Positions 1 to 64,000 of a stretch of 64,000 nt of DNA are shown here, in pieces. The notes under the pieces are model-generated. The model had not been told where the DNA came from and did no database searches. It worked only from the letters and a program-made list of their open reading frames with translations. How positions within the stretch are numbered: position 1 is the first letter of the stretch; the number at the start of each line of letters is the position of its first letter. The stretch is from Bacteroidota bacterium. Its GTDB lineage: Bacteria > Bacteroidota > Bacteroidia > Chitinophagales > LD1. Location: NCBI GenBank assembly GCA_016722375.1, contig JADKJG010000005.1, forward strand, positions 130,435-194,434, read 5' to 3'. The position numbers were made by a program, and so were the translations under genes.

Positions 1-1
1 T

Positions 2-1161
2 GATGGCATACTTACCAACAAGCCATATTACTTCTCAAAAACCAATAAATCTGGCGAATACCAAATTCGAAATATAAAATGGGGTGATTATCAGATCTAT
101 GCACTCAAAGATCAAAACTTCAATTACATCTATGATCAGCCAAATGAACTAATTGGCTTCCAAGATACGATTCTACACCTCACTGACAGCAGCCATGCCA
201 AAATGAATCTGGTTGCATTTGAAGCCGCTAACAAAAAAGTGGCATTTATTCGTGCTAAGTCAATAAATCCCGGTTTAGTACAATTTGTTTATTCTGCCCC
301 AATCAATTCATTTAATCTAACATATCAAGGCGTACCATCCTCCGACTTCTGGTATTTCAACAACACAAAAGACACTGTAAACTATTGGCTTGCAGACTAT
401 TACAGCAATAATATTACCCTGTTCCCCGTGGCAAATGATAGCCTACTCGACACCGTGAGAATCGAATTGCAAAATATCGCCAAGGATTCAATGTTTCAAA
501 AGAAGACCAATGCGTTAAGCCTTACTGCGCAACAGATTAGGCCCCAAACATCCAAAGAAAGCCTCCGTGAAATAACCATTCAAGAGCTTTATAAGCCGCT
601 TAAAATAAATTTCTCGCGTCCTATATCGAAAATAAACGCCTCTAAAGTCCTTCAGATTTTAGAGGATTCGACTAAAAAAGTAGTCACACCAAACTTCAAA
701 CTCGATGAGCAAAGCAAAACCTTCCTAACCGCCGATTTTCAAAAAAAGGAAAACACCGATTATACTTTACTCATTCCCGATTCTTCCTTTCAGGATATTT
801 ATGGCACATGGAACTATGCAACCACCTATCACTTTCGTACCAACACCAAATCAGAGTATGGAAACATACATCTGACTTTGATGACCACCGGTGCCAATCC
901 AATTATATTTTTCAATTAATAAGAGGAGAACATGAAGTAGTCAAAGAAATTCCCTTTCACAACCTCGAAACAAAAAAAGTAACGCTCGAAAATTATCCGG
1001 CGGGCAGCTATCGTGCGGAAGTATTTGACGACCAAAATGGAAATGGCAAATGGGATACTGGTGATTTCAAAAATAAAATTCAACCCGAAAAAATTTTCAC
1101 TTTCAAAGATACTTACCAATTAAAAGGTGGTTGGGATTTGGATGTAGAAGTAAAGTTTTAA
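2..1161 (+). pseudogene. Ig-like / DUF2141-like secreted protein; 5' end lies outside the window and the frame is split near 880-905 (ORFs 203..919 and 808..1161)
   Basis: Frame 2 is open from nt 2 to the stop at 917-919. Frame 1 continues sensibly from about 895 (NYIFQLIRGEHEVV...) to 1161 and ends in 'DDQNGNGKWDTGDFKNKIQPEKI', a motif typical of DUF2141/Ig-like Bacteroidota surface proteins. The two ORFs overlap at 808-919. Confidence 0.5.
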
Positions 1162-1170
1162 TCTTGCACC

Positions 1171-1692
1171 ATGGCCTTGATTCTTCCGGTAAATGGTGTA
1201 GCGCCTAAATTTGGCAATAATTGTTTTCTAGCTGACAACGCTACGGTGGTCGGCGATGTTGTGATGGGCAACGATTGCAGCGTCTGGTTCACGTCCGTCG
1301 TACGTGGCGATGTTCACTACATAAAAATGGGCAACAAAGTAAACGTGCAAGACGGAGCCATTATTCATGGCACTTACCAAAAATCTCCGACCAACATCGG
1401 GAACAACGTTTCAATCGGGCACCGAGCAATAGTACATGGGTGCACCATTCACGACAACGTGCTTATCGGAATGGGTGCCATCGTGATGGACAATGCCATC
1501 ATCGGCGAAAACTCAATTATCGCAGCCGGTGCTGTAGTACTGGAAAATACCGTCGTAGAACCCGGCACAATATATGCTGGTGTTCCCGCTAAGAAAACAA
1601 AGCTGGTAGATCAGGAAAAATTCAAATGTCTCATTGAGCGTATCAGCAATAACTATGTGATGTATTCGGATTGGTTTAGAAAAAAGAAATAG
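1171..1692 (+). CDS. gamma-carbonic-anhydrase-like hexapeptide-repeat protein (YrdA/PaaY family)
   Basis: 173 aa with left-handed beta-helix hexapeptide repeats (VGDVVMGNDCSVWFTSVVRGDV..., IGHRAIVHGCTIHDNVLIGMGAIV). Confidence 0.85.
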   Translation: MALILPVNGVAPKFGNNCFLADNATVVGDVVMGNDCSVWFTSVVRGDVHYIKMGNKVNVQDGAIIHGTYQKSPTNIGNNVSIGHRAIVHGCTIHDNVLIGMGAIVMDNAIIGENSIIAAGAVVLENTVVEPGTIYAGVPAKKTKLVDQEKFKCLIERISNNYVMYSDWFRKKK

Positions 1693-1702
1693 AAAGAAAA
1701 AC

Positions 1703-2245
1703 ATGGAAGACTTACCAAAGGAAGAAGAGGTAGTACTGGTTGACGACGAGAATAACGTTCTTGGCTATATGGGGAAACTGGAAGCACACAAGACGGGTTT
1801 GCTACATCGCGCCATCAGCGTCATAGTATTTAATCAAAAAGGAGAAATGCTGATACAGCAAAGAGCATTGACCAAATATCACTGGGCAGGAATCTGGAGC
1901 AATGCCTGTTGCAGCCATCCTCGCCAAGGCGAAACCTTTCAGCAGGCTGCTGAACGCAGATTATTTGAAGAGTTAGGATTTAAAACACCACTGAAAGAGG
2001 CCTTCCATTTCATTTATAAGGCTCACGATGCCTCCAGTGGGCTGACCGAACATGAGTTAGACACGGTGTTCATCGGTACATATAATGAGGAGTTCAATTT
2101 CAACAAAGAAGAAATTCATGCCACCAAATGGTTAACTATGAGTGAGTTGAATCACGATATGGAGCAACATCCCGAACAATACTCGTTCTGGTTCAAAATC
2201 ATTTTAAACGAAATGAAAAAGCGCGAATTGGCTCCCTCAAACTGA
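1703..2245 (+). CDS. idi: isopentenyl-diphosphate delta-isomerase, type 1 (Nudix fold)
   Basis: 'GLLHRAISVIVFNQKGEMLIQQRALTKYHWAGIWSNACCSHP' and 'ERRLFEELG' match type-1 IDI signatures. Confidence 0.85.
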   Translation: MEDLPKEEEVVLVDDENNVLGYMGKLEAHKTGLLHRAISVIVFNQKGEMLIQQRALTKYHWAGIWSNACCSHPRQGETFQQAAERRLFEELGFKTPLKEAFHFIYKAHDASSGLTEHELDTVFIGTYNEEFNFNKEEIHATKWLTMSELNHDMEQHPEQYSFWFKIILNEMKKRELAPSN

Positions 2246-2883
2246 TGCTCCCACTTTCAGATGACATAGAAAACTATATCGCCTTCTACTCGGCACATGA
2301 AGATGAAGTTCTTCGCGAACTATCGCGCGAAACTCATCTGAAAATCCAGATGCCTCAAATGCTTTCTGGAAACATACAAGGCCAGTTTCTCGAAATGTTC
2401 AGTAGGCTATTACAACCTAAAAGAATACTGGAAATAGGAACCTTCACCGGTTACTCCGCTATCTGCCTCGCCAAAGGTTTGCATTCAGACGGTTTACTCT
2501 ATACCCTCGACATCAATGAAGAGTTGAAGGCCATGTGTGAAAAATATTTTCACAAAGCCAATCTCCAACACAAGATCACACACCTTATCGGCGATGCAAA
2601 AAAAATCATCCCGCAATTAGATGAAACCTTTGATCTGGTATTTATAGATGCCGACAAAATCAATTATTCCCTATACTACGACCTGGTCTTTGACAAAGTC
2701 CGCACCGGTGGCTACATCATCGCAGACAATGTACTATGGAGTGGCAAGGTCGTTGAACCAAAGAAAGACAAAGATACCGTCGCTATTGATGCCTACAACC
2801 AAAAAGTGGCCGCAGATAGTAGAGTCCATAACTTCATCCTGCCACTGCGCGATGGACTAAATATTGCACGGAAAACAGTTTAA
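2245..2883 (+). CDS. class I SAM-dependent O-methyltransferase (caffeoyl-CoA OMT-like)
   Basis: 'ILEIGTFTGYSAICLA' SAM-binding motif, 'VFIDADKINY', 212 aa. The start overlaps the idi stop (TGATG). Confidence 0.8.
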   Translation: MLPLSDDIENYIAFYSAHEDEVLRELSRETHLKIQMPQMLSGNIQGQFLEMFSRLLQPKRILEIGTFTGYSAICLAKGLHSDGLLYTLDINEELKAMCEKYFHKANLQHKITHLIGDAKKIIPQLDETFDLVFIDADKINYSLYYDLVFDKVRTGGYIIADNVLWSGKVVEPKKDKDTVAIDAYNQKVAADSRVHNFILPLRDGLNIARKTV

Positions 2884-2937
2884 TACACAATATTCAGAGT
2901 ATAAACCCCGTTAAACATAAAAACAGGTCATGTACAT

Positions 2938-4230
2938 TTGTACCTGAGAAAGTCTCTGTTTATGATTAGGTTAATTACACTTTGCGTCTTCATGGGCACC
3001 TTGCTAATTCCCAAAGCCCAGCAAAAACAAAACGTCTTGAATTATGTTGAACGCTATAAAGGCGTCGCTATTCAGGAAATGGTGCGTTGTGGCATTCCGG
3101 CCAGTATCACGCTCGCTCAAGGAATTCATGAATCCAACAGCGGCAATTCTCCATTAGCCTCTAAATCCAACAACCACTTTGGCATCAAGTGTAAAGCCGA
3201 TTGGGAAGGGAAAAAACATTACCATAACGACGATGAACCCGATGAATGTTTCCGCGTCTATGAACATCCTGAGGCCTCCTATGCCGACCACTCTGACTTT
3301 CTTGTTACCCGGTCGCGCTATGCCGATTTATTCAAATTGCAAATCAACGATTATAAAGGCTGGGCAAATGGACTAAAAGCCGCTGGCTATGCCACCAATC
3401 CAAAATACGCGCCTATACTCATTCAACTGATTGAAACCTACCACCTCGACCAGTTTGACCGCGAAGGAATTCTTGCGCTCAAGAACAAAAACAAAAAAAC
3501 AAGTTATCCCGCACCGGTTGAGCCCGTGCAAGCGCTCGCCAAAAAAGAAACCCCGAAACCAACCGAACAAGCGGTGACAAAAGATACAGTCCAGATTCGA
3601 TTTTTGGGTGCAGTAGAAAATGAACAACCGCCAACACCCACCGAAAACTCAAGAACAGAATATACCGTAAACGGTTTGCGCGCATTGATTGCCCACCGCG
3701 ATGAAGACCCCTTGACGATTGCTTGGAACTATGATCTGTACTATCAACAAGTAGTGCAATTCAACGACCTGACACCGGATGAAAAATTCAAGGAAGGTGA
3801 GTTTATATTCCTCCAATCAAAGAAATCTAAAGGAGCAGAAAAAAACTATACGCTAAAAAACGGTGAGAGTATGCGAGATGTATCACAGAAGTTTGGCATC
3901 CGGTTAAGAGATTTGTATGCCAAGAACTTGATGAAAGCCTATGACCAGATTCCCGCCGGCGAAACCGTACAACTGCAAGAAAAGAGGAAGGCATCGCCAA
4001 GAACCATTTCTTATGCACAGTTTCTTAAATCACTGCATACCCAAGAAGCAACTACCACTACCTCCAACCCAAGTCCCTACAATACAAACTCCCAATATCA
4101 GGTGCAGTCTTCAGACACTCTATATTCGATAGCCCGTAAGTTCAACTTGTCGGTAGAGCAGTTAAAAGCTCTTAATAAACTAGACAACACGAACATTCGT
4201 GAGGGACAAACGCTGGTAGTTGCCCAATAA
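2938..4230 (+). CDS. peptidoglycan hydrolase: N-terminal glucosaminidase domain plus C-terminal LysM repeats
   Basis: 'ITLAQGIHESNSGNSPLASKSNNHFGIK' matches the glucosaminidase motif. Two LysM-like segments are present (YTLKNGESMRDVSQKFG..., YQVQSSDTLYSIARKFNLSVEQLKALN). A signal peptide is present. The start is more likely the ATG at 2962. Confidence 0.8.
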   Translation: MYLRKSLFMIRLITLCVFMGTLLIPKAQQKQNVLNYVERYKGVAIQEMVRCGIPASITLAQGIHESNSGNSPLASKSNNHFGIKCKADWEGKKHYHNDDEPDECFRVYEHPEASYADHSDFLVTRSRYADLFKLQINDYKGWANGLKAAGYATNPKYAPILIQLIETYHLDQFDREGILALKNKNKKTSYPAPVEPVQALAKKETPKPTEQAVTKDTVQIRFLGAVENEQPPTPTENSRTEYTVNGLRALIAHRDEDPLTIAWNYDLYYQQVVQFNDLTPDEKFKEGEFIFLQSKKSKGAEKNYTLKNGESMRDVSQKFGIRLRDLYAKNLMKAYDQIPAGETVQLQEKRKASPRTISYAQFLKSLHTQEATTTTSNPSPYNTNSQYQVQSSDTLYSIARKFNLSVEQLKALNKLDNTNIREGQTLVVAQ

Positions 4231-4286
4231 ATAGAGAACTTAGCGTAATGCTATTTTCGTTTGCATACTATTAGGTCAACTAATTC

Positions 4287-4949
4287 ATGAAAAATCTATT
4301 TCCAACCTTTATTTTCGCACTGATCTTTAGCATATACTCCTGCGCACAGCAAAAACAGGAACCGGTGCCAACTATTCAACCAAACAAAACAACGATGAGT
4401 GAACAAGCAAAATTAGATACCGTAACGCTGGGTGGCGGTTGTTTCTGGTGTACCGAAGCCATCTATCAGCGCTTGAATGGAGTGGTTTCTGTAGCATCGG
4501 GCTATTCAGGCGGACAAATTGCTAACCCAACCTATAAAGAAGTTTGTTCGGGGCTGACCGGCCATGCTGAATGTACGCAAATCACTTTTGATGCCAATGT
4601 GGTACCCCTGGCCCAAGTGCTGGAAGTATTTTTCAAAACACATGACCCCACCACCGTGGACCGCCAAGGAAATGATGTGGGTACTCAATATCGTTCTGTC
4701 ATTTTCTATAAAAACGAAGAACAAAAAAAAGTAGCCGAGGACATCAAAAACGGGCTGGATAAAAGTGGAGCTTTCTCCAAACCAATCGTTACCGAGATTG
4801 TGCCACTCACCACGTTCTACAAAGCCGAAGACTATCACCAAAACTACTACAACGAGAATAAAAGCTCCAACTCTTATTGCTCTATTGTCATTGTACCCAA
4901 AATTGAAAAGTTTGAGAAGTACTTTAAAGATAAGCTGAAGAAGGAGTAA
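4287..4949 (+). CDS. msrA: peptide-methionine (S)-S-oxide reductase, exported/lipoprotein form
   Basis: 'GGGCFWCTEAIY' MsrA active-site motif, 'GHAECTQITFD', and an N-terminal signal with 'YSC'. Confidence 0.9.
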   Translation: MKNLFPTFIFALIFSIYSCAQQKQEPVPTIQPNKTTMSEQAKLDTVTLGGGCFWCTEAIYQRLNGVVSVASGYSGGQIANPTYKEVCSGLTGHAECTQITFDANVVPLAQVLEVFFKTHDPTTVDRQGNDVGTQYRSVIFYKNEEQKKVAEDIKNGLDKSGAFSKPIVTEIVPLTTFYKAEDYHQNYYNENKSSNSYCSIVIVPKIEKFEKYFKDKLKKE

Positions 4950-5091
4950 TTAGTGTCCAGTTGCTGATTGTTAGACCTAAATGTTCGACAAACATATTTA
5001 TAGCCGATGCCCCGTTTATCAATACTAATGCCTCGTATCTAATCACTGTTTTCTATATTCTCTTATTTTTCATCTTTGGCACCAAATATAT

Positions 5092-5634
5092 ATGGAGAAG
5101 CTAGTCAAGCTGGGCGATAAAACTTTCAGGCTATACAAGAGTGAAAGCGAAATATTCGCTGCTATTCGAAATATTGCTTCTCAGATCAACGACGATTATA
5201 TCGGCAAAAGACCGGTATTGATTCCCGTCCTCAACGGCTCTTTTATGTTTGCGGCAGACCTGTTGCGCGAACTGAGATTAGACTGCGAACTTTCCTTTAT
5301 CAAAGTAGCTTCCTATAAAGGCATGCAGTCCAATAGCGATGCCTCTACCCTCATCGGGCTTAATAAAAACCTGGAAGGTCGCCACGTAATTATCATAGAA
5401 GATATTGTAGATACCGGCCACACCCTCGCCCACATTGTCCCTACGCTTCTGGCACAAAATCCCGCTTCGCTCAAAGTCGCTTCGCTGCTCATCAAACCCT
5501 TTGATCTGAAAGCCAGCGTCAACATTGATTACGTAGGCATGGAAATTCCCAACGAATTCATCGTAGGCTACGGATTAGACTATGATGGGCTGGGAAGAAA
5601 CCTACGCGACATTTATCAGGTAGTCATTGAGTGA
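5092..5634 (+). CDS. hpt: hypoxanthine phosphoribosyltransferase
   Basis: PRPP-binding motif 'VIIIEDIVDTGHTL' and C-terminal 'VGYGLDYDGLGRNL'. Confidence 0.85.
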   Translation: MEKLVKLGDKTFRLYKSESEIFAAIRNIASQINDDYIGKRPVLIPVLNGSFMFAADLLRELRLDCELSFIKVASYKGMQSNSDASTLIGLNKNLEGRHVIIIEDIVDTGHTLAHIVPTLLAQNPASLKVASLLIKPFDLKASVNIDYVGMEIPNEFIVGYGLDYDGLGRNLRDIYQVVIE

Positions 5635-5652
5635 TTATTACCGGTTCCGGTT

Positions 5653-6879
5653 ATGAGACAAATCGTCGTCATAGGAGGCGGAGCAGCAGGGTTTTTTGCC
5701 GCCCTAGCAAGTGCCGAAAACAATCCTGATGCACAAGTCACCATTCTTGAAAAATCTTCCACACTTCTATCTAAAGTAAAAATCAGCGGCGGCGGGCGGT
5801 GCAACGTCACTCATGCCTGCTTTGATGCCAAAGAGTTAATCAAAAATTATCCCAGAGGAGAGAAGCAATTGCTCGGACCTTTCACCCGGTTCAATCCTTC
5901 GCACACCGTTGATTGGTTTGAAGCCAAAGGCGTGAAACTGAAACGCGAAGCAGATGGAAGAATGTTTCCGGCCACCGATTCATCACAAACCATCATAGAT
6001 TGTTTCCTCCAAGAAGCCAAACGCCTCGGAGTAGCGATCAAGATGCAAACCGGAGTAGAAACTATCAAGCCCGACGATGCAAAGTTTCATTTAGTCACCA
6101 ACAAAAATACACCCATCATCGCCGATGCGGTCATTATCACCACCGGTTCCGGTTCATCTATGTGGAGCCTCTTGTCCGGTCTCGGCCATACCATCGTGCC
6201 ACCGGTTCCCTCGCTCTTCACCTTTAACATAAACGACCAGCGCATCAAAGGTCTGGAAGGTCTATCTGTGCCCCACGCTACGGTCTCCGTCGTTCCACCT
6301 GCGACTCATAAAGCACCCTATTCAAAATTATCTTCCACCGGCCCTTTGCTCATCACCCACTGGGGAATGAGCGGCCCGGCCATCCTGCGTTTGTCTGCCT
6401 GGGGTGCGCGGATCTTATCAGACTCCAAACACCAATTTGAAATAGAAATAAACTGGACCGGCGAACCTTCTATCAACGAGCTGCGCGAAACCATCAAGCA
6501 GTTCAAACAATCACACCCAAAAAAGGTCGTTTCGATCAACCCTCTTCTCCCACTACCCAAAAGGCTCTGGGAGCGGCTCTCAAGCACTATCTGCCAAACG
6601 TCCACCAACTACGCCGACCTCTCCAACAAACAGATTGAGGGCCTCGCCACAGCGCTTGCCGCCTCCCGCTTCCACGTGCTCGGCAAATCCACCTTCAAAG
6701 ATGAGTTTGTAACAGCCGGTGGAGTCAGTCTAGATGAAGTGGACTTTAAAACCATGCAGAGCAAAATTATCCCCGGACTATATTTTGCCGGCGAAGTATT
6801 AGACATGGATGCCATCACGGGAGGCTTCAATTTTCAGGCAGCCTGGACTACCGGCTGGGTTGCGGGGAACGCCATCTAA
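5653..6879 (+). CDS. NAD(P)/FAD-dependent oxidoreductase, HI0933/BaiN family
   Basis: 'VVIGGGAAGFFAA' dinucleotide fold, 'ISGGGRCNVTH', and C-terminal 'LYFAGEVLDMDAITGGFNFQAAW'. Confidence 0.8.
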   Translation: MRQIVVIGGGAAGFFAALASAENNPDAQVTILEKSSTLLSKVKISGGGRCNVTHACFDAKELIKNYPRGEKQLLGPFTRFNPSHTVDWFEAKGVKLKREADGRMFPATDSSQTIIDCFLQEAKRLGVAIKMQTGVETIKPDDAKFHLVTNKNTPIIADAVIITTGSGSSMWSLLSGLGHTIVPPVPSLFTFNINDQRIKGLEGLSVPHATVSVVPPATHKAPYSKLSSTGPLLITHWGMSGPAILRLSAWGARILSDSKHQFEIEINWTGEPSINELRETIKQFKQSHPKKVVSINPLLPLPKRLWERLSSTICQTSTNYADLSNKQIEGLATALAASRFHVLGKSTFKDEFVTAGGVSLDEVDFKTMQSKIIPGLYFAGEVLDMDAITGGFNFQAAWTTGWVAGNAI

Positions 6880-6948
6880 GTCATTCCTTCCCGGAGCGCT
6901 CTACCATTTTACCGAAACATTCTTCCCTGTTTTCGTCACGAGTTTAGG

Positions 6949-7157
6949 TATTTCTGTCACAGACTTACCTATTTCCGTGGCGGACTTCCCTATTTCTGCG
7001 GCGGACTTACCTCATTCTGCGGCGAACTTCCCTAATTTCGTGGCGACTTGTCCTCATTCCCTCACGGACTTACCTCATTCTGTCACAGACTTACCTCATT
7101 CTGTCGCGGACTTCCCTCATTCTGTCACAAACTTGCCTCATTCTGTGACAGAATGAG
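6949..7157. repeat. degenerate tandem array of 10 units of exactly 21 bp (consensus tcattctgtcacagacttacc)
   Basis: Units start at 6949, 6970, 6991, 7012, 7033, 7054, 7075, 7096, 7117 and 7138, read directly from the sequence. Confidence 0.9.
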
Positions 7158-7170
7158 TCTGGATTTTTTT
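7137..7170 (+). terminator. hairpin plus T-run at the end of the 21-bp array (intrinsic-terminator-like)
   Basis: ctcattctg-tga-cagaatgag forms a perfect 9-bp stem (7137-7157). A T7 run follows at 7164-7170. Confidence 0.4.
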
Positions 7171-7556
7171 GAAAACAGGCTATAAAATTGTTAATTCGCA
7201 GAAAAGCGTCCAGTTTTTATTCCAAAGTGGGATTTATGATAATGTCTGAATTGTTAAAGCAGTTTATTGTTTTCTTTCATGCTTTAGCTTGTATAAATAT
7301 ACTAGAAATATGTATTTGTATATACTATTTGGTATAACACGTAAAGTAATTGGAAAAAGGCTTGGCAATTATTAACAGATTGTATAGCTTTGACCAATCA
7401 ATTATGGAAAGATACCCGGCAGCAAGAATGAGATGTAACTGGTGATTTAGATTCTTCCTTGGAGGAAGAACATAGGGTGTGAAGGCTGAAGAGTTAGCAT
7501 TGGCGTTGAATAAAGTATAGATTCTTTTATCAATAAACTCACACAAACCTAATCCC

Positions 7557-10500
7557 ATGAAAAAATCTCTCCCGTTCCTTGTATGCCTACTCCTCATCCT
7601 TTTCGGAAAAACATTTCTCAGCGCTCAAGATGTAAAATGGGCCATTCGCGTCGGTGGTTCCGGCACGGAGATAGGTTTTAACATTGCGGTGGATAGTAGC
7701 AAGCGCACCTATGCTGCGCAGCAAATCATTAGCGGCACGAGCGTCAATTTCAACGGTAGTTGTACCATAACGGGAGGGTCTAACAGTTATGATGTGTCCT
7801 TTGTCAGATTAGATACTGTCGGTGCCTGTATCTCTTCAAAATATATCATCACTCAAAACGATAACGTGATGGGTTTAAGGCTGGACAGCCTCAATAATAT
7901 CTATATCGTAGGCAACCGGTCAGGAACCAATTCTCTTTGCACCTCACAGGCCACCTCCGGTCAGGACCTCTTGCTGGCCAAATTAAGCTCAACCGGTACC
8001 TGCACCTGGGGAAAAAAGATAGGTGGATCGAGTGGTGATTACGGATACCGGCTGAGCTTAGACCGCGATGGCAACATCTACATCACAGGCAGCTTTGCCG
8101 GAACCGTTTCTTTCGACGGAATATCTCTGGTATCGGGCGGCAGCAATGATGGCTTCATCGCCAAATTCAATAACAGCGGCACCATTCAGTGGGCAAAAAA
8201 ATTTGGTAGCACCGGTGACGACTTTGGGTATGGAATTTCTAATGTGGTGAACGGTAATTTCTATGTCTGCGGACGCGTTCAGAACACCGGCACCTTTGGA
8301 ACTTTATCTGCTGTCAGTAAGGGAGGATACGACGCTTTTATCGCAAAAGTAGATGCCTCTAATGGAAGTTTCGTTTGGCTGCGTACCGCCGGAGTATCCG
8401 GCGCGGCCAATGAAAATGGCATACAGGTAGTGATGGATCCATCCGGAAATGCACTTTATACGGTGCTGGTCAGCGGGGGAGCTATTTTCGGAACCGACAC
8501 GATACCCTATCGCTGTGAAGCCGTAGTCATGTATAATTCCGATGGAGATATACAGTGGACCCGACCTATGGGATCCGCTGCCGGTTATATCGGACCCAGC
8601 GTAGCCATACATGATTCCACCATTTATTTTGCAGGGGCTCTTGGTGCCACTACCTATATCGGTCCCTTTACGGCCACCACCGCAGGGGGCGCGGATATAC
8701 TTCTGGCGGCGCTGGACTATTCCGGCAAGCCACTCTGGGTAAAAACTTATGGGAGCACCGCCTCCGATTATGCTATGGAAATAGCCTGTGATCAGGAGGG
8801 TGACTTATATGTCACCGGTGTTTTCAGTGGTACCGTGAACTTTGGCGGCATCAGTCGTACCTCGTCGGGTTCTAATGACGTATATTACTTCAAAGCCACT
8901 CCACCGCTTCTGATCACCAAGGTGGCCGAAGGTAAAAACATGGTGTGCGGCACCGGAGCATTTGACGTAGCATACCGGACAGGAACTATATTCGACACCA
9001 CCAATGTATTTACCGTGGAGTTATCTGATACAGCAGGGAATTTCAGCCAACCGGTTCCGGTAGGCACGCTTAATGCTACTACCTCCGGAACCATCACAGC
9101 CACCATTCCTGATACCATTCCGGCAGGCAGCAGCTACAGATTACGAATCACCTCTTCTAACCCCGCCACTACGGGTGCCGAATACGCCACTAATTTCAGA
9201 CTATCCCCAATCCCATCCACCCCCACTCCGCCCACCCCACAAACCTCTTGCAGCGACACTACCGTGCTGTTTGTGTTTGACAGCATCCTAGCCGGTAGCG
9301 GAGGCCATCAAATTGAATGGGCATTGAGTAGTTTGTTCGACACCACCGAAATCATTGAAAGCAATGGCAGCATTAATCTCTTGGTGGAATCTGGTGCTAT
9401 GGATACGCTCTGGATGAGGAGCAGGGATAGTATAACTGGTTGTGTGAGTGGGATTGTTTGGACGACGGGGAGGGTGAATGCTGTCCCTGACCAACCAACT
9501 ACATCGGAGTTACTAACTTCTCTTGAAGACACAGTTGCAATCTTTTCATTTGACACAGTTGAGGCCGGTAGTGGCGGTGATAAAATCGAATGGAGTTTAA
9601 TAAGCGACTACAGTAGTTCAACAACTGAAACATCGCCAGCCACCCTTGCGATTGACGTAAACTCCGGCGGGAACAAAACCATTTATATCCGGACAGATAA
9701 TGAAATCACCGGCTGTAATAGCGAAAGCATAATGTTCATAGTAATGAATGGAGTACAATACGGCAATGACAGTTCCACTAATGCACCACCAACTTTCTTT
9801 TCGGTAAAAAGCCAAATGGAGGCATACATGGAAGCCAATCCTGTGGAAGAACCTGAGGAAGACGGCCCTGAGAATAATTATTTAAAATGGAAATGGTTTT
9901 GGGAGCCTAGGCATAATCCTCAAAACGGAAGGCTAGATGCTGCTGCTGCTGCTCTGATCGCTTACGGATCAAACCCGGGAAATTATTGTGATACTTCGTC
10001 GGCTTTTCCTTCAAATTGGCAATCGATGGGGCCGTCTGATGACGCGGAGCATAGAGGGCGGGTTAATCAGATTTGGATTGAGCCTGGTGATAGTAGCCAC
10101 TTAATCGTAGGCACTACTGGTGGTGTTTGGGAATTGAACGGTAATACATGGACATGCATGACGGACAACGGTGGAATACCTTCCACCGCTATTTCGGCTT
10201 TAGCCGTTAATCCTACTTCCGGTAATCAGGGAGATATAAGAGTGGGGCTTGGTTCTGCATCGCAAAGTAATGATGATCATCATCAATGGACCCACGGATA
10301 TGGATTAGGTGTAGCCATTAGGGATAAGACTTCTCATGAATGGTCAATAGATGAAGGTTTTAGAAACCATTACTATGCAATGGACTCAAATTGGTTGCCG
10401 ATAGTTAGCTCAGCCGTTTTTAAACCAGGCTCCCAAGATTTTTATGTAAGCGCAGGAAGGTATATTTTTAGAAAACTTGCAGGCCAGTCTAATTATGAAA

Positions 10501-11669
10501 CGGTTTATACCGATTTTTTCCCTTTCGCTAAAATAGGCCAAATTACTTTTTCAAAAACAGATTCTTCAAAAGCGCTTGCTACTGCAACCGGCCCCATAAC
10601 GAAATTATTGCGTTCAACAGAAGGAGGGAAATCTGGTTCTTGGGTTGATATATCAAATCATGTTTTCAAAGGAACTGATTTCAATACTACCTTTGGTACA
10701 TATCCTGATACCAATTGGGGGACATGGAATAATGTTGGCAATGGAGTTAATTGGAAAGTGGTTAGTGTTCCAATCTCAGTAAATAATATGGCTGCACGAG
10801 TTGTATCAACGTCTCAGGATAGTACTGCTACTTTAGTAAGCGAGTTTCCCGGTGGCTCGATGCAACCCAATAGCTACTGGTCAATCTCTTTTGATGCAGC
10901 AATTCCTGCCAATGTGCAACTCCGAATCCGACTTTGCCAAGATACAGGTCAAATTTATAATACCAGCTACTTCCCGCATGAAATTGCTTTTGATGTTGTG
11001 TCTAGTAATCGGCTTTTAGCCAAGTATGGTTTTTCTTTTACTAACCCAACCAATACATTTTACAGATTTATAGGCATTGATGCATATCTGCCAGGATCAA
11101 CCACACCTCTCATAATTGATAATATTACCCTCAGATCGCTTTCATCCGCTACATATTTTTATGATATTGTAAAAGACCATACAACGGGAAATCCTACCTC
11201 AGGACATGAAATAGCCTATATAGCTGTTAAGGATATGAACCATGTTGTTACCTTAGTTAAGTATGATTTGGACAATTTAAGTCATCCGGTAATCTGGTCC
11301 AAACCTGCAATTGCTTTACGTACAGATGTAAAAGTGCAGGTTCCGGAATATAACCACAATAGAATATACTTAGCTGGGTCTCAAGATTGGGTTTATAAAA
11401 CCGATAGTTCGCAATTGTCTTCGCTTTCATTTAACTTGACAGCTTCTTCCCATATTGACATCAGAAGCCTGGAATTAATTGATGAATATGGGAATGAACT
11501 ATATGTAGGTAATGACGGCGGAATAAGCAAATTATCTAATGGTGGAAGTGTAATACAAAATTATAACAAAAGTGGTTTTGCCACTAACCTCACTTTTGGA
11601 TTCAGCAGTTCGGAGGCAATTAAAAGCAGAGTTTTAGCTGGGAACGTAGATAACGCAACATTATGTTGA
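7557..11669 (+). CDS. fragment 1 of 3 of a giant T9SS cargo protein: signal peptide, SBBP-type beta-propeller repeats, Ig-like and BNR/sortilin-like regions
   Basis: Signal peptide 'MKKSLPFLVCLLLILFGKTFLSAQ'. Repeated 'GGSSGDYGYRLSLDRDGNIYITGSFAGTVSF'-type units. Ends at an in-frame TGA (11667-11669). Confidence 0.75.
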   Translation: MKKSLPFLVCLLLILFGKTFLSAQDVKWAIRVGGSGTEIGFNIAVDSSKRTYAAQQIISGTSVNFNGSCTITGGSNSYDVSFVRLDTVGACISSKYIITQNDNVMGLRLDSLNNIYIVGNRSGTNSLCTSQATSGQDLLLAKLSSTGTCTWGKKIGGSSGDYGYRLSLDRDGNIYITGSFAGTVSFDGISLVSGGSNDGFIAKFNNSGTIQWAKKFGSTGDDFGYGISNVVNGNFYVCGRVQNTGTFGTLSAVSKGGYDAFIAKVDASNGSFVWLRTAGVSGAANENGIQVVMDPSGNALYTVLVSGGAIFGTDTIPYRCEAVVMYNSDGDIQWTRPMGSAAGYIGPSVAIHDSTIYFAGALGATTYIGPFTATTAGGADILLAALDYSGKPLWVKTYGSTASDYAMEIACDQEGDLYVTGVFSGTVNFGGISRTSSGSNDVYYFKATPPLLITKVAEGKNMVCGTGAFDVAYRTGTIFDTTNVFTVELSDTAGNFSQPVPVGTLNATTSGTITATIPDTIPAGSSYRLRITSSNPATTGAEYATNFRLSPIPSTPTPPTPQTSCSDTTVLFVFDSILAGSGGHQIEWALSSLFDTTEIIESNGSINLLVESGAMDTLWMRSRDSITGCVSGIVWTTGRVNAVPDQPTTSELLTSLEDTVAIFSFDTVEAGSGGDKIEWSLISDYSSSTTETSPATLAIDVNSGGNKTIYIRTDNEITGCNSESIMFIVMNGVQYGNDSSTNAPPTFFSVKSQMEAYMEANPVEEPEEDGPENNYLKWKWFWEPRHNPQNGRLDAAAAALIAYGSNPGNYCDTSSAFPSNWQSMGPSDDAEHRGRVNQIWIEPGDSSHLIVGTTGGVWELNGNTWTCMTDNGGIPSTAISALAVNPTSGNQGDIRVGLGSASQSNDDHHQWTHGYGLGVAIRDKTSHEWSIDEGFRNHYYAMDSNWLPIVSSAVFKPGSQDFYVSAGRYIFRKLAGQSNYETVYTDFFPFAKIGQITFSKTDSSKALATATGPITKLLRSTEGGKSGSWVDISNHVFKGTDFNTTFGTYPDTNWGTWNNVGNGVNWKVVSVPISVNNMAARVVSTSQDSTATLVSEFPGGSMQPNSYWSISFDAAIPANVQLRIRLCQDTGQIYNTSYFPHEIAFDVVSSNRLLAKYGFSFTNPTNTFYRFIGIDAYLPGSTTPLIIDNITLRSLSSATYFYDIVKDHTTGNPTSGHEIAYIAVKDMNHVVTLVKYDLDNLSHPVIWSKPAIALRTDVKVQVPEYNHNRIYLAGSQDWVYKTDSSQLSSLSFNLTASSHIDIRSLELIDEYGNELYVGNDGGISKLSNGGSVIQNYNKSGFATNLTFGFSSSEAIKSRVLAGNVDNATLC

Positions 11670-11693
11670 GATGGTTCCGGCAATTGGGTTAAC

Positions 11694-14648
11694 GTGCCTC
11701 CGGTTTATGATAGTTATGAAACAGCGATTGACCGCGAAGATGGTGATAACGGATGGACCCAATTAGGCGGTGGTGATGGAGAATCTTTTTTGTATTCTAC
11801 AAATGATGTTTTAACTGGTTTTCCTCCGCAACGAAATCCGAATCAACCAGATGCAACTAATTATACGCGCCAAATCTTCATTAAACAAATGTTTTATCAC
11901 CCATGGACAAATAAGTTATTATGCGGAACGAATGACATTCAGGTTTATAATGAATCCAACGATACCTGGGCAAAGCTAAATGCCAATCAAGGGCAAGCAG
12001 GTACCTATGATTTTAGGGAGGCCGGGCTGCCAGGTGATGTAGAAAAGGGAGGAATTACTGCTATGTGGGTAGGAAAAAATTTAAAGGACGATATACAATA
12101 CGTTATCAGTAATACGTCCTTAATCTATCGCCATTGGCAGGACATTTCCGATAATAATACATGGAAATGGAGTTCGATAGGAACCCTTAAGACATACGGG
12201 AATGATTCTGCTATAAGTAACTTTACGCAAGGGCAGTATTGGGCAAAGTATCGTTATCATCTACCCATGTGCGTTACGGCAGATCCAGATAATCCTTTAC
12301 ACGTTTGGGTGGGCTTTGGAGGTATGAAAGGCTGGCACCCTGATGATCCATTGGCTAATTCTGGCGATCAACGCATTTTCCGTTCCGATGATGGCGGTGA
12401 ACATTGGACTGATTGCAGCGCTGGTCTGCCTCCTTTCCCTGTAACCAAAATTGTTTACCAGGATGGCACCGACGACATTTTATATGCAGCCACTGATATT
12501 GGGGTGTATGCGTGGGATAAAAATTTCGAAAACGACAGCGGCCCTAATGGCAGATGGGTTTGTTTCCATGAAAATCTCCCAAACGTAGTAATCACCGATA
12601 TGGAAATTGTGCAGTGCGAAAACAAAATTCGTGTTTCTACGTGGGGAAGAGGAATTTGGGAAACGGCGCTTCCACCGGTGCCGGAAGCCCAGCGGCGTGA
12701 GTTACTCATTGAAGAAAATACAACATGGAGCCATACTCGAATGGTGGCCACGACGATAAGGATTCAAAGCGATGCGGCATTGATCATCAATAACAGAGCT
12801 ACTATATTGATGGCGCCTGGAACCAGCATTATTGTTGAACCGGGAGGAAAATTGATGGTGGATAGTGGAAAAATAACCAGCGGTTGTGGCGAAACATGGG
12901 ATGGAATTATTGTTAAAGGTGACATGGCATCTCATGCGCAAAACCTGAGCACCACCAATAACGCAACAGCCATGAGCAATCAGGGGTTTGTTTATTTGTT
13001 CGGCGCGACGATAGAAAACGCCTACGAAGCTTTGCGGGTGTGGAATCCGGCGGTGGGGTGGGTGAGCGGTGATCATAATATCGGGGGAACCGGCGGCATT
13101 GTGAGGGCTGTTAATACCACCTTTAAGAACAACCGGCGAAGCGCCGAGTTTATGTGGTATAGAAATACCAATGATGCTGCCAATAAAAGTCATTTCTATA
13201 ATTGCCGATTTGAAACGGATGCCGCGCACACGCCTGTCTATCCGTTTTCCGCTCATGTAACGATGTGGGGAGTCAATGGAATAACGTTTAAGGGTTGTAC
13301 CTTTGAGAACCAGAATACGCAGAGCGATTCCATGCAAGACAAAGTATTAGGCGTGGGCATCCGGGCGATTGATGCTGGCTTTAAGGTGCTGGACTTTGGC
13401 TCACAGCGAAGCGAATTCAAAAATTTTAAGGAAGGGATTTACATCAGTTCCTTAACTTCTCCTTACAAGACCGAAGTAATTCATGCTGAATTTGAAAGCT
13501 GCATCCGGGGCATACGAAACGAAGGGGTAAATGCCTGCCGGTTTATTGATAACAGCTTTGCCATCGGTAACCTGGCGCAAATAACAAATTATCCTCCCGG
13601 GGGTATTGCAGGGACCAATGAAGGAATTGTATTGCACCAGTGTACGGGCTTCGAGGTGGAAGGGAATACATTTAACAAAGCCACCGCATCTCCTTACCCA
13701 CCGATAGGAATTCGTGCGGCCAGCACCGGAGACAACAATAACCTGATAAACGATAATACATTCAGTGGTCTTTTTATAGGTAATTTGGCAAATGGGGTGA
13801 ATCAAAACAAGAATGAAGATGAAGAAACTGGGTTAATATATCTCTGTAACATCAACGCTTCAAATATTCCCGGCTATGATTTTTGTGTGGTCAATAGGCC
13901 AATAGCTGCAGGTGGAGGAATAAACCAAAAGCAGGGTAATCACTCTTTCCCGGCTAATAATGAGTTTTCCGATTGTTCGCCCAATTGTAATTCGTTCCGA
14001 CATTTTTATAATGATACATTAGCGGTAGATGTAACGTATTATCATTTTAATCAAGCGATTCCTAATAATTTACTTTATCCAACTTATCGTACGGCTATAC
14101 CCAAATTTCGTACGCAACAAGTAGTTCTTCCCCAAAACCCCAACATCTGTCTAAGCCAATCCCCATTCTGTCCTTATTGCATTACTATTGATGACTTCAG
14201 AGATGCTTTTGTAACTCATAAATGGTCACTTCACGATTACCTACAGCAATATATCGGGCTGATTGATGATGGAGATACCCCGTATGTATTAGATGAAATT
14301 GAAAATGCCACAAACGGACCTACGCTTAAAACTTATCTTGATGGCATTGCGCCTAACCTGAGCCGGCAGGCGCTGGAGGTCAGTGTTCAAAGAATGTTAT
14401 TGCTTTCCGAAGCTGGAGTTTACGAGGTGTTGAGGGATAATGCCGAATCGGTGGACGACAGCATTATTGCTCACTATTTACAAATACTACGAATTGAATC
14501 CCGAAGGCGCGATGCCCGAATGGATGGTGGATACGATTCGTATGCGGATGGACAGCTCAACTTTACGCTCCTATTTGCTGGATACCATTTCATACCACTC
14601 CCAAGCAAAAGACCAAACAGCATTCCGCGTTCTGAATCTAATACTTGA
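11694..14648 (+). CDS. fragment 2 of 3: same frame as fragment 1; BNR/propeller-like and parallel beta-helix-like regions
   Basis: Same reading frame as 7557..11669 (both coordinates are divisible by 3). It has no signal peptide and its own start is only a GTG. Sequence is beta-helix-like (NNRATILMAPGTSIIVEPGGKLMVDSG, IRNEGVNACRFIDNSFAIGN). Confidence 0.65.
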   Translation: MPPVYDSYETAIDREDGDNGWTQLGGGDGESFLYSTNDVLTGFPPQRNPNQPDATNYTRQIFIKQMFYHPWTNKLLCGTNDIQVYNESNDTWAKLNANQGQAGTYDFREAGLPGDVEKGGITAMWVGKNLKDDIQYVISNTSLIYRHWQDISDNNTWKWSSIGTLKTYGNDSAISNFTQGQYWAKYRYHLPMCVTADPDNPLHVWVGFGGMKGWHPDDPLANSGDQRIFRSDDGGEHWTDCSAGLPPFPVTKIVYQDGTDDILYAATDIGVYAWDKNFENDSGPNGRWVCFHENLPNVVITDMEIVQCENKIRVSTWGRGIWETALPPVPEAQRRELLIEENTTWSHTRMVATTIRIQSDAALIINNRATILMAPGTSIIVEPGGKLMVDSGKITSGCGETWDGIIVKGDMASHAQNLSTTNNATAMSNQGFVYLFGATIENAYEALRVWNPAVGWVSGDHNIGGTGGIVRAVNTTFKNNRRSAEFMWYRNTNDAANKSHFYNCRFETDAAHTPVYPFSAHVTMWGVNGITFKGCTFENQNTQSDSMQDKVLGVGIRAIDAGFKVLDFGSQRSEFKNFKEGIYISSLTSPYKTEVIHAEFESCIRGIRNEGVNACRFIDNSFAIGNLAQITNYPPGGIAGTNEGIVLHQCTGFEVEGNTFNKATASPYPPIGIRAASTGDNNNLINDNTFSGLFIGNLANGVNQNKNEDEETGLIYLCNINASNIPGYDFCVVNRPIAAGGGINQKQGNHSFPANNEFSDCSPNCNSFRHFYNDTLAVDVTYYHFNQAIPNNLLYPTYRTAIPKFRTQQVVLPQNPNICLSQSPFCPYCITIDDFRDAFVTHKWSLHDYLQQYIGLIDDGDTPYVLDEIENATNGPTLKTYLDGIAPNLSRQALEVSVQRMLLLSEAGVYEVLRDNAESVDDSIIAHYLQILRIESRRRDARMDGGYDSYADGQLNFTLLFAGYHFIPLPSKRPNSIPRSESNT

Positions 14649-15360
14649 TGATACTACCGGATTGGATTTGAGCATCTACCGGAACTGGTTAGACAGTTTG
14701 GGCGGTGAGTGGTCCAGGTATGAAAAGGTAAAAACTTATTTGCATGAAGGAAGATTAGACACAATAGTTCAACTCTTAGACAGCATGCAAACAAACTTGA
14801 CTTCTTTAAACGACAGTCTTAACTATGGCAACTATCGAGACGCATTAACGTCTTATATTGACCTGATAGAAGAAGACTCATCGGTTATGAAATTGGCGTC
14901 TGCTCATATAGAAACATTAAACGAACGCGCGATGGAAAATGAGCATTTAAGAGGTTCGATGTATGCCCGCAACCTGCTGAACTTTTTTTACGATAGCACT
15001 TATTTTACTCCTCCCTATTTACCAGAAAATGCACCGGGATGGTCTGGTAAGCGAGGGAGTGAACCGGATGAAGTCAGAAAATCTGTGGAGCCAGGAAAAA
15101 AATTCAAAACATTACCTGTGTTAAAGATATATCCGAATCCTGCTAAGGAATTTGTAATTGTTGAGTATGAAGGATTTGAAGAAGGTGGAACAGTTCAGGT
15201 CATGGATGTCTATGGACGATTACTAAGCGTGATCCACACAAAAGCTGAAAACGAAAAGGTTGAAATAAATACGTCGGGGTTTAACAGCGGTATATACTTA
15301 GTTAGCGTGATGGTCGATAGAACAATGAAAGATAAAGGCAAGTTTAATATTGTGAAATGA
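14440..15360 (+). CDS. fragment 3 of 3: +1 frame, ends in a T9SS type A C-terminal sorting domain
   Basis: Overlaps fragment 2 by 209 nt in another frame. C-terminal 78 aa 'KIYPNPAKEFVIVEY...GIYLVSVMVDRTMKDKGKFNIVK' is a Por-secretion-tail pattern. Confidence 0.65.
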   Translation: MPNRWTTALLLTIYKYYELNPEGAMPEWMVDTIRMRMDSSTLRSYLLDTISYHSQAKDQTAFRVLNLILDDTTGLDLSIYRNWLDSLGGEWSRYEKVKTYLHEGRLDTIVQLLDSMQTNLTSLNDSLNYGNYRDALTSYIDLIEEDSSVMKLASAHIETLNERAMENEHLRGSMYARNLLNFFYDSTYFTPPYLPENAPGWSGKRGSEPDEVRKSVEPGKKFKTLPVLKIYPNPAKEFVIVEYEGFEEGGTVQVMDVYGRLLSVIHTKAENEKVEINTSGFNSGIYLVSVMVDRTMKDKGKFNIVK

Positions 15361-16877
15361 TTTCTGTTCCACTAACCAGGTCAAAGCCTATAATCTTATG
15401 GGCTTTAACTGTGTTAACTATTTCAGCCAATGCGCAATTTTTTTTAAACAGAACCTATCAGGAGGATAGGCCCTCCATGCTTTTTAGTAGCATTATCAGG
15501 GAGAATACGGATTATAAAATTGTCGGTGTTACTTCGTCATATAATCCATCTCATTGGGGTCGAATCTTTGTTGCCAAAATTGATTCTGTAGGCACATTTA
15601 TTCAATACAAATCAACCACCGACGACGAAATAAAAATTTATGGTTCTTTCCAAAACAGCATTGTCAAAACAACACGAGGGGAGTATGCATTTGCAGGCTA
15701 TTCGTACGACTCCCTTCCCAGAGCAATTCTTGGAAGGTATCATTCTTCATTAGATACAATTCAAATACTGGAATATCAAACTCCTTTTTCTTATGCTTTT
15801 CAGGGAGAATTTGTTCTGGAGTATGATACCCATGTTTTTTTTATCGCTGGTGTCAGAACAGACAGCACAACGTTACGTTCTAATGTAATGCTGATGAAGA
15901 TAGACAGCGTAGGCAACAGATTGTGGGAGAAATATTATGGATTAAATCCTGTTGCAGAATCCACCACCAGTTTCATCAAGTTACATAATGGCAACATGAT
16001 GATAGGTAGTTATCGTCGGAACTTTAATCTAACGCGTGAACTGAGCTATACATGGCTGTTGGAGGTGGACACGGGCGGTACGATAGTGCGGCAATGGCTT
16101 GACCCTAACGACAGCACCTACGGTGCGTATGGCTTGCTCCAAACCAAAGACGGAGGGTTTATTTATTCGGCGCAGAAAAAAGCAGAACAATTTGCTAATT
16201 CCATCTATACAATAGGAACTGTAGTGAAAATGGATAACAACTTTAACAAACAGTGGACGTATGAAGGGGGTGGGAGCAGATCTCTTGCCACAGGGCTTTT
16301 CGATATTGAGGAGTTAGAGGATAGTAGTTTTATAGCTTGCGGTAACAGGAGGTATGCATCCTTGCCGGGTTCAGGCGTACAAAGCGGATGGGTTGTAAAA
16401 TTGTCTTCATCAGGTGAAGTACTATGGGAGCGTACTTATGAAGGATTTACAACCTCTTCCGCAGATAATTTTTTGTATGATATAGACTTATTGCCGGATG
16501 GCGGGTTTATAGCTTGTGGTGAAGCAGTAGGTGATAGCGGGCAGTTTGGCTGGATATTGAGGTTGGATAGTAATGGGTGCGAGGTGGAGAATTGTTTGGT
16601 AGGGATAGATGAAGTGGTTAACCCGATTAGGGAGGAAATGAAGGTTTACCCGAATCCGGCGAAGGATTTTGTGATGGTGGAGTATGCCGGGTTTGAAAAC
16701 AACGGCTTAGTTGAAATTCTGGATATTTATGGCAGAATAATTACTACACAACAAACCACGACAGAAAAAGGAAGAGTTGAAATTAATACATCCGGGTTTA
16801 GTAGTGGGCTATACATCGTTAGGGTGATTGGAAATAATATTGTGAAAGAAAAAGGGCGATTTAATATCATGAAATGA
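15357..16877 (+). CDS. secreted protein of unknown function with a T9SS type A C-terminal sorting domain
   Basis: Signal peptide (...LTVLTISANAQ). C-terminal 'KVYPNPAKDFVMVEY...GLYIVRVIGNNIVKEKGRFNIMK'. The start overlaps the upstream stop (ATGA). Confidence 0.75.
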   Translation: MISVPLTRSKPIILWALTVLTISANAQFFLNRTYQEDRPSMLFSSIIRENTDYKIVGVTSSYNPSHWGRIFVAKIDSVGTFIQYKSTTDDEIKIYGSFQNSIVKTTRGEYAFAGYSYDSLPRAILGRYHSSLDTIQILEYQTPFSYAFQGEFVLEYDTHVFFIAGVRTDSTTLRSNVMLMKIDSVGNRLWEKYYGLNPVAESTTSFIKLHNGNMMIGSYRRNFNLTRELSYTWLLEVDTGGTIVRQWLDPNDSTYGAYGLLQTKDGGFIYSAQKKAEQFANSIYTIGTVVKMDNNFNKQWTYEGGGSRSLATGLFDIEELEDSSFIACGNRRYASLPGSGVQSGWVVKLSSSGEVLWERTYEGFTTSSADNFLYDIDLLPDGGFIACGEAVGDSGQFGWILRLDSNGCEVENCLVGIDEVVNPIREEMKVYPNPAKDFVMVEYAGFENNGLVEILDIYGRIITTQQTTTEKGRVEINTSGFSSGLYIVRVIGNNIVKEKGRFNIMK

Positions 16878-17167
16878 GTAATCTTTACTTTCCCCCCCGA
16901 AGAGTCTCGTTTCGGACTCTGCGCGTATGAACGAGTAAACTAGCTAAAAGCAGCGTCCTTTTTACGTTTATATCTATTGAAAAAAAGAGACACTTCGAGG
17001 GAAGGAATTAGCCAACTTCAAATTGGAATAACCACTAGCTATAATCGAGTAGTCTGCCTCTCCTTTTGGCAGGCCCGCCTTCTACATCCACTATAACCTC
17101 TGCTGACTTATTGGCGCATAGAGACCAAGTCTATTCCATGACCTCCCTCGGTAAAGTGAGCCCCCTA

Positions 17168-17217
17168 CCACACATAGGCGATGCCTAGTGTGGTATTTTC
17201 TGATTTTATTATTTTTG
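17168..17217 (+). terminator. terminator-like hairpin with a T-rich tail in an ORF-free 356-bp spacer
   Basis: ccacac-a-taggc-gat-gccta-gtgtgg (17168-17193) is followed by tattttctgattttattatttttg. Confidence 0.4.
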
Positions 17218-17233
17218 AATAAACATCCCCATT

Positions 17234-18769
17234 ATGAAAACAAATTTACCTATCCACTTTTACCTACTTTTTTTAGCCTGTCTGGCCTTTACGGCTCCCG
17301 GCTTCGCCCAAGACGGCACTTTGGATCCAACATTTAATGGAACTGGTTTCCAGTTGCTATCAGACAGCGGCAGTTTGCACAACCGGGGAAGTTCCGTCGC
17401 TCGCCAGACAGATGGCAAGTTGATAGCCTGCGGTTATGCCGAATTTATTGGTCTTAATAATTATTTCACGGTGGTCACCCGATATAACACGAACGGTACG
17501 TTGGATAGTTCCTTCGGTTATAACGGTATCGTGCATACCCGTGTAGATTCTGTAGGGAGCGAGGGCGCAGTGGTGCGTATTCAATCGGACAACAAGATAT
17601 TGATATATGCAAATGCGTTCAAAATTAACCAGGATCGCAATCCCTTGTCCACCGTACTGATCCGATATTTGCCGAATGGCGATCTGGACAGTACGTTTGG
17701 GACCAATGGCATTACCCAGCGGGTAGATGTGGCGCAATATGCCAGTGCCTCACAACTATTGATCCAGCCGGATCATAAAATATTAGTGGCAGCTTCCGAT
17801 TATAGCGATGCCTTTATAGCTCGCTTTACGGCCAGCGGCCAGTTGGACAGTAGCTTTAGCCACACCGGTGTTTTCCAGTATAATGTAAGTTTCAATTTCA
17901 CCTCTGTGGCCGGTATGCTGCTGGATCCAAACCAGAAGCTGATTGTGGTGGGAACAGGCTCTAATGGAGGAAATATGTTTTATTATATCCGGCGCTTTAC
18001 CGCTGATGGAATTCCTGATAGTACTTATAGCGATGATGGTATCACCAATGAACTGAGCGGGGATTACCGCGGCACCCGTATCTCGGCAATAGGTTACCAG
18101 AGCAACGGGAAGATCATTTTGGCGGGCGACCAAGGCTATGATCCAAAGAATTTGCTAATGATCCGTTACAATGCTGATTTGACCTTTGATAATTCATTTG
18201 ATACTGCAGCCTGCAAAGTGCGGGTGAACGGTGAATTATCAAGAAGCAAAAGCGCGGTGGTGCTGGCTGATAACCGCATTGCGGTGGTGGCTGTAATAGG
18301 TGATGATTATGACAAGTTAGCCGTGGTACGGTTCAATGCTAATGGTGGATATGACAACAGCTTCGGCACCGGCGGCTATTTCAAAGGCCCTGAAGTATCT
18401 GTGGCTACAGAGATTTTGGAGCAGGCAGATGGCAAAGTGGCCTTCGTGTGCGGGGAGTGGGATTCGATTAACAGCCGACGTATACAATCGGTTTACCGTT
18501 TGCGAAACACAACAGTAATGGGCTTAGAGGAGGTGGATGAAAACACATCGGCCCGCTTATATCCCAACCCCACAACGGGTCGGTTCCGTATTGCATCTGA
18601 TAAGGAGGTTGAATCTATCCGCGTGTTTGATCTATTGGGAAAAGAAATGGCGATTCAACTCCTAGGCAATAATGAAGCAAATGCTTCCGGCTACCCGGCT
18701 GGAATTTACCAAGTAGAAGCCTTGATGCGAGATAAGAGCAGCATACATTTGAAAATGTTGTTGCGGTAA
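17234..18769 (+). CDS. delta-60-repeat secreted protein with a T9SS C-terminal sorting domain
   Basis: Signal peptide (...FTAPGFAQ). Repeated 'DG.LD.SFG.NG' units (GTLDPTFNGTG, GTLDSSFGYNG, GDLDSTFGTNG, GQLDSSFSHTG, GGYDNSFGTGG). C-terminal 'RLYPNPTTGRFRI...GIYQVEA'. Confidence 0.8.
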   Translation: MKTNLPIHFYLLFLACLAFTAPGFAQDGTLDPTFNGTGFQLLSDSGSLHNRGSSVARQTDGKLIACGYAEFIGLNNYFTVVTRYNTNGTLDSSFGYNGIVHTRVDSVGSEGAVVRIQSDNKILIYANAFKINQDRNPLSTVLIRYLPNGDLDSTFGTNGITQRVDVAQYASASQLLIQPDHKILVAASDYSDAFIARFTASGQLDSSFSHTGVFQYNVSFNFTSVAGMLLDPNQKLIVVGTGSNGGNMFYYIRRFTADGIPDSTYSDDGITNELSGDYRGTRISAIGYQSNGKIILAGDQGYDPKNLLMIRYNADLTFDNSFDTAACKVRVNGELSRSKSAVVLADNRIAVVAVIGDDYDKLAVVRFNANGGYDNSFGTGGYFKGPEVSVATEILEQADGKVAFVCGEWDSINSRRIQSVYRLRNTTVMGLEEVDENTSARLYPNPTTGRFRIASDKEVESIRVFDLLGKEMAIQLLGNNEANASGYPAGIYQVEALMRDKSSIHLKMLLR

Positions 18770-19137
18770 TACGGCACACCATAGGTTCAAATATAGGGTT
18801 TGAGCTAACGATCTCGTTAAGATCCTTTTTGGAGGTTAGATTATCAGCATAAACTAAATTGTCTTTAAACTTTGTTTCTCTCTTTACTACCTTTTTTGTA
18901 TTAGGTTACTACAAAGGCAATATAAGCAAAATGGTTTTCAAAATAATTTATCCTTGCTTCATTCAGGGTAGTCCCTGCTATCCGATTTTATAGTAACAAA
19001 TTGGCGTTACACATCAGGGAAATACTGATTATTTAGCCATCTCTATTGTTGTCAAACAATATAGATTTGAACTACGAACGAATCAATTTGCCATCATGAA
19101 TAAGTCACCGATAAACTTGAAAACAAATTAGAGTATC

Positions 19138-19437
19138 ATGTCAGAAAGCAACAAATCACCACACATCCTCAATACCTCATCTAACCTCCTAGGTCTTTGC
19201 TTTTTGGTGTTAACCTATATTAGGGTACAAAAATTACAATCAATTACAATCATTGACGATGTAATTACAATTGCCATTGTCTTCTTTATGGCAAGTAGTA
19301 TATTGTCATTTCTTTCGTTACGCAGTAACACTAAAAAAAGCGAATCTTTTGAAAATATCGCCGACTATACGTTTCTTATTGGTTTATTCTTACTGTTCGG
19401 AATTACTATGTTAGTTGCCTTTAATATCTCTAAGTAA
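19138..19437 (+). CDS. small membrane protein (3 predicted TM helices), unknown function
   Basis: 99 aa with three hydrophobic stretches. Ends 6 nt upstream of the ABC gene start. Confidence 0.4.
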   Translation: MSESNKSPHILNTSSNLLGLCFLVLTYIRVQKLQSITIIDDVITIAIVFFMASSILSFLSLRSNTKKSESFENIADYTFLIGLFLLFGITMLVAFNISK

Positions 19438-19443
19438 AGCCAA

Positions 19444-21426
19444 ATGCTCATTGAAAAAAACATAAAACAAGACGTTTGGAAAAACATTTATCGCCTGATT
19501 GCTCCGCAGAAAAAAACATTTTTTTCTGTAGTATTTCTTGGCTTACTAAGTACCGGTGTTACACTCATTGAACCGTTAATTTACCGCGAAGCCGTTAACG
19601 ACATCGCAGGTTTGTTTGTAAAACAGGCAAAAGATGATGTGCGTAATGAATTAGGAGTAGCCGTTGATGAAGAAGACCCGCTTACTTCACTTTTTCAAAG
19701 TAAAGAAGATTCTCCCAAAGCAACAAAACAAACAAGTCATTCCAAACACAAGCATAAGGCAAAGGAACCGCATACTGCTACCCACGTAGCAAGCCGCACA
19801 CCACAACAAGCACTCAAAACTTTACTTTGGGCAGTAGCACTTCTATTTCTCATAAACTTAGTCTATTATATCGTTTGGCTTTGGGGCGAATACATCAATG
19901 TAAAATTTGCATGTCGCGCCGAGCAAAGCTTTATTCAAAATACTTTTTACCATGTATTGCGCTTACCCCTTAACTTTTTTACCAAGCGTTCCAGCACCGC
20001 TATTTCAAAACAAATTGATCAGACAGAAGAAGTCGCTTCCATCGTCAACGGTTTTTCGCAAACCATCTTACCAGAACTCATAAGTTTGGTTGGCATCCTT
20101 GCCATCATGTTCTGGCAAAATATTACCCTAAGCTGGTTGGCCGTTTCTGTAATTCCTCTCTATGTAATCATCGCCCTGCGCTCCGTAAAAGGAATAGACG
20201 AAGGACTTTCTGTATATTACGAAAAGTGGGAAGAAGTTTACGCGCGTATGCAAGATGCCGTAAGCGGAATCAAAACGGTAAAACTTTCAGGAGCAGAGAC
20301 TCGCGAAGTAAATAATTTTCAATCGCTCACTAATCAGGCATACGCCGAATACATTCAGCGAACCAACCGCAACAACAAGTACACCTTTCTTGAAGGCATA
20401 CTCACTCACGTTGCAAAAGCGCTGGTCTTGGGATATGGTGGGTATCTCACACTACAACACAAGTTAACCCCAGGTGATGTTGTCATGTTTGTTGCTTATC
20501 TCGATATGCTTTACGACCCTATTGATAACCTCACAGAACTTTGGACGGAAATGCAACGCAACATTGTTTCGATTGCACGTGCTTTTAAATTACTCGACAA
20601 CAATGTTGAAGAAAAACAAGGCGCTACTTTAAAAATCACCGATGGAAAAATCGAATTCGACAAGGTTCATTTTGGCTATACGCCTGAACGAGAAATTCTG
20701 AAAGGACTTTCATTCACTATTCATACCGGCAACTTAACCGCTATTGTAGGAACCTCAGGCGCAGGAAAAACAACCACTGTCGATTTACTTCTAAAGTTAT
20801 TTGAACCAAACAGCGGTGAAATTCTCATTGACGGACAAAAGCTTTCACAAGCCGATGCATCTTCCGTGCGTGCCCAAATAGGAATGGTAAATGCTGATGG
20901 CTCTATATTTCGCGGCACACTCGCTTACAACATTCGCTACAAACGCCCCGATGCTACCGATGATGAAGTTATGCAAGCTGCCCTTGCTGCAGGTATGCAA
21001 AGCACGTTGCAACGACTACCCGATGGCTTAAATACTTTGGTCGGCGATAGCGGCTTTGGTTTATCGGTAGGTGAGCGCCAAAGAATTCAAATTGCCAGAG
21101 TGCTTATTGCAAAATCGAAAATTCTTATCTTAGACGAAGTGACCGCCAACCTAGACTATAAAACCGAAGCAGAAGTCAAACACACCGTAGATGAAATCAG
21201 AAAACAAAACACAGTTATTGTAATAGCCCACCGTTTCTCGATGGTAAAAGATGCTGACCACGTTATTGTTCTAGATGATGGCAATATCTTAGAAGAAGGA
21301 AAACCTGCAGACCTTATTGCCAATGCCGGATGGTTTGCCGACTTCGCAAATGCAGTAGAAGATGACGGCGTAATAGAAGATGAAATAATAGAGGAAGAAA
21401 TCCAAGACGAAGATTCAGAAACATAA
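19444..21426 (+). CDS. ABC transporter, fused permease/ATP-binding half-transporter (MsbA/exporter type)
   Basis: Walker A 'GTSGAGKTT', signature 'LSVGERQRIQIARVL', Walker B 'ILILDEVTANLD'. There is a Lys/His-rich insert after TM1 and a poly-acidic C-terminus. Confidence 0.85.
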   Translation: MLIEKNIKQDVWKNIYRLIAPQKKTFFSVVFLGLLSTGVTLIEPLIYREAVNDIAGLFVKQAKDDVRNELGVAVDEEDPLTSLFQSKEDSPKATKQTSHSKHKHKAKEPHTATHVASRTPQQALKTLLWAVALLFLINLVYYIVWLWGEYINVKFACRAEQSFIQNTFYHVLRLPLNFFTKRSSTAISKQIDQTEEVASIVNGFSQTILPELISLVGILAIMFWQNITLSWLAVSVIPLYVIIALRSVKGIDEGLSVYYEKWEEVYARMQDAVSGIKTVKLSGAETREVNNFQSLTNQAYAEYIQRTNRNNKYTFLEGILTHVAKALVLGYGGYLTLQHKLTPGDVVMFVAYLDMLYDPIDNLTELWTEMQRNIVSIARAFKLLDNNVEEKQGATLKITDGKIEFDKVHFGYTPEREILKGLSFTIHTGNLTAIVGTSGAGKTTTVDLLLKLFEPNSGEILIDGQKLSQADASSVRAQIGMVNADGSIFRGTLAYNIRYKRPDATDDEVMQAALAAGMQSTLQRLPDGLNTLVGDSGFGLSVGERQRIQIARVLIAKSKILILDEVTANLDYKTEAEVKHTVDEIRKQNTVIVIAHRFSMVKDADHVIVLDDGNILEEGKPADLIANAGWFADFANAVEDDGVIEDEIIEEEIQDEDSET

Positions 21427-21430
21427 ATCA

Positions 21431-22339
21431 ATGAATGCTCTAGTTATTTCAGGTGGTGGCAGCAAAGGCGCTTTTGCAGGGGGTGTTGCTGAGTATCTCA
21501 TTAAAGACTGTAAAAAAGACTACGCACTTTTTGTAGGCACCTCGACAGGAAGTTTATTAGCTCCGTTTTTAGCATTGGGGGATATTGAGCGCATCAAAAA
21601 AATATATTCCACTATTAAACACGAAGATATTTTTACGACATCTCCTTTTGTATTTCATGTAAAAAACGGAATTATTCACACTCGCATTAACCACTGGGGC
21701 ATTATCAGACAGTTCTTTAGAAAACAAAAAACCTTCGGCAATAGTGAAAACCTGCGAACACTGATTAAAAAATCATTTACATCTGAAAATTTTAAGCAAT
21801 TAAGAGTTTTACAAAAAGAAGTAATAGTTACAGTAGCCAACCTCACTACCCGAACCACCGAATACAAATCTTCGCTCGATTACAACTATACTGATTTTTG
21901 CGATTGGATATGGGCCTCTGCTAACTTTATCCCTTTCATGAGTTTACTAACCAAAAACGGATCCGATTATGGCGACGGCGGCTTTGGAAATCTTATCCCG
22001 GTGCAACAAGCATTAAACAAGGGTGCATCAGTTATAGATGTCATTGTATTAAATCCCGAAAACATAATTTATAGGAATGTGCAGCTTCACAATGTTTTCG
22101 ATGTGGTTACTCAAACCTTCGATTTTATGCTAAGCCAAATTGCAACCGATGATTTGCTCATTGCAAAACTTGAATCCACCAATCTCGCCATCGAAATTCA
22201 TTTTTATTATACGCATCGTATATTAACCGAGCAGGCGTATATCTTTGATGCCAGCCAAATGAAGCAATGGTGGAAAGAAGGATATGAACTTTTTAAAAAC
22301 CAAAAACCAAAAAGCCACTACCTCAAACCAACAGAATAG
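21431..22339 (+). CDS. patatin-like phospholipase
   Basis: 'SGGGSKGAFAGGV' oxyanion loop, 'GTSTGS' (GxSxG), and 'YGDGGF' catalytic Asp motif. Confidence 0.85.
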   Translation: MNALVISGGGSKGAFAGGVAEYLIKDCKKDYALFVGTSTGSLLAPFLALGDIERIKKIYSTIKHEDIFTTSPFVFHVKNGIIHTRINHWGIIRQFFRKQKTFGNSENLRTLIKKSFTSENFKQLRVLQKEVIVTVANLTTRTTEYKSSLDYNYTDFCDWIWASANFIPFMSLLTKNGSDYGDGGFGNLIPVQQALNKGASVIDVIVLNPENIIYRNVQLHNVFDVVTQTFDFMLSQIATDDLLIAKLESTNLAIEIHFYYTHRILTEQAYIFDASQMKQWWKEGYELFKNQKPKSHYLKPTE

Positions 22340-22527
22340 AGGTAATTAATTTTCTGTTTAACTATAGTTTTGATAGTTATATTCATTGCACAATGTAAGC
22401 ATTCGGTGAACCAACATATTACATATCTGAATTTCTCTGTTCATCAAATACTTGCTTCGGTTTAGGCCCCGTATATTCTAAAGACTACTTGCATTTTGAT
22501 ACTGGAATCACCTACACTCCTTAACCT

Positions 22528-23307
22528 TTGTACATACAAAATTCTAAACGAATGCAAACAAATCGAATCCGCCTTTACCTCATACGCACAGTAGCCCCTT
22601 TCTTAACAGGTTTAAGCAGCGCAGCAGTTGTTGTTTTTGCTTTTCTCCTGCCATCTATACAAGACCAATATGACCGTTACCAATCACGCAAGGTTATCAA
22701 TCAATATGAATCACTTGGTGATGATTTTTTTAAAGAGGAACATTACACAAATGCCGAAGCCGCCTATGCGAAAGCGTATGAGCTATCCGAATCAAAACGA
22801 TTGGATATTGAAGTAAAACGAATGAATGCGACCGTCAATCGCATTAACGAAAATGAAGATTGGGGAAAAGCCCCACCTGAGGATATGGACGAAATAGATT
22901 ACCAGTATTTACTCCATTTGCAGAAAAGTGATGAAGAAAAACAAAATCGCTTTTATACACTCAACAGCTATGGACGGTTTTTAGCAGGTAAGAGAAAATT
23001 TTCCGAAGCACAAAATGCTTTTGACGAAGCTATTAAACTGAACCCAGATGAAGCCTATACCTACATCCATCTCGGTAACCTCTATGACCAACAAAATAAA
23101 AAAGCTGAGGCCGAAAAAATGTATCTTAAAGCAATTTCACTAAACCCAGATGATGCCCGTGCACATTACAACCTAGGTCTACTTTACGCTGACCAACAAA
23201 AAACAAAACAAGCCGAGCGGGAATTTTACAAATGCCTTCAACTCGACAGCACTGACCAAGACGCGCAAGAGCAATACAAAGAGGTGAAAGAAAAAATTAG
23301 TAAGTAA
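22528..23307 (+). CDS. TPR-repeat protein with an N-terminal TM anchor
   Basis: TPR-like units (AEAAYAKAYEL, AQNAFDEAIKLNPDEAYTYIHLGNLY, AEKMYLKAISLNPDDARAHYNLGLLY). The start is likely the ATG at 22552. Confidence 0.7.
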   Translation: MYIQNSKRMQTNRIRLYLIRTVAPFLTGLSSAAVVVFAFLLPSIQDQYDRYQSRKVINQYESLGDDFFKEEHYTNAEAAYAKAYELSESKRLDIEVKRMNATVNRINENEDWGKAPPEDMDEIDYQYLLHLQKSDEEKQNRFYTLNSYGRFLAGKRKFSEAQNAFDEAIKLNPDEAYTYIHLGNLYDQQNKKAEAEKMYLKAISLNPDDARAHYNLGLLYADQQKTKQAEREFYKCLQLDSTDQDAQEQYKEVKEKISK

Positions 23308-23795
23308 AACCCCTTTGTCAAAAACGCATTATATTCTCTCTAAGAACTATTATGGAAACCTCAAAAACCTTAATGGAAAGGACGAAACAATCAATTGCTC
23401 CCATTTATAGCTGAAGGCTATTGTCTCAAATAACGTAGGTACAGCATACACCCCAAAGAAGTTAATAAGCTATAGCCCAAATCAATTCAATCAAAATAAA
23501 ATCAGACACTTGCAGCGGAGAATCGGCGGTTAAAGAAAGAATCACTAACTTTGAGATTCTTGCTATAAAATAGCACACCGCATATATGGATTCAGTGCCA
23601 ATGTGGAGGAGTTGCCGAGGCTAACTTGTACCCGGTGACCTGAAGCCTAGGAGCCCAACCTGATAAATATAATGGGCGCAGCGAAAAAGATGGAGCATCC
23701 ACCTACACCATCTGTCCGAATCAAAAAAGGTCAGCTATTATATAGAAAGAGTCGAATTAGCTATTGTAGTCACGTAAATATTAAGTCTCCCTGAT

Positions 23796-25052
23796 ATGTC
23801 GCACAAGAAAAAAGTAATCGTTGTAGGTGGTGGATTCGCAGGAATACAGTTCATTAGAAAATTGAATGAAAAGCTATTTGATGTTCTTCTGATTGACAAA
23901 ATAAATCACCATCAGTTTCAGCCGCTATTTTATCAGGTGGCTACTTCTCAAATCGAACCTTCGAGCATCTCCTTTCCTCTAAGAAATATCTTTAAGAACA
24001 AAACGAATGTTCAGATTCGTCTAGCAGAAGTATTGGGCGTTGACCAAACCAATAACAAAATTATCACCACGATTGGTAAGTTTGGGTATGATTATTTAGT
24101 TATTGCTATTGGGTGTAAAACCAATTTTTTCGGCAACCTCAATATTGGCAACCACTCCTTAACGCTCAAATCAACTTACGATGCGATTACTATTCGCAAC
24201 CACATCCTGCTCACCTTTGAAAATATTATTTCGGCTAATGAAGCAGAAAAGGAAAGTCTTTTCAATCTGGTGATTGTTGGTGCCGGACCCACCGGAGTTG
24301 AATTGGCCGGTGCCTTTGCAGAAATTAAAAAGGATGTTTTGCCTACGGATTATCGAGGCATAGATTTTTCAAAATTTAATATCCTATTGATTGAAGGAAG
24401 CAAAGATACTTTGAACAATATGAGCGACACAGCCAAAGTAGTTTCAAAACAATATCTTCAACAGATGGGCGTAACTGTATATACCGAAACAATTGTCAAG
24501 GATTATGACGGGAACATTTTAACCCTTAGTACCGGCGAAAAAATAAAAACTAAGACTGTAATATGGACTGCCGGTGTTATAGGCAATAAAATAGAGGGAT
24601 TTTCAAATAATATAGTCACCGCAGGAAACCGGCTTAAAGTGGACAGAACAAGCAAAGTGATTGAATGTGAAAATGTTTTTGCGATAGGCGACATTGCTCT
24701 TATGGAAACCCCCAAGTATCCCAAAGGGCATCCACAGGTTGCCAATGTCGCCATTAACCAAGCAAAGTTACTCGCAACAAATTTGAATTTGATAGCGCAA
24801 AACAAAAAGCCAATGGACTTTGAGTATCACGATCTGGGTTCCATGGCAACTGTTGGTAGAAACAAAGCTATTGTTGATCTTCCATTCTTTCAATTCAAAG
24901 GATACTTTGCCTGGCTCATTTGGATGTTTCTACATTTAATGCTGATACTCAGCGTAAGAAACAAACTCATTATATTCATAAATTGGGCATGGACATACAT
25001 TACCAAGAATACATCACTTGGTCTCATACTGACTCAAGAGCAGAAAAAATAA
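23796..25052 (+). CDS. ndh: type II NADH dehydrogenase (NDH-2)
   Basis: Two dinucleotide folds ('VIVVGGGFAG', 'VIVGAGPTGVELAG') and 'VFAIGDIA'. Confidence 0.85.
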   Translation: MSHKKKVIVVGGGFAGIQFIRKLNEKLFDVLLIDKINHHQFQPLFYQVATSQIEPSSISFPLRNIFKNKTNVQIRLAEVLGVDQTNNKIITTIGKFGYDYLVIAIGCKTNFFGNLNIGNHSLTLKSTYDAITIRNHILLTFENIISANEAEKESLFNLVIVGAGPTGVELAGAFAEIKKDVLPTDYRGIDFSKFNILLIEGSKDTLNNMSDTAKVVSKQYLQQMGVTVYTETIVKDYDGNILTLSTGEKIKTKTVIWTAGVIGNKIEGFSNNIVTAGNRLKVDRTSKVIECENVFAIGDIALMETPKYPKGHPQVANVAINQAKLLATNLNLIAQNKKPMDFEYHDLGSMATVGRNKAIVDLPFFQFKGYFAWLIWMFLHLMLILSVRNKLIIFINWAWTYITKNTSLGLILTQEQKK

Positions 25053-25136
25053 TTTTCAATTACTTCGACCGCCTCAACCGGTTATGGGCTAACCGGCTCA
25101 AGGCAAGCAGGAAAATAAATTCGTATCTTTGCGTCG

Positions 25137-25511
25137 TTGAAGAGGATTCTCGCGATATCGTGTCTGTTTGTTTTTCTGTGTGCCAACACTGAACTTTATC
25201 AGTTGTTAAAGTTGCCTGTTTTATTTCATCATTACCTAGAGGATCATCACTCAACCTTTACCGAATTCCTTTACGAACATTACAACAACAATCAAACCCA
25301 TTCCGATAACCACCACCACGACCACCAGAATCTACCGTTCAAGACCACCGGTTGTGGTACCACTCATACTACCTTAGCCTTTAATAATCAGAACAACCTT
25401 TCCCTTTGCCGCCTGAATGATGGTTCGGAAAAAATTATCTCCATTTACAAAGAGGTAATTTATTCGTCTTCTATTTTCAACAAGGTCTGGCAACCTCCTC
25501 AGTTTAGTTAG
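25137..25511 (+). CDS. small exported His-rich protein preceding the czc genes
   Basis: TTG start, signal-like N-terminus, and 'HHYLEDHH ... THSDNHHHDHQN' His clusters. Sits directly upstream of the CzcA-type gene. Confidence 0.5.
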   Translation: MKRILAISCLFVFLCANTELYQLLKLPVLFHHYLEDHHSTFTEFLYEHYNNNQTHSDNHHHDHQNLPFKTTGCGTTHTTLAFNNQNNLSLCRLNDGSEKIISIYKEVIYSSSIFNKVWQPPQFS

Positions 25512-25621
25512 TGCATTCACCCAGATTAGCATTCGGGTGAGACCATGCTACGGAAAGTCCGCAGCATCAATACATAGTGGATCCCTGCCATTAGTGCTTT
25601 CGTTTCATTAACTAAGTAATC

Positions 25622-28600
25622 ATGCTCAATAAAATAATTTCGTTCTCTATAAAGAACAAGCCCATCATTGGCCTCTTCATTTTTGTTCTCATTAGTTACG
25701 GAGGGTACCAGCTATTTCAACTGCCCATTGATGCCGTGCCCGACATCACCAACAATCAGGTGCAGGTCATTACCGTTACCCCCTCTTTAGGTACTCCTGA
25801 TGTAGAAAGGCTTATAACCTTCCCCATTGAACAAGCCAACAGCAACATTCCAGGCTTGAAAGAAATCAGAAGCTTCTCGAGGTTTGGCTTATCGCTCATC
25901 ACCATTGTTTTTGATGATGACGTGGATATATACTGGGCTCGACAACAAGTAACTGAACGATTAAAATCGGCAGAACAACAAATTCCTAAGGGTATCGGCT
26001 CGCCGGAACTTGCGCCTGTTACTACCGGCTTGGGAGAAATTTATCAATATGTTCTAAAGCCCAAACCCGGTTACGAAACAAAATATGGTCCAACAGAATT
26101 AAGAACCATTCAAGATTGGATTGTACGTCGGCAATTGATTGGAGTTAAAGGAGTCGCCGACGTAAGCAGCTTTGGTGGCAGGGTGAAGCAATACGAAATT
26201 GCCATTGACCCCAATAAACTGAAATCATACAACCTCACCATTAACGATGTGTTCACTGCTTTGGAGAAAAACAATGAAAACACAGGCGGCGCCTATATTG
26301 AAAAGACATACACGGTTCTTTACATCCGCACAGAAGGATTAATTGGAAACATAGAGGACATCAAAAACATTGTGGTGAAAAATACCAATAATGGAACACC
26401 TCTTCTTATAAATGATGTAGCCGAAGTACACATTGGACACGCCACCCGTTATGGAGCCATGACCTACAATGATGAGGGTGAAGTGGCCGGTGCGGTGGTG
26501 ATGATGTTGAAAGGTGCCAACAGCAGCAAAGTCATCAAAGACGTAAAAGAAAAAATCAAGCAAATACAAAAAACCTTGCCTGAAGGAGTGGAGCTGGAGC
26601 CATTTCTTGATAGAACAAAAATGGTGAATAACGCAATCAGCACCATTTCTAAAAATTTAATGGAAGGCGCACTGATTGTAGTCTTCGTGCTGGTACTATT
26701 TCTAGGAAACTTTCGGGCTGGAATTTTAGTCGCCTCGGTCATTCCCTTGTCTATGCTGTTTGCGGTGATTCTAATGAATCTATTTGGAGTAAGTGGAAAC
26801 CTGATGAGTCTAGGTGCTTTAGATTTCGGCTTGATTGTGGACGGTGCCGTCATTATCGTAGAAGCAGTGATGCACGGTCTGACACACAACAAAACATTTA
26901 ACAGTACGGCCCGAATCAATCAAAACGATATGGACAACAATGTACAGCACTCTGCAAGCAGGATGATGAATAGTGCTGTATTCGGACAGATAATCATCCT
27001 GATTGTTTACTTGCCAATATTCGCCCTTCAAGGAATAGAAGGCAAAATGTTTAAACCCATGGCGCAGACCGTTGCCTTTGCTTTGCTCGGTGCCTTTCTT
27101 CTTTCACTGACATACATCCCTATGATGAGTGCGCTATTTCTGAGTAAAAATATTTCTCACAAGAAAAATTTATCGGACAGAATGATGCAGTTCATTGAAA
27201 CCTTCTACCAAAAATATTTGATAAAAGTGCTGAACTTTCCTAAAACTGTTATTGGGATTACAGTCGTCCTATTTGCCTTTGCCATTTATATTTTCTCACA
27301 AATGGGTGGAGAATTTATTCCCGAATTACCGGAAGGAGATTTTGCAGTTGAAACCAGAGTATTAACGGGTAGTAACATCACCACCTCCTCAGAGGCAATC
27401 ATGAAATCAGCACACATCTTAAAAAATAAATTTCCTGAGATTGAAAAGATAGTCGGTAAAACGGGCAGCGGTGAAATTCCTACAGATCCCATGCCTATGG
27501 AAGCTTCGGATATGATGATTATCCTTAAAGATAAAAGTGAATGGACCTCGGCTAAAAGTTGGGATGAGCTTGCCGACAAAATGAGTGCTGCCCTGAAAGA
27601 TGTACCTGGAGTAACCTACGGTTTTCAATATCCCGTTGCTATGCGGTTTAATGAACTGATGACCGGAGCGAAACAAGATGTGGTGTGCAAAATCTTTGGA
27701 GAGAATTTAGATACGCTCTCCAAATATTCAAAACTGTTAGGGGAAGTGGCAGCCAAAATAGATGGCGCCGAAAATATTTATGTTGAACCGATAGACGGAC
27801 TTCCACAACTCATCATTAGATTCAATCGCAACGCAATAGCTCAATACGGTCTGAACATTCAAGACCTCAATAAAGTGGTCAACACCTCCTTTGCAGGACA
27901 AAGCAGTGGACTAATCTTTGAAGATGAAAAGCGCTTTGAATTGGTAGTTCGCCTAGCAGGGCCACAGCGACAGAATCTAGAAGATGTTCGAAACCTGCTC
28001 ATTCCCACTTCACAGGGAACACAAATTCCATTGTATCAAGTAGCGGACATCTCTATTCAAGAAAGTATCAATCAAATCCAAAGAGATGATGCTAAGCGAA
28101 GAATCATTGTCGGATTTAATGTTCATGGCAGAGATGTTCAGAACATCGTAAAAGATTTAAAAGTCCAAATCGAAAAACAAATAAAACTACCGTCAGGCTA
28201 CTACATTACATACGGAGGAGCCTTTGAAAATTTAATTGCGGCGAAAAAGCGCCTCAGTTTCGCCGTTCCACTTTCATTGTTGCTAATTCTTCTTCTATTA
28301 CTTTTTGCTTTCAATTCTATCAAACACGGCTTGCTTATCTATTCGGCCATTCCACTTTCTGCTATTGGAGGAATTTTCTTTTTAGCTTTAAGAGGAATGC
28401 CATTTAGCATCAGTGCCGGTGTTGGCTTTATTGCACTTTTTGGTGTAGCGGTACTAAATGGAATTGTCCTTATTGCTGAATTCAACCGAATAAAAAGTAG
28501 TGGAGAAACGGACACCAAGCAAATAGTCTTGCAGGGAACAAAGCTTCGCTTGCGGCCTGTATTGATGACCGCTCTTGTTGCTTCACTTGGATTTTTACCT

Positions 28601-29980
28601 ATGGCACTCAGCAACGGTGCAGGCGCAGAAGTACAGCGACCATTGGCAACCGTTGTAATCGGAGGTTTACTGATTGCGACATTCTTAACCCTTTTTGTCC
28701 TCCCTATACTCTATATTTTGTTTGAAAAGATTTCCTGGCCCACAACAAATAAGAAAGCAAGCATTACAGGAACAGCCATCCTTCTCTTGTATTTCTCTTC
28801 ATTTCAAAATGCAAATGCACAAACACCCATCAGCCTACCAAGTGCAATTGACACCGCAATCAAAAATAATCTCTCGGTAAAAAATGAAAAGCTAAATGTT
28901 GAATATCAAAAGAAATTAAAGGCTGCGGCCATTGACATTCCACAAACTAATCTTACTGGAGAATATGGTCAAATAAATTCCTTCTACAAAGACACCAAGT
29001 TTGGAATCGCTCAATCCATCAGCTTTCCAGTTGTCTATGCGAAACAAAAATCGCTACAAAATGAAAACTACAAACTGAGCACCCTCAGCCTATCAGTAAA
29101 GGATGCAGAACTGAGACGGCGAGTAAGCGAAGTTTTTTATCAGCTAAATTACTTGAAGGAAAAGAAAAACATTTTACTAAAGAGTGACAGTATCTATACT
29201 TCATTTTTAGAAAAAGCATCACTCCGTTTCACCAAAGGCGAAAGCAATATCTTGGAAAAAACAGCCGCCGAAACACAAAGGGGGCAAATTTATATTCAAC
29301 TGAAGCAATTAGAGCAGGAGAATGAAATTTTACAAATCAAATTTCAATTGTTGCTCAACACCCCAACCGTTTTCATACCCATAGAGGAACCGCTGAAACT
29401 ACTTTTTACTGCAAGCCATGACACTTCTTCGGTAAGCGGGCATCCAACCATACAAATCTTACAACAAGAGAAAACCATTTCGCATACAAATACTCAGCTG
29501 CAACGATCAAAACTCCTTCCCGACTTGCATTTAGCATATAGTAATATGAGTATTCAAGGAACCGGAGCTGATAATCTGCTATACACCAGATCAACCCGGT
29601 TTAATTCCGTGCAGTTTGGTCTTGGTATCCCGTTGTTCTTTGGATCACAAAAGGCAAAAATAAGTGCCGCGAAAACATTGGAACTGATTAGTGAAAATAA
29701 TTTTCAGTCGGGGCTACAAACATTGAAAGCCGAATATGAAATGGCTTACAAGAAATTTGAAACGCAATTAGCCGTCGTCAACTATTTTGAAGACACTGCC
29801 CTACAAAATGCAAATACTATTAGCCGGACAGCAGACCAACAATTTGTAAATGGTGACATCAATTATCTGGAGTGGACAATGCTGACCAACAATGCAATCA
29901 ACATTCAAAGTAACTACACCGATGCAGTCAACGAACTAAATCAAACAATCATTCAACTCAGTTTCTTAACTTCTAAATAA
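25622..29980 (+). CDS. CusA/CzcA-family heavy-metal RND pump fused to a TolC/CzcC-like outer-membrane factor
   Basis: The first ~1030 aa are RND-like (12 TM pattern, 'AVPDITNNQVQVIT', 'GALDFGLIVDGAVIIVE'). The C-terminal ~400 aa are TolC-like ('LPSAIDTAIKNNLSVKNEKL'). The two are joined by a signal-peptide-like segment 'ASITGTAILLLYFSSFQNANAQ' (about nt 28760-28830). Confidence 0.9.
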   Translation: MLNKIISFSIKNKPIIGLFIFVLISYGGYQLFQLPIDAVPDITNNQVQVITVTPSLGTPDVERLITFPIEQANSNIPGLKEIRSFSRFGLSLITIVFDDDVDIYWARQQVTERLKSAEQQIPKGIGSPELAPVTTGLGEIYQYVLKPKPGYETKYGPTELRTIQDWIVRRQLIGVKGVADVSSFGGRVKQYEIAIDPNKLKSYNLTINDVFTALEKNNENTGGAYIEKTYTVLYIRTEGLIGNIEDIKNIVVKNTNNGTPLLINDVAEVHIGHATRYGAMTYNDEGEVAGAVVMMLKGANSSKVIKDVKEKIKQIQKTLPEGVELEPFLDRTKMVNNAISTISKNLMEGALIVVFVLVLFLGNFRAGILVASVIPLSMLFAVILMNLFGVSGNLMSLGALDFGLIVDGAVIIVEAVMHGLTHNKTFNSTARINQNDMDNNVQHSASRMMNSAVFGQIIILIVYLPIFALQGIEGKMFKPMAQTVAFALLGAFLLSLTYIPMMSALFLSKNISHKKNLSDRMMQFIETFYQKYLIKVLNFPKTVIGITVVLFAFAIYIFSQMGGEFIPELPEGDFAVETRVLTGSNITTSSEAIMKSAHILKNKFPEIEKIVGKTGSGEIPTDPMPMEASDMMIILKDKSEWTSAKSWDELADKMSAALKDVPGVTYGFQYPVAMRFNELMTGAKQDVVCKIFGENLDTLSKYSKLLGEVAAKIDGAENIYVEPIDGLPQLIIRFNRNAIAQYGLNIQDLNKVVNTSFAGQSSGLIFEDEKRFELVVRLAGPQRQNLEDVRNLLIPTSQGTQIPLYQVADISIQESINQIQRDDAKRRIIVGFNVHGRDVQNIVKDLKVQIEKQIKLPSGYYITYGGAFENLIAAKKRLSFAVPLSLLLILLLLLFAFNSIKHGLLIYSAIPLSAIGGIFFLALRGMPFSISAGVGFIALFGVAVLNGIVLIAEFNRIKSSGETDTKQIVLQGTKLRLRPVLMTALVASLGFLPMALSNGAGAEVQRPLATVVIGGLLIATFLTLFVLPILYILFEKISWPTTNKKASITGTAILLLYFSSFQNANAQTPISLPSAIDTAIKNNLSVKNEKLNVEYQKKLKAAAIDIPQTNLTGEYGQINSFYKDTKFGIAQSISFPVVYAKQKSLQNENYKLSTLSLSVKDAELRRRVSEVFYQLNYLKEKKNILLKSDSIYTSFLEKASLRFTKGESNILEKTAAETQRGQIYIQLKQLEQENEILQIKFQLLLNTPTVFIPIEEPLKLLFTASHDTSSVSGHPTIQILQQEKTISHTNTQLQRSKLLPDLHLAYSNMSIQGTGADNLLYTRSTRFNSVQFGLGIPLFFGSQKAKISAAKTLELISENNFQSGLQTLKAEYEMAYKKFETQLAVVNYFEDTALQNANTISRTADQQFVNGDINYLEWTMLTNNAINIQSNYTDAVNELNQTIIQLSFLTSK

Positions 29981-29989
29981 ATTTCGATC

Positions 29990-31258
29990 ATGATAGATGT
30001 TAAGACGACCAAGGGTTTGCAAACTATTCTTGAACCCTTTCAGGCATTAAAGAATAAAGTATTTGCTAAATTGTATTGGGGACAAACCATCAGTTTAATG
30101 GGCGATGCTTTTACATGGGTTGGTTTGGCATTGTTGGCTTACCAGTTAGACAAAAAGCACTCTGCCGTTATCCTTGCAACAGCACTTACATTAAGGGTTG
30201 CTGCCTTTATTATTTTCTCCCCATTTGCAGGTGTGTTAGCCGATAAAGTTGACCGAAAGAAAATATTATTAATCACACATTTTATTCGCATGGCAATCAT
30301 TTGTTGCCTTCCGTTTATTACAGAAGAATGGCAAATTTATGTGTTGGTGTTTTTGCTCAATGTTTTCAATGCTTTTTTCACACCAACATATCGTGCCATT
30401 ATTCCGCAGGTAATTGAAGGAAAATATTATCGTGAAGCAGTAGGCCTATCAACCGCCACTTACCAACTTTTAGGAATATTGGGTCCTGCATCAGCAGGAA
30501 TAGTAGCAGTGTGGTTAGGTGCAAGAGAAATATTTTTTGTAGATGCCGCTTCTTTTGTCATTGCTGCCGTGTTCATTTTATCAATTCCAAAACAAGAACT
30601 TCAAAATGGTGTTTCTGACGAAGCAAGACAAGAACATAATACTTGGGGCAATGTCATTAAGGGAATACGACTATTATTCGGAAACAAAAATTTACGGTTT
30701 GCTCTAAGCATTGAATTTGTTTCAGCCATTGCAGGTGCAATGATTTTAGTAAATACCATCAGCCATGTAAAAAATGATTTACACTTAACTGATAGATATT
30801 ATGGTTGGGTAATGGCTGCATTCGGATTCGGAGCTGCAATAGCAGCATTTCTTGCAGGCAGTTTAGATAAATCAAAAACAAGAAGTATTTCATTGATAAG
30901 CGGTGCTTTCCTTTTAGGCATCACTATTTATATCACTAACTATGTGCCTTACGCAGTAATGATTGTTTTGTGGCTTGTTGCCGGTTTAGGACAAAGCTTG
31001 GCTGAAATGCCTTCCGAAACTTTAATTGCCGAAAACATCGCATCAGCAGACCAAGGAAAAGTATATGGCTCTCACTTTGCATTTTCCCATTTATGGTGGG
31101 CAATCGTATATCCAATTGCAGGATTTTTAGGAACTGCTTTTCCAAATTCTGATTTCTTATTTGGTGGACTGCTGACAGTTGTTTGCGGTGTAACAGCCAT
31201 TATAATTTTCAAACCTTCATTCAATTCTTTAAATCAAAACTCAATAATCAACAATTAA
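29990..31258 (+). CDS. MFS transporter (EntS/MFS_3-like)
   Basis: 12 hydrophobic segments. N-terminal 'FAKLYWGQTISLMGDAFTWVGLALLAY' and 'GVLADKVDRKK'. Confidence 0.8.
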   Translation: MIDVKTTKGLQTILEPFQALKNKVFAKLYWGQTISLMGDAFTWVGLALLAYQLDKKHSAVILATALTLRVAAFIIFSPFAGVLADKVDRKKILLITHFIRMAIICCLPFITEEWQIYVLVFLLNVFNAFFTPTYRAIIPQVIEGKYYREAVGLSTATYQLLGILGPASAGIVAVWLGAREIFFVDAASFVIAAVFILSIPKQELQNGVSDEARQEHNTWGNVIKGIRLLFGNKNLRFALSIEFVSAIAGAMILVNTISHVKNDLHLTDRYYGWVMAAFGFGAAIAAFLAGSLDKSKTRSISLISGAFLLGITIYITNYVPYAVMIVLWLVAGLGQSLAEMPSETLIAENIASADQGKVYGSHFAFSHLWWAIVYPIAGFLGTAFPNSDFLFGGLLTVVCGVTAIIIFKPSFNSLNQNSIINN

Positions 31259-31269
31259 AAACATTAATC

Positions 31270-32403
31270 ATGACAAAATATATCATCCTATTCATAGCAT
31301 TTGCAGTTCTCACATCTTGCGGAGGTAAACCGACCAAAACAGAAAGTGTAGAAACACTCATGGAAAATTCTGTTGAGTTGACCGACGCACAACTCAAAAA
31401 CTCGGAAATACAAATAGGGGTCCTTCAACAGCAAGATATTTCCTCCTTACTAAAAGTCAGTGGGTTGATTGATGTGCCTCCACAAAATATGGTTTCGATT
31501 AGTGTGCCAATGGGCGGGTACCTAAAAGCAACAAAACTGTTAGAAGGTATGCATATCCGCAAAGGAGAAATTATCGCTACGATGGAGGATCAGCAATATA
31601 TTCAACTGCAACAAGATTATCTCACGGCAAAAGCACATTTCACCTCTATTGAAAAGGAGTTTCTGCGGCAAAAAGATTTAAACCAAAGCAAAGCCGGCAG
31701 CGACAAAGTTTTTGAAAATGCACAAGCAGACTATGTTTCACAAAAAGTACTGATAAAGTCCTTATCCGAAAAACTAGTTTTAATCAACATAAATCCCGAG
31801 CAACTCAACGAAAATAATATCTCTAGAAGTATAAATATTCCTTCTCCCATTGAGGGCTTTGTTTCATCCGTGAAAATAAATATCGGAAAATATGTTTCAC
31901 CGACGGATATCTTGTTTGAATTAGTAAATCCGACGGACATTCATTTAGCATTAACCGTCTTTGAGAAAGATTTGGACAAGCTATTTATAGGACAAAAAAT
32001 CATCGCTTACACCAACAATCAACCCAGCAAGAAATATGAGTGCAAAATCATTCTGATTGGAAAGAGTTTGTCGCTTGAACGAGCTGTTACTGTACATTGC
32101 CACTTTGAACAATACGACCAATCGCTAATACCCGGAATGTATATGAATGCTGAAATAGAAGTTGCTACTCATAATGCTTTTGTCATTCCAAATGAAGGCT
32201 TAGTCCGCTTTGAGGGGAATCAGTATGTATTCACACAAATTAAAAATCACCAATATCGTATGCAGGAGGTAAGCACCCAAAACACCGAAAATGGTTACAC
32301 TCAAATTTCTTTCCCAGATAGTGTCGATATCAGCAAGAACGTTTTTGTTATCAAGGGCGCCTACACTCTCTTGATGAAAATGAAAAATACAGAGGGAAAA
32401 TAA
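31270..32403 (+). CDS. RND efflux periplasmic adaptor (CzcB/HlyD family), lipoprotein
   Basis: Lipobox 'VLTSCGG' and the coiled-coil/barrel pattern of membrane fusion proteins. The ATG at 31270 is preferred over the ORF-track start 31183, which overlaps the MFS gene. Confidence 0.8.
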   Translation: MTKYIILFIAFAVLTSCGGKPTKTESVETLMENSVELTDAQLKNSEIQIGVLQQQDISSLLKVSGLIDVPPQNMVSISVPMGGYLKATKLLEGMHIRKGEIIATMEDQQYIQLQQDYLTAKAHFTSIEKEFLRQKDLNQSKAGSDKVFENAQADYVSQKVLIKSLSEKLVLININPEQLNENNISRSINIPSPIEGFVSSVKINIGKYVSPTDILFELVNPTDIHLALTVFEKDLDKLFIGQKIIAYTNNQPSKKYECKIILIGKSLSLERAVTVHCHFEQYDQSLIPGMYMNAEIEVATHNAFVIPNEGLVRFEGNQYVFTQIKNHQYRMQEVSTQNTENGYTQISFPDSVDISKNVFVIKGAYTLLMKMKNTEGK

Positions 32404-32505
32404 AAGGACTTTGCAATATACGGTCACTACAAGCCACTATACTATAAACAGAGTAGCACCTAAACTTGCCGTTATCCTCTACGCGCCACCCCTCCGCATT
32501 ATTTT

Positions 32506-32513
32506 TACTTTTG
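32506..32513 (+). promoter_or_regulatory. candidate Bacteroidota -7 box (TAnnTTTG) for the crp/fnr-family gene
   Basis: 'tacttttg' matches TAnnTTTG exactly and ends 4 nt before the ATG at 32518, which would imply a leaderless mRNA. No clear -33 TTTG is visible. Confidence 0.3.
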
Positions 32514-32517
32514 ATTG

Positions 32518-33147
32518 ATGAATATTGCTAATCGCCTCGGCCATATTTTTGAGCCCGAACTACTTGAGGAATTGGACCGACGAGCACAACTGGTTTCCTT
32601 AAAAGAAGGGGAAAGTATTATAGCCAGCGGACAGACTATCCGGGCCATGCCCATAGTACTTTCCGGTACACTTAAAATATCCAGAGTAGATGAAAATGGT
32701 CGTGAATTACTGCTCTATTATGTGAACCCGGGAGAGAGTTGTGCCATGACCTTTACTTGCTGTATGCAGCAATATGCGAGCGACATAAAGGCAGTGGCAG
32801 ACAATGAGGTTGAGCTGCTTTCTATTCCTGTGGCTGGCATGGATGAGTGGCTGGTGAAATATCCTACTTGGACAAGTTTCGTTATGAAAACTATTCATAC
32901 CCGTTTCAATGAGCTGCTGAAAACTATTGACCAGATTGCCTTTCAAAAACTCGATGAACGTTTAGTTTATTATCTAAAGGAAAAGTCGAAAACAAGTGGT
33001 TCTACCTTACTAAACCTTTCGCATGAACAAATCGCCGTCGAAATGGCAACCTCCCGCGAGGTGATATCGCGCTTATTAAAAAAGCTGGAAAATGATCAGA
33101 AGCTGCTGCTCTATAGGAATCAAATTAAACTTCTACCAAATTTGTGA
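32518..33147 (+). CDS. Crp/Fnr family transcriptional regulator
   Basis: cNMP-binding-like N-terminal domain and a C-terminal HTH 'SHEQIAVEMATSREVISRLLKKLE'. Confidence 0.85.
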   Translation: MNIANRLGHIFEPELLEELDRRAQLVSLKEGESIIASGQTIRAMPIVLSGTLKISRVDENGRELLLYYVNPGESCAMTFTCCMQQYASDIKAVADNEVELLSIPVAGMDEWLVKYPTWTSFVMKTIHTRFNELLKTIDQIAFQKLDERLVYYLKEKSKTSGSTLLNLSHEQIAVEMATSREVISRLLKKLENDQKLLLYRNQIKLLPNL

Positions 33148-33158
33148 CTAAAGTCACT
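33143..33158. promoter_or_regulatory. CRP/FNR-type palindrome TGTGA-N6-TCACt
   Basis: tgtgactaaagtcact matches TGTGAnnnnnnTCACA at 9 of 10 positions. It overlaps the regulator's stop codon and lies about 30 nt upstream of a near -7 box (catctttg, 33180-33187). Confidence 0.45.
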
Positions 33159-33222
33159 GTATAGCAACCTTGCTTGCCCCATCTTTGCATCGCAGTTTTA
33201 GTCCACCATAAAATCACGAGCC

Positions 33223-33432
33223 ATGACAAAGAATATCGGAGTCGCAGACAAAATCATCAGAATCCTCTTGGCAGCGGGTATTGCTGTGCTCTATTTCACC
33301 AATCAAATTAGCGGTACTTTAGCGCTCATACTGGCTGTGGTAGCGGTCGTTTTATTAGCCACCAGTTTTATTAATTTTTGTCCGATTTATTTTGCACTCG
33401 GAATTTCTACCAATAAAAACAAAAAGCCATGA
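33223..33432 (+). CDS. DUF2892 (YgaP-like) small membrane protein
   Basis: 'NIGVADKIIRILLAAG' start and 'FCPIYFALGIS' end are typical of DUF2892. Confidence 0.7.
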   Translation: MTKNIGVADKIIRILLAAGIAVLYFTNQISGTLALILAVVAVVLLATSFINFCPIYFALGISTNKNKKP

Positions 33433-33884
33433 GTCATAAAATCGAAACCCAATGGATGGGTAAAATGCAATTTAATACCTTAATAAACGGTCATACCGTT
33501 GTCATGGATGGACCGGAGCGTGCCGGGGGTGAAGATCGCGGGCCAATTCCTAAGCCGTTTATGTTGTCTGCTCTTTCAGGTTGCACCGGCATGGATGTGG
33601 TTGCCCTGCTACGCAAAGCCGAAAAGCCCGTAGATGATTTGAATATTGTAGTGAGTGGTGAAATAAGCAAGCGAGCACCTATAGAATATACAGCCATCCA
33701 CGTGGTATATGATTTTAAAGGACCGGAAGAAAATAAACAGGCCGCCTTTACTGCCGTGACAGATTCACAGGAGAAATATTGTGGGGTAAGTCACATGCTT
33801 AAAAAAATTCTTCCAGTCACTTGGGAAATAAATTATAACAGTGTGCAAATTTTCAATAATAAAAAAGAGTCTGTAGCACTTTAA
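33429..33884 (+). CDS. OsmC family peroxiredoxin-like protein
   Basis: 'PFMLSALSGCTGMDVVALL' and 'KYCGVSHML' carry the two conserved Cys of the OsmC/Ohr fold. Confidence 0.85.
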   Translation: MSHKIETQWMGKMQFNTLINGHTVVMDGPERAGGEDRGPIPKPFMLSALSGCTGMDVVALLRKAEKPVDDLNIVVSGEISKRAPIEYTAIHVVYDFKGPEENKQAAFTAVTDSQEKYCGVSHMLKKILPVTWEINYNSVQIFNNKKESVAL

Positions 33885-34109
33885 TTGAGTTACATGATGA
33901 AACTACTTTTTGAATACAAATTACTGTTGGCAGGCGTTTTGATTGGTGGGCTAGGTGGCTATCTTTATTATCACTTCGTTGGTTGTGCCTCTGGCACTTG
34001 TATCATCACATCAAAACCCCTCAACAGTATCTTGTATGGCGCTATGATGGGTGGATTGTTATTCACTGGATTTAAAAAAGCGGAAACCAAACAAAATAAA
34101 ATAACATGA
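33885..34109 (+). CDS. small two-TM membrane protein with a CxxGxC motif
   Basis: 'GGLGGYLYYHFVGCASGTCIITS'. The start may be the ATG at 33894. Confidence 0.5.
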   Translation: MSYMMKLLFEYKLLLAGVLIGGLGGYLYYHFVGCASGTCIITSKPLNSILYGAMMGGLLFTGFKKAETKQNKIT

Positions 34110-34420
34110 TAGAGCAACTAAAAAACATTTTCGGCTTAGGTCCTCAGGTGGATCTTAAAGAACTGGTACAACGCGGGGCGCAAATCATTGATGTGCGGAC
34201 AAAGGCTGAATACCAACAAGGGCACCTGAAGGGTTCGGTCAACATTCCGTTGGACAAGCTTGCTGGTCAATATGCCAAAATCAACAAAGATAAGCCGGTC
34301 ATTACCTGTTGCGCATCCGGCATGCGTAGCGCCCAGGCCAAATCCATGCTTCGGTCAAATGGATATTCCGACGTGCATAATGGCGGCGGTTGGGTAAGTT
34401 TGAAAAATAAAATCGGTTAA
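34106..34420 (+). CDS. rhodanese-like sulfurtransferase domain protein
   Basis: 'IIDVRTKAEYQQGHLKGSVNIP' and active-site loop 'CCASGMRS'. Confidence 0.85.
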   Translation: MIEQLKNIFGLGPQVDLKELVQRGAQIIDVRTKAEYQQGHLKGSVNIPLDKLAGQYAKINKDKPVITCCASGMRSAQAKSMLRSNGYSDVHNGGGWVSLKNKIG

Positions 34421-34439
34421 CAAATTAAATCTTGATAAA

Positions 34440-34907
34440 ATGAACACAATCGGAATTGACAAAACAAAAGCGACACAACTAGCAGCGAAGTTGAATAGTC
34501 TGTTGGCCGACTATATGATGTTCTACCAAAATACAAGAGGTTTGCATTGGAACATTAAAGGCGAAAAGTTTTTTGAACTGCATCTAAAGTTTGAAGAGCT
34601 ATATAACAACCTCTTGCTAAAATTAGATGAAGTTGCTGAGCGCATCTTAACCCTAGATGCCAAGCCGCTTCACACCTTTGACGACTACCTAAAAACATCC
34701 TCAATAAAAAGTCTCAAGAATATTTCACAACCCGAACCCGCTATGAAAAGCATTCTGGATGCCTTCAAGGTTATATTGATTAAGCAAAGAGAGTTGCTTG
34801 ACATTTCGCAAGCGGCAAATGACGAGGGCACTAACGCTTTGATGAGTGATTACATTCGGGAACAGGAAAAATTGGTATGGATGTATTCTTCATATCTCAA
34901 CAAATAA
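34440..34907 (+). CDS. dps: Dps family DNA-protecting ferritin-like protein
   Basis: 'LHWNIKGEKFFELHLKFEELY' and 'DEVAERI' match ferroxidase-site motifs. Confidence 0.85.
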   Translation: MNTIGIDKTKATQLAAKLNSLLADYMMFYQNTRGLHWNIKGEKFFELHLKFEELYNNLLLKLDEVAERILTLDAKPLHTFDDYLKTSSIKSLKNISQPEPAMKSILDAFKVILIKQRELLDISQAANDEGTNALMSDYIREQEKLVWMYSSYLNK

Positions 34908-34909
34908 AA

Positions 34910-35167
34910 ATGAAAGACCGTATATTAAATGGTTGGAATCTCACGCGAGTGATTTACGTACTCATGGGGCTTTTGTTGATCATTTATTCCGTCATGGAGC
35001 AACAGTGGTTTGGATTAGTAGTGGGTGGCTATTTTGCTGCTATGGGTATTTTTTCCTTTGGCTGCGCCGCTGGGCAGTGCGACGTCCGTAGTCAGCGAAC
35101 CGATTTCCATCAAAAGAAATCAGCTAGCAGTGAAGCCATAGATTTTGTTGAATCAACCAAGGACTAA
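34910..35167 (+). CDS. small membrane protein (DUF2892-like), C-terminal CxxGxC
   Basis: The ATG at 34910 follows the dps stop by 2 nt. '[19 protein letters not shown]'. Confidence 0.45.
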
Positions 35168-35168
35168 A

Positions 35169-35465
35169 ATGTCCACCTTTTCAGAGCTAATTCATTCAGA
35201 CAAGCCGGTGTTGGTAGATTTTTCTGCCGAATGGTGTGGGCCTTGTAAGATGATGAAACCTATTTTAGCAGAACTTAAATCTAAAATTGGCGATCAGGCT
35301 ACCATTATTAAGGTAGATGTGGACAAAAGCCCGCAGGCCGCGAGCACTTATCAGATTCAAGGAGTACCAACTTTGATACTCTTCAAGAATGGAGAGGTAA
35401 AGTGGCGGCAGTCCGGCGTTGTTCCGGCTAATCAATTAGAGCAAATAATCAGACAACATATTTAA
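35169..35465 (+). CDS. trxA: thioredoxin
   Basis: '[20 protein letters not shown]' active site and '[12 protein letters not shown]'. Confidence 0.9.
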
Positions 35466-35501
35466 TGCTGCTCCCACGAAGGGGCACCGGTACTAATAAA
35501 G

Positions 35502-35574
35502 AGCCGATGGTGGGACTCGAACCCGCGACCAACGCATTACGAATGCGCTACTCTACCAACTGAGCTACATCGGC
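35502..35574 (-). tRNA. tRNA-Thr (anticodon CGU)
   Basis: The reverse complement GCCGATGTAGCTCAGTTGGTAGAGTAGCGCATTCGTAATGCGTTGGTCGCGGGTTCGAGTCCCACCATCGGCT folds as a cloverleaf with anticodon loop TTCGTAA. There is one C-A mismatch in the T stem and one G-U pair in the D stem. Confidence 0.85.
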
Positions 35575-35589
35575 TTATAAAATCAATCT

Positions 35590-36234
35590 TTAATAGTCGG
35601 TAATCAATCCTAACGCTGTTTCTCCATCCACAACTGTATCGCCTTTCTTTACCGCCACCTTTACATTATGTGGTAAAATCAGGGTCACCTGACTTCCAAG
35701 TTTGATGAGTCCAATCACCTCACCTTGCCGGACTAACTGCTGTGGGGTCACATAATCCTCTATTCTGCGTGCCAGAAAGCCCGCAATCTGAATCACCTTA
35801 TATCTTTTCCCGGACATCGTTTCAAACAACAGTTCATTGTGCTCGTTCTCAAAACGGATACCATATTCATTGCTCATGCTCACCGCATTGTTGAAGCTGC
35901 CGGTAACATATTTTTCAGACAATAGTTTGCCGCTAGAGGGCGCACGCTGATAATGGACATTCGCTACATTTAATTGGATAGAAACCATCGTGCCTGCAGT
36001 ATCCACATCTTCTGTCCACACGTTGATAGCGCCGAACTGCTCTTTTGTTACCGTTAATGATTCACGATTCCAGGGATTTATTGAAACGACCGTTCCGTTG
36101 GCAGGGCTAACAAATATATGTTCATCGTTGGGCACATTTCTTTCCGGCTGGCGTAAGAACCAAAAGCGATAATAAGCCACCAAAAACAAGAGGATAATAT
36201 TGAGCCAAAGAAGAATCCTTAAAAAAACTTTCAT
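35590..36234 (-). CDS. psd: phosphatidylserine decarboxylase family protein (short form)
   Basis: N-terminal TM helix, 'FVSPANGTV', and the self-cleavage-type 'KLGSQV' motif near the C-terminus. Confidence 0.8.
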   Translation of the reverse strand: MKVFLRILLWLNIILLFLVAYYRFWFLRQPERNVPNDEHIFVSPANGTVVSINPWNRESLTVTKEQFGAINVWTEDVDTAGTMVSIQLNVANVHYQRAPSSGKLLSEKYVTGSFNNAVSMSNEYGIRFENEHNELLFETMSGKRYKVIQIAGFLARRIEDYVTPQQLVRQGEVIGLIKLGSQVTLILPHNVKVAVKKGDTVVDGETALGLITDY

Positions 36235-36268
36235 GGTCCAAAACTAAAAGAATGGGGGGAGCAAGCAA

Positions 36269-37048
36269 CTATTTCATCTCGGCAAGCTCCGGGTCAGCAA
36301 ACTCATAATATCCCTTGCTGTTCACTGATATTTCTGGTAAGCGATTATTCTTCTCAAAGAACTGATAGCCCTGTGCCAAGTTTGTCCAGAGGTCATGATA
36401 TACTTTATATTCATCGCGACCACGGTGTCTATCCATATTCTCCGCTGTAGGTTTGAATGGAAATATATGTACTGGAATTTTTGTTTGTCCCTGATTGCGT
36501 GCTTTAACAGCAACAATATAGATGTCTTCAATATAATCGTCGCTCATAGCGATACAGCCAATACTCACATCACTTCCATGAATAAAAATACTTCCTCCTC
36601 TACGTGCGGCCGTACTCAACATTCGATCTGATTCATTTGGATAATTGATACCCAACGATAAGTGGTAATTGCTAAAAGGATTAAAGTTGCTGACATGATA
36701 GCAACCCTCCGGTATTTGTCGGTCACCCTCCTCCCGCTTGGGGCCAAGTGTACCCGAATTGCCATACATTCTAAACTGATTGAACAGTACAAATTTTTTA
36801 TCCGGTCTCTGTAACCATACCTCCATCTCTCGTTCTTCCTTAAAAACCCGGATGTACATATTGCCGAAGCGCTCCGGTGGAATCCCAAACTTTTCGCATC
36901 GCTCGTTTATCAACTGCTCTTTTTCCTTATAGGCTTGATAAACCCGGCTATATGTTTTTTGAACATCCTCAAAGCTCTGCTTTCCGGGTGAAAACGCAGA
37001 CCCAAAAGAGAAAACTAGTATGAGTATAAAAAGATTAACCGGTTTCAT
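36269..37048 (-). CDS. L,D-transpeptidase (YkuD) family protein
   Basis: 'GGSIFIHGSDVSIGCIAMSD' carries the catalytic His/Cys motif. A signal peptide is present. Confidence 0.8.
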   Translation of the reverse strand: MKPVNLFILILVFSFGSAFSPGKQSFEDVQKTYSRVYQAYKEKEQLINERCEKFGIPPERFGNMYIRVFKEEREMEVWLQRPDKKFVLFNQFRMYGNSGTLGPKREEGDRQIPEGCYHVSNFNPFSNYHLSLGINYPNESDRMLSTAARRGGSIFIHGSDVSIGCIAMSDDYIEDIYIVAVKARNQGQTKIPVHIFPFKPTAENMDRHRGRDEYKVYHDLWTNLAQGYQFFEKNNRLPEISVNSKGYYEFADPELAEMK

Positions 37049-37482
37049 AATTCTTAAACGAAAATACCACTTCCTTTACTGTGATACAATTCCAATATAA
37101 TTATACGTAAAATAATATGGGATGGTTATTTTTTGAAGCAAACATTAACAATCCACACCTTGTATTATAATAAGTAGTTTAATTAAAAAATAAGAGGCTT
37201 ATTATTAGGGGCGTGGGAAACGGGATAACTAATTATTTCAAAGATTTGAAAATGCCCAATGTTTAAAAAACACACCTTACCAACAGGGAGTGTTATTGTG
37301 GAGTTCTTCATAGCATTGAAATTCACAGGTTATACACAGCCTGTTGATTAGCCAGTGGAAACCAAAATGGGATAAGTAAAACAGAAACAAATGTGGATAG
37401 TGTTGTGTATTTCGGAGAAGTTAAGCACCTGAGTTTTTGGAACAGAGAGGATGTAAAGCCCGCTTCCTTTTCAAATAAACTT

Positions 37483-37503
37483 ACCTGTGATTTACCCACA
37501 GGT
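37483..37503 (-). terminator. hairpin 39 nt downstream of nadD (possibly a bidirectional terminator)
   Basis: acctgtg-atttacc-cacaggt has a 7-bp stem, with tttt on the + side and a moderately T-rich tail on the - side. Confidence 0.35.
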
Positions 37504-37541
37504 TTTTAGGGTAATCAACAAGGCATTTGTGAACAAACATT

Positions 37542-38117
37542 TTATTTGCGATAGAGATTAGAGCTATCAATATATTCCCAGACCTTATCGGGAAGAAAAA
37601 ACTGCATTGACACCCCGTTCTTGATGTTTTCTCTGATAAAGGTGGCTGAAATGTCTAAAAATGGGAAGTCTAGAAAGTGAATATTAGATTGATTTGGAAA
37701 AGGATTTTCATCAAAGCCCCGACGGCGATAAACGAAGAACTCATTTTGTTGTAGCAAGAGTTCATAATTTTTCCATTTGTGAAGCGTGGTTAGATTGTCA
37801 CTTCCCATGATTAACGAAAATTGATGCTGCGGATATTTTTCTTTTAGGTGTACCAGAGTGTCAATGGTATAAGACGGCTTTGGGAGGCTAAACTCAATGT
37901 CACTAGCCTTTAGGTTATTATTGTCTTCTATGGCGAGATTGATCAAATGAAGGCGGTCATATTCTTTCAGTAAGGAACCTTTCTCTTTCAATGGGTTTTG
38001 AGGAGATACCACAAACCACACCTTCTTTAATTCGGTGATTTCGCAGATATAATTCGCAATAATCAGATGACCAATATGAACCGGATTGAAGGAACCAAAA
38101 AACAGACCGATTTTCAT
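37542..38117 (-). CDS. nadD: nicotinate-nucleotide adenylyltransferase
   Basis: 'GLFFGSFNPVHIGHL' HxGH motif and 'ISATFIRENI'. Confidence 0.85.
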   Translation of the reverse strand: MKIGLFFGSFNPVHIGHLIIANYICEITELKKVWFVVSPQNPLKEKGSLLKEYDRLHLINLAIEDNNNLKASDIEFSLPKPSYTIDTLVHLKEKYPQHQFSLIMGSDNLTTLHKWKNYELLLQQNEFFVYRRRGFDENPFPNQSNIHFLDFPFLDISATFIRENIKNGVSMQFFLPDKVWEYIDSSNLYRK

Positions 38118-39139
38118 GATCGGTCCCGATTGCTAAAATCCTTTGTAGACAACCAGTCTCGGCGGAAGGCAAACAGGGTGAGGCCGATTGCAATAATTAG
38201 CATTGCTGCTACTACTTCATAGAAACCATAAGGATCGTTGGCGTGTGGAATGTTTATAAAGTTCATGCCATACAAGCTGGCTAAAAAAGTAAGGGGCAGC
38301 AAAACGAACGAAACACCGGTCAGGGTTTTCATCACGTTGTTCATTTTGTGTGTTTGCAAGGAATAATACAAATCCATCAGAGAGGCTAGCTGGTCACGCT
38401 GAAAATCAATTTCATCCACGTTTCGCTGCATGTGGTCTTGCAGGTCGCGCAGGTAATATTTGTTGGCCGTATCAAAATAGGAAATTTCAAATCGAATCAG
38501 GTTGTTTATCAAGTCGCGCACCGGAAGAATATTTTTACGGATGTATAACACATTCCCCTTTAGGCCTTGTAACAGTGCCAAGTGGTTATCTTTAGGACTG
38601 CTGAGTATTTCCAGGTCCAACACCTCTATTTCTTCACCAATTTGTGCGAGGACTAAATAGTAGTTGTCAATAATTACATCGAGTAAAGTATAAAGAAGAT
38701 AGTCCTCGCCGTTCTTCCGTAAATTGCCGCTGCCGAGGGCAATTTTCTCTCCTACAGATTTTTTAAATAAACCGGTTTCTACTTCTCGAAAGGTGAGCAG
38801 CGCATTATCGTGCAACACAAAACTAATTTGCTGATCATCAATTTTACCCTCTTTGAGAAAGAACATGCGCAAAACTATATAGAGCATGTCGTCATATTCT
38901 TCAATCTTGGCTCGCTGATTCGGATTCGTAATATCGTCGAGTACCAACGGGTGAATTTTAAAAGTGTCTGCTACGCGCTGCATAAACACCCTATCGCTGA
39001 TCCCCACCACATTGTACCAGTTCACATGACTGTGTTGGACTAAAGAACTACACTCTTCCGGAGATACATTTTCGAAGAAAGTGTATTCCTGAGCATTATA
39101 ATGGTAATAAGAAATTCTACTGGAACTGTTTTCCATCAT
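38114..39139 (-). CDS. corA: magnesium/cobalt transporter CorA
   Basis: 'YGMNF' signature between the two C-terminal TM helices. Confidence 0.9.
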   Translation of the reverse strand: MMENSSSRISYYHYNAQEYTFFENVSPEECSSLVQHSHVNWYNVVGISDRVFMQRVADTFKIHPLVLDDITNPNQRAKIEEYDDMLYIVLRMFFLKEGKIDDQQISFVLHDNALLTFREVETGLFKKSVGEKIALGSGNLRKNGEDYLLYTLLDVIIDNYYLVLAQIGEEIEVLDLEILSSPKDNHLALLQGLKGNVLYIRKNILPVRDLINNLIRFEISYFDTANKYYLRDLQDHMQRNVDEIDFQRDQLASLMDLYYSLQTHKMNNVMKTLTGVSFVLLPLTFLASLYGMNFINIPHANDPYGFYEVVAAMLIIAIGLTLFAFRRDWLSTKDFSNRDRS

Positions 39140-39198
39140 TATTCAATGAATGCAAAATAAGAATAAAGATAGATTTGCCGGGCAGGAATCTCCTCTCT

Positions 39199-40005
39199 AT
39201 GCCAGAAAAAATTAGTAGCCTTCAAAATCCACGCATTAAAGAGATCAAAAAACTTTTGACGAAATCTTCTGAGCGAAAAGAGCAGAATCGTTTCGTTATA
39301 GAGGGTGCGAGAGAGATTGTATTGGCGCATAGGGCGGGATATCAATTGGAGGCCATTTTTATTTGTGAGGAGCTGTTAAAGATAGATCCGGAATATTCTA
39401 TTGAAGATATTTTTCAAAAAGGAGGTGAGCGAAAACCCATCTATCTTTCTACCGAAGTCTATCACTCATTGGCATATAGAGAAACCACCGAAGGAATTAT
39501 TGCGATAGCAATACCACAAACGCACCATGTAAAAGATATGAGGCTTTCTGCTGTACCTTTTATTTTGGTGATTGAAGCAGCCGAAAAACCAGGAAATCTT
39601 GGTGCGATGCTGCGTACAGCAGATGCAAGTGGAGTGGATGCAGTGATCATCTGCGATTCCAAAACCGATTTGTACAATCCTAACACTATCCGTTCAAGTA
39701 TCGGCACCGTGTTTACTAATCAAATTGTTATTTGCGAAACCAAAGAGGCCATTGATTTTCTAAACACAAATGGTATCCAAATATTTGCTGCCGAATTGAA
39801 TGCAACCAAGCCACATTTTCAAGCAGACTTCAAAAAGCCGACAGCGATTGTAGTAGGCTCTGAGGCACACGGCTTGAGCGATGAATGGATACAGACGGCC
39901 AATCACCGGATTAAAATTCCTATGAAGGGCCGGGTGGACTCGCTCAATGTTAGCGTGAGTGCAGCGGTACTGCTCTATGAAGCCTTAAGACAAAGAGCAG
40001 AATGA
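39199..40005 (+). CDS. TrmH/SpoU family RNA 2'-O-methyltransferase
   Basis: 'PGNLGAMLRTADASGVDAVI', 'GSEAHGLS', 'IPMKGRVDSLNVSVSAAVLLYE'. Confidence 0.8.
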   Translation: MPEKISSLQNPRIKEIKKLLTKSSERKEQNRFVIEGAREIVLAHRAGYQLEAIFICEELLKIDPEYSIEDIFQKGGERKPIYLSTEVYHSLAYRETTEGIIAIAIPQTHHVKDMRLSAVPFILVIEAAEKPGNLGAMLRTADASGVDAVIICDSKTDLYNPNTIRSSIGTVFTNQIVICETKEAIDFLNTNGIQIFAAELNATKPHFQADFKKPTAIVVGSEAHGLSDEWIQTANHRIKIPMKGRVDSLNVSVSAAVLLYEALRQRAE

Positions 40006-41270
40006 ATATCGAAAAGCAAAGCAAGAGCGACCCCTATGCGGTGCTGCGCATTGCCGACTATAGGAACCTTCAGGTAGCGCGCTTTGCCTTGACATTTGCG
40101 ATACAGATGGCAGAAACCATTTTAGGCTGGAAGGTTTATGAAATCACACACGATAAGTTAGCGTTAGGCTTGATTGGTTTGAGTGAGGCCCTACCATTTA
40201 TTCTTACCTCTTTTTATTCCGGCCATGCGGCAGATACTTTTAACCGATACCGGATTGTGAAGCGGGCCATGTTTGTCCTTTTTCTTTGTTTCATGGGTAT
40301 TGCCTTTTTGCTGAAGGATGACGCGGGCTTACTGCATACGGAGGGAATTTATCCTGTTTATATCCTTCTTGGTCTATCCGGAATCGCTCGGGCATTTATG
40401 GCACCTTGTATGCAGGCCATCATGCCACAGATACTTCCAAGAAATTTATATGCTAATGGTGCCACATGGAACAGTAACATCTGGCAGACCGCAGCCGTTA
40501 CCGGGCCAGCTTTTGGTGGTTTGTTATATGGAATGCTGGAAAGTAAGTTCAATTCTGATGTGGGTGAAATAGCTGTTTTTTCTCTTGCCCTAACGATTCT
40601 TCTGTTGTCTTTATTTGCCTTCAACCGGTTGCGGGTGCGCGAAAATCCGCCGAAGGAGAAAGTGGAAGCCATCTTAGAATCTTTGAAAGCGGGCATTCGT
40701 TTTGTATTTCATAAAGAGGAAATGCTAGCTGCTATCTCGCTAGATTTATTCGCGGTGTTGTTTGGTGGCGCCATTGCCCTGCTTCCGGTTTTTGCCAGCG
40801 ACATTCTTCATGTAGGCCCCGAGGGATTAGGATTGTTGCGAGCGGCACCATTCTTCGGCTCCGTGATAATGGGCTTATTTCTAGCTCATTATCCACCGGT
40901 ACAAAATGCCGGAAGAAACTTGTTCATCTCGGTAGCTTGTTTCGGTCTGGCGATTATCGGCTTTGCTTTTTCACGCGATTTCTACCTTTCAATTTCTTTA
41001 TTATTTCTCACCGGTTTGTTTGATAGTGTTTCGGTGGTGATTCGCGGAACAATTCTTCAGGTGATGACACCGGATAACATGCGTGGAAGAGTTGGTGCTG
41101 TGAATCAAATGTTTATTTCCTCTTCAAATGAAATAGGAGCTTTTGAAAGTGGCTTAGCGGCAAAGTTGATGGGTACAGTGCCCTCCGTAATTTTTGGCGG
41201 TAGTATGACTTTGCTCGTGGTGGTGGTGGTTTTTCTTCTTTCGCCTAAGATGAGAAAGCTAAAGATGTAG
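40002..41270 (+). CDS. MFS transporter (EntS/MFS_3-like)
   Basis: 12 hydrophobic segments and 'DTFNRYRIV'. Paralogous in style to 29990..31258. Confidence 0.8.
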   Translation: MNIEKQSKSDPYAVLRIADYRNLQVARFALTFAIQMAETILGWKVYEITHDKLALGLIGLSEALPFILTSFYSGHAADTFNRYRIVKRAMFVLFLCFMGIAFLLKDDAGLLHTEGIYPVYILLGLSGIARAFMAPCMQAIMPQILPRNLYANGATWNSNIWQTAAVTGPAFGGLLYGMLESKFNSDVGEIAVFSLALTILLLSLFAFNRLRVRENPPKEKVEAILESLKAGIRFVFHKEEMLAAISLDLFAVLFGGAIALLPVFASDILHVGPEGLGLLRAAPFFGSVIMGLFLAHYPPVQNAGRNLFISVACFGLAIIGFAFSRDFYLSISLLFLTGLFDSVSVVIRGTILQVMTPDNMRGRVGAVNQMFISSSNEIGAFESGLAAKLMGTVPSVIFGGSMTLLVVVVVFLLSPKMRKLKM

Positions 41271-41421
41271 AAATCTGTTAGGATAGGGTGCCATAAGAAA
41301 GAGCATATCTCAGATCCGTATTAATTTAGTTATGATCTATTACCAGAAGCCGTTCTCGCTTTTCCTATGAATCTTGGGTATGAATTAGTAATAAGTCCAA
41401 AAAAGCAAGTCCTCAGCTATC

Positions 41422-41652
41422 CTGCACACTTCTTGAGCGAAGCAGCACACATTTAGTGCTAATCACAGCAGCTTTTGTCTAGAAGTGTGCAGATCTTCAC
41501 AAGATCACAACACATTCTGTCTAAAGCTGCACACATCTTCACAGAATCACAACACATCTTGCCTAAAGCAGCACACATCTTGTCTAAATGTGTACAGCTT
41601 CGCTCGCAATGTGTACTGATTCGCTGACGATGTGCTCTACTTTGGTAAAAAG
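41422..41652. repeat. degenerate tandem array of about 11 units of 20-22 bp (cacaacacatcttgtctaaag-like)
   Basis: Units were read directly from the sequence, e.g. 41506-41526 cacaacacattctgtctaaag, 41527-41547 ctgcacacatcttcacagaat, 41548-41568 cacaacacatcttgcctaaag. Confidence 0.85.
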
Positions 41653-41728
41653 CCGTTTTTGTCTTCCAACAAAGCCGAATTGTCTGATTTGCTGTCAAGT
41701 TGGCAGGACAAAGGCTGTATTCTTCGGG

Positions 41729-42703
41729 CTATATCTTTCGGTTGATGGTAAACTCTATTAACTCACCGATGGATTTGCGTGCTTCGGAATCGGGAATCTC
41801 CATTAGAATTTCTACAGCTTCTTTCCGATAGGCATTCATCTTTATGGTGGCATAGTCCATACCGCCTTCGCTGCGCACCAGATTTAGAATCCAGCGCACC
41901 TTTTCAGTGTTTTGATTGTCGTTCTTCACGATGTTAATCATCTTTCGTTTAGTAATCCAGTCCACTTTGTTTAAGGTATAAATGAGTGGCAAGGTCATTT
42001 TTCGTTCCTTGATGTCAATACCACGCGGCTTTCCAATTTCGGCTTCTTCATAATCAAAGAGGTCATCTTTAATCTGAAAAGCCATGCCGATTTTTTCGCC
42101 GAGCAATTTCATCCGGCTAATCATGGCTTCATCTGTGGTGGTTGTAACCGCGCCACAGGTGCAAGCGGAGGCAATGAGCGAAGCTGTTTTTTGTCGGATG
42201 ATTTCAAAATAAATATCCTCGTTGATGTCCAGCCGCCGCGCTTTTTCTAATTGAAGCAATTCTCCTTCACTCATTTCGCGAATAGTGTTGGAAAGAATTT
42301 GAAGCAACCGGTACTGGTTATTTTCTATAGAGAGGAGCAGCCCTTTGGCCAGCAGATAGTCACCCACCAAAACGGCTATCTTATTTTTCCATAGAGCATT
42401 GATTGAAAAGAAGCCCCGTCGTTTGTACGAATCATCCACCACATCATCATGTACCAGCGTGGCTGTGTGAAGTATCTCTACGAGCGAAGCAGCCGTATAG
42501 GTGGCCTCATTGATGTCCCCACATACTTTGGCAGCAAGAAAAACAAACATGGGGCGCATCTGTTTGCCTTTTCTGGTAACAATATAGTGCGTAATTCGGT
42601 CGAGCAAAGGGGCTTTGCTACGCATAGATTCCCGGAAACGAATTTCAAACTCATCCAACTCTTTCGCGATAGGTTTCCGGATGTCGTTCAGGTGCAATTC
42701 CAT
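41729..42703 (-). CDS. polyprenyl diphosphate synthase (long-chain, IspB-like)
   Basis: First DDxxD-type motif 'LVHDDVVDDS' and second 'FQIKDDLFD'. Confidence 0.85.
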   Translation of the reverse strand: MELHLNDIRKPIAKELDEFEIRFRESMRSKAPLLDRITHYIVTRKGKQMRPMFVFLAAKVCGDINEATYTAASLVEILHTATLVHDDVVDDSYKRRGFFSINALWKNKIAVLVGDYLLAKGLLLSIENNQYRLLQILSNTIREMSEGELLQLEKARRLDINEDIYFEIIRQKTASLIASACTCGAVTTTTDEAMISRMKLLGEKIGMAFQIKDDLFDYEEAEIGKPRGIDIKERKMTLPLIYTLNKVDWITKRKMINIVKNDNQNTEKVRWILNLVRSEGGMDYATIKMNAYRKEAVEILMEIPDSEARKSIGELIEFTINRKI

Positions 42704-42752
42704 TGCCGCTAAAGTAAACTTTCGGACATATTTATTGCGGATACACCGGGAT

Positions 42753-43943
42753 TCAGCAATCCTTGCTAAAGCCTAACTCGTCCATCGTTTCGGCAAGCTC
42801 CTGATAGATCAATTCTTTTTGAAGACCAAACTGCTCTAAGGAATATTCATGGCTACTGTGGTAATTTCGATTGCTTAATTTTTCAGCCTCTAGTTTTTCA
42901 AGGAACTTCTCCGAAGCTGTCCAGCCGAAGTGCTGATAAATTTTTAATACTTCTCCCTTAGGGTCGCGCAAGAGATCATCATATTTCAACTCTACAAATT
43001 GATTATCCGGAATCGTGGTCTTCATCTCTCTCGAATATTTATAGAAATCAATTCCCAGTTGCGCCCAGGCTTTTTTTGCAGGAGAGTTATCCGAAATTTC
43101 TGGAGAATGCCAGCGATACATAGAACTGCACATACTGACAAAAGAAGGTAATGCCTGATACGGATGCCTGGAGATATAGATGAAACGAGCATCAGGAAAT
43201 CTTTGAAGCAGTGATTTGAATCTGCCGGTACTCATCACATTTTTCGCCAAATATGTTTTATTGGGCCCGGTGGCAAAAACAAATCGCTGCACGCTGCTTT
43301 CGTAAAAATCCATGACGGAGTTTCTTATCTCTATGGGTTCGCGGTCAAGAAATTTATTGCCGTGAATCAGATGCAGGTATGGAAAGGGAATAAAAACGCC
43401 GGGGCTCATCAGCGCTTGAGCAAAAACTTGTTCATCTTCTTCTGCCTTGTCAAAACGCATGGAATGTATGTCGTTCCATCCTCCCCATAATGCCTTGTCT
43501 ATTTGGTTAATGACTTTTCTGATTATGTTGCCAGAGCGAGCATCAATCCATCTAAAAATGGCTGTGAAACGAACAAAGGAAGTGGTCATTTGGAAGGTAT
43601 AGAGAAAGTGGGTGTAGGTAAACCTATCTTCATCTAAGCTGACCAGGCGATGTAGGTAAGTAGTGCCGCTGCGAGGATTGGCGATGATAAATACCGGTTC
43701 TTTAATTTTTATCTTTTTGAAGTCTCGATAAAAGAGCTCATCGCAAATCCTGAATATCAGGTGCAAAACTTGACTCAGGAAGAAAAGAAAAATAAAGAGA
43801 ATGGAAAGCAGCCATATTTTCCATTTGAATTGCCGGTATGTTTCTCGGATAATTTTGCCGAGAATATCATATCGGACAAAATAGAACGAGGCCTTGAAAT
43901 ATTTCATCTTCCAAGGCCAGATGTAAATGAATATGTTTGACAC
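42753..43943 (-). CDS. sulfotransferase family protein with an N-terminal TM segment
   Basis: 'FIIANPRSGTTYLHRL' is a PAPS 5'-phosphosulfate-binding loop, and 'YISRHP' is a 3'-PB-like motif. Confidence 0.65.
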   Translation of the reverse strand: MSNIFIYIWPWKMKYFKASFYFVRYDILGKIIRETYRQFKWKIWLLSILFIFLFFLSQVLHLIFRICDELFYRDFKKIKIKEPVFIIANPRSGTTYLHRLVSLDEDRFTYTHFLYTFQMTTSFVRFTAIFRWIDARSGNIIRKVINQIDKALWGGWNDIHSMRFDKAEEDEQVFAQALMSPGVFIPFPYLHLIHGNKFLDREPIEIRNSVMDFYESSVQRFVFATGPNKTYLAKNVMSTGRFKSLLQRFPDARFIYISRHPYQALPSFVSMCSSMYRWHSPEISDNSPAKKAWAQLGIDFYKYSREMKTTIPDNQFVELKYDDLLRDPKGEVLKIYQHFGWTASEKFLEKLEAEKLSNRNYHSSHEYSLEQFGLQKELIYQELAETMDELGFSKDC

Positions 43944-43978
43944 ATAATTGCCAAAGTTATTTTCTTTAACATCACAAC

Positions 43979-45163
43979 ATGTTATCCAGCCGCCAAATTT
44001 TCTTAAACTCTATTGCTCAAACCAGCGTGGCTCCATTAATGTTGGAAATCGAGCGCGCGAAGGGTATATACCTATATGGAGTAGATGGCAAAAAATATAT
44101 AGATCTGATCGCCGGAATTTCAGTCAGTAATCTGGGACATTCACATCCCAAGGTAGTAGAAGCAGTAAAGGAGCAGGTCGAAAAGTATATGCACCTGATG
44201 GTGTATGGTGAGTTTGTGCAAAGTCCGCAGGTGAGATATGCTCATCGTTTGATTGAGTTGCTGCCCGCCTCGCTCAACAATGTGTACTTCACCAATTCCG
44301 GTGCCGAAGCCACAGAAGGAGCCATGAAACTTGCCAAGAGATTTACGGGCAAAACGAAATTTGTTTCATTTAAGAGTTCTTACCACGGTAGTACGCAAGG
44401 CGCACTGAGCGTGATGGGAGACGAAAGCTTTAAAAGAAAGTTCAGGCCCCTTTTGCCGGATATCTTGCAACTGGAATATGGAAACGAGCAGGGCTTAGAT
44501 GCGATTGATCAATATACGGCCGCCGTTATACTGGAACCTATTCAGGCAGAATCGGGAGTGACCATTCCATCTGATAGTTTTATTAAAAAACTACGGACGG
44601 TTTGTAATGACACCGGAGCATTACTCATTCTGGATGAAGCTCAGACTGGCTTAGGTAGAACCGGAACGTTATTTGCTTTTGAGCACTATGGTATTGTTCC
44701 CGACATTCTTCTGCTCGCCAAATCATTGGGAGGAGGGATGCCGCTGGGTGCATTTATAGCGGCTAAAGAAATGATGAAGTCACTTTCCGAAAATCCGGCT
44801 TTGGGGCATATCACCACTTTCGGCGGTCATCCGGTTTGCTGCGCAGCAGGGCTTGCAGCGTTGGAGGTTTTACTAAAAGAAAACCTTGTTTCTAAGGTGG
44901 AAGAAAAGGGAAAATTGTTTGACCAATTATTGAATCATCCCCGAATAAAATCAAAAAGAAGAATCGGCTTATTGATGGCTTTGGAATTCGATAGTTTTGA
45001 GCAGAATAAAAGAATCATTGATCAGAGTATAGAACTCGGCCTTTTGACCGATTGGTTTTTGTTCGCCCCGCATTGCATGCGTATCGCGCCCCCGTTGATT
45101 ATATCAGAAGATGAAATCAGGACGGCCTGTAAAATTATTCTCCAAGCCCTTGAAGCAAATTGA
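43979..45163 (+). CDS. class III (acetylornithine/GABA-type) PLP aminotransferase
   Basis: 'TNSGAEATEGAMKLAK', 'LILDEAQTGLGRTG', 'DILLLAKSLGGGMPLGA' (PLP Lys). Confidence 0.8.
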   Translation: MLSSRQIFLNSIAQTSVAPLMLEIERAKGIYLYGVDGKKYIDLIAGISVSNLGHSHPKVVEAVKEQVEKYMHLMVYGEFVQSPQVRYAHRLIELLPASLNNVYFTNSGAEATEGAMKLAKRFTGKTKFVSFKSSYHGSTQGALSVMGDESFKRKFRPLLPDILQLEYGNEQGLDAIDQYTAAVILEPIQAESGVTIPSDSFIKKLRTVCNDTGALLILDEAQTGLGRTGTLFAFEHYGIVPDILLLAKSLGGGMPLGAFIAAKEMMKSLSENPALGHITTFGGHPVCCAAGLAALEVLLKENLVSKVEEKGKLFDQLLNHPRIKSKRRIGLLMALEFDSFEQNKRIIDQSIELGLLTDWFLFAPHCMRIAPPLIISEDEIRTACKIILQALEAN

Positions 45164-45189
45164 TATTTTTATAGCCACTAACACACCCC

Positions 45190-45855
45190 ATGGGCAAAAC
45201 CAAGAATTTCTTTAAATCAGGATTCGGGAAAATTGTAGCTTACTTCCTTCAGGGGCTGCTATTGATTGCGCCTACTTTTGTAACGCTATATGCGCTGTTC
45301 TATTTCTTCAATTTTTTTGATTCTCGAGTTAACGACTTATTTGAAAATATTTTTCATTCTCGCTTTCCCGGCTTGGGATTGGTAACTATTTTCTTGTTCA
45401 TTACTTCCATCGGATTCATAGGCTCGCTAGTCATTGTGCAGCCGCTACTACATCTTATAGATTTTCTTTTAGAAAAGACTCCTTTGGTGAAGGATATTTA
45501 TTCGTCGCTAAAAGATTTTTTTGGTGCTTTTATCAGTAACAAGAAAAAGTTTAACAAGCCGGTGATGTTTGAATTAGGAAAAGGCAGCGGTGTTTTTAAG
45601 CTTGGATTTATCACCCAGGAAGATTTAAGTGATTTGAATATCAAGGATAAGGTGGCCATCTATACCCCGCTTTCTTATAACCTCTCAGGCATTATGTACA
45701 TCGTTAATCAGGATCAGGTTCAAGTGTTGCACGATGTGGGCACTACAGACATAATGAAGTTTATTGTAAGTGGAGGAGTGACCAAACTTGAAGAGGAAGA
45801 AGAGGAAGCTATCATAATCCCGCCAACAACCGTTCAGCGAGAGCCTGGTATTTAG
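45190..45855 (+). CDS. DUF502 membrane protein
   Basis: Two N-terminal TM helices, and the 'PGLGLV' and 'TPLS' patterns typical of DUF502. Acidic tail EEEEEE. Confidence 0.7.
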   Translation: MGKTKNFFKSGFGKIVAYFLQGLLLIAPTFVTLYALFYFFNFFDSRVNDLFENIFHSRFPGLGLVTIFLFITSIGFIGSLVIVQPLLHLIDFLLEKTPLVKDIYSSLKDFFGAFISNKKKFNKPVMFELGKGSGVFKLGFITQEDLSDLNIKDKVAIYTPLSYNLSGIMYIVNQDQVQVLHDVGTTDIMKFIVSGGVTKLEEEEEEAIIIPPTTVQREPGI

Positions 45856-47209
45856 TTTTTTGAGCAGCGCTAACTATTTCTTCTAGTAGAGATTTAGCAG
45901 ATTTAACTTGCCCCTGCTTAATAAGCAACCGAGCCATAAAATATTTTGAGGCCTGCTGATAGAAATCATTCTTTGATAAGGTTAACTGTTTAAAATACAA
46001 TAAGGATTTTTCATTAGCCTCTATTTGATAAAGTGTATAGGCATAACAGATCATCCAATACTCTTTCTCTGCTGCTTCTATGTTGCAATTTTCGCCTTCC
46101 TCCAAAAACTGCACCGCCGCCTGATAATTTTTTATTCGGCTTTGGAAAATCCCATAATCAATAAACGGTTGGCAACTGTCGGGGTATTGGCGCATCGTCC
46201 TTTGGTAAATCAACGGCAGATACCACTCAGGAGTCTCTGCTTTAATTATCTGCTGATAGTTTGCCATCGTAAATTCCTTGTAGGATAACAAACGAGTTGC
46301 TAAAAGATATTCAGGATAATAGGCATTGGAGTCAATGCTCGAGATGAATCGATTCAGTGTGTCAGAGTATTTTATATTTTGATTGCTGAACATCATCAAG
46401 CCTTTGTAAAACAAATCCATCTGGGCATTATAATACTTAGAATAATCAGAAAAACATTTAAGCGCCTGATCGAAATAGCCCAATTCGCTATAGATGAATG
46501 CAGCATTTAAATAGGAGGACTCGTCCACACTTTTCTTGGACATAGCCGAATCTAAATAGCGCAGCGCATCATTCATGCGGCCATCATAAAAAAACTCGGA
46601 TCCAATATCACAACGAATCCCTGCCAGATCGGGAAACTGACGGGCGATAAACTCATATATTTCTATCGCCTCGTCAAAACGACCTCGCTCCTTAAATTTT
46701 CGCGCATACTCTGCCAGTTGGTAAGCTTGTTCGCCGGTTTCATCCTTTTTTATTTTAAGCAATTCGGCTATTTGATTCTCCAATTCAACTTTCATCAGCG
46801 CCATAGCATAGACAGTGCAAAGCCCCTGATGAATATCTACTCGTTGCTTATCTAGTTGAAGACATTTTTTCCACCATCGTTCTATTTCGATTACTGATTT
46901 AGTCGGGATAATTTTGACCTCCTCTGCTATTGTGCCAATACCACTTGTAAAAATAGATTCGTCGGGTTTAGCTATGGTCTTGATATTGGGTAACTTACCT
47001 AACGCTTGGTTCAGACATACATTACCCTTCATCATAAGTGCATCTACATTCGTAGAATCAGCGCGCAATAAAGAATCCAGATAAAGATTAGCTGCAAGGT
47101 AGTCCTCGCGTACAATAAAATCGGTGGCGGTCGCAACCAAGCCTTTTTGAGCAACGAGTGAACCAAGAGTAAAAAATAGTGAATAGAAAAGGAGCAGATA
47201 CTTCTTCAT
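45812..47209 (-). CDS. exported TPR-like repeat protein, unknown function
   Basis: Signal peptide (...LGSLVAQ) and repeated helical A-x-x-Y/F-L patterns. The 3' end overlaps the convergent DUF502 gene by 44 nt. Confidence 0.5.
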   Translation of the reverse strand: MKKYLLLFYSLFFTLGSLVAQKGLVATATDFIVREDYLAANLYLDSLLRADSTNVDALMMKGNVCLNQALGKLPNIKTIAKPDESIFTSGIGTIAEEVKIIPTKSVIEIERWWKKCLQLDKQRVDIHQGLCTVYAMALMKVELENQIAELLKIKKDETGEQAYQLAEYARKFKERGRFDEAIEIYEFIARQFPDLAGIRCDIGSEFFYDGRMNDALRYLDSAMSKKSVDESSYLNAAFIYSELGYFDQALKCFSDYSKYYNAQMDLFYKGLMMFSNQNIKYSDTLNRFISSIDSNAYYPEYLLATRLLSYKEFTMANYQQIIKAETPEWYLPLIYQRTMRQYPDSCQPFIDYGIFQSRIKNYQAAVQFLEEGENCNIEAAEKEYWMICYAYTLYQIEANEKSLLYFKQLTLSKNDFYQQASKYFMARLLIKQGQVKSAKSLLEEIVSAAQKTKYQALAERLLAGL

Positions 47210-47248
47210 ATCACGGACATAAACTTCCCCAATGGCAGGGAAGGACGA

Positions 47249-48367
47249 TTAGGAATTAATCATCACCGGCATCACGAGCATCAATAAATCTTCGTTTTCG
47301 TTTTTCTCGACCGGGCGAAGTACTCCGGCGCGGGTAGGTGTGGAAAGTTCAATTTCAATTTCATTTGAATCCAATACGCCAAGCATCTCAATAAGGAAAC
47401 GGGCATTGAATGCAATTTCCATGTCCGTTCCTTCATAGCTACAAGCCAACCTTTCATTCGCTTCGTTGCTGAAATCCAGATCCTGGGAGGAGATCTTCAA
47501 TTCACTCCCGGCGATGGACAACACCACCTGATAGGTTGTTTTGTTAGCGTAAATAGAGATTCGTCTCAAAGCGTTCAAAAATTCCAATCGGCTAATGCTC
47601 AGTTTGTTTGGATTGTTTTGAGGAATGACCGCTCCATAATCCGGATAGTTAGCATCTATCAAACGGCAGGTCATACGAGTATTTTCAAATGCAAAAAATG
47701 CGTTGGACTTATTGAAAGACACATTCACTCCAGAGTCACTTAAAGGCAGAGCGGCCTTCAGTAAGCCCAAAGCTTTTTTGGGTACTATAAATTGATCTGG
47801 CTTGGCAGCTTTGATATCTGCGCGAGTCAGTTTAACCAATTTGTGAGCATCGGTAGAAACAAAATTTATTCCTTCGGGTGATACCTGAAAAAGCACTCCG
47901 GTCATGGCCGGACGTAGGTCGTCGGAACTAACAGCGAAAATGGTCTCGCTCACTGCACGACTCAAAGCCGAAGCTGACATGTTCAACTCGGTAACCGCTT
48001 CTGGCTGTGGCACCTTGGGGAAATCGTCTGCGTTCTCACCGCTCAGTTTGTATCGGCCGTTTTCGGACGTAATTTCAATACCTTTAGTTTTCTCATCTAT
48101 CTTAAATGTCAAGGGCTGCTCTGGCAAGGTTTTGAGTGTATCAAGCAGTATCCTTGCAGGGATAGCTATACGGCCGTTTTCCTTGGCTTCCACCTTCAAC
48201 TCTGTACTCATAGAAGTTTCCAAGTCTGTCGCAAAAACAGTAAGCTTTCCGCCTTTGATGTCAAACAAAAAATCCTCCAGAATCGGCAAAACGGAATTAG
48301 AATTAATCACTCCGCCAACAGTTTGCAGGCTTTTAAGTAGGGTTGTAGTGGAAACGATAAATTTCAT
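47249..48367 (-). CDS. dnaN: DNA polymerase III beta sliding clamp
   Basis: 'MKFIVSTTTLLKSLQTVGGVI...LPILEDFLF', 372 aa, with the three-domain clamp pattern and C-terminal 'LLMLVMPVMI'. Confidence 0.9.
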   Translation of the reverse strand: MKFIVSTTTLLKSLQTVGGVINSNSVLPILEDFLFDIKGGKLTVFATDLETSMSTELKVEAKENGRIAIPARILLDTLKTLPEQPLTFKIDEKTKGIEITSENGRYKLSGENADDFPKVPQPEAVTELNMSASALSRAVSETIFAVSSDDLRPAMTGVLFQVSPEGINFVSTDAHKLVKLTRADIKAAKPDQFIVPKKALGLLKAALPLSDSGVNVSFNKSNAFFAFENTRMTCRLIDANYPDYGAVIPQNNPNKLSISRLEFLNALRRISIYANKTTYQVVLSIAGSELKISSQDLDFSNEANERLACSYEGTDMEIAFNARFLIEMLGVLDSNEIEIELSTPTRAGVLRPVEKNENEDLLMLVMPVMINS

Positions 48368-48540
48368 GAGTTACTTTTAGTTGTGCAAATATAATTATCA
48401 AAGGAATTTCACCTGATGTGTTTTTCGGTGGTGTTGTTTATAAATACAATTGAAAGAATGCGTCACGTGTTCCGATTCGAGAGGGTAACATAAACGAATC
48501 AAAACGATGCGCGATACTCACTCAGAAATTGGGATATTAA

Positions 48541-50031
48541 TTACCGAAGGAGCGTTACATTCCCCTTTGCCGTGATTATCTTGGTGGTTCCGGCAAACTG
48601 ATACTGGCATTGCCAAGCATAAACACCCAAACCTTGTGCCACCGTGCGGAAGGTCCCATCCCATCCATCGCTTACATTGTCCGTTTCAAAAACCTTTTCG
48701 CCCCAACGGTTATAAACCTGTAAATTAAATTTACTGAGGTTATCATTTTTAGATCTAAAAATGTCATTCATGCCATCTCCATTTGGAGAGAACGCGGTGG
48801 GAATTAATAACTGCTCAGCTATAATAGTAACCAATACCGAATCGCTGACGACACAGCCGGCATCATCAGTCACGGTGATAGTATAATAAGTAGTAGCAGG
48901 GGGTGTTGCCACCGGATTTTGACAATCACTACAAGTCAGCGTGGCAGGGGGACTCCAAACAATAGAAGTAAATGATGGAGTTCCAATGACTGGATTCAAT
49001 GTGGTGGATTGTCCCGCCGGAATACTGATTGGATTCCCGGCATCTAGGAGGAATTTTCGTTTAGCAAGCGCAAACGGCTGTGGAGTAAAATCATTGGCGC
49101 CGCTCACTGTAATAGTGGACATTCCGAGACCGCTTCCACCGGCAGGAGTTCCCAGATAGTTCCAGCGATTTGGCGCATCCCAATGGGCTGCGTCCGTCCA
49201 GCTTGCGTCAGTAGCCGGGTTGAAATACATCGTTAAAGCAGCAGCATCTGTGCCGCTACTTTGATAAAGCCAGTGGTAAAAATTGGGGTTTACTGCGCAT
49301 AATTGGTCGTCCACAGAAAAAACGCTGTAGCCATCAGTCGTGGCATCTCCTTTTACTAAACGAGCTCCATAGGTATTGTTTCCGGCAGCCGCAGGCGTGA
49401 AATCAATCGGCCGAAAAATAGAAGGAGCGCCCACATAAGAAGGAGAACCGGTTGGGAAGAGATAGGCTGCTGTGGTATTAGTGGCACGTGAAAGCTTTCC
49501 GTTACCAACGCTGCTCACGAAGCCAACGTTTCGCGTGATAGCAGCAGTAGCTGGATTGCTCACCAACATTTCATTCGCGTTGGTAGCTAATTCAGCGCTA
49601 TTCAAGGCTAGAATTTTAGTAGTAACCGCGTTAATGGTTTGTTTTTTAACCACATTACCTCCTCCAAGATTCAGGTTGTCAAAAGTAGTGATAGCAGTAC
49701 CGGTAATTTGTTGGTCTCCGCCAAACATATCCACCCAACTATTGCTACCGGTATAGGCAGCGTTATTTACCCAATCTCCAAACAAACGAATGGTATCGCC
49801 GCTGCCATTAATCGTTGCACTATTGGTAACACTACCTTCAACCGTAATGGTACCAAGATTATCAATCAAGCCTTGTCCGCCTACTGTATTGTTTGAAACA
49901 GACCCGGTTTTTACAATGATAAACCCGCCGTCTTTCACATATATATTAGCTCCGTTGTTGGTTACTAATGACTGGGCAAATACGCCATAACTCGTCAACA
50001 TCAAACCAAGCGCATAGATTGCCTTTATCAT
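48541..50031 (-). CDS. secreted protein with a T9SS type B (gliding-motility-associated, CHU_C) C-terminal domain
   Basis: C-terminal 'IPTAFSPNGDGMNDIF...LQVYNRWGEKVFE...GWDG...GVYAW'. A signal peptide follows the internal Met at 50031 (MIKAIYALGLMLTSYGVFAQS). The ORF-track start is 50235. Confidence 0.75.
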   Translation of the reverse strand: MIKAIYALGLMLTSYGVFAQSLVTNNGANIYVKDGGFIIVKTGSVSNNTVGGQGLIDNLGTITVEGSVTNSATINGSGDTIRLFGDWVNNAAYTGSNSWVDMFGGDQQITGTAITTFDNLNLGGGNVVKKQTINAVTTKILALNSAELATNANEMLVSNPATAAITRNVGFVSSVGNGKLSRATNTTAAYLFPTGSPSYVGAPSIFRPIDFTPAAAGNNTYGARLVKGDATTDGYSVFSVDDQLCAVNPNFYHWLYQSSGTDAAALTMYFNPATDASWTDAAHWDAPNRWNYLGTPAGGSGLGMSTITVSGANDFTPQPFALAKRKFLLDAGNPISIPAGQSTTLNPVIGTPSFTSIVWSPPATLTCSDCQNPVATPPATTYYTITVTDDAGCVVSDSVLVTIIAEQLLIPTAFSPNGDGMNDIFRSKNDNLSKFNLQVYNRWGEKVFETDNVSDGWDGTFRTVAQGLGVYAWQCQYQFAGTTKIITAKGNVTLLR

Positions 50032-50282
50032 TTTATACTCGATTTCTTTTTGAAATTGGGACGTTAAAGTATCTATTTCCTGATAATCACCAATTGGCCA
50101 CTCCCCCGAAATCCGATTGTTAGATGGGCTAATCACTAATAAGGTTGGATATTCAAGACGAAATTTGTCTTTCCGGGGATGGAAACTTGCAGCGATGGAC
50201 ATCACTAAATAAAGAATAGGAAGCCCGGATAACATATAACCGTTCTTGAAATCTATATTTTCGCGACCTCAAAATAAAATTC

Positions 50283-51281
50283 ATGAAAGTAGCGGTGGTA
50301 GGTGCAACGGGTCTGGTGGGAGCCAAAATGTTGCAGGTTTTGGAAGAAAGGAACTTTCCTATTACTGAGTTGATTCCCGTAGCGTCAGAGAAATCTGTGG
50401 GGAATAAAATACTGTTCAAGGGTAAGGAGTATTTTGTGGTGGACATGAATACGGCTGTTGAAATGAGGCCAGCGATGGCTTTATTTTCTGCGGGAGGCAG
50501 CGCTTCCAGAGAGTGGGCCCCCAAGTTTGCCGAAGTCGGCACCGTAGTGATTGACAACTCTTCTGCCTGGAGAATGGAGCCGAATATTCCTTTGGTGGTG
50601 CCTGAAGTAAATGCGGAAATATTGACAGCAAAAGACAAAATCATTGCCAATCCGAATTGCTCTACTATTCAAATGGTGGTTGTGCTAAAGCCGCTGCACG
50701 ACAAATACAAAATTAAAAGAGTGGTGGTTTCCACATATCAAAGCGTAACCGGCACGGGCAAGAAGGCGGTAGATCAGTTAATGAATGAACGCGCCGGGAT
50801 AAAAGGTCTTATGGCCTATCCCTATCAGATTGATATGAACGCCCTGCCGCATATTGATGCTTTTCTTGAAAACGGCTACACGAAGGAAGAAATGAAAATG
50901 GTGAACGAAACGAAGAAAATTATGGGCGACGATTCCATTCGTATCACTGCCACCACGGTACGCATTCCTACTATCGGTGGTCATAGTGAAAGTGTGAATA
51001 TTGAGTTTGAGAAAGATTTTACCGAAACAGACGTTCGTGCTCTACTCGCAAAATCTCCGGGAGTAGTGGTCTATGATGACTTGCCAAACCTGAAATATCC
51101 CATGCCGATTTTGGCGCATGAAAAGGATGACACCTTTGTAGGTAGAATACGCCGCGATGAAAGCCAGCCCAATACCTTGAACTGCTGGATTGTTTCAGAT
51201 AATCTGCGCAAAGGTGCTGCGACCAATGCCGTACAGATTGCAGAATATCTGGTTGCAAAGAATTTACTCAGAACGGATTAA
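50283..51281 (+). CDS. asd: aspartate-semialdehyde dehydrogenase
   Basis: 'KVAVVGATGLVG', active site 'IANPNCSTIQMV', 'GHSESVNIEF'. Confidence 0.9.
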   Translation: MKVAVVGATGLVGAKMLQVLEERNFPITELIPVASEKSVGNKILFKGKEYFVVDMNTAVEMRPAMALFSAGGSASREWAPKFAEVGTVVIDNSSAWRMEPNIPLVVPEVNAEILTAKDKIIANPNCSTIQMVVVLKPLHDKYKIKRVVVSTYQSVTGTGKKAVDQLMNERAGIKGLMAYPYQIDMNALPHIDAFLENGYTKEEMKMVNETKKIMGDDSIRITATTVRIPTIGGHSESVNIEFEKDFTETDVRALLAKSPGVVVYDDLPNLKYPMPILAHEKDDTFVGRIRRDESQPNTLNCWIVSDNLRKGAATNAVQIAEYLVAKNLLRTD

Positions 51282-52207
51282 TCCTCCAACACAATATCAA
51301 ACTGTACCAGATCAATAAAATCTTTTACCCGGCCTTCGATATCATGATGGGAAAGAGTCTTCAATCTTTCCGTTCCAAATTTTTCTACACAGAAAGAAGC
51401 CATTGCTGAACCGTAAATAACGGCGCGTTTCATGTTTTCGAAAGAGATGTCGCGGCTTTTATCCAGATAGCCACAGAATCCTCCGGCAAAGGTATCGCCT
51501 GCGCCGGTCGGATCAAAAACTTCCTCCAGCGGAAGTGCCGGTGCAAAAAACACTTCATTTTCATGAAACAATAAAGCTCCATGTTCTCCTTTCTTTATCA
51601 CTAAATATTTAGGGCCCATCGCCAATACTTTCTTTGCCGCCTTCACGAGCGAATACTCATTGGCCAATTGACGGGCTTCCGCATCGTTTATGGTCAATAC
51701 ATCTACCAAGCCGATTACCTCTTTCAATTTATCAATAAATGGTTCGGTCATCCAGAAATTCATCGTGTCGAGCACAATCAACTTTGGTTTATCCTCCATC
51801 TGGCTAATCACATTCAACTGCAAAGCGGGATCAATATTCCCGAGCAGAACAATGTCACTGCCTTTATAAGAATCGGGTAAAATCGGATTGAATTCCAACA
51901 AAACATTCAATTCAGTCACTAGCGTATCGCGGCTATTCATATCGAGGTGATATTTTCCGCTCCAGAAAAAAGATTTCTTTCCTTTCTTGATTTCAATGCC
52001 GGTGGTATCTACTCCCCGAGCGCGCAACAAATCCAACTCATTCATGTCAAAATCATCACCGATTACAGAGACTATATTCACCTGCTTGGAAAAGTAAGAA
52101 GCGCTCCAGGCAATATAAGTAGCGGCTCCGCCCACTATTTTATCGGTTTTTCCAAAAGGGGTTTCGATAGCGTCAAAGGCGACGGTTCCAACGGTAAGTA
52201 AACTCAT
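51278..52207 (-). CDS. PfkB family carbohydrate kinase
   Basis: 'DPTGAGDTFAGGF' PfkB signature 2. The ATG at 52207 is preferred over the TTG at 52240. Confidence 0.8.
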   Translation of the reverse strand: MSLLTVGTVAFDAIETPFGKTDKIVGGAATYIAWSASYFSKQVNIVSVIGDDFDMNELDLLRARGVDTTGIEIKKGKKSFFWSGKYHLDMNSRDTLVTELNVLLEFNPILPDSYKGSDIVLLGNIDPALQLNVISQMEDKPKLIVLDTMNFWMTEPFIDKLKEVIGLVDVLTINDAEARQLANEYSLVKAAKKVLAMGPKYLVIKKGEHGALLFHENEVFFAPALPLEEVFDPTGAGDTFAGGFCGYLDKSRDISFENMKRAVIYGSAMASFCVEKFGTERLKTLSHHDIEGRVKDFIDLVQFDIVLED

Positions 52208-52242
52208 GATTTCGGTTATTGTTATTTTAAAAGCGCGCAAGA

Positions 52243-52273
52243 TTGTGGAATTTCGGTAGTAATTCTATTTTTG
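52243..52273 (+). promoter_or_regulatory. candidate Bacteroidota promoter for tRNA-Asn (-33 aTTG, -7 TAttTTTG)
   Basis: 'tatttttg' (52266-52273) matches TAnnTTTG and lies 8 nt upstream of the tRNA 5' end. 'attg' at 52242-52245 gives a spacing of about 20 nt. Confidence 0.45.
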
Positions 52274-52281
52274 TCCAAAAT

Positions 52282-52355
52282 TCCTCCTTAGCTCAGCTGG
52301 TTAGAGCACAAGACTGTTAATCTTGGGGTCCCTGGTTCGAGCCCAGGAGGGGGAG
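52282..52355 (+). tRNA. tRNA-Asn (anticodon GUU)
   Basis: TCCTCCTTAGCTCAGCTGGTTAGAGCACAAGACTGTTAATCTTGGGGTCCCTGGTTCGAGCCCAGGAGGGGGAG forms a clean cloverleaf with anticodon loop CTGTTAA. Confidence 0.95.
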
Positions 52356-52358
52356 CAG

Positions 52359-52389
52359 AAGCCTCGCATTAAGCGAGGCTTTATTGTTT
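52359..52389 (+). terminator. intrinsic terminator after tRNA-Asn
   Basis: aagcctcgc-attaa-gcgaggctt stem followed by tattgttt. Confidence 0.6.
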
Positions 52390-53073
52390 ATGACCCCTGC
52401 CGACCTCAAAATTCTTTACGAAGACAACCACATCATTGTCGTCAACAAGCCTGCTGGGGAAATCGTGCAGAGCGACAAATCGGGCAATCCCGGTTTGGAA
52501 GGGGTGGTGAAAGAATATCTCCGCATTCAATACAACAAAGCCGGCGAAGCCTTTCTGGGCGTGGCACACCGAATAGACCGGCCCGTGAGTGGCATCGTTA
52601 TTTTTGCCAAACGCAGCAAACCGCTGAAGCGGTTAAACGAAATGTTCCGCGAAAAGGAAATCAAAAAGACTTACTGGGCTGTGGTGGCTAATCTTCCCGA
52701 CCCGCTTTCCGGTCATTTGGTTCATTGGTTGAAAAAAAATGAACAGAAAAATATTTCGACCGGATATGATAAAGAGGTGAATGGCACATCAAAATGCGAA
52801 CTCGATTATCAATTACTGAAAAGCATTGACCGCTACCATCTACTCGAAATCAATCCGCTTACGGGTCGCCATCATCAAATTCGCGTACAACTTTCTAAAA
52901 TCGGTTGTTCCATTAAAGGCGATGTGAAATATGGCTCCAAACGCACCAACCCCGATGGTTCTATTTCCTCCACGCCCGCCGGTAGAGTTTATACACTGAT
53001 GAAAGAAGAGCGCATTATCATCGTAGCCCCGCCGCCCAACGAGGTGGTTTGGAATGCCTTTGGAATGGAATAG
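52390..53073 (+). CDS. RluA family pseudouridine synthase
   Basis: 'HIIVVNKPAG' and catalytic 'HRIDRPVSG'. There is a local frame anomaly near the C-terminus (see findings). Confidence 0.8.
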   Translation: MTPADLKILYEDNHIIVVNKPAGEIVQSDKSGNPGLEGVVKEYLRIQYNKAGEAFLGVAHRIDRPVSGIVIFAKRSKPLKRLNEMFREKEIKKTYWAVVANLPDPLSGHLVHWLKKNEQKNISTGYDKEVNGTSKCELDYQLLKSIDRYHLLEINPLTGRHHQIRVQLSKIGCSIKGDVKYGSKRTNPDGSISSTPAGRVYTLMKEERIIIVAPPPNEVVWNAFGME

Positions 53074-53102
53074 AATGCCGCAATGTCTTCCTCTTCGGGC
53101 TG

Positions 53103-53417
53103 TGATTAAGATAGCCGCTCTTTTGATTAAAACATCAGATGATTTGATCAGGATAGCGGATGCTGTGATTAATTAAGCAAAGCTTTCGATCAAGATAGCG
53201 GAAGATATGATTAAGAATGCCGCACTTATGATTAAGAAAGCGGCTGCCTTGATTAATATAACGAACGGCTTAATCAATATAGCGGCTACTGTGATTAAGA
53301 TAGCCGAAGATGTGATTGATATAGCAGCTTCTTTAATCAATATACCGGGGAAATTGATTAAGAATCGGGGGATTATGATTGATATTCCGGGGATTATTGT
53401 TGATAATCGTTTATGGC
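53103..53417. repeat. degenerate tandem array of 15 units in a strict 21-bp register (TGATTAAGATAGCGG core plus a variable ~6 nt)
   Basis: Unit starts fall at 53103+21n for n=0..14, e.g. tgattaagatagccgctcttt, tgattaagaatgccgcactta, tgattaagatagccgaagatg, tgattgatattccggggatta. Confidence 0.9.
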
Positions 53418-53566
53418 ATAGGGGTTTATGAGCATAGTGCCTAAATCATAGTATTTTGTAACATGAAAGAGCTGTTTTTGGGCGTTTAGACTTGTCCTTA
53501 ACTAGTTTCGGCGCTCTAGCTCACGTACCGATGGCCTTTCATTCTACAGGGTGCCTTTGACAGGGA

Positions 53567-53640
53567 GGCGGCTGTTTGTCCTCCGCTGGCGGAGGTGGAT
53601 TTTTCTGCGAGAGCAGAAAAAGACAGAGGTGGAATGTTTT
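53567..53640 (+). repeat. copy R1 of a ~75-bp two-hairpin GGAGG-rich element (5' flank of the DUF559 gene)
   Basis: ggcggctgtttgtcctccgctggcggaggtgg atttttctgcgagagcagaaaaagac agaggtggaat. It is about 90% identical to 54137-54212 by eye. Hairpins: cctccg/cggagg and tttttctgc-gaga-gcagaaaaa. Confidence 0.8.
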
Positions 53641-53654
53641 TATATTTTAGAAAA

Positions 53655-54065
53655 ATGAAAGCGGATAAATCAAATAACCACGCTTACAATAAAGACCATC
53701 AACCCTTTGCAAACAAACTGCGAAAGGAAATGACCAAAGCAGAAGCCTGCTTATGGAAATTTGCCTTGCGAGCAAAAGGAATGAAAGGATATCAGTTCCG
53801 TCGCGAGCGACCGGTGCTTCATTACATTGCCGATTTCATGTGTATGGAATTGAAACTGATAATTGAAGTAGATGGTTTAACGCATCAATGGGAAGAAACC
53901 CATGCGAAGGACAACAAGAAAGATGCAGATTTGAAGGCGGCTGGTTTTATAGTCCTCCGGTTTAATGATGATGAGGTATTGAAAAATATGGGACCGGTGA
54001 TAGCGCAAATTGAAAAAGTGATTGAAGAAATCGAAAAGCAGAAAATTCCACCCCCGTCCCGCTGA
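53655..54065 (+). CDS. DUF559 endonuclease-like (Vsr/restriction-endonuclease fold) protein
   Basis: 'LRKEMTKAEACLW...LRAKGMKGYQFRRERPVLHYIADFMCMELKLIIEVDGLTH...D..KDADLKAAGFIVLRFNDDEV' is the DUF559 pattern. The ATG at 53655 is preferred over the GTG at 53595, which lies inside repeat R1. Confidence 0.8.
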   Translation: MKADKSNNHAYNKDHQPFANKLRKEMTKAEACLWKFALRAKGMKGYQFRRERPVLHYIADFMCMELKLIIEVDGLTHQWEETHAKDNKKDADLKAAGFIVLRFNDDEVLKNMGPVIAQIEKVIEEIEKQKIPPPSR

Positions 54066-54106
54066 TAGAGGCGGTCCACCCCCGCCAGCGTGGGACAAAT
54101 GCAGTC
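54039..54106 (-). repeat. partial inverted copy of the two-hairpin element (3' flank of, and overlapping, the DUF559 gene end)
   Basis: cagaaaattccacccccgtc (54039-54058) resembles the reverse complement of gacggaggtggaatttttg. tccacccccgccagcgtgggacaaa (from 54075) resembles the reverse complement of tttgtcctccgctggcggaggtgga. Confidence 0.65.
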
Positions 54107-54136
54107 ATTCATTATAAAGACAGACTTAGATAGGAG

Positions 54137-54212
54137 GGCGGCTGTTTGTCCTCCGGCTGGCGGAGGTGTCTTTTTCTGCGGCAGCAGAAAAAGACGGAGG
54201 TGGAATTTTTGT
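54137..54212 (+). repeat. copy R2 of the two-hairpin GGAGG-rich element
   Basis: ggcggctgtttgtcctccggctggcggaggtgtctttttctgcggcagcagaaaaagacggaggtggaattttt is a direct repeat of R1. Confidence 0.8.
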
Positions 54213-54326
54213 CAGTAGGAGGATTCTCTCTTTTTCAAAACACTTTCTCTGCTTTGTACCGATGCCCAATTCCTCCAAGTGTTGCGCAGCGCAATGGAAG
54301 AACGGGACGCGAGCGAGGGCGAAAGT

Positions 54327-54989
54327 TCACAACAAAACAAAACCGGTAACAGGATGGATTTCCCAGCCGGTGGGAGTTTTAAGAGAAACGGCTCCATCCG
54401 TATAGCCTGAGCCGCCATGCTGATGCTGACTATCGAAAAGAAGAGAGCCCCGGATGGTAATTTTTATCGGGTGCAGCGTCAGGTTTTTGCCATAAGGTTT
54501 TGGTGGTTTGCCGCAGGAAGATGGCCCCCCGATTTCTTCTTCAAATTTTTCGCGTAGCTCCCTAAGGAGATGGTAGAAAGGATGAGTTTCGTCCAACGGA
54601 AGCCCGGCAACCTCCGCGCTGAACAAATTGCCTTTGCGATAATTGCGTTTATCGCCCAAAATTAAATGGTAATCATTATCCTCTTCCCTGGAAACCATGA
54701 AGAGATAAGCGGACGTGATGATCACATTGCGTTGTTCTGCCGCCACCCGCTCGCGATGCTCTCCCCTGCCCAAACCTTCCTGGACCGGTAGTGTGGCCAT
54801 GAGTTTCTTCGTGGTGGTGAATGATTCGAATGGTGTGTCCACCACGCACAGCTTGATGTCGCGCAGCATACATCCGTTAAAAATTGCTCCGTTGCAATCG
54901 TCTCCCCAATGCTCGCAAGTTTGTGCTGATGCAAAAAAACATACCAGTATGCCGAAAAAAGTAAGAAGGCGGATCATGAGGGGCTTCAT
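54327..54989 (-). CDS. exported Cys-containing protein, unknown function
   Basis: Signal peptide 'MKPLMIRLLTFFGILVCFFASAQ' from the ATG at 54989. Four Cys occur in the first 40 mature residues. I recognise no family. Confidence 0.5.
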   Translation of the reverse strand: MKPLMIRLLTFFGILVCFFASAQTCEHWGDDCNGAIFNGCMLRDIKLCVVDTPFESFTTTKKLMATLPVQEGLGRGEHRERVAAEQRNVIITSAYLFMVSREEDNDYHLILGDKRNYRKGNLFSAEVAGLPLDETHPFYHLLRELREKFEEEIGGPSSCGKPPKPYGKNLTLHPIKITIRGSLLFDSQHQHGGSGYTDGAVSLKTPTGWEIHPVTGFVLL

Positions 54990-55183
54990 AGAAATGAATT
55001 TTGCGAAAGGTAAGAAATTCATTCCTGCGCTATAGGAGGGCGAGTGGGATGATGAGCGGGGTTTGAAATAAATTTAGATTTGTTGGGTGGATAGGCGCAC
55101 TCTGAAAGAAGGTATACCGAGTATATGCCAGTTAGCGGCAAGCGTAATTAGACATAAAGCATTAATATTTTAATAATCAGTTA

Positions 55184-56389
55184 ATGGAAAAGAAAAAGGT
55201 TGAACCGCCGAAATATATTTTGATTCAAAGTGAATACACTTTGGCTTATACTGATGAAGAATGTCTCGTTAATGACAAGCCCTTTAAGAAAGAAGGAGAA
55301 ACTACTCCACCAAAGGAGCTTTGCTTTGAAATACAACAATCTTTTTTTTATGAAACATTTTTGAAAAGGCATTTCAAGAATGTAGTCGTATTGACGGCAG
55401 CAGGAACTTCTTTAGACAATGGAACTAAAGAAACAAACGGCAAAACAAGAGAAGGGCTATGGACATTATGCCAAGAGGAGATAGATGCTTTTGAAGATTC
55501 AATAAAAGAAATCAAAACAAAGGAATTCTACACGAATAAAGACATTGAAGGTTTACTTTCTCATATCATTTTATTTGAAAAATTAAATGGAGTAATAAAG
55601 AAAGGCGAAACAGTTTTAAGGGAAACACTTGAAGCAAAAATTGCAGAAGCGTGTAAATTGAAGTTGCAGCCGCAAGCACCACATAAAGATTTCTTAAATA
55701 AAATTACTGCAAGAAAACCAAGCGACCCAAGAGTTCAACTTTTTACAACCAACTATGATTTGCTTTTTGAATCAGCTGCTAATCAAGGTGGCTTTGTCGT
55801 AATTGACGGATTCTCATTTACTCAACCAAGGAAATTTTCAGGAAGATACTTTGACCTTGATATTGTCAATCGAGAGAAAACAAGAATAAAACAAGAAGAA
55901 AGTTTTGTATCAAAAGTCTTTCATTTCTACAAATTGCATGGTTCATTAAACTGGTGTAAAGACGATTCAAAAAGTATTGTACAGCAAGATAGCCCTAAAA
56001 AGCCATTGATAATTTATCCCGCAAGTGAAAAATATGAAAGTTCATACGAACAACCATACTTTGAAATGATGTCAAGATTTCAACAAGCACTACGGAAAGA
56101 AAATACTTTACTTGTCGTAATTGGTTTTGGTTTTCAAGACAAGCATATTCAAAACGCTATTATTGAAGCAGTGGAACAGAATCCGAGTTTCCAACTGATA
56201 ATAGTTAGCTACACTGGAAATGATAATGATGGCATTGACACAACTTCCTTAAAACAATTCTTTTCTGAAGAAGCAAGCAAGAAAGTTAAACGAAATGTAA
56301 ACATTGTATATGACAGCTTCAGTGGTTTTACAAAAAAATATCCATCTAACTACACCTATATAGAACCCAATAAAGAATCAAGCCAATGA
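55184..56389 (+). CDS. SIR2-like (SIR2_2-type) NAD+-binding/NADase-fold protein; putative defense effector
   Basis: Ordered sirtuin-type motifs: 'VVLTAAGTS' (aa 68-76), 'TTNYD' (aa 188-192), 'YKLHGS' (aa 249-254), 'LLVVIGFGFQD'. The stop overlaps the next gene's start. Confidence 0.8.
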   Translation: MEKKKVEPPKYILIQSEYTLAYTDEECLVNDKPFKKEGETTPPKELCFEIQQSFFYETFLKRHFKNVVVLTAAGTSLDNGTKETNGKTREGLWTLCQEEIDAFEDSIKEIKTKEFYTNKDIEGLLSHIILFEKLNGVIKKGETVLRETLEAKIAEACKLKLQPQAPHKDFLNKITARKPSDPRVQLFTTNYDLLFESAANQGGFVVIDGFSFTQPRKFSGRYFDLDIVNREKTRIKQEESFVSKVFHFYKLHGSLNWCKDDSKSIVQQDSPKKPLIIYPASEKYESSYEQPYFEMMSRFQQALRKENTLLVVIGFGFQDKHIQNAIIEAVEQNPSFQLIIVSYTGNDNDGIDTTSLKQFFSEEASKKVKRNVNIVYDSFSGFTKKYPSNYTYIEPNKESSQ

Positions 56390-58044
56390 ATCCCTTTAAT
56401 CATAATTACTTTTTGGGCTACATCAATGAAGTTTCACCACAATATGTGAAAGTTCATTTTCCATCTTCAAACTTATTAGAAAAATTTAGTCACCAAGGAG
56501 TTTTTTATGCTGGCGGAAATGTTGGAAATTTCATTGTGATTGAAGGAGAAGAAATCGGATTTCTTGCACGGGTAATTGAAATTGAGTTGCCTGATGGCGA
56601 AAGAAAATCAATAAGTGAAAAAGCAATTCAACATGATGAAACTACTTTTCATCCTTCTGGCAAGGCAGAGTTATTATTAAGTTTCAGTGTATTTGAACCA
56701 CAGAAAACAGAAAAGACTGTTTCAAAATATCCCGCAATTGGTGCAAAAGTTTACTCATGTTCAGATGAACAAATTGCAATTTATGTAAAGGAGTTTGGAA
56801 AGAAAAAAGATGAATCAGAAAATGTTTACGCTGATTTAGGTAAGCTGACTTCCAATGATGCGGCCTGCAAAGTTTCAATGAATTCAATTTTTGGACGACA
56901 TTGTGCAATAGTCGGAACAACAGGAGGTGGAAAGAGTTGGACAGTTGCAAAGTTGATTGATGAAGTAAAGGCCAAAACAGACAATAAAGTAATTCTCATT
57001 GATGCAACAGGTGAATACAAAAGTGTTTTCACTAATAATGTCGTTTTTGGTATTGATACTTCATTTCCTTTTAAATATCTTTCAAATAGTGATTTTTGTT
57101 TTCTTTTTCAAGAACACTCTCCAAATACAGTGGGCGCACTTTGCGATGCAATTCATAGTCTGAAATTAATTGAACTCGTGGCAATCACTGACGGCATTAA
57201 AATTGGCAAAAATCAAGACAATTGCACAAGGTTGGTAAGGGATAATGTTCACAAATTCAGGAATTGCAATTTCAAAATTGAAAATCTTGCATCACAAGTT
57301 GCAAATGAATGTGTAAGAGTTGGGAGGGGAAATAATTATGAAGAGGATAGTTTTAAACTTGGTTATACATCCCACTTAATTTCAAGAATCAATTTGCTTT
57401 TAAATAATCATATTGTTTGCTCGGCATTAGGTATAAAAACTACTTCAAGCTCTGAAACAAAGGACATTATAACTGTGCTTGATGACTTTTTAAAACCAAG
57501 TAATAAGAAATCAGTATTAAGAATAGGATTTGAAAAGTTATCGTATGATTTTGCAATTAGAGAACTTATCGTTGACTTTCTTTCTTCACACCTTTTAAAA
57601 AAATCAAGAGAAGATAAGTTTATCGCAAATCCTTTAATCCTTTTTATCGATGAAGCACATCAATTTCTAAATAAAAGAATTAATGCAGAAGACAATACTA
57701 CATTCTCTTTACAGAATATTGACCTGATTGCTAAAGAATGTCGAAAGTATGGTTTGTTTCTTTGCTTAGCCACACAAATGCCAAGAGACATACCAGTTGG
57801 AACTCTAAGCCAAATGGGAACTTTCATTGTTCATAGGCTAATAAACGAACAGGATAAAAAATCGATTGAGAACGCGGCTTCATCAGCAAATAAAAGCGTG
57901 TTAGGATTTCTTCCAACTTTAGGTGAAGGGGAAGCATTATTAGTTGGAGTTGATTTTCCAATGCCATTATTAGTTAAGATTACAGAACCGGAAAAGAAAC
58001 CGCAATCAAATACACCAAGACTTAAATCAAAAGCAATAAAATAA
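56386..58044 (+). CDS. HerA-like (DUF87/FtsK-HerA superfamily) ATPase; putative partner of the SIR2 protein
   Basis: N-terminal barrel-like segment (YINEVSPQYVKVHF...GNFIVIEGEEIGFLARVIEIEL), Walker A 'GTTGGGKS' (nt 56914-56937), Walker B 'LILFIDEAH' (nt 57634-57660). ATGA overlap with the upstream gene. Confidence 0.85.
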   Translation: MNPFNHNYFLGYINEVSPQYVKVHFPSSNLLEKFSHQGVFYAGGNVGNFIVIEGEEIGFLARVIEIELPDGERKSISEKAIQHDETTFHPSGKAELLLSFSVFEPQKTEKTVSKYPAIGAKVYSCSDEQIAIYVKEFGKKKDESENVYADLGKLTSNDAACKVSMNSIFGRHCAIVGTTGGGKSWTVAKLIDEVKAKTDNKVILIDATGEYKSVFTNNVVFGIDTSFPFKYLSNSDFCFLFQEHSPNTVGALCDAIHSLKLIELVAITDGIKIGKNQDNCTRLVRDNVHKFRNCNFKIENLASQVANECVRVGRGNNYEEDSFKLGYTSHLISRINLLLNNHIVCSALGIKTTSSSETKDIITVLDDFLKPSNKKSVLRIGFEKLSYDFAIRELIVDFLSSHLLKKSREDKFIANPLILFIDEAHQFLNKRINAEDNTTFSLQNIDLIAKECRKYGLFLCLATQMPRDIPVGTLSQMGTFIVHRLINEQDKKSIENAASSANKSVLGFLPTLGEGEALLVGVDFPMPLLVKITEPEKKPQSNTPRLKSKAIK

Positions 58045-58116
58045 CTTACCAACTCGGCTGAAACGGAGCTAACGCAGAGCGACGAGGATGTGTAAGGGTT
58101 TGCATTTGTAAATGCC

Positions 58117-59517
58117 TTAACTATTTCCCTCCCCCGGTTTACCGTCCTTCACGGGGACGGCCTTTAGCTCAATACCACTCTTTATGTCCTCTTCATATTG
58201 CTTATATATATGCTCGAAGGAAAGGCCGATGTCAAAATCGGCAAGTACAGATTCGATATAGGGTGTAGGATCAAAACCGGTATTGTGGCAATAGATAAGC
58301 ATGAACCAGCAGATATGGAACAGCCGCTGTGCAAATTCCTGAAAGCCTTCCCCTTCGAAGGTCACAGAGCCATCGGCTTCATTTACTGGTAGCCTTTTAT
58401 CCAATATCAGGTCACCCATCAGGAAATAAGCCCTTGCGTCGTGGTCCTGAAGAAAGAAGAATATACAGGGAACACTTTTGCACATACCGGATATCCAGCG
58501 CATCGGTATCGGTTGGCCTTTCCAGCCGTCGTCGGTCATCGGGTTTCCATCGCGGTTCAGAAAATTGAGTTGCACCGAAAAAAGAAATTTTTCGATGAGC
58601 TTTGGAAAATGCTGCAGCGTCATCACCAGTTCATCCATGTAGGCCGTTTGACCGGATTTCACCACATCCATATCCACAGATATGACCAGCGTTTTGTTTT
58701 GTCCGCTGCCCATCAGTCCCATACTGTTTTTAAACTTTTGGATACGCTCGTCGCCGGGTGGCATCAGGTATTTGGGTTTGGTTTTAGGGTCACCGGTTCC
58801 GTTGGCATAGCTTTCGGAAAGCGAGCAGTCCAGCATTTTTCCGTCATCATAAAAATCTGAAGCCAGCTTTTTGGTTTCATCCCATTCGCGGTAGGCTTCG
58901 CCCACCCGGTAATTCAATTCACCATAACGATTCACTATTCTGCTGCATCGTTTTTCAAAATCGCGGAGTTTAGTGAAGCGCCCCTTGAAATCATCGAAGT
59001 CGCTGTCGAAAGCGGTAAGGTCGAGCGAATATTTAGCGTGGTTTTTATAAAACTCATCAGTCTCATTTCTGAACTTGTCATAAACCTTATTCACGGCTTC
59101 ATTCAATTCATTAAACCGGTTGTAGTCTTTCTCGATGTTTTCGAACTCGTTATAAACCGGAGCCAGCTCTTCTTCATGAAAATCATTCACGGTTGGGTAG
59201 TAAGCCTGGATACGTTCCATAAGGTCGTTAACCGCCTCGGTGCTTTTTAACTTGGTTGTAAGCACTTCGGCCTCATTTTTAAAAGCTTGTAAGGTTTCAG
59301 CAACCGGTTTGAATTTTTCGTCCACCGCCTTCACTTTGTCTTCAAACTCGGTGTATAGATAAAGCAAGCGCTCGGCTTCCTTGTTTAATTCCTGCATGCG
59401 CGAATGGAGCGCGAGGTAGGATTCGAACAGTTGTTTCTCGTATTCAGACTCGGGTATGGATGGGTCGTAGCGTAGGTTGATGGTCCGCAAGGGGTGTGGT
59501 GTCTTCCGTTCTTTCAT
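58117..59517 (-). CDS. hypothetical protein: N-terminal ~230 aa predicted coiled-coil/helical, C-terminal ~200 aa globular domain
   Basis: 466-aa ORF with no internal stops. The N-terminal half is E/K/F/N-rich with heptad-like spacing. I recognise no catalytic motif. Confidence 0.6.
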   Translation of the reverse strand: MKERKTPHPLRTINLRYDPSIPESEYEKQLFESYLALHSRMQELNKEAERLLYLYTEFEDKVKAVDEKFKPVAETLQAFKNEAEVLTTKLKSTEAVNDLMERIQAYYPTVNDFHEEELAPVYNEFENIEKDYNRFNELNEAVNKVYDKFRNETDEFYKNHAKYSLDLTAFDSDFDDFKGRFTKLRDFEKRCSRIVNRYGELNYRVGEAYREWDETKKLASDFYDDGKMLDCSLSESYANGTGDPKTKPKYLMPPGDERIQKFKNSMGLMGSGQNKTLVISVDMDVVKSGQTAYMDELVMTLQHFPKLIEKFLFSVQLNFLNRDGNPMTDDGWKGQPIPMRWISGMCKSVPCIFFFLQDHDARAYFLMGDLILDKRLPVNEADGSVTFEGEGFQEFAQRLFHICWFMLIYCHNTGFDPTPYIESVLADFDIGLSFEHIYKQYEEDIKSGIELKAVPVKDGKPGEGNS

Positions 59518-59726
59518 GGGCGAAATTTAGAAACGAAGTTAGAGAAAATTTAGCTTATTTCAAGAGGACTTTGCAGCTTCTTTTGAAAATCAAGTTTATT
59601 GAATATCCTCTCTCTACATTCTCTTCATGTCTTCGTCTAAAGCCTACCGTGTGGACACAACTTTAAAATGGCAACATGTTACAAAACCATTCTATTGTTT
59701 GCACTTTTAACGATTATCGGATAAAA

Positions 59727-59811
59727 AATACAGTTTAACGCAAAGAATTCAGTCGTTGACTATATCTTTTGCGCTCTTTGCGCGGCTGTTCACTTTGCGT
59801 TAAACTGTATT
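59727..59811. repeat. perfect 19-bp inverted repeat with a 47-nt structured spacer
   Basis: aatacagtttaacgcaaag (59727-59745) pairs with ctttgcgttaaactgtatt (59793-59811). The spacer holds the small hairpins agtc-gtt-gact and gcgc-tcttt-gcgc. It is followed by cggttttt. Confidence 0.85.
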
Positions 59812-60121
59812 CGGTTTTTCAAATCCAAACAGCTTCTTATTTTCCGATAAAATATTTTTAAAAATCAAGATCAAAAACAGGCAATATTTTATTTTTTGCT
59901 GTGGATTTAATAAATATCGCTACCTGAATTTATTTCACAGCTAATAAAATCATTTTAATTTCCGATATAAATAAAAATAAAGAAAGCAGATAATTTTATA
60001 GGGTCTTCAGTATATTTTCAAAAGGCGGCTTATTTTTATATAAATCAAACGAAATTATTTTAGTTGCCAATTATTTATCTCATTTTTGATGTAGTTTAAT
60101 TTGTAAAATAAATTCGGAATC

Positions 60122-60739
60122 ATGGCAAAAGACATTATCCCCGGCAAGGACGGCGATTTAAAAAATTGGTTGGAAGTTTTTAAAGTCGGCATTGGGCAAC
60201 TTGGCGTGAATGTCGGTTTGAGCAATGCTCAAATTATAGCCGCGCAGGATTTGTGCCTCGAATTCAGCCAGCAAATCACCATTGCTCATCAGGCAAAGGT
60301 GGCTGCCAAAAAAGAAAACGCCAAAAAGAAATCCATGCGCACCACCCATTTGCAGCCCTTGCGAAAATTGATGAAGCGCGTTAAAATTTCAGGCGATTAT
60401 AATCCCAGCATGGGCAAACAAATGGGCATTATTGCTACCCGGCCAGTCTTTCAGCCGCACGAATACAAGCCGGTTTTGAAAGTGGGCGCATCCGGCCAAT
60501 TGATAAAAATAAGTTTCAAGAAAAAAGGAGTAGAACGCTTAGAATTTTATGGCATGAAAAATGGCAGCGAGGCCTGGCAGTTCATCGGCACACGGTCGCA
60601 TAGCCCTTTCTATTTCAAGCCACCGGATGAGCTGACAGGCTCGGGCGAAAAATGGATCATCAAAGCGGTGGGAATTATCAAGGATAAACCGATAGGCCAA
60701 TACAGCGATTTAGTAACGGTGATGTATCTTCATAATTAA
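60122..60739 (+). CDS. hypothetical protein (helical N-terminus, beta-rich C-terminus)
   Basis: 205-aa ORF preceded by about 600 bp of AT-rich ORF-free DNA. I recognise no motifs. Confidence 0.55.
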   Translation: MAKDIIPGKDGDLKNWLEVFKVGIGQLGVNVGLSNAQIIAAQDLCLEFSQQITIAHQAKVAAKKENAKKKSMRTTHLQPLRKLMKRVKISGDYNPSMGKQMGIIATRPVFQPHEYKPVLKVGASGQLIKISFKKKGVERLEFYGMKNGSEAWQFIGTRSHSPFYFKPPDELTGSGEKWIIKAVGIIKDKPIGQYSDLVTVMYLHN

Positions 60740-60840
60740 TAGACGAGAAATTAAACGCCGCAGCGCTGCCGAGTTTTTTTGGACATGAAGACCTGTCATT
60801 TTCTGATTTTGCTTTCTTTGTGTCTTAACGATTATTCATC

Positions 60841-61701
60841 ATGAAGGGAATTATACTCGCCGGAGGGTCGGGCACCCGGCTCTATCCTATTACTTACGCC
60901 ATCAGCAAACAAATGATGCCGATTTATGATAAGCCGATGATCTATTATCCGCTGTCGGTGCTGATGAAGGCGGGCATCAACGAAATTCTCATTATCTCTA
61001 CTCCTACTGACTTGCCCAATTTTGAAAGATTGTTGGGTGATGGAAAGCGATATGGCTGCAAGTTTTCTTATCAAGTGCAGGAAGTTCCCAATGGATTGGC
61101 GCAGGCTTTTGTGTTGGGTGAAAAATTTATCGGCAAGGACAGTGTCGCGCTGATTTTGGGCGACAATATTTTTTATGGCAGCGGATTAGACCAACTGCTG
61201 AAATCTATGGTGAATCCAAATGGCGGGGTAGTTTTTGCCTATCACGTTTCAGATCCGGAGCGTTATGGAGTGGTCGAGTTTAATGCAGACGGCAAAGCAA
61301 TTTCTATTGAAGAAAAACCGGTCAAACCAAAATCAAACTTTGCTGTTCCGGGATTATATTTTTATGATAATGAAGTGGTGCAGATTGCTAAAAATCTAAA
61401 ACCCAGTCCACGCGGCGAATACGAAATCACCGATGTAAATAAACAGTATCTTCACGACGGGAATTTACAAGTAGGCATTTTGGATCGAGGTACCGCCTGG
61501 TTGGATACCGGCACCTTTGATTCGCTGATGCAGGCTTCGCAGTTTGTGCAGGTGATTGAACAAAGGCAGGGATTGAAAGTGGGTTGTATTGAAGAAGAAG
61601 CTTGGAGACAAGGATTTATTTCCAAAGAACAATTACATAACTTGGCCGAGCCTTTAATGAAAAGTGGTTACGGAAAATATTTAATGGAATTGATTTCGTA
61701 A
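60841..61701 (+). CDS. rfbA: glucose-1-phosphate thymidylyltransferase
   Basis: '[18 protein letters not shown]' and 'LGDNIFYG...YGVVEF' match the RmlA pattern. Confidence 0.9.
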
Positions 61702-61762
61702 AACAGAAAAAAAGCGCGGAAAGCCCTCTCCGCCTCTTTATATTTTAGTTATAAATAAAACC

Positions 61763-62701
61763 ATGAAAAATAAAATTCTCATCACCGGTGGCGCCGGATT
61801 TATCGGTAGTTGTCTAGCCGATAGGCTGATTGAAAACCCCGACAATTTTGTGTTGCTTGTAGATGATCTTTCTACCGGAAATATCAAACGCCTGCCCAAT
61901 AAAAAACATACTAATTGGAAATTCATCAAGTGCGATTGCAACGAGTATCGCGATATATCTGCCGTGATGATGGCCTACCGGTTTGACTATGTGTTTCATT
62001 ATGCCGCCGTAGTGGGAGTGAAAAGAACACTGGAAAATCCGGTTTCGGTTTTGCGCGATATACAGGGTATTCGCTATGTACTAGAGTTATGTAAAAACAC
62101 CGGAGTGAAACAGGTGTTCTATTCTTCTTCCTCCGAGGTATATGGTGAACCTTTTGAGCACCCACAAAACGAATTGACCACGCCACTCAACTCCCGTTTG
62201 CCATACGCGGTGGTGAAAAATGTGGGTGAAGCGTTTATTCGTTCCTTCAAACAGGAATATGGTTTGGATTACACCATCTTCCGCTTTTTCAATACATACG
62301 GTCCGAAACAGAGTACTGATTTTGTGATGTCGAAATTCATTAAAGCAGCGGTGGCAGGCCACAAAATATCTATTTACGGTGACGGTAAACAGACGAGAAC
62401 ATTTTGCTACAAGGACGACAACATTGATGCTTGCATCAACGCCATGGAAACAAATACGTATTTGAATGATGTGGTCAATATAGGGAGCGATAACGAGATG
62501 ACAGTAATCGAACTAGCTCAAGCAATTATTAAAATAACAAACTCAAAATCAGAAATGGTTCATCTGCCCGCCCTAATAGAAGGGGATATGACCAGAAGAA
62601 AGCCGGATATTGCCAAGATGAAAAAGATATTGGGCAGACCGATGATAACAATTGAGGAAGGAATCCGCAAGACTATCGAAAGCGGACAGTATAACTTCTA
62701 A
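61763..62701 (+). CDS. NAD-dependent epimerase/dehydratase (UDP-glucuronate decarboxylase-like)
   Basis: 'ILITGGAGFIGS', 'SSSEVYG', 'YAVVK' (the YxxxK catalytic motif). Confidence 0.8.
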   Translation: MKNKILITGGAGFIGSCLADRLIENPDNFVLLVDDLSTGNIKRLPNKKHTNWKFIKCDCNEYRDISAVMMAYRFDYVFHYAAVVGVKRTLENPVSVLRDIQGIRYVLELCKNTGVKQVFYSSSSEVYGEPFEHPQNELTTPLNSRLPYAVVKNVGEAFIRSFKQEYGLDYTIFRFFNTYGPKQSTDFVMSKFIKAAVAGHKISIYGDGKQTRTFCYKDDNIDACINAMETNTYLNDVVNIGSDNEMTVIELAQAIIKITNSKSEMVHLPALIEGDMTRRKPDIAKMKKILGRPMITIEEGIRKTIESGQYNF

Positions 62702-62704
62702 TCC

Positions 62705-63742
62705 ATGACGAATAAGAAACCAAAAATTCTAGTCACCGGTGGCTGTGGCTACATCGGCTCGCATACCATAGTAGATTTATTGAACCACGGCTTTGATGCC
62801 ATCAGCATAGACAGCAATATGCGGTCGAAGGCGGCCACCACAGAGCGCATCGAGGCGGTTACCGGTAAAAAGATTGTCAACCACCCAATAGATTTGTGCG
62901 ACAAGGAAGCCGTCCGTAAAATATTCAAAGAGGAAGGAAAGATAGACGGTATCATTCATTTTGCTGCTTTAAAATCGGTTCCCGAATCGGTGAACAAACC
63001 CTTGCTTTATTATCGCAACAACCTAGATTCATTGCTCAATCTTCTTGAACTTGCCGAAGAATTCAGCATCCGAGATTTTGTGTTTTCATCGTCCTGTTCG
63101 GTGTATGGCAATGCTACTGAATTGCCGGTTATGGAAACCACTCCCTTAGGTGATGCTGAATCTCCCTATGCGCGCACCAAGCAGATGGGCGAAGGCATCA
63201 TACACGACTTTGCGAAGATTTCTGAAGCTGGAAGATATATTATGCTTCGCTATTTCAATCCGGTGGGCGCACATGAAAGCGGAAAACTGGGAGAAGATTC
63301 TACCGACGTGGTGACCGCCATCGTTCCCCGTATTACCGGTGTTGCGATTGGAAAGTTTAAAGATTTCACTGTTTTTGGAAATGACTACGATACCCGCGAC
63401 GGCACCTGTGTTCGTGATTATATTCACGTGATGGATATTGCAAATGCACATACCAAAGCGCTACAATATCTGATGGAAAATAAGAATCAGGAAAACTGTG
63501 AGGTGTTCAATCTAGGCACCGGTAACGGAGTTACGGTACTGGAAGCCATCCATTCTTTTGAGAAAGTGAGCGGCGAAATGCTGAACTGGAAAACCGGAGC
63601 ACGTAGGTCGGGTGATGTGGTTGCTATTTACGCAGACAATCAAAAAGCAAAAGATAAATTGGGTTGGAAAATTGAGCGCGACCTCGACCTCATGATGCGC
63701 ACAGCTTGGGAGTGGGAAAAAATTCTCGCCGGTAGGGCGTGA
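62705..63742 (+). CDS. galE: UDP-glucose 4-epimerase
   Basis: 'ILVTGGCGYIGSH', 'SSSCSVYG', 'PYARTK', 'DGTCVRDYIHVMD'. Confidence 0.9.
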   Translation: MTNKKPKILVTGGCGYIGSHTIVDLLNHGFDAISIDSNMRSKAATTERIEAVTGKKIVNHPIDLCDKEAVRKIFKEEGKIDGIIHFAALKSVPESVNKPLLYYRNNLDSLLNLLELAEEFSIRDFVFSSSCSVYGNATELPVMETTPLGDAESPYARTKQMGEGIIHDFAKISEAGRYIMLRYFNPVGAHESGKLGEDSTDVVTAIVPRITGVAIGKFKDFTVFGNDYDTRDGTCVRDYIHVMDIANAHTKALQYLMENKNQENCEVFNLGTGNGVTVLEAIHSFEKVSGEMLNWKTGARRSGDVVAIYADNQKAKDKLGWKIERDLDLMMRTAWEWEKILAGRA

Positions 63743-63812
63743 AAATACTTCCAGCACCGAGCCGGAGGAATGTTTATTTATATTTACTTTTGAGTGGGTC
63801 ATTTCAGTGCAC

Positions 63813-64000
63813 ATGTTGTTAGAAATTAAACAGGAAGGGCGGTTCAAATATGCCGAGACCGGCACCGGTGAGGTGCTGTTATTGTTGCATGGATTATTTG
63901 GTGCGTTAAGCAATTTTGAACATCTGATCAACAGTTTTTCGGATAGGTTCAGAATCATAATTCCGATATTGCCCCTGTATGATTTGAAGCCCGAGCAAAC
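63813..64000 (+). CDS. alpha/beta hydrolase, 3'-truncated by the window edge
   Basis: Open from the ATG at 63813 to the window end. 'GTGEVLLLLHGLFGALSNFEHLI' is a typical N-terminal HG oxyanion region. Confidence 0.55.
   Translation, partial: MLLEIKQEGRFKYAETGTGEVLLLLHGLFGALSNFEHLINSFSDRFRIIIPILPLYDLKPEQ

Follow-up and report, generated by a model that had tools for sequence, protein, structure and literature searches.

A probable SIR2-HerA anti-phage system in a Bacteroidota genome, with a helical HerA domain exchanged between its relatives

The window analysed here is a stretch of 64,000 nt from a Bacteroidota bacterium (GCA_016722375.1, contig JADKJG010000005.1, positions 130,435-194,434 of the forward strand). 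Positions 55,184-58,044 of the window hold two overlapping genes; all features of the pair given below lie on the + strand. The first gene (55184..56389, ATG start, MBL0309638.1) encodes a SIR2 protein of 401 aa, the predicted NAD+ hydrolase effector. The second (56386..58044, ATG start, MBL0309639.1) encodes HerA, a predicted hexameric FtsK/HerA-type ATPase of 552 aa. Stop and start codons overlap in an ATGA read directly in the sequence (56386..56389), an arrangement of translational coupling. A preliminary description of this DNA had listed both reading frames, the overlap and the protein motifs treated below, and all were found at the positions and residues it gave. Its figure of about 32% GC for the pair also proved close. 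The GC content is 33.3% for SIR2 and 33.2% for HerA, as compared to 47.0% for the flanking rluA-like gene, 46.0% for the flanking gene at 58117..59517 and 41.9% for the whole window. GC3 is 0.26 (SIR2) and 0.22 (HerA), whereas 13 further genes of the window range from 0.40 to 0.54. Composition changes abruptly at about 55140 and about 58045. The left edge of the low-GC tract is an AT-rich leader (55140..55183, + strand), where the GC content of 100-nt windows drops from 0.43 to 0.27. This leader is presumed to hold the promoter. None was identified there, a sigma-70-like TAGACA-17-AATAAT at 55149-55177 being no better than shuffled background, and the promoter/terminator scan, which is not modelled on Bacteroidota promoters, gave 12 matches against a shuffled expectation of 11.0. 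Repeats in the window occur at chance level only, the two intergenic borders of the pair share no repeat or target-site duplication of 8 nt or more, and an Rfam scan of the window returned two tRNAs and nothing else.

The first protein matches Pfam SIR2_2 (3e-13, 50.5 bits, cut-off 24.5) and, near full length, PADLOC PDLC04075 (3.1e-81, residues 63-389). Conservation of its motifs was judged on 29 orthologues of 60-80% identity, in which the NAD-pocket motifs named in the preliminary description are invariant. They comprise the Gly-rich NAD-binding loop VVLTAAGTS (residues 68-76, 55385..55411; A73, G74, T75 and S76 invariant), TTNYD from residue 188 on (55745..55759; T188, N190, Y191 and D192 invariant) and YKLHGS from residue 249 on, with the predicted catalytic-type His252 (55928..55945; K250, H252, G253 and S254 invariant). 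Equally conserved is VVIGFGFQD, a strand-loop of the SIR2_2-type Rossmann fold from residue 311 on (56114..56140; G314, F315, G316, F317 and D319 invariant), which aligns with 'iigYGFpDeH' of Staphylococcus aureus SaSir2. N190 and H252 align with the validated dyad N226/H287 of SaSir2, in which mutation of H287 leads to loss of NADase activity (PMC11514289), and N190/D192/H252 correspond to N163/D165/H212 of Paenibacillus SIR2 (PMC11472057). A phmmer search of the PDB retrieved SaSir2 (8yhx, 5e-25), E. coli 8j4u and Paenibacillus 8w9l. The AF2 model, a monomer like that of HerA, has a pLDDT of 77.6, but confidence is low for the stretch that surrounds H252 (residues 220-254). The top 34 Foldseek matches of this model are all SIR2 subunits of SIR2-HerA complexes, with ThsA, DSR2 and SPARSA far behind (E 1e-5 to 1e-3 vs 1e-14). 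ThsA (Thoeris), DSR2 and SPARSA SIR2-APAZ have in common with the window protein the SIR2 NADase fold and the logic of abortive infection by NAD+ depletion, but their partners and sensors differ (SLOG/cADPR, tail-tube protein binding and pAgo).

The second protein matches Pfam DUF87 (2.5e-20) and HerA_C (2e-9), both, like SIR2_2, above gathering cut-offs, and PADLOC PDLC04103 near full length (1.8e-150, residues 2-548). The profile matches are strong for both proteins, well above anything chance would give, in agreement with the families first assigned to them. The AF2 model of HerA (pLDDT 82, pTM 0.80) has three domains. Its N-terminal beta-barrel (HAS domain, residues ~1-135, 56386..56790), described beforehand as a barrel-like segment, is all-beta in the model and is the predicted SIR2-docking face. 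Among close relatives the barrel is 87-94% identical. In solved complexes the HerA barrel inserts into the SIR2 ring (PMC11514289), and the conserved barrel is consistent with a docking interface, without proving one. Three motifs are conserved in 60 HerA homologues: Walker A GTTGGGKS with K183, from residue 177 on (56914..56937; G177 and T179-W185 invariant), DATGEY (57001..57018; D206, T208, G209, E210 and Y211 invariant) and Walker B LILFIDEAH with D422 and E423, from residue 417 on (57634..57660; D422-F427 invariant). Residues 213-415 (57022..57630) form an alpha-helical bundle inside the RecA fold. The remainder (57661..58041) consists of the C-terminal half of the RecA-like domain and a short tail, with no long arm domain; it is 75-92% identical to relatives of both types of bundle described below. 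In the tail the pattern P..P.S.TP (KKPQSNTP in the window) is invariant in the 60 homologues (P535, P539, S541, T543 and P544). The best Foldseek matches are HerA of E. coli SIR2-HerA (8sub; 5e-30, TM 0.70) and Paenibacillus 8wld; archaeal repair HerA is also among the matches (4d2i, 9x1m).

SIR2-HerA has been known since about 2020, and several cryo-EM structures exist. In structure-based alignments the window proteins are only 16-24% identical to any of the solved systems. Among solved SIR2 proteins, the best sequence match is S. aureus SaSir2-HerA (8YHX/8YHO; PMC11514289). There, too, SIR2 precedes HerA, and HerA is of similar length (562 aa vs 552 aa in the window), with three domains and no long arm. 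Structure-based identity is only ~18%, however; a beta-hairpin module of its own at the N-terminus (residues 10-34, pLDDT ~94) sets the window SIR2 apart, and the sequences of the helical bundles of the two HerA proteins cannot be aligned. In structure, both proteins match E. coli Nezha/SIR2-HerA best (8J4U, 8SU9, 8SUB; SIR2 E 4e-14). The two-gene architecture is the same and, by analogy, a 12:6 complex with ATP-gated NADase would be the expected mechanism, but identity is 16-24% and the host belongs to another phylum. SIR2-HerA of Paenibacillus sp. 453MF (8W9L, 8WLD; PMC11472057) has the same domain order, with beta-barrel, RecA-like domain and inserted alpha-bundle, yet its HerA of 696 aa carries a C-terminal arm (aa 576-696) that the window HerA lacks, and identity is ~21%. 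HerA of the HerA-DUF4297 system (8XAU, 9C1M, 8ZIQ) is as close as any SIR2-partnered HerA (phmmer 1e-28; Foldseek 4e-28), but its partner is a Cap4-like nuclease, whereas the partner in the window is unambiguously a SIR2. Both proteins fall far short of the cut-offs of the NCBIfam equivalogs (SIR2_antiphage NF042942, 116.4 bits vs 500; HerA_antiphage NF042943, 151.3 vs 800), which points to another subclade of the broader family and not to the Nezha lineage behind those models.

The pair is conserved as a unit, as had been anticipated. Of 80 related genome loci, 79 have HerA as the gene immediately downstream of SIR2, the one exception being split by a Tn3 transposon. At 72 of these 79 junctions the genes overlap or are separated by at most 3 nt (commonest -14, +2 and -20), and the pairwise identities of SIR2 and HerA correlate (r=0.97). 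The distribution of the pair is patchy. Relatives reside on plasmids of Listeria and Klebsiella and on conjugative elements of Bacteroidota; carriage by phages is rare (five weak matches in GenBank phages, five IMG/VR contigs). The source species is absent from the genome representatives used, and the window pair belongs to a mainly Bacteroidota subclade which includes gut Bacteroides and Parabacteroides. DNA homology to relatives covers exactly 55182-58052, and the relatives have 29-35% GC inside hosts of 30-57% GC. Since the low-GC tract and the DNA homology both match exactly the two genes, and since the relatives stay within so narrow a GC range, these comparisons support the horizontal acquisition proposed in the preliminary description.

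In 55 related loci, the closest neighbours of the pair are enriched in Type I R-M subunits, RhuM, AbiEii-like AAA_21, KAP NTPases, GmrSD and Type ISP; genes 6-10 kb off show no such enrichment. McrBC/AbiJ and conjugative elements also occur near the pair in relatives. The preliminary description had proposed to look for islands around the pair in related genomes, and there the pair does stand among restriction-modification and abortive-infection genes. Its neighbours in the window are uncharacterised genes and one DUF559 gene, and profile searches revealed no integrase, R-M system, recognisable defence island or mobile element near it. The earlier statement that no sensor, methylase, nuclease or integrase gene is adjacent holds for integrase and R-M, but 1.1 kb upstream of the pair there is a gene for a nuclease-fold protein (DUF559/Vsr-like, 53595..54065, Pfam 2.1e-32).

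The two genes very probably represent a complete, intact SIR2-HerA (Nezha-type) anti-phage system of a distinct Bacteroidota-centred subclade, acquired horizontally as a minimal two-gene cassette. PADLOC matches, the aligned dyad, fold matches, the near-constant pairing and the R-M and abortive-infection context in relatives argue for a genuine SIR2-HerA system. By analogy with characterised homologues, it is probably an NAD+-depleting abortive-infection defence. The overlapping SIR2 and HerA genes would be co-translated, and the N-terminal beta-barrels of a HerA hexamer would dock into a SIR2 double ring of ~12 subunits, the range for the family being 12-14. SIR2 would be auto-inhibited on its own and NADase-competent within the complex. 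Cellular ATP would restrain the activity until infection, the signal being one or more of a drop in ATP, the exposure of DNA ends and a replication protein of the phage, e.g. SSB. NAD+ would then be hydrolysed via N190/D192/H252, and growth would stop before phage progeny arise. Stoichiometry, activation logic and NAD+ depletion are taken from the literature (PMC11472057, PMC11514289, PMC13434337); domains, catalytic residues, coupling, co-conservation, fold match, defence context in relatives and foreign composition come from the computations presented here. For want of a sensor gene, trigger recognition had been called unexplained. This does not hold for the family: in the characterised systems it is the SIR2-HerA complex that senses infection, by way of declining ATP, DNA ends or SSB proteins of the phage (PMC13434337), so that a separate sensor gene is not needed. 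Divergent subtypes differ in triggers and enzymatic repertoire, e.g. nickase versus helicase/nuclease (PMC13434337), and details of gating are therefore not safely transferable to the window pair.

A horizontally acquired pair might also be an inactive or orphaned remnant, unexpressed or no longer functional in its host. Its isolated position, with no recognisable defence island or mobile element around it, the promoter scan, which found none, and the still strongly foreign composition would fit such a fate. We regard it as unlikely, since both ORFs are full length as compared to more than 100 homologues, all invariant catalytic and structural residues are kept and the ATGA coupling is intact. 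Moreover, comparison with the closest relative gives a dN/dS of 0.04-0.09, indicative of purifying selection.

Very unlikely is a larger system, in which the pair would have the DUF559 gene or the gene at 58117..59517 as sensor or second effector. The DUF559 protein weakly matches a PADLOC methyl-directed restriction enzyme (7.5e-7). The other gene encodes a coiled-coil protein of 466 aa and converges on HerA with 72 nt between them; its coiled-coil region gives weak SMC/JetC-like matches. Both neighbours have host-like GC (0.41-0.48), however, and lie outside the low-GC tract, the DNA homology with relatives stops at the borders of the pair, and neither neighbour recurs beside the pair in the 80 loci. 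The 32 homologues of the 466-aa protein (identity at most 43%) occur in non-syntenic contexts and adjoin an ArsA-like ATPase instead of SIR2-HerA. Both genes were rejected as system components because their composition differs from that of the pair, they are not co-conserved with it and the DNA homology does not extend to them; a two-gene SIR2-HerA is enough for defence (PMC11472057, PMC13434337). Hardly to be entertained is a role outside defence, be it the processing or repair of DNA ends as by HerA-NurA or the deacylation of proteins as by sirtuins, for although HerA resembles archaeal repair HerA and SIR2 has the sirtuin-superfamily fold, defence-type models score far higher than those of repair HerA (NCBIfam HerA repair 1e-25), the neighbourhood holds no NurA, Mre11 or Rad50 and the partner is a SIR2, this SIR2 matches the SIR2_2/defence clade and not deacetylase sirtuins, the distribution is patchy and horizontally transferred with R-M and Abi neighbours, and the characterised homologues are NADases (PMC11514289).

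As a defence system, the SIR2-HerA pair belongs to an ordinary, well-known family catalogued in defence-gene HMM libraries. It had been described as uncharacterised; no experimental report on the subclade was found in the literature, but PADLOC HMMs already include this subclade, and the locus would be picked up by standard pipelines. The only new point about the pair concerns the helical middle domain of HerA. SIR2 and the other parts of HerA co-evolve, whereas this domain has been exchanged as a cassette among relatives that are otherwise almost identical. Residues ~213-415 exist in two versions which are ~28% identical to one another, the window carrying the 'type A' allele. Identities of the window cassette to its relatives are bimodal, 73-86% or 26-29%. 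Against locus L010, identity is ~25% in the cassette and 88-93% in its flanks. The topology of the cassette tree is incongruent with that of the rest, and DNA homology to 11 type-B relatives stops at exactly 57017. The recombination junctions are the conserved DATGEY motif, on the left, and Walker B. In the AF2 model the segment is helical (pLDDT 85-92), and its counterpart in Paenibacillus HerA is the alpha-bundle domain (aa 228-396). A search with this domain in 1.84e9 representative proteins gave 56 matches, essentially all of them HerA-length proteins with the domain at the same position, or fragments. The two versions are ancient, and exchange has repeatedly moved them between operons that are 76-95% identical in SIR2 and in the other parts of HerA.

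The exchange suggests a swappable specificity module. Tentatively, the alpha-bundle could act as an exchangeable module that determines what the complex responds to, i.e. the phage trigger, the DNA structure sensed or the phage inhibitor escaped, with at least two ancient alleles kept. As the segment is exchanged as a cassette, we further infer that the bundle, on the ring face distal to SIR2, may tune the response of the system. In several pairs dN of the middle domain is 3-6x that of the flanks. Omega is 0.02-0.12 throughout HerA, with dS saturated (at least 1) in all usable pairs, and at this saturation segment-wise dN/dS demonstrates no domain-wide positive selection on the middle domain. 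Net charge does not differ meaningfully between cassette types A and B. According to the 2026 classification paper, triggers and specificity determinants of SIR2-HerA are largely undefined (PMC13434337), and a naturally shuffled domain on near-identical backbones offers a direct handle on this question. If the tentative reading is true, natural near-isogenic chimeras, e.g. L007 versus L010, could serve to map trigger specificity.

Apart from its middle domain, the pair documents a large, experimentally untouched, mainly Bacteroidota lineage. The E. coli Sir2-HerA types I-III share 13-22% identity and differ in phage spectra and triggers (PMC13434337). Set beside them by description, the window subclade is comparably divergent, i.e. 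as far from Nezha as these mechanistically different types are from each other (PMC13434337). The closest enterobacterial lineage found resides on Klebsiella IncF plasmids and is 33% (SIR2) and 35% (HerA) identical to the window proteins. A copy ~80% identical in DNA to this Klebsiella lineage is present in 22 of 5426 E. coli genomes.

The SIR2 gene (55184..56389, forward strand, 401 aa) and the HerA gene (56386..58044, forward strand, 552 aa) are translationally joined by an ATGA at 56386-56389, where the SIR2 stop codon runs into the HerA start codon. The SIR2 protein contains VVLTAAGTS (residues 68-76), TTNYD (188-192, with N190 and D192), YKLHGS (249-254, with H252) and VVIGFGFQD (311-319). 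In the HerA protein, Walker A is GTTGGGKS (177-184, with K183) and Walker B is LILFIDEAH (417-425). The motifs and the overlap are thus as the preliminary description had quoted them, and its hand counts of base composition were accurate: the SIR2 gene has 33.3% GC and the HerA gene 33.2%, as compared to 41.9% for the window, 47.0% for the neighbouring rluA-like gene and 46.0% for the gene at 58117..59517. GC3 is 0.26 in the SIR2 gene and 0.22 in the HerA gene versus 0.40-0.54 in 13 other genes of the window. GC shifts at ~55140 and at the HerA stop (~58045), each time inside ~50 nt. The proteins are recorded in GenBank as MBL0309638.1 (SIR2) and MBL0309639.1 (HerA) on a Bacteroidota MAG contig of 409 kb, labelled merely 'SIR2 family protein' and 'ATP-binding protein'.

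Profile searches bear out the proposed identities as SIR2 and HerA/DUF87. The SIR2 protein matches Pfam SIR2_2 (3e-13), the HerA protein DUF87 (2.5e-20) and HerA_C (2e-9), all above the gathering cut-offs. The PADLOC models PDLC04075 (SIR2, 3.1e-81, residues 63-389) and PDLC04103 (HerA, 1.8e-150, residues 2-548) are matched over nearly the full length. The NCBIfam equivalogs for anti-phage SIR2 (116 bits against a cut-off of 500) and anti-phage HerA (151 against 800) are matched far below their cut-offs, which places the pair in the broad family and outside the studied orthologous lineage. The only solved structures matched by the SIR2 protein are SIR2 subunits of SIR2-HerA complexes, from S. 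aureus (8yhx, 5e-25), E. coli (8j4u) and Paenibacillus (8w9l). In these alignments N190 and H252 align with N226 and H287 of SaSir2, a fully conserved, proposed catalytic dyad of which mutation of H287 abolishes NADase activity (PMC11514289). The catalytic residues also correspond to N163, D165 and H212 of the Paenibacillus protein (PMC11472057). The HerA protein matches solved defence HerAs partnered by SIR2 or DUF4297 at ~1e-28.

AlphaFold2 models agree with this assignment. The HerA model (pLDDT 82, pTM 0.80) retrieves with Foldseek the HerAs of the E. coli and Paenibacillus SIR2-HerA complexes on top (E ~1e-29, TM 0.70, 16-21% identity). For the SIR2 model (pLDDT 77.6, weak only at loops 220-254 and 279-287) the best 34 matches, at E 4e-14 to 3e-8, are without exception SIR2 subunits from SIR2-HerA complexes; SPARSA, ThsA and DSR2 come later, at 1e-5 to 1e-3. 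SIR2 residues 1-60 (window 55184-55360) are the fastest-diverging part of the protein, with 22-54% identity versus 80-98% in the core, and are predicted as a small beta-hairpin module plus helix (pLDDT ~94); in S. aureus the SIR2 N-terminus touches the HerA barrel (PMC11514289). The HerA C-terminal tail (window 57970-58041) is of low predicted order (pLDDT ~55). Its residues P535, P539, S541, T543 and P544 (KKPQSNTP in the window sequence) are invariant in 60 homologues, and the tail may be a brace or a docking peptide.

Homologues in the protein database at E 1e-5 or better number 1837 for the SIR2 protein and at least 3895 for the HerA protein. Conservation of the motifs and co-conservation of the genes, on which the preliminary description had made its reading depend, are both found. 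All NAD-pocket motifs are invariant in 29 SIR2 orthologues (60-80% identity), as are Walker A and B and many further residues in 60 HerA homologues. A scan for related loci with one genome per species returned 80 loci (numbered with the prefix L), and HerA lies immediately 3' of SIR2 in 79 of them. The junctions overlap or are at most 3 nt apart in 72/79 loci, most commonly -14, +2 and -20 (-4 in the window), and pairwise identity in SIR2 tracks that in HerA (r=0.97). The sole locus without HerA, L055 (8112-13061), has a Tn3-family resolvase and a transposase directly after its SIR2 gene (405 aa) and an AAA_21/ABC-type ATPase upstream; HerA was probably lost here to the Tn3 transposon. Most loci belong to Bacteroidota (Bacteroidales, Sphingobacteriales, Flavobacteriales, Cytophagales), with others scattered in MAGs labelled Limnohabitans, Bacteriovoracaceae, Hyphomicrobiales, Rhizobium, Treponema, Endomicrobiellum and others. 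Six of the latter (L010, L012, L015, L023, L025 and L026, labelled Limnohabitans, Bacteriovoracaceae, Hyphomicrobiales, Treponema, Rhizobium and Endomicrobiellum) have SIR2 proteins 59-80% identical to that of the window, reflecting either cross-phylum transfer or binning errors. The homology search gave no 100% match for MBL0309639.1, whose 90% cluster has a 35-aa fragment as its representative; cluster representatives of this kind are a technical trap for homology searches.

Horizontal acquisition, as previously proposed from composition, is supported by the limits of homology. Relatives share DNA similarity with the window from 55182-55206 to 58032-58052, a stretch comprising exactly the two genes and coinciding with the low-GC tract. 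In most related loci the pair has 27-35% GC with flanks ranging from 30% to 57%; since its composition stays steady while that of the flanks varies, the pair takes its base composition along as it moves between hosts. Flanking repeats, an integrase or a transposase beside the pair were not found within the window. The window copy is solo, with a 231-aa protein, a 466-aa coiled-coil protein and a DUF559 gene as neighbours, all of host-like GC; the 231-aa protein has no family matches.

In relatives, the pair keeps company with other defence genes. Among 140 ORFs neighbouring the pair in 55 related loci (at most two per side), subunits of Type I R-M systems are enriched (10 specificity, 6 methylase and 3 restriction), as are RhuM (5), AbiEii-like AAA_21 (5), KAP NTPases (3), GmrSD (3), Type ISP (2), RloB and Schlafen-like domains. 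Methylase_S is the most frequent neighbour domain over loci (10/140). The control, 140 ORFs 6-10 kb off, contains conjugative-transposon Tra proteins, integrases and housekeeping enzymes. At L001/L002 (3800-17227; SIR2 77% identical) a Type I R-M operon encloses the pair, which comes after hsdS and ahead of hsdR in the order hsdM, RhuM, hsdS, SIR2, HerA, DUF6998, PDDEXK_4, DUF6088, an unknown gene and hsdR. A Parabacteroides copy adjoins Fic and HipBA, and a copy on a Klebsiella IncF plasmid is situated between IS elements, McrBC and AbiJ. Listeria plasmids carry more distant relatives (HerA 45%, SIR2 37% identical); carriage by phages is rare. At ten further loci (L067, L068 and L070-L077, ~10001-12939) in Sphingobacterium, Croceitalea, Empedobacter, Zunongwangia, Flavobacteriaceae and Chitinophagaceae, the pair is 43%/42% identical to that of the window, with equal scores against the window proteins and near-identical flank GC. 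Over the related loci, TraM/TraO/DUF4138 genes occur in the distal flanks. Together this suggests a conjugative element that has been widely transferred.

PADLOC matches, pairing and the R-M/Abi context of relatives together support the earlier reading of the pair as a member of the SIR2-HerA defence family, and it is likely to be a functional defence system. The pair resembles SIR2-HerA (Nezha) systems in the in silico tests of domain content, pairing and defence-family models, and falls short of the narrow NCBIfam equivalog thresholds; as to location, defence or mobile genes surround its relatives, and in the window a DUF559 gene is the only one nearby. All solved members are nevertheless only 16-24% identical to the window proteins in structure-based alignments. 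The closest enterobacterial lineage found, on Klebsiella plasmids and with a copy ~80% identical in DNA in 22/5426 E. coli genomes, shows 33% (SIR2) and 35% (HerA) identity. The window subclade is already covered by PADLOC HMMs, and the mechanism of the family is well studied.

By analogy with characterised members (PMC11472057, PMC11514289, PMC13434337), from which the following steps are taken for the window locus, SIR2 on its own would be auto-inhibited. The N-terminal beta-barrels of hexameric HerA would plug into a SIR2 ring of 12-14 subunits in two layers, and assembly would open the NAD pocket. ATP would restrain the NADase, along with helicase, nuclease or nickase activities, until infection lowers ATP; the ensuing collapse of NAD+ would stop growth of the infected cell. 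In E. coli type III, infection also brings phage SSB (Gp2.5) or Gp5.9 and nick-derived DNA ends (PMC13434337). The window pair has all parts of this model: the catalytic N/D/H residues in SIR2, the barrel and Walker A/B in HerA, and close coupling of the two genes. The preliminary description found trigger recognition unexplained for want of an adjacent sensor gene; this poses no difficulty, since in this family the complex senses for itself. The Paenibacillus HerA (696 aa) has a C-terminal arm domain; the window HerA (552 aa) is without it, like the S. aureus and E. coli proteins. Subtypes as divergent as these are known to differ (PMC13434337), and the window system may be either Nezha-like, with passive ATP sensing, or type III-like, with a trigger protein and nickase.

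The system itself is ordinary, yet its HerA shows evidence of an exchanged domain. Because SIR2 and HerA ranked the relatives differently by identity, identity was scanned along the proteins. Between the window HerA and those of L008, L009, L010 and L027, it reaches 84-96% in residues 1-200 and 76-94% in the final ~100, but drops to 18-46% between ~200 and ~420. Pairwise with L010, identity is ~93% at 1-212, ~25% at 213-415 and ~88% from 416, with sharp edges. Among 183 homologues, those with an N-terminal third at least 87% identical to the window split into two classes with none intermediate: type A, including the window, with a middle segment 73-86% identical to the window, and type B with 26-29%. 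The middle segments are mutually homologous (29-44% identity, E 1e-20 to 1e-63) and form discrete lineages. Between types their identity is constant at ~29%, no matter if the remaining HerA shows 55% or 92% identity; among members of one type it climbs from 50% to 85%.

Recombination of this cassette is well supported by these sequences. A four-point test groups (window, L010)|(L013, L016) for the rest of HerA and, in opposite topology, (window, L013)|(L010, L016) for the middle segment. Three independent A/B pairs exist on close backbones: L007/L010 (SIR2 93% identical), L022/L021 (SIR2 87%, HerA outside the cassette 89%) and L013/L016 (SIR2 76%). SIR2 identity correlates with HerA outside the cassette (r 0.82) and not with the cassette (r 0.08). 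DNA homology to 11 type-B relatives breaks in every case at base 57017, the end of the invariant DATGEY codons, and returns at ~57515-57727, near Walker B. Assembly artefacts as the source of this pattern are ruled out by the number and independence of the sequences.

The cassette is modelled confidently as mostly helical (pLDDT 85-92) and corresponds to the alpha-bundle domain of Paenibacillus HerA (aa 228-396), which is inserted in the RecA fold and located at the ring 'bottom', distal to SIR2 (PMC11472057). In Sulfolobus HerA the DNA pore is entered through the alpha-bundle; in S. aureus the bundle keeps apo HerA in a closed trimer. A cassette-only search of 1.84 billion representative proteins gave 56 matches, essentially all HerA-length proteins with the segment at the same position, or fragments. 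In an incomplete literature collection we found no paper describing natural exchange of the HerA alpha-bundle. dN/dS is 0.04-0.11 for the whole cassette domain versus 0.02-0.07 for the flanks, all below 1 and with dS saturated, and net charge does not distinguish types A and B. Tentatively, the exposed alpha-bundle might tune the sensing of the complex or determine which phage inhibitor is evaded; its exchange is a concrete, testable lead on specificity.

The surroundings of the pair show several further features. A tRNA-Asn (GTT) at 52282-52356, 2.8 kb upstream of SIR2, begins a run of poorly conserved genes (rluA-like, repeats, DUF559, 231-aa, SIR2-HerA, 466-aa, 205-aa) and could mark an old integration hotspot, an integrase being absent there. 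Directly 3' of the rluA-like gene are seven copies of a degenerate 42-nt repeat with a 21-nt half-unit (53102-53363, and 53355-53397), over which an ORF (53207..53431) encodes a repetitive I/L/A/K-rich peptide. The DUF559 gene (53595..54065; Vsr-like endonuclease fold), 1.1 kb upstream of the pair, is situated between direct repeats of ~100 nt (53538-53639 and 54108-54210) that are 79-89% identical, occur in two copies only in the window and include a TTTTTCTGC...GCAGAAAAA hairpin; it may be a small mobile or duplicated unit. Downstream, on the reverse strand, the gene at 58117-59517 encodes the 466-aa protein, whose N-terminal part is a coiled coil and whose C-terminal domain is uncharacterised. 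Among 5.8 billion proteins it has only 32 homologues, all unnamed, non-syntenic and at most 43% identical; on three contigs examined these are transcribed convergently with an ArsA-like ATPase gene, next to a large PKD/CHU_C protein. The AT-rich intergenic region at 59500-60100 (31% GC) harbours a perfect 19-nt inverted repeat (59727-59745 / 59793-59811), along with more AT-rich palindromes.
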